From: Rozella allomycis CSF55
Taxonomy: Eukaryota
Length of the DNA: 25,706 bases
NCBI GenBank assembly: GCA_000442015.1
Contig: KE560428.1
Location: 62,001 to 87,706, forward strand
Direction of reading: 5' to 3'
Under the pieces are notes generated by a model that was given only the letters and a program-made list of their open reading frames with translations, did no database searches and had not been told where the DNA came from. Both the position numbers and the translations under genes were made by a program. Shown here piece after piece: positions 1 to 25,706 of the stretch; position 1 is the stretch's first letter, and each line of letters opens with the position of its first letter.

Positions 1-181
1 TTTCAACTCCTAGAAGATCATAATGATCAATATTCGGATCATTAAAGTTTGGCTCCTGGTCACCATTTTCATCGTATCTATTATCTGTGCGTGACTGCGA
101 TTCATAATATCTCATAGAAGAGTATCCCCAATATCTTTTCATGATGGATGGTTTCACCATACGAGACAATTGTAATAGCAT
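1..181 (-). CDS. 5' end of a J-domain (DnaJ/Hsp40-type) protein with a probable mitochondrial presequence; runs off the left edge
   Basis: Not in the ORF track. Manual translation from the ATG at 181 gives MLLQLSRMVKPSIMKRYWGYSSMRYYESQSRTDNRYDENGDQEPNFNDPNIDHYDLLGVE, open to the window edge. DHYDLLGV matches the J-domain helix I pattern (DYYxxLGV). The first ~25 aa are Arg/Ser/Leu-rich and lack acidic residues. The HPD motif would lie outside the window. Confidence 0.65.
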   Translation of the reverse strand, partial: MLLQLSRMVKPSIMKRYWGYSSMRYYESQSRTDNRYDENGDQEPNFNDPNIDHYDLLGVE

Positions 182-297
182 GAATTAAGGATGATTTCGA
201 ATTTTTCGTTTATTGAAAAGGTAAGTGGGTTTTAATACGATTATTGAATTAATTATAATATTTAAGGAAAAAAAATTGTATAATGAAAAAAACTTAA

Positions 298-807
298 ATG
301 GTTTGTAAATATATATTTGATAGCTATCGGAAGTTAATGAACAACACCACCAATTCCAGAATCTTCGTCGGGGATGGTTATCGACCCACATTTTCCAAGT
401 ATGATAGAATAACTATGATGGAAGATCAATTAAACACAAGCCCTTTGAATAGAACGAAGAAAGTCTTTGCAACCGTGGACCTTGATTCCAATAAACACCT
501 TAATCGACGTCGATCTTCACGATCTGCCTCAAAAAATCTTGTGCCTGAAAGGATATTGATGAATTTGAAAGAAATGGCAAACATTCATAAAGAGGAAGAT
601 CTTTTAATTGATACTGTGAGAAACATTACAACCAGTATACGAGGTGTAAAGAATGGTTGGAAACAAATGGAAGAATCTACGAGGCAAGTTCTTGGGAAAG
701 AATTTGAAATACAATCTTTGCATAGCACCTTTAATGCCAGTAGTATGGGATTATACAAAACTTCTTCAATTACAGATTCGAAAATAATTTGGCAGCAAGA
801 CAATTAA
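298..807 (+). CDS. Hypothetical protein (up to 169 aa) with a basic Ser/Arg linker and a C-terminal coiled-coil-like half; start uncertain
   Basis: A 510-nt open frame fills the gap between the J-domain gene and NCKAP1. An alternative start at ATG 374 with a 26-nt GT-AG intron (399-424) also joins this frame. No family is recognised with certainty. Confidence 0.55.
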   Translation: MVCKYIFDSYRKLMNNTTNSRIFVGDGYRPTFSKYDRITMMEDQLNTSPLNRTKKVFATVDLDSNKHLNRRRSSRSASKNLVPERILMNLKEMANIHKEEDLLIDTVRNITTSIRGVKNGWKQMEESTRQVLGKEFEIQSLHSTFNASSMGLYKTSSITDSKIIWQQDN

Positions 808-875
808 ATTATTCATTTATTCGGTTCAAGAACTCTGTTTTGGAGTTTTTTTATTTATTGTTTATATTTTGAGAA

Positions 876-3800
876 ATGATCAACGAATCCGTTAGAACAC
901 TCCCAGAGAGACTTCCAGTGTTAGTGGATTATGGTGCAAAAATTTTAAAATCTCTTGAATATTTATATGATATTATGAAATCGACAGACGAACCGCCAGA
1001 TATTGAGCCAAATCCACTTTTTATATTGAAACCTTTGATTTTAACAGAAACCGCTTTCAGTTCCATAAATAAGCTTTTGAACAGAAAATTCCCTTTATTG
1101 CCAGATATCTCACATGTAAATGATAAATTTTGCCATTGAAGAGACTAAAGGGTTTCAGGAGTTTTGTCTAGCGCACAATGAGGTGATGCAAAGTTGTGAA
1201 ATCTTTTACAGCTGCATGCTTCGAATCACTCATTTGTATCAGGAATCTATTATTGCACTTAATGATGTATCTCAAATAGTGCCCAATAAAGTAAAGAACT
1301 ATTTTCCACCAATAAAAGATATGCTTTACAAGCAATATAGCAATATACTCATCTTTGATAATGTCTAACATCGTTAATATATTCATAATATTGGCACAAA
1401 TGCCAGAGCTTAAAGTCACAGTTGCTGCCTTCAAGGTAGCAAAAGATTTTATAAAAACATTCCAACAAGGAGATGATTATTATGATACTATCTCAAGTTT
1501 AATAATGGAATACGAAGAGAATGTTTTATCTACCCTTCAAGCAAACTTTTCATTTATAGGTCCATGGTTTGGAAACTTATTCGAGTCCCTGAAACCAGAT
1601 ATTCAAACAGCTACGCAATCTTGTGAGGCTTTAAGGAGAGACAACAATTTAAACATTTTGGTTCCGTTTAACATTGAAGGCTGGAATTTACAATCGGTAT
1701 ATCTACACTTCAGTTTTAAGATCAGTATTTAACAACTTTGACAAGAAACAACACATTCTTCAAATCCTTAAGTTTTAATGCCTTACTTTTTCCTGATGAA
1801 CTCAACAAACCAACTGTTATGGAGACTGTCAAATATCTATACCAATATCAACTCGCAGCACCTTTATTTGGTTCTGAGGTATTTTTCATATTAAATGAAA
1901 ATAAAGATGATTGACTACAAAAAAATATTTGAAGCAGCTACAAAGTCACATTTTAAAGTAGGGAAAAGTGTCTTGTCTGTTTTGTAAGTTTTTTGATGAC
2001 ACAAATAAAACAGGGAAATAAATCCAGAGAGGCTATCCAGAATAATTAATTTTCGTTTTGACCGGCGTGAATACTTGAGGAGACAACTTCGATATACGTA
2101 TTTGGGTTGCCTAGATTCGCCCCATATAGTAGAATCATCAATTCAAGTAAGGAAGTAGATGTGATGGGCTTATAGAAAATACTTTCTTTGCTGAAACTTA
2201 CACGAAATGAAATCGTCCTATATTTTTACCACTACAAAGCGCTTGTGAGTGACCTCGAAGTCGCTAAGGAAATTGAAAGCGAAGAGCAAAAGATTCCGCA
2301 TGAGCCATTTATTGCAGAACTTCTGTATTGGCTCGATGTTTTACGTCGATATATCAAACAAGAAGACGTAAAAGGATGTACCAAAATCAACGTTCGATAC
2401 CCTAGATGTTATATCTACTTGCTTTCAAAACATTAAAACCTGGTGTGATGAATTAAGTGCGTACTCTGATAAATTTGAGGAAAAGAAACGAGGGGATGAC
2501 TATGGCATGAAACTCTTTATTAATTTCAAGGAAAACGTCAAAGCATTTTCGGATGAACCCGATCGCTGTAAGGTATATTTCTTTTGAATTTCTATAAATA
2601 GGCGATATTAATGGATTGGGTTCGACTTCAGGTGTATCTTTGTACACCCGGAGCATCAGTATTCAACAATGACATTGATTTAACCAAACTATTTACATTA
2701 TGCGAAGCTATTTCGTTTTCAGTCAAGTAAATATAAATCGACACTTTAGTCTCGTAGACTTTCTTCAGATTACGATGGAACCATTTTTGAATATACTGAT
2801 ATATCTGAGATTGTTTGTTTTTCAGAACTACTCTTCGATTGCTTTGAATTTAATTTAAATGATCCCAACGATCCTCTATTTGACTCTGGATTCCCTCGGC
2901 TAATAGCGATGTCTTTTGAAAAGGTTAATCATATTTTACCATCAGTTGTAAATTGTTATTGAGTCTACTAATATCAGATATCTTTTGAAACCATAAAGAC
3001 GGCGAATATGATTGACAGAATGTTCAATCTAATTGCTCAAAAATGGGAGGATTCCTTTTACAAATGCATCACAGTTATTCTGGAGATTGAAGCAAAAGTA
3101 ACTTTATAAGAAAAAATATTAATAGAATGTTGACCAAATAAGGCTATCACGTATAATTCAAAATGAAAGGGTCGGAAATCAATTAGTTTCAGAAGACAGC
3201 CAAAAGTACAGTTTGTAAAGATTTACATAATTAAAGACTTAACTTTCTTTCTGAAGGATTGAGATATTTAAAATCAGTCTCAAAATCGTTCTCAGATTTC
3301 CAAAAGTTTACAATATACGACTTGGAATTTTATCCGAAGCAATATTTCGTTGATAAGATTGTGCTTATAATTAAACAGTATTTAAAATTTGTTTAATGAA
3401 GATAGGTGCTTGGCGCAAATGATCTTAGATAAGCCTGTTATTGAATCTAGTAAAAGTGCTGCAAAAGAAGTGCCTGTTAGACCCACCGTCGCTTTACAAA
3501 GGATTGAATCCTTTTTATACTTTTTGATAGATGCCACGAAAGATTTAAATATCGATATTCTGGATTTGTATAAGTTAATATTGCAAGAAGAACGTTGTAA
3601 GACATTTGGCACAGACGGTGTTCAACAAATATACTATAGAAAGTCTTCCAAACGAGACAAAACTATGCTTCCAATTTTACCCGAAAGCGATTGTAATATC
3701 CCGATTTCTTACTATTATTCATTTTGGTATATGTAGGATTCTTGGTGATATAGGTACATCCACTTCATTCACGGCAACATTTGTTGTAATTCCATAACAT

Positions 3801-4953
3801 ATTCAAATCGTCTTAAATGTTTTGTTAATTGTTTCGAGTCACCTTGCAACATTGAAAATCTAACTAGTGCCATGGATCTTGTAGCCCTTTGCAAAATCTT
3901 GGGGAACCAAGGTTTGGAAGTTTTTGACAATATACTTATATCCTCCATAGTTGATAACCTATCAAAACTAGTTGTAAATATCATTTAGAATCAGCATAGG
4001 AAAGCATGTCAGAATCAATTGAATATCTACTTAAATTTGATCTAAACGGTCTTAAAGACATTAGGACGGATTTGAAAGGATTCAAAAGNAGAATTAGCAT
4101 AGGAAAACATGTCAGAATCAATTGAATATCTACTCAAATTAGATCTAAACGGTCTTAAAGACATTAGGACGGATTTGAAAGGATTCAAAAGTACAGAATT
4201 TCGGTTTTTATAATTAGATATTAGTGTTTTTAATGATTTGTTGATTGGATTAGGAGCCTTGCTTAAGTTGAAAGAAGATATTGATAATGCAAAGAATTCA
4301 GTATGTAATCTAGTAAAATTTTCAAAGGTAATTAATGTCAACGATACCTACGCGCCTACATTATTATCTGAGCCGTCTAATCAAAGAGTAATGCATTTAT
4401 CGTGACGAACAAAGAATCCTAGTTTAATCTCTATGATCAGCGAAAATAATGATAAAATAAGAAACCTATTCGATGGTTCTCAAGCGATTTGGGCAACATT
4501 CCCAGTCACATCTTCGCTTGCCCTTATCGCATTGTTCTTTCAAGATGGAACAAAATATAACATGTCAATAGATGGTAAAATTATTTTAGATCTAATACAA
4601 GGCTTCGAAAATAATGCTCACTTGATGATTTACGCTGTTAAAATCTTGTTCAACTTGGTGTCTGTTGTCATATTTAGTGACCGATTGGAAAATCTTAAAG
4701 AGATGGAAATTAATTTTTTCATTGTAAACCAGCCCGTGGGATTAAAATAGCCATGTGTTAATCTACTTCAGAGGAACGACAAACTGAGTCAAGGACGAAT
4801 AAAAGAATGCTATAAGTTACTACATCAAGTAACTAACAGATTGGGGTTTATATTTAGTATTATCAAGATTCACCAACTCAATTAGTTGACTTTGTCAACC
4901 ACAATTTTGTTTTCGATCACATAGTGTCGATTCACACCGATGCTTCCAAATAG
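876..4953 (+). CDS. NCKAP1: Nck-associated protein 1 (Nap1/Hem family), WAVE/SCAR regulatory complex subunit; about 20 introns of 22-31 nt
   Basis: Manual splicing at GT-AG sites gives one continuous frame once the N-flanked duplicate at 3987-4191 is collapsed. Colinear matches to NCKAP1 as I recall it: LPERLPVLVDYG..NRKFP (LAEKLTILNDRG..VRKFP), RREYLRRQL, LTRNEIVLYFYH (FARDEIIWLLRH), IAELLYWLDVLR (IAELIFYMEELR), MDWVRLQVY (LDWFRLQAY), FYPKQYF, LVALCKILGNQGL (MRSLSELLGPYGM). Stop TAG at 4951-4953. Confidence 0.88.
3987..4191. repeat. 102-bp direct duplication around a single N (4089), 4 mismatches; probable uncollapsed alleles
   Basis: 3987-4088 versus 4090-4191. The differences include AGC/AAC (S/N), CTT/CTC and TTT/TTA (F/L) in an NCKAP1 exon. 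Confidence 0.85.
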
Positions 4954-5003
4954 AAAACAAAATGATGATTTAATAAAATTTCAAATTCAAGTTTATTAAC
5001 CAA

Positions 5004-5991
<988 letters not shown>

Positions 5992-6078
5992 CTACGTGGC
6001 GTAAACAAATTAACCAGGGTCGTCCAATTTAAAGTAGATGGGCCCCTGAACCTGAAATTTCATAGTGAAAGACGGAAT

Positions 6079-8363
<2,285 letters not shown>

Positions 8364-8426
8364 AAAAAATTGAGGCTTGGTCGGCGAGCCGCGAGATAAG
8401 CTACAATAAGAAAAGAAATTGACGAT

Positions 8427-9821
8427 TTATTCTTGTTTAATATCCACTGACGTAATGGCTTCTATTCTTTCAAAAAGAGTAGGATGGCAATAATGATAAG
8501 TTACGTACCTAGATCAACGAAGATTGACTAAATTACCATCTGTCTGGATTCAAATTTGAAAGATTTTCTGAATGAATTTTAATCAACGCATTAACTAATT
8601 CAAGAGAGTATCCATGTTTAACAGCAAATGCGTCCGCTTCGTATTCATGTTTTCTTGACACAATGTTCATGGCGAAGTTTAGCATGTGATCTACCGGGGA
8701 GCTTACGTATTGAAAGAAAATAAAACCAAGAACAACAGGATATGTTTTTCCATAGAATCCAAACAAGTTGAATATGTATTCGTTAAGTATAAACTGAGAT
8801 AAGACGTAGAGATTTAAAAAGAATATTCCCTGTGAAATTACGATGCGTCTCATGGTATGACTTAATTTCCAATGTCCTAATTCATGTGCAACAACAGCAA
8901 CAACTTCATTAGTCTTCACTTGCTTTAGCAATGTGTCAAAGATGACAATTCGATAATTTTTGAATAGCCCAAAGAAGAAAGCATTGGAATGAGCAGATCT
9001 CTTACTCCCTAGGTTTTTTAATTTTGATTCAAATTACCATCCATTACAAATAAATTCGTTAAAGGAAACTCGACCTTCTTTGCCAAGGCAAAAATTTTTG
9101 ACCTTAATTCACCTTCTTCAATCGGAGTAAATTGATTGAATAATGGCATAATGAATGAAGGATAAACAAGAATCATGAAAAATTGAAAAACTACTAGAAA
9201 TATGAACAAATACCAGTAAAAGGAAGATCCGAAATAACGAACAATAGCGATTACGCATCCCAAAATTGGAACGCCAAATAAAGATACGAGCACGATCGTC
9301 TTAAATTGATCCATGAAATAAATCTTTAAAGTTTGCTTATTAAAGCCATGTTTTTCTTCCAAGTNTTTGCTTATTAAAGCCATGCTTTTCTTCCAAGTAA
9401 AATGTTTGTATCAAATTCCATGGCAGATCAATTGCCCAGTTAATGGCATAGAAAATTCCTATAAATACACAAGATACATAAATCTTTAATAACGAAAGTT
9501 AAAAAATACCTCATTGTATAGTAAGCTAAAATCATGGACTTTAGCTAAATTTTCTGAGACTTCCCACATCTTGACCAAACCATTACTTAAAAGCAATCCC
9601 AAAACAACTACAAATGAAAATAATCTGTACAACAACGAAAACTTGAGTTTGTCCGCATTGTATGCTCTAGACTTATCATAGTCGACCTGTGAGACCACGG
9701 ACTGAACTTTTGGAGGCATCACAGAACTCCTCAATCTTGAAAACTGCCTGATATCCAAATACGTTTCAAACGTGAATACCAATCCAATAAACGCTAAAAC
9801 TGTTGCGAACAGGCAGACCAT
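8427..9821 (-). CDS. STE24: CAAX prenyl protease 1 (Ste24/ZMPSTE24, peptidase M48); 3 short introns
   Basis: Motifs FETYLDIRQ, LEEKHGFNKQT, DGSKRSAHSNAFFFG, RIVIFDTL, zinc motif HELGHW, SRKHEYEADAFA and HYCHPTLFERI, plus multiple hydrophobic TM segments. A 33-bp N-flanked duplication at 9332-9398 interrupts the assembly. Confidence 0.96.
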
Positions 9822-9902
9822 TGCGTTATAAATTCCCGAATTTCGGTTTACCTTGAAATATAGAAATATGAAATAAATGGAAGAAAATCTTAAATATGTT
9901 TA

Positions 9903-11252
9903 TTAAATCGAATGTATTTTAAAATAACGAGGTAATTCCTCTGATTTCTCCCTACATTTCCTTTCTTTTACCTTTTGCATAAATTCTTTGAATATGCATT
10001 CAAATACTACTAAATAATTTAAATATTCATAGTTTTCATAGAAATGATCGCGTTTTTCAATGCTAAGTTGTGGACAGTAATGGAAGTAATCACGCACTGG
10101 AACAACACTTTCCATAAAGTCAGGTACATCATCCAAGTATTTAGTATAGTCGACGAAAATCTCTTTTTTGACCATGCTATTAAGATTTTTAACCACGAAT
10201 CTTTCAATTGAATTAATATCCAAATCGTATTCCCTGTAAAATTTTAACATGGCGCGGTAGCAATCCACTCTGTAGAAACAATATTCAAGTGTATACTGAA
10301 TTTCCCTTGTTGTCAATATTCCATCGCCCGTACTTTGTGTATCAGTATAAAAGGGCCATTTGTCTTCTTCAAATCCGTCAGCTTTTGGGGCGAGCTTGTA
10401 GATGTATTTGAAAAAATCTTTGATAATTTGATGTTGAAATTGTCTCAAATTTCTTATTTTGCCATTGTCAAAAATTTGATCAATCTTCTTGTGCCATACA
10501 ATAGGATAAATAACTTTAGATCTTGGCGAAACATGTTTTTCGTTATCTTTTGGATATATTATATGATTAGCTTTTACATCCATTGCCATTTTATGACATT
10601 GAGACCTAACTTTCAGGATCATCTCTTCTGAAATACCAATATCCAAAGAGTCTTTGTGGAAGTGGTTACAAATAGAAGATAAGTCCGACGAAGGGTTGTA
10701 TGGAAAACTCTTCAAATAGCTCTTTACTTCGTCAAGAGAATATGAATGAATAACAGAATCAGGTTTTAGATACTTTTCAGAGTAAAATTTTAAAGCAATG
10801 AAAGCTATTAGCATATTTTCAGTTAAGCTTGCTGGCGGCTTTAATAAAAAGTTACCGGTAACGTCTTTTCGCTCTAAAAAACGTGACACGGTAATCACAA
10901 CATTGTATTCTAGCGTTGTTTTAATCAATCTCTTATCGGTGCCCTCATCTGCTATTCTGCTTACATGATCAACAAAGTCTACTGCAAGATTTTGAACAAT
11001 TTCGACTGCATGCTCCCTTTCAGATGATGTAATTTCGTAATTTTCAATACGCTTTTTGACCAAGAAGCTTTTTAGGTTTTCAATAACGCTTTTATAGATA
11101 CCAAAAAGTTCAGTTAATCTAGTGGCGTTTGACGCCTGCCTCGATACATCAGATCTATAGGCCCTTAAAAACTCGTCTAGATTCGAATATTGATTTGCAG
11201 CGATAAATGGAGTCAATATCAGCAAGCACTGGAAGAAAAATACCAAGCGCAT
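9903..11252 (-). CDS. Orphan predicted secreted protein, paralog A (449 aa), intronless
   Basis: The ATG at 11252 starts MRLVFFFQCLLILTPFIAA, a signal-peptide-like sequence that aligns with the start of paralog B. The ORF track's upstream TTG extension is not shared. Full-length similarity to 11511-12878. Confidence 0.85.
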   Translation of the reverse strand: MRLVFFFQCLLILTPFIAANQYSNLDEFLRAYRSDVSRQASNATRLTELFGIYKSVIENLKSFLVKKRIENYEITSSEREHAVEIVQNLAVDFVDHVSRIADEGTDKRLIKTTLEYNVVITVSRFLERKDVTGNFLLKPPASLTENMLIAFIALKFYSEKYLKPDSVIHSYSLDEVKSYLKSFPYNPSSDLSSICNHFHKDSLDIGISEEMILKVRSQCHKMAMDVKANHIIYPKDNEKHVSPRSKVIYPIVWHKKIDQIFDNGKIRNLRQFQHQIIKDFFKYIYKLAPKADGFEEDKWPFYTDTQSTGDGILTTREIQYTLEYCFYRVDCYRAMLKFYREYDLDINSIERFVVKNLNSMVKKEIFVDYTKYLDDVPDFMESVVPVRDYFHYCPQLSIEKRDHFYENYEYLNYLVVFECIFKEFMQKVKERKCREKSEELPRYFKIHSI

Positions 11253-11510
11253 AGTAAATTTAGTAATCAGTGGCTGTTTTCGAAATCTGGTAAAAGAACC
11301 GTAGATCAGAGAGCCAAGTAACTGATGCAATGCTCTTTTCAAGAAGCATTATGTAAATTTTTAAATAAATTATTCTAAATATAACAAAAATTCTGACACG
11401 GGCGGGGGAATAATGGCATAAGGAACCACAGTTTAGGGTGAAGAAATCCCCTTTTTATCCCCCATTTCCAGATTTGTAAAATGTAGAGAGAAAATGAAAT
11501 GCTTTGTTTA

Positions 11511-12878
11511 TTAAGATGAAATTCCTGCAAGATAACGAGCAAAGTAGTCTGATTTTATTCTCTTCTCCTTCGCCTTTCTTTCTTTCACCTTTCGCATAAA
11601 TTTCTTAAATATGCATTCGAATACTGTTAAATAGTTTAAATATTCATATTTTTCATAACGGACATCGCGTTTCACTTCGATACTAAGTCGTGGACAGTAA
11701 CGGTAGTAGTCGCGCACAGGTTCAACATGAGACATAAACTGAGGCACATCCTCCAAGTATTTAAATCTGGCTCCCATAGAATAATCAATGAACATTTCCT
11801 TGTCAATTTTCTCCACTTTGTTAACCACGAATCTTTCAAGTGAATTAATATCCAAGTCGTATTCCTTATAAAATTCCAACATGGCGCGATAACAATCTAC
11901 TCTGTAGAAACAATATTCAAGAGTGTGTTGGATTTCCCTTGTTGTCAATATTCCATCTCCTCTACTATGTATGTCAGTATAAAAGGCCCATTTGTCTTCT
12001 TCAAATCCGTCGGCCTTTGGGGCAAGCTTATAGATGTATTTGAAAAAATCTTTGATGATTTGATGTTGAACTTTTCTCACAATTCTTGTTTTTCCATTGT
12101 CAAAAATTTGATCAATCTTTTTGCGCCATACAACAGGATAAATGACTTTAGATCCTTCCGGTAAGTTTTTATCATTATCATTTGGAAATATTACTGGATT
12201 CTCTTCTAGATCTTTTGCCAAGTCACGACATTGTGATCTTACCCTTCGTAATTGCTCATCTGGAATATCAATATCCAAAAACTCTTTGTGAAAGTGATTA
12301 CAAACAGTAGACAAGCTAGATGAAGGGTTGAATGGAATACTCTTCAAATAATTCTTCACATTATCAACATAATTTGAATACAACCCAGTTTCTCCCGCAT
12401 ACCTTTCAAGGTAAAATTTTAAAGACATGAAAGCTATTAGCATGTTGTCAATCAAGTTTGCTGGCGGTTTCAATAGAAAGTTATCGGTAACGTCTTGTCG
12501 ATTTACATAGCGGACCACAGCCGAGACAGCATTCGCTTCTAAAGTCGTTTTAACCAATACCTTATCGGTACCCTGATCTGCTATTCTGCTTACATGTTCA
12601 ACAAAATCTATAGCAAGATTTTGAACAACTTCGACTGCATGCTCCTTATGAAACGACAAAATTTCGTATCTTTCAATATGTTCTTTCACCATAAAGCGTT
12701 TTAGATTTTCAACAAGGCTTTGATAGATAGTGAACAGTTCCGATAATGTCGTAGCATTTGATGCCTCATTTGATACATCAGATCTATAAAACTTTAAAAG
12801 ATCTTGTAGATTCAAATATTGTGTTGCGGCAATAAATGAAGTGAAGATTAACAAAGATTGGAAAAATACCAGACGCAT
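11511..12878 (-). CDS. Orphan predicted secreted protein, paralog B (455 aa), intronless
   Basis: Starts with signal-peptide-like MRLVFFQSLLIFTSFIAA, has no later TM segment and is colinear with paralog A. Confidence 0.85.
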   Translation of the reverse strand: MRLVFFQSLLIFTSFIAATQYLNLQDLLKFYRSDVSNEASNATTLSELFTIYQSLVENLKRFMVKEHIERYEILSFHKEHAVEVVQNLAIDFVEHVSRIADQGTDKVLVKTTLEANAVSAVVRYVNRQDVTDNFLLKPPANLIDNMLIAFMSLKFYLERYAGETGLYSNYVDNVKNYLKSIPFNPSSSLSTVCNHFHKEFLDIDIPDEQLRRVRSQCRDLAKDLEENPVIFPNDNDKNLPEGSKVIYPVVWRKKIDQIFDNGKTRIVRKVQHQIIKDFFKYIYKLAPKADGFEEDKWAFYTDIHSRGDGILTTREIQHTLEYCFYRVDCYRAMLEFYKEYDLDINSLERFVVNKVEKIDKEMFIDYSMGARFKYLEDVPQFMSHVEPVRDYYRYCPRLSIEVKRDVRYEKYEYLNYLTVFECIFKKFMRKVKERKAKEKRIKSDYFARYLAGISS

Positions 12879-13136
12879 AGTTAATTTAGTAATCAGTGGC
12901 TGGGTCGAGCATGCTCATTGGCCAAGCCGATCTACAATTACCAAATAGAGAAAATGTCAGAAACATAAATTTAAGGCTAAAATGGGTCCCAATAATTGTC
13001 GGAGAAGCCAGAATGTTTGTCTAAATTCTAAAAATAACTACTGATCTATTTTTATAACGCTGGGAAAAACTTTGAAGGTCCATAAAAATTGTAAATTGAT
13101 TAAATAATGTACAATTTTCACACTGAGAACCATAAA

Positions 13137-15286
13137 TTAATCTAGATTTATTAAATGCCAGTTTCCTCCACAAATACAATTATTCTTAACAAAATCAATC
13201 CACGGGTTGGATGGTAACGTGTAATTGCAACACATATCACATTTCATTACGGCTTTCGATTCCCATATGGCTTCATGAGTAATAAAGTCATGAAAAACTT
13301 TTCCCTTGAAGTCTCTTTTACCATCAAAGTTTGTCTAGTAATAATGAGGCGTATTTGATTTACCCATGGAAAAGACATTAAGCAATCTTCAAAGAGAAAT
13401 TCTGGAAATTCTTTTCCTTCAATGAAAAATGAATTGAACTGCGATGTAATGGAATCAATGATATCTTGTGGCATCATTTGTTTTAAAGGTTTGTTTGCTG
13501 TGTATAAAACCTGAAATAAATGAATTTTGCAATCTTAAAACTGCTAATGAGAATGGTTACTGTTAAGAGTTAACAATGTGCCCACAAAGTTTCGTAGATG
13601 AAGTGGATGCCGCATTAGCACGGTTCTATAAGGTAAATATTCTTCAAGAATCTCGCAATCTTTTAGCTTGTGTTTTAAAAATGCACAAAATTGTAAGAGA
13701 CCAATAAATTTCTGTCTAAACTCTTCATTGCAAAAGGGCAAAATCTATTTTAACTTTGAATGGATTCTTACGAAAGGCAATATTTTGGGTTCTTTGTTGT
13801 TGATTCTTTTATTGCTGGCAATATTTTGAAAATAGAGGTTTAATAAAAACATATTTGAAATGTTCAAAACGTAAAATGCGATTGGTAACAGTTTGGGCAT
13901 AAACTCTAACAATGACCATCAGGAGAGGCATTTACCTTTTGATATGCAATTATCATTTATTTTGGTTGACAAGTCAGACTTTGTAATAAAGCAAATCAAA
14001 TCATGAATGTGAAACACTTGCAGCAATAGCATTGAATCTGTATTTTCACTGTACAAAGACTTTTGGTCCATTGATAGACAATACTGAATCCCAATAATCT
14101 CTGTATTGGTGAATCTATTTATCGCAGGATTACTTAACAATAATCTCAAGAATGAGCCATAGTTGACATGTCCTTGCTGAACGATGTGTTTAANCCAAAA
14201 GCTTCGGCAACTCATTATAGCGCAGATGAGTTGTTTATCAAGATTTTCTACTATTGGGTTCTGATAAACTTTTATTCCTCCTTCAGAATCTTCATAAAAG
14301 CTGCATATTGAAGCATTGTTTAAAGTTAAGCATGAATAAATTCTTTTGTCATCAAGTTTATCAAATGAATCTTCGTGAAATTCCAAAACAGGCTTTTGCA
14401 AATCGCGACTAGAATAACTTTTCGAATGTACTAATACTATGAAAAAACCAAATGTTTAAAACTAGAAAATGAAATCAAAATATACGGAAAAGAGAAATGT
14501 ACGTAATCTATTGAAGGATAACAAGGCATTTCCATTGTCTGATTGAACTTTAGTGATTTTAATGTAGAATCAAATTCACACAGACTCAAAGTGTATTCTC
14601 TGTTAAATAAACTGCATTCTCTTACTGTCATTATTCTTCAACAAAATTGAGATTAAATTATATTGAGCCTCCACTGAAACGATTTTGCCTTTAATCAACT
14701 TGTTATTCTCTGAATACAATGACAGAGTATTCTTTTGAATGACTAGATCAAAATTAACACGATCATCATTCTCGTATACAATAACAAAACAATTTTCTAT
14801 TAACTCCAGTAAATTCTTTTACTATTCATGGTGAAAATTCTTGCTTGTATAAATTGTTTTTCTAATTGCAAACTCTCAATTTCCCAAGAATCATCAATAT
14901 TCTGACCTCCCAAATAAATCTCACAATAATACTCCATAACTTTTACTGTTCCATTCCCACTAACAGCCGCAAAACACAGAGAATCCGTGGCAGCTACCTT
15001 TTTCTCAAACGAACCATCCCAAACCCACTATTCAATCAATCAACACAAAAATTACGCTAGTATTTTGTTTCAAAACAGTAACATCAACAATCTGGTCATT
15101 AAAATTCCGTTCAAATATTCTCTCCCCACTCTTCCCCTCAACAATAACCAGCTCTGTGTCATTCCATCCAGCGACAAAGTCCCTATTACATGTCGCATTC
15201 TTGAATCCAAAATTTTCAACATGTCCACTCGCAACATCATAAATTTTAAAAGGCAGGAATATTTTAGAGGAAAGGAGCCATGGCAT
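13137..15286 (-). CDS. MED16: Divergent Mediator tail subunit Med16/Sin4-like protein; about 8 short introns, N gap at 14194
   Basis: The spliced frame has a beta-strand-rich N half (propeller-like) and a helical middle. The C-terminus HDFITHEAIWESKAVMKCDMCCNYT..PWIDFVKNNCICGGNW matches the Med16 terminal D..CxxC..W..CxCGGxW signature. Stop TAA at 13137-13139. Confidence 0.72.
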
Positions 15287-15289
15287 TTA

Positions 15290-15300
15290 CGAAAATTCGG
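15290..15300. promoter_or_regulatory. Quasi-palindromic CGAAAATTCGG element in the 20-bp MED16/SLA1 divergent gap
   Basis: Related CG-A3-5-TT-CG elements sit 12-16 nt upstream of three other start codons (198-208, 9836-9846, 22929-22939). Function is inferred only. Confidence 0.4.
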
Positions 15301-15306
15301 TGCTGC

Positions 15307-18300
15307 ATGATCTTTATTGACGTTGCTAGAGCTTTGTACGATTACGCATCAGATTACAGTGAGGAGCTTTCGTTCAAGCAGGATGATGTGTTGTTTATCA
15401 CATCGAAAGAAGATCCCGACTGGTACTATGCGTATTTGGACGGAGCGGAGGGGTTTGTGCCGTTTAACTATATTGAAGTGGTATTATTGTTGGTGGAAAT
15501 GTATGTAGTTGCAGCCGTCGTCTGATGCGCGGTGTTTGTTTGACTATTGTGAAGCGAATAATGAAGAGCTGAGTTTTAGAGAGGGAGATTTGGTGACGAT
15601 ATATGATACGAGGGATGATAATTGGTGGATTGCGTGTTTGAAGGGCAGATTTGGATTTGTGCCGGCGAATTATGTTGAAATTCAGAATGGAGGGTTTAGC
15701 GAGCAAGTGATTGCTTCATTTGATTCGCCTATGAATGATGGGCAGTTTGATCAAGTGATTGAGCCGGTAATTTTATGGAATGAATTTGATAGGTTGAGAA
15801 TCAGTTAAAGATACAAGAGGGGAATATTGAAACACAAATTCAAGCTGAAGAAATTGTATTTTTAAAAATCATAGTAAGAGATAAAGGAATTAGCAATAGT
15901 TTAATGAGAAGAAGAAAAAGAAAAAGGGAGAAATTTGTTTTCAGGGAAAGGAGAATGAACATTTTGTCGTTTGATGTGAACAAGGACGTTGTAGCTTTAA
16001 AGTTAAAAGAAGAAGTGATAGAGTTTACGTTGGTGACACAAAGTGACATTGAAATATTAAAAAATAGATTAAGAAATGTTACTGGAGAAAAAGAAGAGAA
16101 AGTGAAAAAAGTTTTAGCGAATAAGATTGGAGATAAGGAGAGTGAAGAGAAAATAGAAGAAATTAGAAACAAAGAATATAAAAACGAAGAAGTTAAGAAT
16201 AAAAATGAAGTATTCAGCTCTAATGTAGTTACTGAGAATGTTAAAACAATTCAATCAACACCAAAAATTGTGTTTGCTAAAGTTGCATACGAGGCGAAGA
16301 GAAAGGAAGAAATTTCAATAAAGGAGAATGAAAATTTTATTGTAATTGATGATTCTGATTCTGAATGGTGGAAAGTGAAGGCAGTTTCTAAAAAGGGTCG
16401 TGAAGGGTTCGTTCCTTCATCTTGTCTTGAATTGAAACAAAAATTGATAATTCAAAAAGAAAACAAATTAGAAATAATTCAAGAAAACAAAGTTGATAAA
16501 ATTGAAAAGGTTGAGAGAATTGAACAATTGGAAAAGATTGAAAAGATTGTAAACCCTGCGATTCCTAAAAGATCAGAAATTCAATCACCTGAAAAGATTG
16601 TAATCCCTGCGATTCCTAAAAGATCAGAAATTCAATCGCCAATTTCTAATTTTGCAAAGGCTGATAAATTNCGCCAATTTCTAATGTAAAAGACTTAAAA
16701 GATGCAAAGGCTGATAAATTGACAATTAAAACTGATTTTGCACCACCACCTTTACCACCGAGATCCAATTCTTCTTCGCAAAACGTTTCGCCAGTTGCAC
16801 CACCATTACCACAAAGAGGTTCAAGTCCAATTGTTAAAGAAGAAATAAAGCCAGCTGTAGAAGTATTTGCACCACCACTTCCACAAAGAGTCTTTCAAGA
16901 CACTAGAGTTTTAAAGGAAGAAAAAGAAAGTGTTATTTCAACAACAAATAGAAATAATTTGAAGCAAAAGAAGAGTCTTCCTGTATTGCCAAGTAGACCA
17001 AAAGTAGATTCAACGATGAGATCAAATCAAGAAGTTAAACCTATTGAGACACAAAAACCTTCAGAATTTAAATCTGAACCAATAATACCAAAACCACCAA
17101 GAAATGTTCCCATTAACAATCCGAATACTAGAAATATAGACTCAAATTCAAACTTAAACACCAATTCAAATTCAAACTTAAACTCCAATAAAGATTCAAC
17201 ACCATCGTTGATAATACCCCCAAGAAAATCATCAGCGTCTAAACCGCCATCATCACCAACAAGAAGAACGCTTCCACAGAGACCAACGGAACAAGAAGTG
17301 TTAAAGCCACGACCATCCAATATTAGAATATGGAAAGATAAATCAGAAACATTTAAAGTTGAAGCTGAATATTTGGGCTTGTCTGACAATAAAGTTGTCT
17401 TGTTTAAGACTAATGGAGTTAAAATTGCTGTTCCAATAGAAAAATTGTCTGTAGAAGATATTAAATACGTTGAATCTTTAACTGGAAAGAATTTCAATCA
17501 AACAAATTCAATTGAGCTTTTAACGCCAAAGAAATTAGATTCAGACATTAAAAGTGAGAAGAATGAGAAGAAGGCGAAGCAAATGAGTGAGAATAATATG
17601 AGTGAAATGAGTGAGAAAAAGCAAATGATTGAAATGAGTGAGAAGAACAAAATTAGTGACTTTAATTTAAATGAGAATAAACTTAATCAATTTAATTTGA
17701 ATGAAAGGAAACAAATAGTTTCAAGTCAAACAAACCAAATAGAGTCCAATGAACAAAAACAAATGGAGTTTTGGATGAAATTCTTTTCTTCAGCTGGAAT
17801 TTCAAATTTTGATTCAAAACAATACGCTGAAGAATGTTTAAAAAGAAAATTTGATGAAAAAACAATTTCTACATTTTCAAGAGAATTATTAAAAGAATTA
17901 AATATTGGTGAGGGGGACATTCAAAGAATCAAAAAAATATTACCAGAAAATCATTCTTTAAATGTTAAATCAATTGAAAGTTTAGATTCGTCATTTTCTA
18001 AAACTCAAGTAAATTAAAACTTTTATCTTATTCAGATTTCTCCTTTGTCTTCTAGAAGAAGTAGCAGACTAAGTAATCTTTTTTATATTCTCTTATAAAG
18101 ATAATCAAAGCACAACACCTCCTCTACCAACAGCTGAGAATATGATCAACGCTAATAGGAAATCATCCTATCAATCTTCAAATCAACAATCCTCAAATGT
18201 TAATCAATTTCAATTCAATTCTCTCCCTTCAAACTTTAAAAATGCTACGTTTTCTGCCACCAATGTTCAAAATACAACTAATTCTATTCCAACAAATGTA

Positions 18301-19368
18301 CCATCTTCTATTGCAACAAATGTCCCATTAGCAAATTTACCTCGCTCATCATCGTCTCAATTTAATTTACCTTTAAACAACAATTCAAATTCATTTCAAA
18401 ATATTCCAAACCAATTCTCTTCGTCAAATATTATAAAACCAAATGCGTCTCAGCCATTTAACACTTTGAATGGTTCAACGAATAGTATCCCTTCAACACT
18501 ATCATCGAATATACCTTCAAATATGCCTCCTACAATGCCTGCAAATATGCCTTCAAACATTCCTTTAAATAACATGCCCGCAAATATGTCTACTAATAAT
18601 ATGCCCATCCTCAATAACTCTGCATATTTTAACAATAATTCTTTACAGTCAAATGCTGCTAACAATAATTCTTTTCAAATGAACAATCCAATGAATTCAT
18701 CTATGAACTCTTTACCAATGACTAATGCTAATAGATTTAATAACAATGCNCATTCCTTCAAATATGCCCCCTACAATGTCTACGAATATGCCTTCAAACA
18801 TTCCTTTAAATAACATGCCTGCAAATATGTCTACTAATAATATGCCCATCCTCAATAACTCTGCATATTTTAACAATAATTCTTTACAGTCAAATATTAA
18901 TAATTCTTTTCAAATGAATAATTCAATGAATTCTTCTATGAACTCTTTACCAATGACTAACGCTAATAGATTTAATAACAATGCTATTCCATTGAATAAT
19001 AATGTTGGATTTAATAATATACCTTTGAATAACACACAATTACCCAATTATAATTCAATGGTAAATTCTATGCCAATCATGAACAATTCTTCAATGCAAA
19101 TTAACAATAATCCTATTCCAAATAGCCAAAGTAACAGAAATACTTTTAATCCTTCCATTATTTACTACAACGCTCAAGGCAACATGCAACCATTACAACC
19201 ACAGATTCAAGGAATTCAACCATTCGGATTACGTAACAAATCTTTCCTAATTTAATCATAGAATCAAATTCTAATCCAAACAATGACAAATATTCAGCAT
19301 TAAGGAATCCAGATTCCCATTCAAGCGTCTTTAACAATTCAAGTCAATTCAAAAACAATTTTCAATAA
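15307..19368 (+). CDS. SLA1: Sla1-like endocytic adaptor: SH3-SH3, PH-like segment, SH3, Pro-rich region, SHD1, SAM-like SHD2, Asn/Met/Pro-rich tail
   Basis: Three SH3 domains (ARALYDY..EELSF..DWY..GFVPFNYI; LFDY..EELSF..NWW..GFVPANYV; AYEA..EEISI..SEWW..GFVPSSCL). SHD1 reads RIWKDKSETFKVEAEYLGLSDNKVVLFKTNGVKIAVPIEKLSVEDIKYVE and SHD2 reads FWMKFFSSAGI..LKELNIGEGDIQRI. Introns at 15481-15508, 15767-15792, 18009-18035, 18073-18100 and 19233-19261. Exon structure near 15860-15990 is ambiguous. N-flanked duplications at 16671 and 18750. Confidence 0.92.
16540..16641 (+). repeat. 51-bp coding tandem repeat, 2 copies (EKIVxPAIPKRSEIQSP)
   Basis: Units start at 16540 and 16591, are in frame and have no N between them. 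Each carries a PxxPxR SH3-ligand-type motif. Confidence 0.85.
18510..18983 (+). repeat. About 240-bp near-identical duplication around the N at 18750 in the Sla1 low-complexity tail
   Basis: IPSNMPPTMPANMPSNIPLNNMPANMSTNN...ANRFNNNA appears twice, with substitutions and a 6-nt indel. It could be two alleles or a true tandem repeat. Confidence 0.75.
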
Positions 19369-19423
19369 TATCCATTTTGTACTAGCAATATAAATAAAGT
19401 CATATAATTATTGCAAAAGTTTA

Positions 19424-20185
19424 TTAACAACACGATAAATATTTATGCCTAGCTCCAAGCTTCACTGTAGATCCCTTGTCATCATCCCCAGCAAACAAAA
19501 CTTTTCTCTCAAGCACAGATCTAATCAAATGTCTACAAGATTCTTCAATATTAATATTCTCCTTGGCTGACGTTGGATACCTCTTTATAAGAATACCAGC
19601 ATCATTACCATGCAATGAAATTATGCGCCAGCACAAACTCATCCAGTCTCTGTTGCATAGCTTCAATTTCACTCTTCGACAAGGCATCCATCTATTTCAC
19701 ACATTAAATGACAATATTACCTTGTTTGCAATCAACACGACTGGAATATTACTTCCATCCTTGAATCTCACCTTGTCATCTACATCTCGTTTCCACTTCA
19801 ACACCACCTCCAGAGTCGTCGGCCGCGTCACATCAAAAACTAGCAAGGCACCCACACTTTCCTTGTAATACACCTATCATCCTCCAAACCAAGAATTACC
19901 CGCGTCATGGATCCAAACCTCTCTTGTCCAGCGATATCCCACAACTGGAGTCTGATTATGCTTCCATCTTCCCAATCAATTACTTTCAAGGCGAAATCAA
20001 CGCCAATCTGTTTATCATATCTGGGATAGTTACTGTGGACTTGTAATGCGTGGAGAACACATTGTGCACATATCTTTTGATTATCGATGTTTTTCCTATG
20101 TATTTATGGGGATGCTTTTACCTGTGCCTAGATCACCAACAACCAAGATCTTGAATATATGGCTAGATTGCGAATCAGCTGACAT
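19424..20185 (-). CDS. RAB32: Rab GTPase of the Rab32/38/29 subfamily; 5 introns of 26-29 nt
   Basis: The spliced product has [64 protein letters not shown] (WDIAGQE is the subfamily hallmark, versus WDTAGQE), LIANKMD, TSAKENINIEE and a C-terminal CC prenylation site. Confidence 0.92.
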
Positions 20186-20350
20186 TGAAATTTCACAATT
20201 GAATCAATATATTTTTGGTAAAATAAATCAATCAATGTAGAGAAATCATAATTCCCATTCGATATCTTACATACTAGTAAATAGTAATGCTGTTTATCTC
20301 GTCGAATTCTTAATTGGAAAATATTTTTGATAGATTAGGAAATTGCTGGA

Positions 20351-22134
20351 ATGTTTTCACCAACTAGCCTTCTTTTCAAAAAATTAACTCCTCAAAACAA
20401 ATTCCAATCTTTTAAACGAGTCGTAGACGTGATGGAAAAGCAGCAGCGGTTTCTCCTGCAAGCATTGCCTAAAAAAGAAAGAAAGTATAAATTGATGCAA
20501 TTTGTTAAGAAAAAGACAAAAATCTTGGCACATAGAGTAATAATACTATTTTTGTTACAAAGACTGTTATTAGAGAGACGATTGAGCGAGTTCCTTTTAG
20601 ATTTCAATTGGCCAGTCCAAGAGATATTGTTGACGGCAGAAAAAATGGAAATGAGCCTTTGGCTGAATCATTTGAAGAGATGGATTTGAATCCGAAGATT
20701 AAAGAGGTCTTGGCAGAATCTGGGTTTAGACGACCGACGGAGATTCAGGCAATGGCGATTCCGAAATTGATGCAGAGGAAGTCAGCCGTTATTGCCGCGG
20801 AAACAGGTAATTGTTGTTAAAATGTTTAATAAATAGGTAGTGGGAAATCATTGGCATACATGCTACCGCTTGTACATAATATGTTTCACGACAAGTTTAC
20901 GATGCGATCAATCACCAGACAAAAGAACCCGAGAGCTGTCATTTTGGTGCCGACTAGAGAATTGGCTTTACAAGTTTTGGTAAACAGAATAAAATAATTG
21001 AGACAGTCCGTGTTGAGCAGTTTTCTGTTGAATGGAAGAATGAGGGCGATTGCATCTTTGGAACAATTCGGATCAGTAAGCTTTATGGCTCCATTCAATT
21101 GTAGAGGAAAAAGATGGAAGATCCGTTTGATGTTTTGGTGACTAGTCCTACTAGATTGTTACAGTTGATTGAGCATAATGAAATTTTAACTTCAGAATTA
21201 AAGTACATGGTTATCGATGAAGCTGACTCTTTGTTCGATTCGGAATTTGCCAGAGATACTTTAAATTTGATTCAAATTTTAACGGACGAGAAGAGACCTA
21301 TTCCATTGGAATATATTAACATTGTTAGTGCCACCATTACTAGATCGGTAAAGAAAATGATAAATGAATATTTTCCCGTAATTATTGATTCATAAAAATG
21401 ATAGACTTTTGAGAGAATTGTTACAAAGAATATTCACGTGTTATTGAATGAACTGAAACAACGATTTATTCTGATAAGGAATCCAGGGAACGCCAAATTA
21501 GGTATCATATAATAATATAGATGATAGAAATTTCCCTTCAAATTTTAGATAAATATCACGATGATTACTTTATGGTCTTTTGCAATGATAAAGTCCAGTG
21601 CAATAAAATTTTCGATTATTATTATCGACATAATTTAAAACAATGTGGAATCATTCATGGAGGTGTAAGCTTTGAAGTAATCTACTGGCCTTGCTTCAAT
21701 TAGGATCGTCAAACAATCATTAAAAGGTTTAAAGACAAGGATATTAGAATCTTAATTTGCACAGACATTGCAGCCAGAGGAATTGACTACCCTCACGTAA
21801 TCATTAGAATATCAAAATCATTATTTAGTGTGATCATGTTCTTATGTTTGACTTTCCAAGAAGCCCTGTAGATTATCTTCATAGGGCTGGTCGCACAGCT
21901 AGGGTCACCAAACAAGGAAGAAAACCTGGCCGCGTGACGTCTTTGGTTACAAGAAAGGATAAAGTAATTGCAAGATTCATTCAATTGGCTATTCAAAGAA
22001 AAGTCCCTGTGACTGATTTGACCGAGGATTCAGAAAATGTTGCCAAAGCAAAAATTAAGATTAATACTCGTATCAAGTCCTTCAAGGAAGCTAAAAAGCT
22101 CATAAAGGCAAGAAGCAGGGGATTAATTGAATAA
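20351..22134 (+). CDS. DEAD-box RNA helicase, probably the mitochondrial DDX28/Mrh4 type; about 8 short introns
   Basis: Q motif FEEMDL..GFRRPTEIQ, then AAETGSGKSLAYMLP, PTRELA, SPTRL, IDEAD, SAT, TDIAARGID and HRAGRTAR. The AAETGSGK variant and the basic N-terminus suggest DDX28/Mrh4. Confidence 0.88.
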
Positions 22135-22220
22135 ACAAATAAATTCATGTCATTATAGATATTTATTTGAGATTAAGAGTAGCCTAATATTGCTATAATA
22201 TTTTTACAATATCATTCTTT

Positions 22221-22916
22221 CTAAGGACCTCGTTTTCTCTTTCGTCTTTTTTTACTGGGGGCCTCCTCTTCTTGTCTAACTCTCTCGATGTGCATTTTCG
22301 TCCATTCAACATAATTCGGGGTACCTTCAGGATATAGTTCAAATGGCAATGTCTTGCAATCGTAAACAATTTGAGCCAAATGAATCAGAATCTGTGCAGT
22401 CATTCCCCAAACTCTATAATTGTCAGCCATAAATTCATGCAATCTAAATTGATAACCGGCCCAATCAATATCATAGTAATTATAGTCTTTGGTAGAAATG
22501 AACATTGATAGGGGTACTGAAAATGCACCATCTACTTCCTTTGGATTATTCTTGGGAACAAAATCATCCTTGATAATTGCCACTACGGGCTGAACATATA
22601 TGTAAGCCTTTGAAAGGGTAGGATTTATCAGACCCAATACTTTACTGACATCTCTGGCTTCTAATCCTATTTCTTCATTCGCTTCTCTTAATGCGGTTTC
22701 AATGTCATCGGAGTCTGAAGGGTCCTTCTTACCACCAGGTAGACAAACTTCTCCGGCATGCGATTTCAGTTTTGACGATCTTACTGTTAATAGAACATAA
22801 AGGTCATCTTCGTGTACAAATAAAGGAATCAATACAGCTGCACGTGTCACAGAATTTGGAATGTCATTGATGCTTTCCCGTTGAAACTGGCTTATTCTAT
22901 TTAGATCATAAATCAT
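22221..22916 (-). CDS. CoA pyrophosphatase, Nudix NUDT7/NUDT8/PCD1 family; intronless
   Basis: AAVLIPL, CoA-type motif LLTVRSSKLKSHAGEVCLPGG, Nudix box GGKKDPSDSDDIETALREANEEIGL, NPKEV..F.VPL and VWGMTAQIL. Confidence 0.93.
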   Translation of the reverse strand: MIYDLNRISQFQRESINDIPNSVTRAAVLIPLFVHEDDLYVLLTVRSSKLKSHAGEVCLPGGKKDPSDSDDIETALREANEEIGLEARDVSKVLGLINPTLSKAYIYVQPVVAIIKDDFVPKNNPKEVDGAFSVPLSMFISTKDYNYYDIDWAGYQFRLHEFMADNYRVWGMTAQILIHLAQIVYDCKTLPFELYPEGTPNYVEWTKMHIERVRQEEEAPSKKRRKRKRGP

Positions 22917-22989
22917 GGAAACCGATGACCGAGATTTCGTAAATACTAAATACTAGAATATTTAAATATATATAAATCTTCAATTAATA

Positions 22990-23052
22990 CGATCCACATT
23001 GAAGCAAATATGTAGTTAATNCGATCCACATTGAAGCAAATATGTAGTTAAT
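22990..23052. repeat. Exact 31-bp duplication around the N at 23021; probable unmerged contig overlap
   Basis: cgatccacattgaagcaaatatgtagttaat occurs on both sides of the N. Confidence 0.9.
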
Positions 23053-23197
23053 CTATTATTTTTTATGTCCCTCACAAACTAATTATTTCAATTTTCAAAG
23101 TAACAATTAAGTACAAACAATCAAAAATAAAAGAAAATGGCTATCAGTCTCCATAGTCAAGAACTTTCAATCTTATCATTCCAAAATTTAGAAATTT

Positions 23198-24611
23198 ATG
23201 GAGAGAGAAAGGAAGTTTGATATTGTCATATTTGGAGCCTCGGGTTTTACGGGGCGCTATGTGATTGAGTACGCCTTGAAGCACATTGACTCAACAATTA
23301 AAATTGCTGTTGCGGGGCGCTCAATTCAAAAACTTCAAAGTAAATTGAAAAAAAGTCCATTAAAGGTAATTTGAACCTTTTGCAAGAAAAATATCCTGAT
23401 TATAACAAAGTTTTAAATGACATAGGTATTTTGATTGCCGATGTTTCGGATTCAGCGTCATTGAATTCAATGGCCAAGTCAACTAAAGTTGTTATCAATT
23501 TGACAGGACCAGTAAACATGCTTGTTTAAAAATATGAAAGTACAGGACTCTGGGTGAACCAGTAATTAAGGCATGTATTGAGAATTTCACAGACTATGTT
23601 GATATAACCGGGGAACCAGAGGTAAACGTTGAATTGTATTGGAAAAAGTTTATGGAAAAGATGCATTTCAAGTATAATAACCAAGCAAAAGAAAATGGAG
23701 TGATATGTGTTCAAGCATGTGGTTTTGATAGTGTTCCGGCCGACATTACTACATTAAAGATGCAAAGAAAGTTGAATGAATTGATACCTGATGTTGATAT
23801 TGAGTACATTGAGTCATACTTGAGTCTTCACAGTGACTTGAAGATTACCGCTCATTACACCACTTGGGAGTCAGCTGTTCTTGGATTTTCTAATTATAAG
23901 AGTTTTTCTTCTTGGAGAAAGAAAAAAGGCCTTAACAGCGATATTGTCAAGAAAACAAGCAATTATAAACCAATTCAAGGTTGGAGATGGCATAATATGC
24001 TCAATTGTTACGTAAATCTATTTCCAGGAGCGGATGCGTCGGTAGTCAAAAGATCCCAGACATTTCTCGCTGACAAGGGATTTATTAGATATGTACCCTA
24101 TGGAGCGTATTTTACAACTGAATCTTGGTGGTCTAAATTGAAGTTTGAAATATTTGGACTTCTTTTTTTGGTATTATGCCAATTTTCGTTTGGTATATAT
24201 CTTTTGCTATCAGTAAAGTGTTTAATTATTAGATAAAGTACCCAAGTTTCTTTTCGTTTGGGGCGTTTTCGCACGAAGGTCCTTCAAAGGAACAAGTTGA
24301 TCACACGTTCTTCACTATGATTTCACTTGCAAGCGTGAAATCCAAATCAGGCAATTCAAAATTCTATAAAATGGTATTGCGAGGACCAGGTAATCTTAAC
24401 AAATTATTTGTGTACTGAGCCGGGATATGTGTCCACTTCAATGATAATAATTCAAAGTGCAATCTGTATTTTAAAAGATAAACAAAAGATTATGGCCCAC
24501 AATAAGAACAAGGGAGGCATATTTACTCCTTCCGCTGCATTTTACGGTACTTCATTTTTGGAAGCCCTAGAAAAATGCTTTGATTTTTCTAATGTCAGTG
24601 AAATAAATTAA
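23198..24611 (+). CDS. SCCPDH: Saccharopine dehydrogenase-like oxidoreductase; 5 introns, the last apparently non-canonical
   Basis: FDIVIFGASGFTGRY, AVAGRS, NLTGPYRTLGEPV..AC, YVDITGEP, CGFDSVPAD, HYTTWESAV, FPGADASVVKRSQ, FSFGAFSHEGPS, GPEPGYVST and GGIFTPSAAF. Confidence 0.93.
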
Positions 24612-24734
24612 TGCAACATGTTTATAAATTATATGATTACATATTTTTATTTTTTGCATCAGCGTGTCAATTTTACGCCTACCAATTTCAGTAATAAACC
24701 CTGGTGATAGTGTACCAAGCACGCGTGCACTAAA

Positions 24735-25119
24735 ATGAAAACTTCAAATTCGAAAAGGGAAAATGTATCACAACATCAAAAACTTTGTGAATTTATCTGG
24801 AGACATTCAGGATCCCAAGTTATCTTAACTGGTACATTTGATAATTGGTCGCGCTCAATTATAATGAAAAAGGATCCCTACGACGATTCTATATTCCGTG
24901 CTACGATAACTCTTGATCCATCAAAGGCCCACGAATTTAAATTTGTTGTTGATGGAGTCTGGCGCTGCGCGTTAGACTACTCAACCACCATAGTAAGCTC
25001 GTAGTTCTTAATTATATAAGGATTCATCTGGCAACGTAAACAATGTTATATATCCCTGCGCAACAGAGCATTTTCAAGAGGCGAATGTTAATCACATAAG
25101 ACAAGCCGTTCGTTCATAA
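24735..25119 (+). CDS. Small stand-alone CBM48 (AMPK-beta-type glycogen-binding domain) protein, 118 aa; intron 24993-25020
   Basis: FIWRHSGSQVILTGTFDNWS, FKFVVDGVW and DSSGNVNNVI. Stop at 25117-25119, about 22 aa after the domain. Confidence 0.85.
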
Positions 25120-25170
25120 ACAGAAAAATAAATCTATTTCAAGAATCGCATCAAAATTTAATTTTTTTAA

Positions 25171-25691
25171 ATGATGTCATCAATTTTAAAACCTTACGTT
25201 CCCATATCTTTTCCGTATCATCAACTGTATCTATTATGTGAAAATGATAAGAATAAAAAAGAATTGTCCAAAAACGTGACTATACACGTTACTCGTTCAG
25301 GGATGCTAATACACTTTCTTTTTCATTTGCACATACAAGATTGTATCAAGAAGATATCCAAAAAGCAATCTTGAGAAGACAGGATGCAGATAATATTGTC
25401 CAGATGGTATTTAATAAATCTGTTGCCTTTGTCACGTTTAGTAGTAAAGAGAAAGCAATCAATGCCTTAAAAGAAAATTTAATTGTTCAAAATGTATGGA
25501 TACCAGGATCATTATGTTCTCAAGAAAAATTCAAATTGATATCAGTATATATTAGTAATGTACCATACATTGAGAACTACTTGGAACTCCAAAACATTAT
25601 TAAAGAAAACTTTAATGATATCAAAGTTGAAGATTGTTTTGTAATGGCTTATGCTTCAGCAATACATGTTTTTTTTAAGAAATTAAAATAG
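25171..25691 (+). CDS. RRM-like alpha/beta fold protein; exon structure and 3' end uncertain
   Basis: RNP1-like VAFVTFSSKEKAINAL is followed by RNP2-like SVYISNVP. The two ORFs can be joined through a ~35-nt GT-AG intron near 25227-25261. The gene may continue past the window. Confidence 0.5.
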
Positions 25692-25706
25692 ATTTATTTA
25701 TAAATT

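Follow-up and report, generated by a model that had tools for sequence, protein, structure and literature searches.

Small cysteine-rich fungal effectors have a mature protein of under about 300 aa and a high cysteine content. Microsporidia carry lineage-specific, rapidly evolving families of signal-peptide-bearing "host-exposed" proteins, as set out in part of Reinke et al. 2017 (PMC5423893). A nuclear-targeted effector combining a signal peptide with a nuclear localization signal (NLS) is described, in part of another report (PMC8048545), from Rhizophagus irregularis. In the full-text literature that we searched, no Rozella protein demonstrated to act on the host was found. Here we analyse a pair of genes, copy A and copy B, in a stretch of 25,706 nucleotides from the fungal endoparasite Rozella allomycis CSF55 (contig KE560428.1, positions 62,001 to 87,706). 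This whole stretch is called the window, and all coordinates below refer to it.

As far as that part of the microsporidian study goes (PMC5423893), the pair resembles the host-exposed families in coming from an obligate intracellular parasite of the Rozella-microsporidia lineage, in having an N-terminal export signal (signal-like in the pair), in the absence of known domains and in consisting of lineage-restricted paralogs. It differs in comprising, by the protein searches and within the window, two copies and not a large family, in evolving under purifying selection (omega 0.35) as opposed to rapidly, and in showing no similarity to microsporidian proteins in a phmmer scan. With the small cysteine-rich effectors of filamentous pathogens it shares a signal-peptide-like start, an even number of conserved cysteines, the lack of a known domain and tandem duplication, but it is far larger (about 430 mature residues) and poorer in cysteine (1.4%), and so falls outside that class. 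The likeness to nuclear-targeted effectors of the kind portrayed in the relevant part of PMC8048545 lies in a signal-peptide-like N-terminus together with a Lys/Arg-rich stretch (11 K/R in 20 residues in copy B), whereas the basic patch of copy A is weak and there is no sequence relationship.

Results

A tandem pair of uninterrupted genes

Both genes lie on the minus strand. The ORF listing and translation gave uninterrupted coding sequences of 455 aa plus stop for copy B (11511..12878) and 449 aa plus stop for copy A (9903..11252), and BLASTP aligned the two proteins with 302 of 453 positions identical (67%) and 12 gap positions. These values bear out the original prediction of two same-orientation paralogs of about 450 aa. 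Nucleotide identity over the aligned codons was 78%. Since the copies stand in tandem on one contig and their DNA has diverged by 22%, they are not alleles, a possibility that had already been deemed unlikely. In each copy Met1 is the first in-frame ATG downstream of the upstream stop. Copy B matches the database protein P0003, whose model begins at Met63, with 100% identity over 393 aa, and copy A is identical at 426 of 428 residues to P0004, which carries the NCBI name hypothetical protein, Rozella allomycis CSF55. The genes look native, as their GC3 (0.33 in each) lies inside the range of the nine neighbouring coding pieces measured (0.21 to 0.47).

The pair had been described as intronless among intron-rich neighbours. 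The first half of this description stands. The second holds for three neighbours, the Ste24-type M48 protease, the AAA ATPase and the DEAD helicase, each with Pfam domains distributed over separate ORFs, but long stretches free of interruption also occur in the NUDIX gene (a 243-aa ORF) and in the Sla1-like gene (ORFs of 298 and 449 aa). No third copy was detected within the window (best tblastn E 0.15), and comparison of the N-terminal with the C-terminal half gave no internal repeat (best E 2.0). A search of sequencing runs listed no RNA run containing the pair. A metatranscriptome run labelled as the same species contained almost none of the words searched for and placed 0 contigs on 7000-14500, housekeeping neighbours included, and is therefore uninformative for expression. 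Taken together, copies A and B are real, tandemly duplicated protein-coding genes, so far known only from Rozella allomycis.

Short conserved elements border both coding sequences. Directly upstream of each ATG, repeat family D6 and the upstream alignment delimit a 24-nt element (12879..12902 for copy B and 11253..11276 for copy A, both minus strand) that is identical at 23 of 24 positions between the copies, while no alignment was obtained for the remaining sequence upstream. Taking identity at the synonymous-site level, this match has a binomial probability of about 6e-5, and within the window the 17-nt centre of the element occurs only at these two sites. At the other end, the downstream alignment showed that the stop codon overlaps an AATAAA hexamer in copy B (TTAATAAACA, 11505..11513, minus strand) and in copy A (9897..9905, minus strand). 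This stop/AATAAA decamer is all that the sequences 3' of the two coding regions have in common, and the hexamer may serve as the poly(A) signal. The ATG of the next gene, the Ste24-type protease (first ORF 9486-9821), lies 81 nt beyond the copy A stop/AATAAA, and a candidate gene model fuses copy A with this protease.

Signal-peptide-like N-termini

Residues 1-18 of copy B (MRLVFFQSLLIFTSFIAA, then TQ; 12825..12878, minus strand) and residues 1-19 of copy A (MRLVFFFQCLLILTPFIAA, then NQ; 11196..11252, minus strand) are signal-peptide-like, as judged from the hydrophobic maximum and the (-3,-1) rule. Arg2 is followed by a hydrophobic run, L3-A18 in B and L3-A19 in A, and Ile-Ala-Ala precedes the proposed cut. 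Applied by hand, the (-3,-1) rule permits cutting after residue 18 or 19 in copy B and gives a single candidate cut, after residue 19, in copy A. The charged n-region, the h-region and the small -1/-3 residues of classical signal peptides were all found in both copies by these hand rules, in agreement with the signal-peptide-like N-terminus first described. Kyte-Doolittle averages over 19-residue windows (KD19) exceeded 1.6 at residues 1-3 of copy A only, with a maximum of 1.96 at residue 1, and the copy B peak, also at residue 1, was 1.59. Omega over the N-terminal 40 residues was 0.22, which indicates that the signal-peptide-like stretch is coding.

Beyond residue 25 no KD19 value exceeded 1.2 in either copy, and no further transmembrane segment past the N-terminus was found by this measure. 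The proteins end in KIHSI and AGISS, and an H/KDEL-type ER retrieval signal is absent. Both proteins thus lack internal membrane segments and a retention signal.

Cysteines, sequon and basic tail

The predicted mature proteins are 431 and 437 residues long (about 430). Copy B has 6 cysteines and copy A has 8, 7 of them mature. The six at positions 193, 217, 323, 329, 395 and 422 of copy B align with 195, 219, 325, 331, 393 and 419 of copy A, and copy A has two extra ones, of which C9 belongs to the N-terminal stretch and C433 to the tail. A single N-X-S/T sequon, NAT, is present per copy, at residue 42 in A and 41 in B; the shared sequon and the six equivalent cysteines are therefore present as first reported.

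The Lys/Arg-rich C-terminus attributed to both proteins is strong in only one of them. In copy B, 11 K/R fall in the 20-residue windows starting at residues 423-425, centred on KVKERK (11574..11591, minus strand). The same motif marks a weaker centre in copy A (9957..9974, minus strand), where 8 K/R in 20 residues are accompanied by several acidic residues.

Purifying selection and a constrained core

Between the copies, dN/dS was 0.345 overall (Nei-Gojobori), and all 21 sliding windows gave values below 1 (range 0.07 to 0.71). Both genes evolve under purifying selection. Constraint is strongest in a core spanning alignment columns 245-354, which corresponds to residues 243-352 of copy B (11823..12152, minus strand) and 245-354 of copy A (10191..10520, minus strand). 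Identity here is 95 of 110 residues, against about 66-67% overall, and 5000 column shuffles gave at most 92 identities, so that the block of about 110 aa is indeed far more conserved than its flanks. The core omega was about 0.07 with a dS of 0.69-0.91, and the copy B windows covering residues 261-340 gave omega 0.07-0.17 with dS 0.36-0.9. An omega this low at such a dS shows that the constraint on the core acts on the protein, in line with the constrained functional core inferred at the outset, and that its conservation does not stem from gene conversion.

The EF-hand-like loop and the fold

EF-hand loops have Asp at position 1, Asp, Asn or Ser at positions 3 and 5, Gly at 6, a hydrophobic residue at 8 and Glu or Asp at 12. 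The 12-residue loops leading to the conserved Glu read HSRGDGILTTRE in copy B (residues 304-315) and QSTGDGILTTRE in copy A (306-317). Positions 5, 6, 8 and 12 fit this consensus, but the loops as read place H/Q and R/T at the first and third calcium-ligand positions. Scans of whole proteins and core pieces at E up to 10 gave no match to the Pfam EF-hand models, although a very weak likeness could have escaped the HMMER filters, which drop most weak matches. The pair is like EF-hand domains in its D-G-hydrophobic-x-x-x-x-E motif followed by a predicted helix in an all-helical protein; it differs in the residues at ligand positions 1 and 3 and in having no recognised second, paired loop. These differences speak against membership of the EF-hand family, and the EF-hand-like character ascribed to the core in the original prediction was not upheld.

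Both proteins are predicted to be mainly alpha-helical, each with a mass of about 50 kDa. AlphaFold2 models built on the two-sequence alignment had a mean pLDDT of 37.6 for whole copy B and 44.3 for its residues 240-455, both too weak for use, and fold searches returned noise only.

Sequence searches recover the pair alone

An exhaustive phmmer search of 1,835,955,588 protein representatives returned 1 protein at E<=0.001 and recovered only the pair itself. Word-indexed searches likewise found only the two copies (2 of 4443 and 2 of 6591 candidates at E<=10). Pfam, NCBIfam, PDB sequences and the ESM Atlas yielded no significant or usable relative, the last of these with either the whole protein or the core as query. 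Among metagenome, viral and prokaryotic-genome contigs there were 596, 72 and 403 pattern matches, respectively, of which tblastn confirmed 0. The pair is an orphan among the sequences searched, in keeping with the earlier failure to recognise a known family.

Several weak matches were taken as chance. Pfam CTD9 (E 0.018), T3S_SPI-1_N0 (0.032) and TnsA_C (0.17) were matched by copy A alone, and so was phrog_2037 (E 6.8e-4, 40 residues), despite a near-identical stretch in copy B. DUF3907 (E 0.055) and Colicin_immun (0.1) were matched by the core of copy B alone, and the PDB entries for complex I B13, CCR1 and glutamine cyclotransferase gave E values of 0.11-0.87. In the full-text literature searched, we found no publication on this protein pair. 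The supplements of the Rozella genome paper (James et al. 2013) may contain lists of predicted secreted proteins.

Discussion

An export-signal-like start combined with the lack of a detectable relative makes the two proteins candidates for release by the parasite. Our tentative reading, held with somewhat less than even confidence, is that they are exported, all-alpha proteins specific to Rozella and may be directed at the host; the label "effector" is one that we infer from the parasite lifestyle. The signal peptide would be cleaved after Ala18 in copy B or Ala19 in copy A as the protein enters the endoplasmic reticulum, where one N-glycan would probably be added and up to three disulfides could form among the six conserved cysteines. 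Because neither copy has a further membrane segment or an H/KDEL signal, the default secretory route would take the protein out of the cell. Inside Allomyces, Rozella grows as a wall-less protoplast, so an exported soluble protein would arrive at the host-parasite interface or in the host cytoplasm. The strongly constrained 110-residue core may do the actual work, most probably as a binding surface, and could be tuned by the N-terminal helical half, which is looser, and by the variable basic tail.

Some observations count against an exported, host-directed pair. The database model P0003, starting at Met63, lacks the hydrophobic start. With about 430 mature residues and 1.4% cysteine, the proteins are unlike classical small cysteine-rich effectors, and their omega of 0.35, falling to 0.07 in the core, is the signature of a conserved job and not of the fast diversification frequent in host-facing proteins. 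Only two copies, and no expanded family, appeared in the protein searches and in the window.

The same targeting features would be expected of secretory-pathway proteins that serve the parasite itself, as lumenal, vacuolar or surface proteins or in the zoospore cyst, the penetration tube or the resting-spore wall. Purifying selection, the strongly constrained core (omega about 0.07) and a copy number of two suit such a structural or housekeeping-like role better than that of an arms-race effector. On the other hand, neither protein has a retention signal, a membrane anchor or the hydrophobic C-terminal end that a GPI signal needs, and no relative was found elsewhere, related parasites included, among the proteins searched; we consider a parasite-serving role possible, if on the whole unlikely. 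That the proteins are not secreted at all is fairly improbable. The hydrophobic start would then be a signal anchor or a buried helix in a protein with a cytoplasmic or nuclear role, the basic tail an NLS and the Cys/His residues (CNHFHK) a metal-binding site. A run of 16 hydrophobic residues is indeed at the long end for signal peptides and is missing from the P0003 model, copy B concentrates 11 K/R in 20 residues of its tail, and the conserved C-x-H-x-H, along with other conserved His and Cys residues, could coordinate a metal. Yet the N-terminal region starts at the first ATG and evolves as coding sequence under purifying selection, the hydrophobic run is directly followed by small residues at -1 and -3, and the basic tail is poorly conserved, copy A having 8 K/R in 20 plus acidic residues.

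We also doubt, rather strongly, that the pair belongs, in highly diverged form, to a known family, such as an EF-hand-type or other helical domain, and was missed by sequence methods. Rozella and its relatives evolve fast, the protein is predicted to be helical throughout, and the D-G-I-L-T-T-R-E of the core fits EF-hand loop positions 5-12, but positions 1 and 3 are H/Q and R/T. Moreover, the best Pfam match (E 0.018, in scans of whole proteins and pieces at E up to 10) was to an unrelated model and in one copy only, NCBIfam and the ESM Atlas gave nothing, and the best E in PDB sequence and profile searches was 0.11. Recent acquisition from a virus, a bacterium, the host or a mobile element could explain intron-free coding sequences beside the split Ste24, AAA ATPase and DEAD helicase genes; it is very improbable, since other genes of the window also have long uninterrupted ORFs, GC3 is on a par with the neighbours, and no terminal repeats flank the pair apart from the duplication itself. 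A donor was likewise absent among 1.84 billion protein representatives, none of the 72 viral, 403 prokaryotic-genome and 596 metagenome pattern matches was confirmed as donor-like, and the PHROG match (E 6.8e-4, 40 residues) is limited to copy A.

Returning to an exported pair, a bolder version of it is a long shot: the two proteins might be the founding members of a new fold family with which Rozella manipulates its host, exported from the naked protoplast into the Allomyces cytoplasm. Through the invariant core (QHQIIKDFFKYIYKLAPKADGFEEDKW ... GDGILTTRE ... YCFYRVDC), with its degenerate EF-hand-like loop, they would bind a host target that is conserved, or else a metal ion, and the basic tail of copy B would target the host nucleus or a membrane.

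Orphan signal-peptide genes are common in parasites. The pair is an ordinary kind of parasite orphan that suggests no unusual mechanism, and its value is that of a lead and not of a surprise. Within the lineage linking the fungi with the microsporidia, Rozella has been studied best, and the pair provides a short, well-defined, intron-free lead in this organism, whose export-like signal and sharply bounded core make it a practical start for secretion-trap and localisation work.

Two tandem genes with a constrained core

Copies A (9903-11252) and B (11511-12878) of the gene pair were found as uninterrupted minus-strand ORFs of 449 and 455 aa, whose products are 67% identical (302/453, with 12 gap positions; identity in aligned codons, 78%), bearing out the original prediction of tandem ~450-aa paralogs in the same orientation. 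The duplicated unit comprises the CDS with the 24 nt that precede its start codon and the ~6 nt that follow its stop codon, and its period is ~1.62 kb. The flanks beyond it are no longer alignable, except for two short pieces, one before the ATG and one at the stop codon. The six equivalent Cys residues (in the motifs CNHFHK, SQC, YCFYRVDC, YCP and FEC) and the single shared NAT sequon that had been predicted were all located and aligned in both copies. We detected no internal repeat within the protein and no third copy in the window; further degenerate or unannotated copies may lie elsewhere in the Rozella genome.

A block of ~110 aa had been expected to be more conserved than its flanks. This core (residues 245-354 in A, 243-352 in B) showed 95/110 identities against 66% overall, a count reached by none of 5000 column shuffles (maximum 92); the longest identical run between the copies is 27 residues. 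The Nei-Gojobori method gave a dN/dS (omega) of 0.345 overall (dS 0.59, dN 0.20), with omega below 1 in each of the 21 sliding 40-codon windows, ranging from 0.15 to 0.71 in the flanks (loosest at B 141-180 and 221-260) and falling to 0.078 and 0.071 in the core windows 281-320 and 301-340. Since dS in these two windows was 0.69 and 0.91, the core is conserved because its protein sequence has been held and not through recent gene conversion. Window 241-280, at the start of the core, has a low dS (0.21) and may contain a short gene-conversion tract. Both copies are real genes, the dN/dS pattern effectively excluding a pseudogene or a chance ORF. A search of sequencing runs turned up no RNA run containing the pair. 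None of the RNA contigs from one run was placed on 7.5 kb around the pair, housekeeping neighbours included, a result that is uninformative on expression.

Gene ends and gene models

In both copies no in-frame ATG lies between the upstream stop and Met1, the first 40 codons have an omega of 0.22, and the 24 nt directly before the ATG (CAGCCACTGATTACTAAATT.ACT; 11253-11276 in A, 12879-12902 in B) are 23/24 identical, the DNA further upstream having diverged past alignment. From these three features we argue for a predicted translation start at Met1 in both copies, instead of at Met63, where the database model matching copy B (P0003, 393 aa) begins. The 24-nt element includes AAATTT, a start-proximal signal described in microsporidia, and this resemblance is treated as a lead only; the 17-nt centre of the element has no further occurrence in the window. 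At the other end, the TAA stop overlaps an AATAAA hexamer in both copies (decamer TTAATAAACA; 9897-9905 in A, 11505-11513 in B). This decamer is the sole conserved sequence 3' of the CDS, and the overlap suggests that the 3' UTRs would be very short in this compact genome.

Copy A matches 426/428 residues of the NCBI protein P0004 ('hypothetical protein ROZALSC1DRAFT_30791, partial [Rozella allomycis CSF55]'), which agrees with the cryptomycete endoparasite supposed at the outset. In this model, which derives from a different assembly of the strain, copy A is cut after ...FMQKV and fused to DNA lying immediately 5' of the ATG of a Ste24-type protease; the model then continues into the protease itself (MVCLFATV...; region 9822-9975, minus strand), with loss of the last 21 codons of copy A. 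The same 8 bases (AAGGTAAA) occur at both junctions, making a GT...AG intron of ~120 nt formally possible, and 81 nt separate the copy A stop from the protease ATG. The codons lost from copy A are nevertheless conserved in copy B (omega 0.26), and for this reason the fusion is taken to be a gene-calling artefact.

Single N positions occur six times in the window (4089, 9365, 14194, 16671, 18750 and 23021). That at 9365 separates two copies of a 33-nt sequence (9332-9364 and 9366-9398; 97% identity), and around 18750 the same peptide stretch is repeated in the ORFs on both sides (18722-18813 and just after 18750). These repeats have the appearance of overlaps left unmerged where the assembly was joined, and small artificial duplications may be present in gene models that cross such joins, for example those of the Sla1-like gene and the Ste24-type protease.

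Genomic neighbourhood

Pfam matches were obtained for 15 of the 27 neighbouring stop-to-stop ORFs. Downstream of the pair, at lower coordinates, these identified a polyubiquitin, an AAA ATPase and the Ste24-type M48 CAAX protease, the last divided among three or more ORFs; upstream, at higher coordinates, were a Sla1-like SH3/SHD1 protein, a DEAD-box helicase, also divided among ORFs, and a NUDIX hydrolase, plus others. Judged by these matches, the gene setting is a housekeeping one in which several neighbours are clearly intron-split. The pair had been singled out as intronless among intron-rich genes; it is uninterrupted, but because the window has other long uninterrupted ORFs (NUDIX, 243 aa; Sla1, 298 and 449 aa; AAA, 389 aa), this feature is notable and not unique here.

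Directly upstream of copy B (~12950-15300, minus strand) we observed an apparent multi-exon gene made of many short ORFs. Its two largest tested pieces (13247-13534 and 13919-14455) had no Pfam match, and its last piece (13137-13334) has a Cys-rich end (CDMCC...CICGG), a possible zinc-binding tail. A long low-complexity stretch rich in Asn, Ser, Pro and Met (18073-19255, plus strand), which follows the Sla1-like SH3/SHD1 ORFs on their downstream side, is probably the tail of the Sla1-like protein.

Relatives and the nature of the core

As anticipated, no recognised family emerged, sequence searches giving the two copies and noise only. An exhaustive phmmer search of 1,835,955,588 representative proteins had a single hit at E<=0.001, the cluster of the query itself, and word-indexed searches of 5.8 billion proteins recovered copies A and B only, whether the query was a single sequence (2/4443 candidates) or, at E<=10, a profile built from both sequences (2/6591 candidates). 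Nothing above noise was obtained for the pair in Pfam, NCBIfam, PDB sequences or the ESM Atlas, and none of the pattern matches in contigs from metagenomes, viruses and prokaryotic genomes was confirmed. Copy A residues 265-304 (~10341-10460) weakly matched the phage family phrog_2037, whose function is unknown (E 6.8e-4, 20.8 bits, 40 residues). This match was treated as chance, since copy B, with nearly the same sequence at this place, did not give it.

The description of the core as EF-hand-like did not hold. In the 12-residue loops counted back from the conserved Glu (HSRGDGILTTRE in B, QSTGDGILTTRE in A), positions 5, 6, 8 and 12 match the EF-hand loop consensus. Positions 1 and 3, however, are His/Gln and Arg/Thr, off consensus and differing between the copies in an otherwise invariant loop, and no Pfam EF-hand profile matched the pair; an EF-hand was therefore rejected. 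The core may still contain a non-canonical metal or ligand site.

Targeting features

Both N-termini (MRLVFFQSLLIFTSFIAA\|TQ in B, MRLVFFFQCLLILTPFIAA\|NQ in A; the bar marks the proposed cut) carry a basic second residue, a hydrophobic run of 16-17 residues and Ile/Ala at -3/-1. On the classical hand rules both qualify as candidate cleavable signal peptides, in agreement with the original prediction. Neither copy has a second hydrophobic segment (no 19-residue Kyte-Doolittle window above 1.2 past residue 25) or an H/KDEL ending, and the proteins would be exported by default if the predicted signal peptide works. The proposed Lys/Arg-rich end is clear in copy B, where 11 of 20 residues are K/R, but weak in copy A (8 of 20, plus acidic residues), with KVKERK the sole part common to both, making a conserved NLS or membrane patch doubtful.

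Possible roles of the pair

The best-supported reading is a modest one: real genes, Rozella-restricted and tandemly duplicated, whose predicted all-helical products combine an N-terminus resembling an export signal with a 110-residue core under sharp constraint. More tentatively, at somewhat less than an even chance, we propose that the proteins would pass into the ER, where a signal peptide of ~18 residues would be cleaved off and disulfides made, and would then be exported to act on the host-parasite boundary or past it. The site of action is suggested because Rozella grows naked within the host cytoplasm.

A parasite-intrinsic secretory or wall protein, which we regard as only somewhat less likely, would be about as good a fit to the purifying selection (omega 0.35; 0.07 in the core) and to a family of this small size. 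It is improbable that the proteins are not secreted, and marginally more so that they are diverged members of a known family. A recent foreign origin would be very improbable indeed: GC3 is 0.33 in both copies, within the 0.21-0.47 of nine neighbouring coding pieces, a comparison that gave no compositional sign of such an origin.

Taken together, the original observation is borne out and its interpretation upheld in part, for the lack of relatives, the signal-like N-terminus and the constrained core but not for the EF-hand. The effector role of the pair is a candidate reading drawn from the lifestyle of the parasite. The pair is an ordinary finding for a parasite genome and a reasonable experimental lead.
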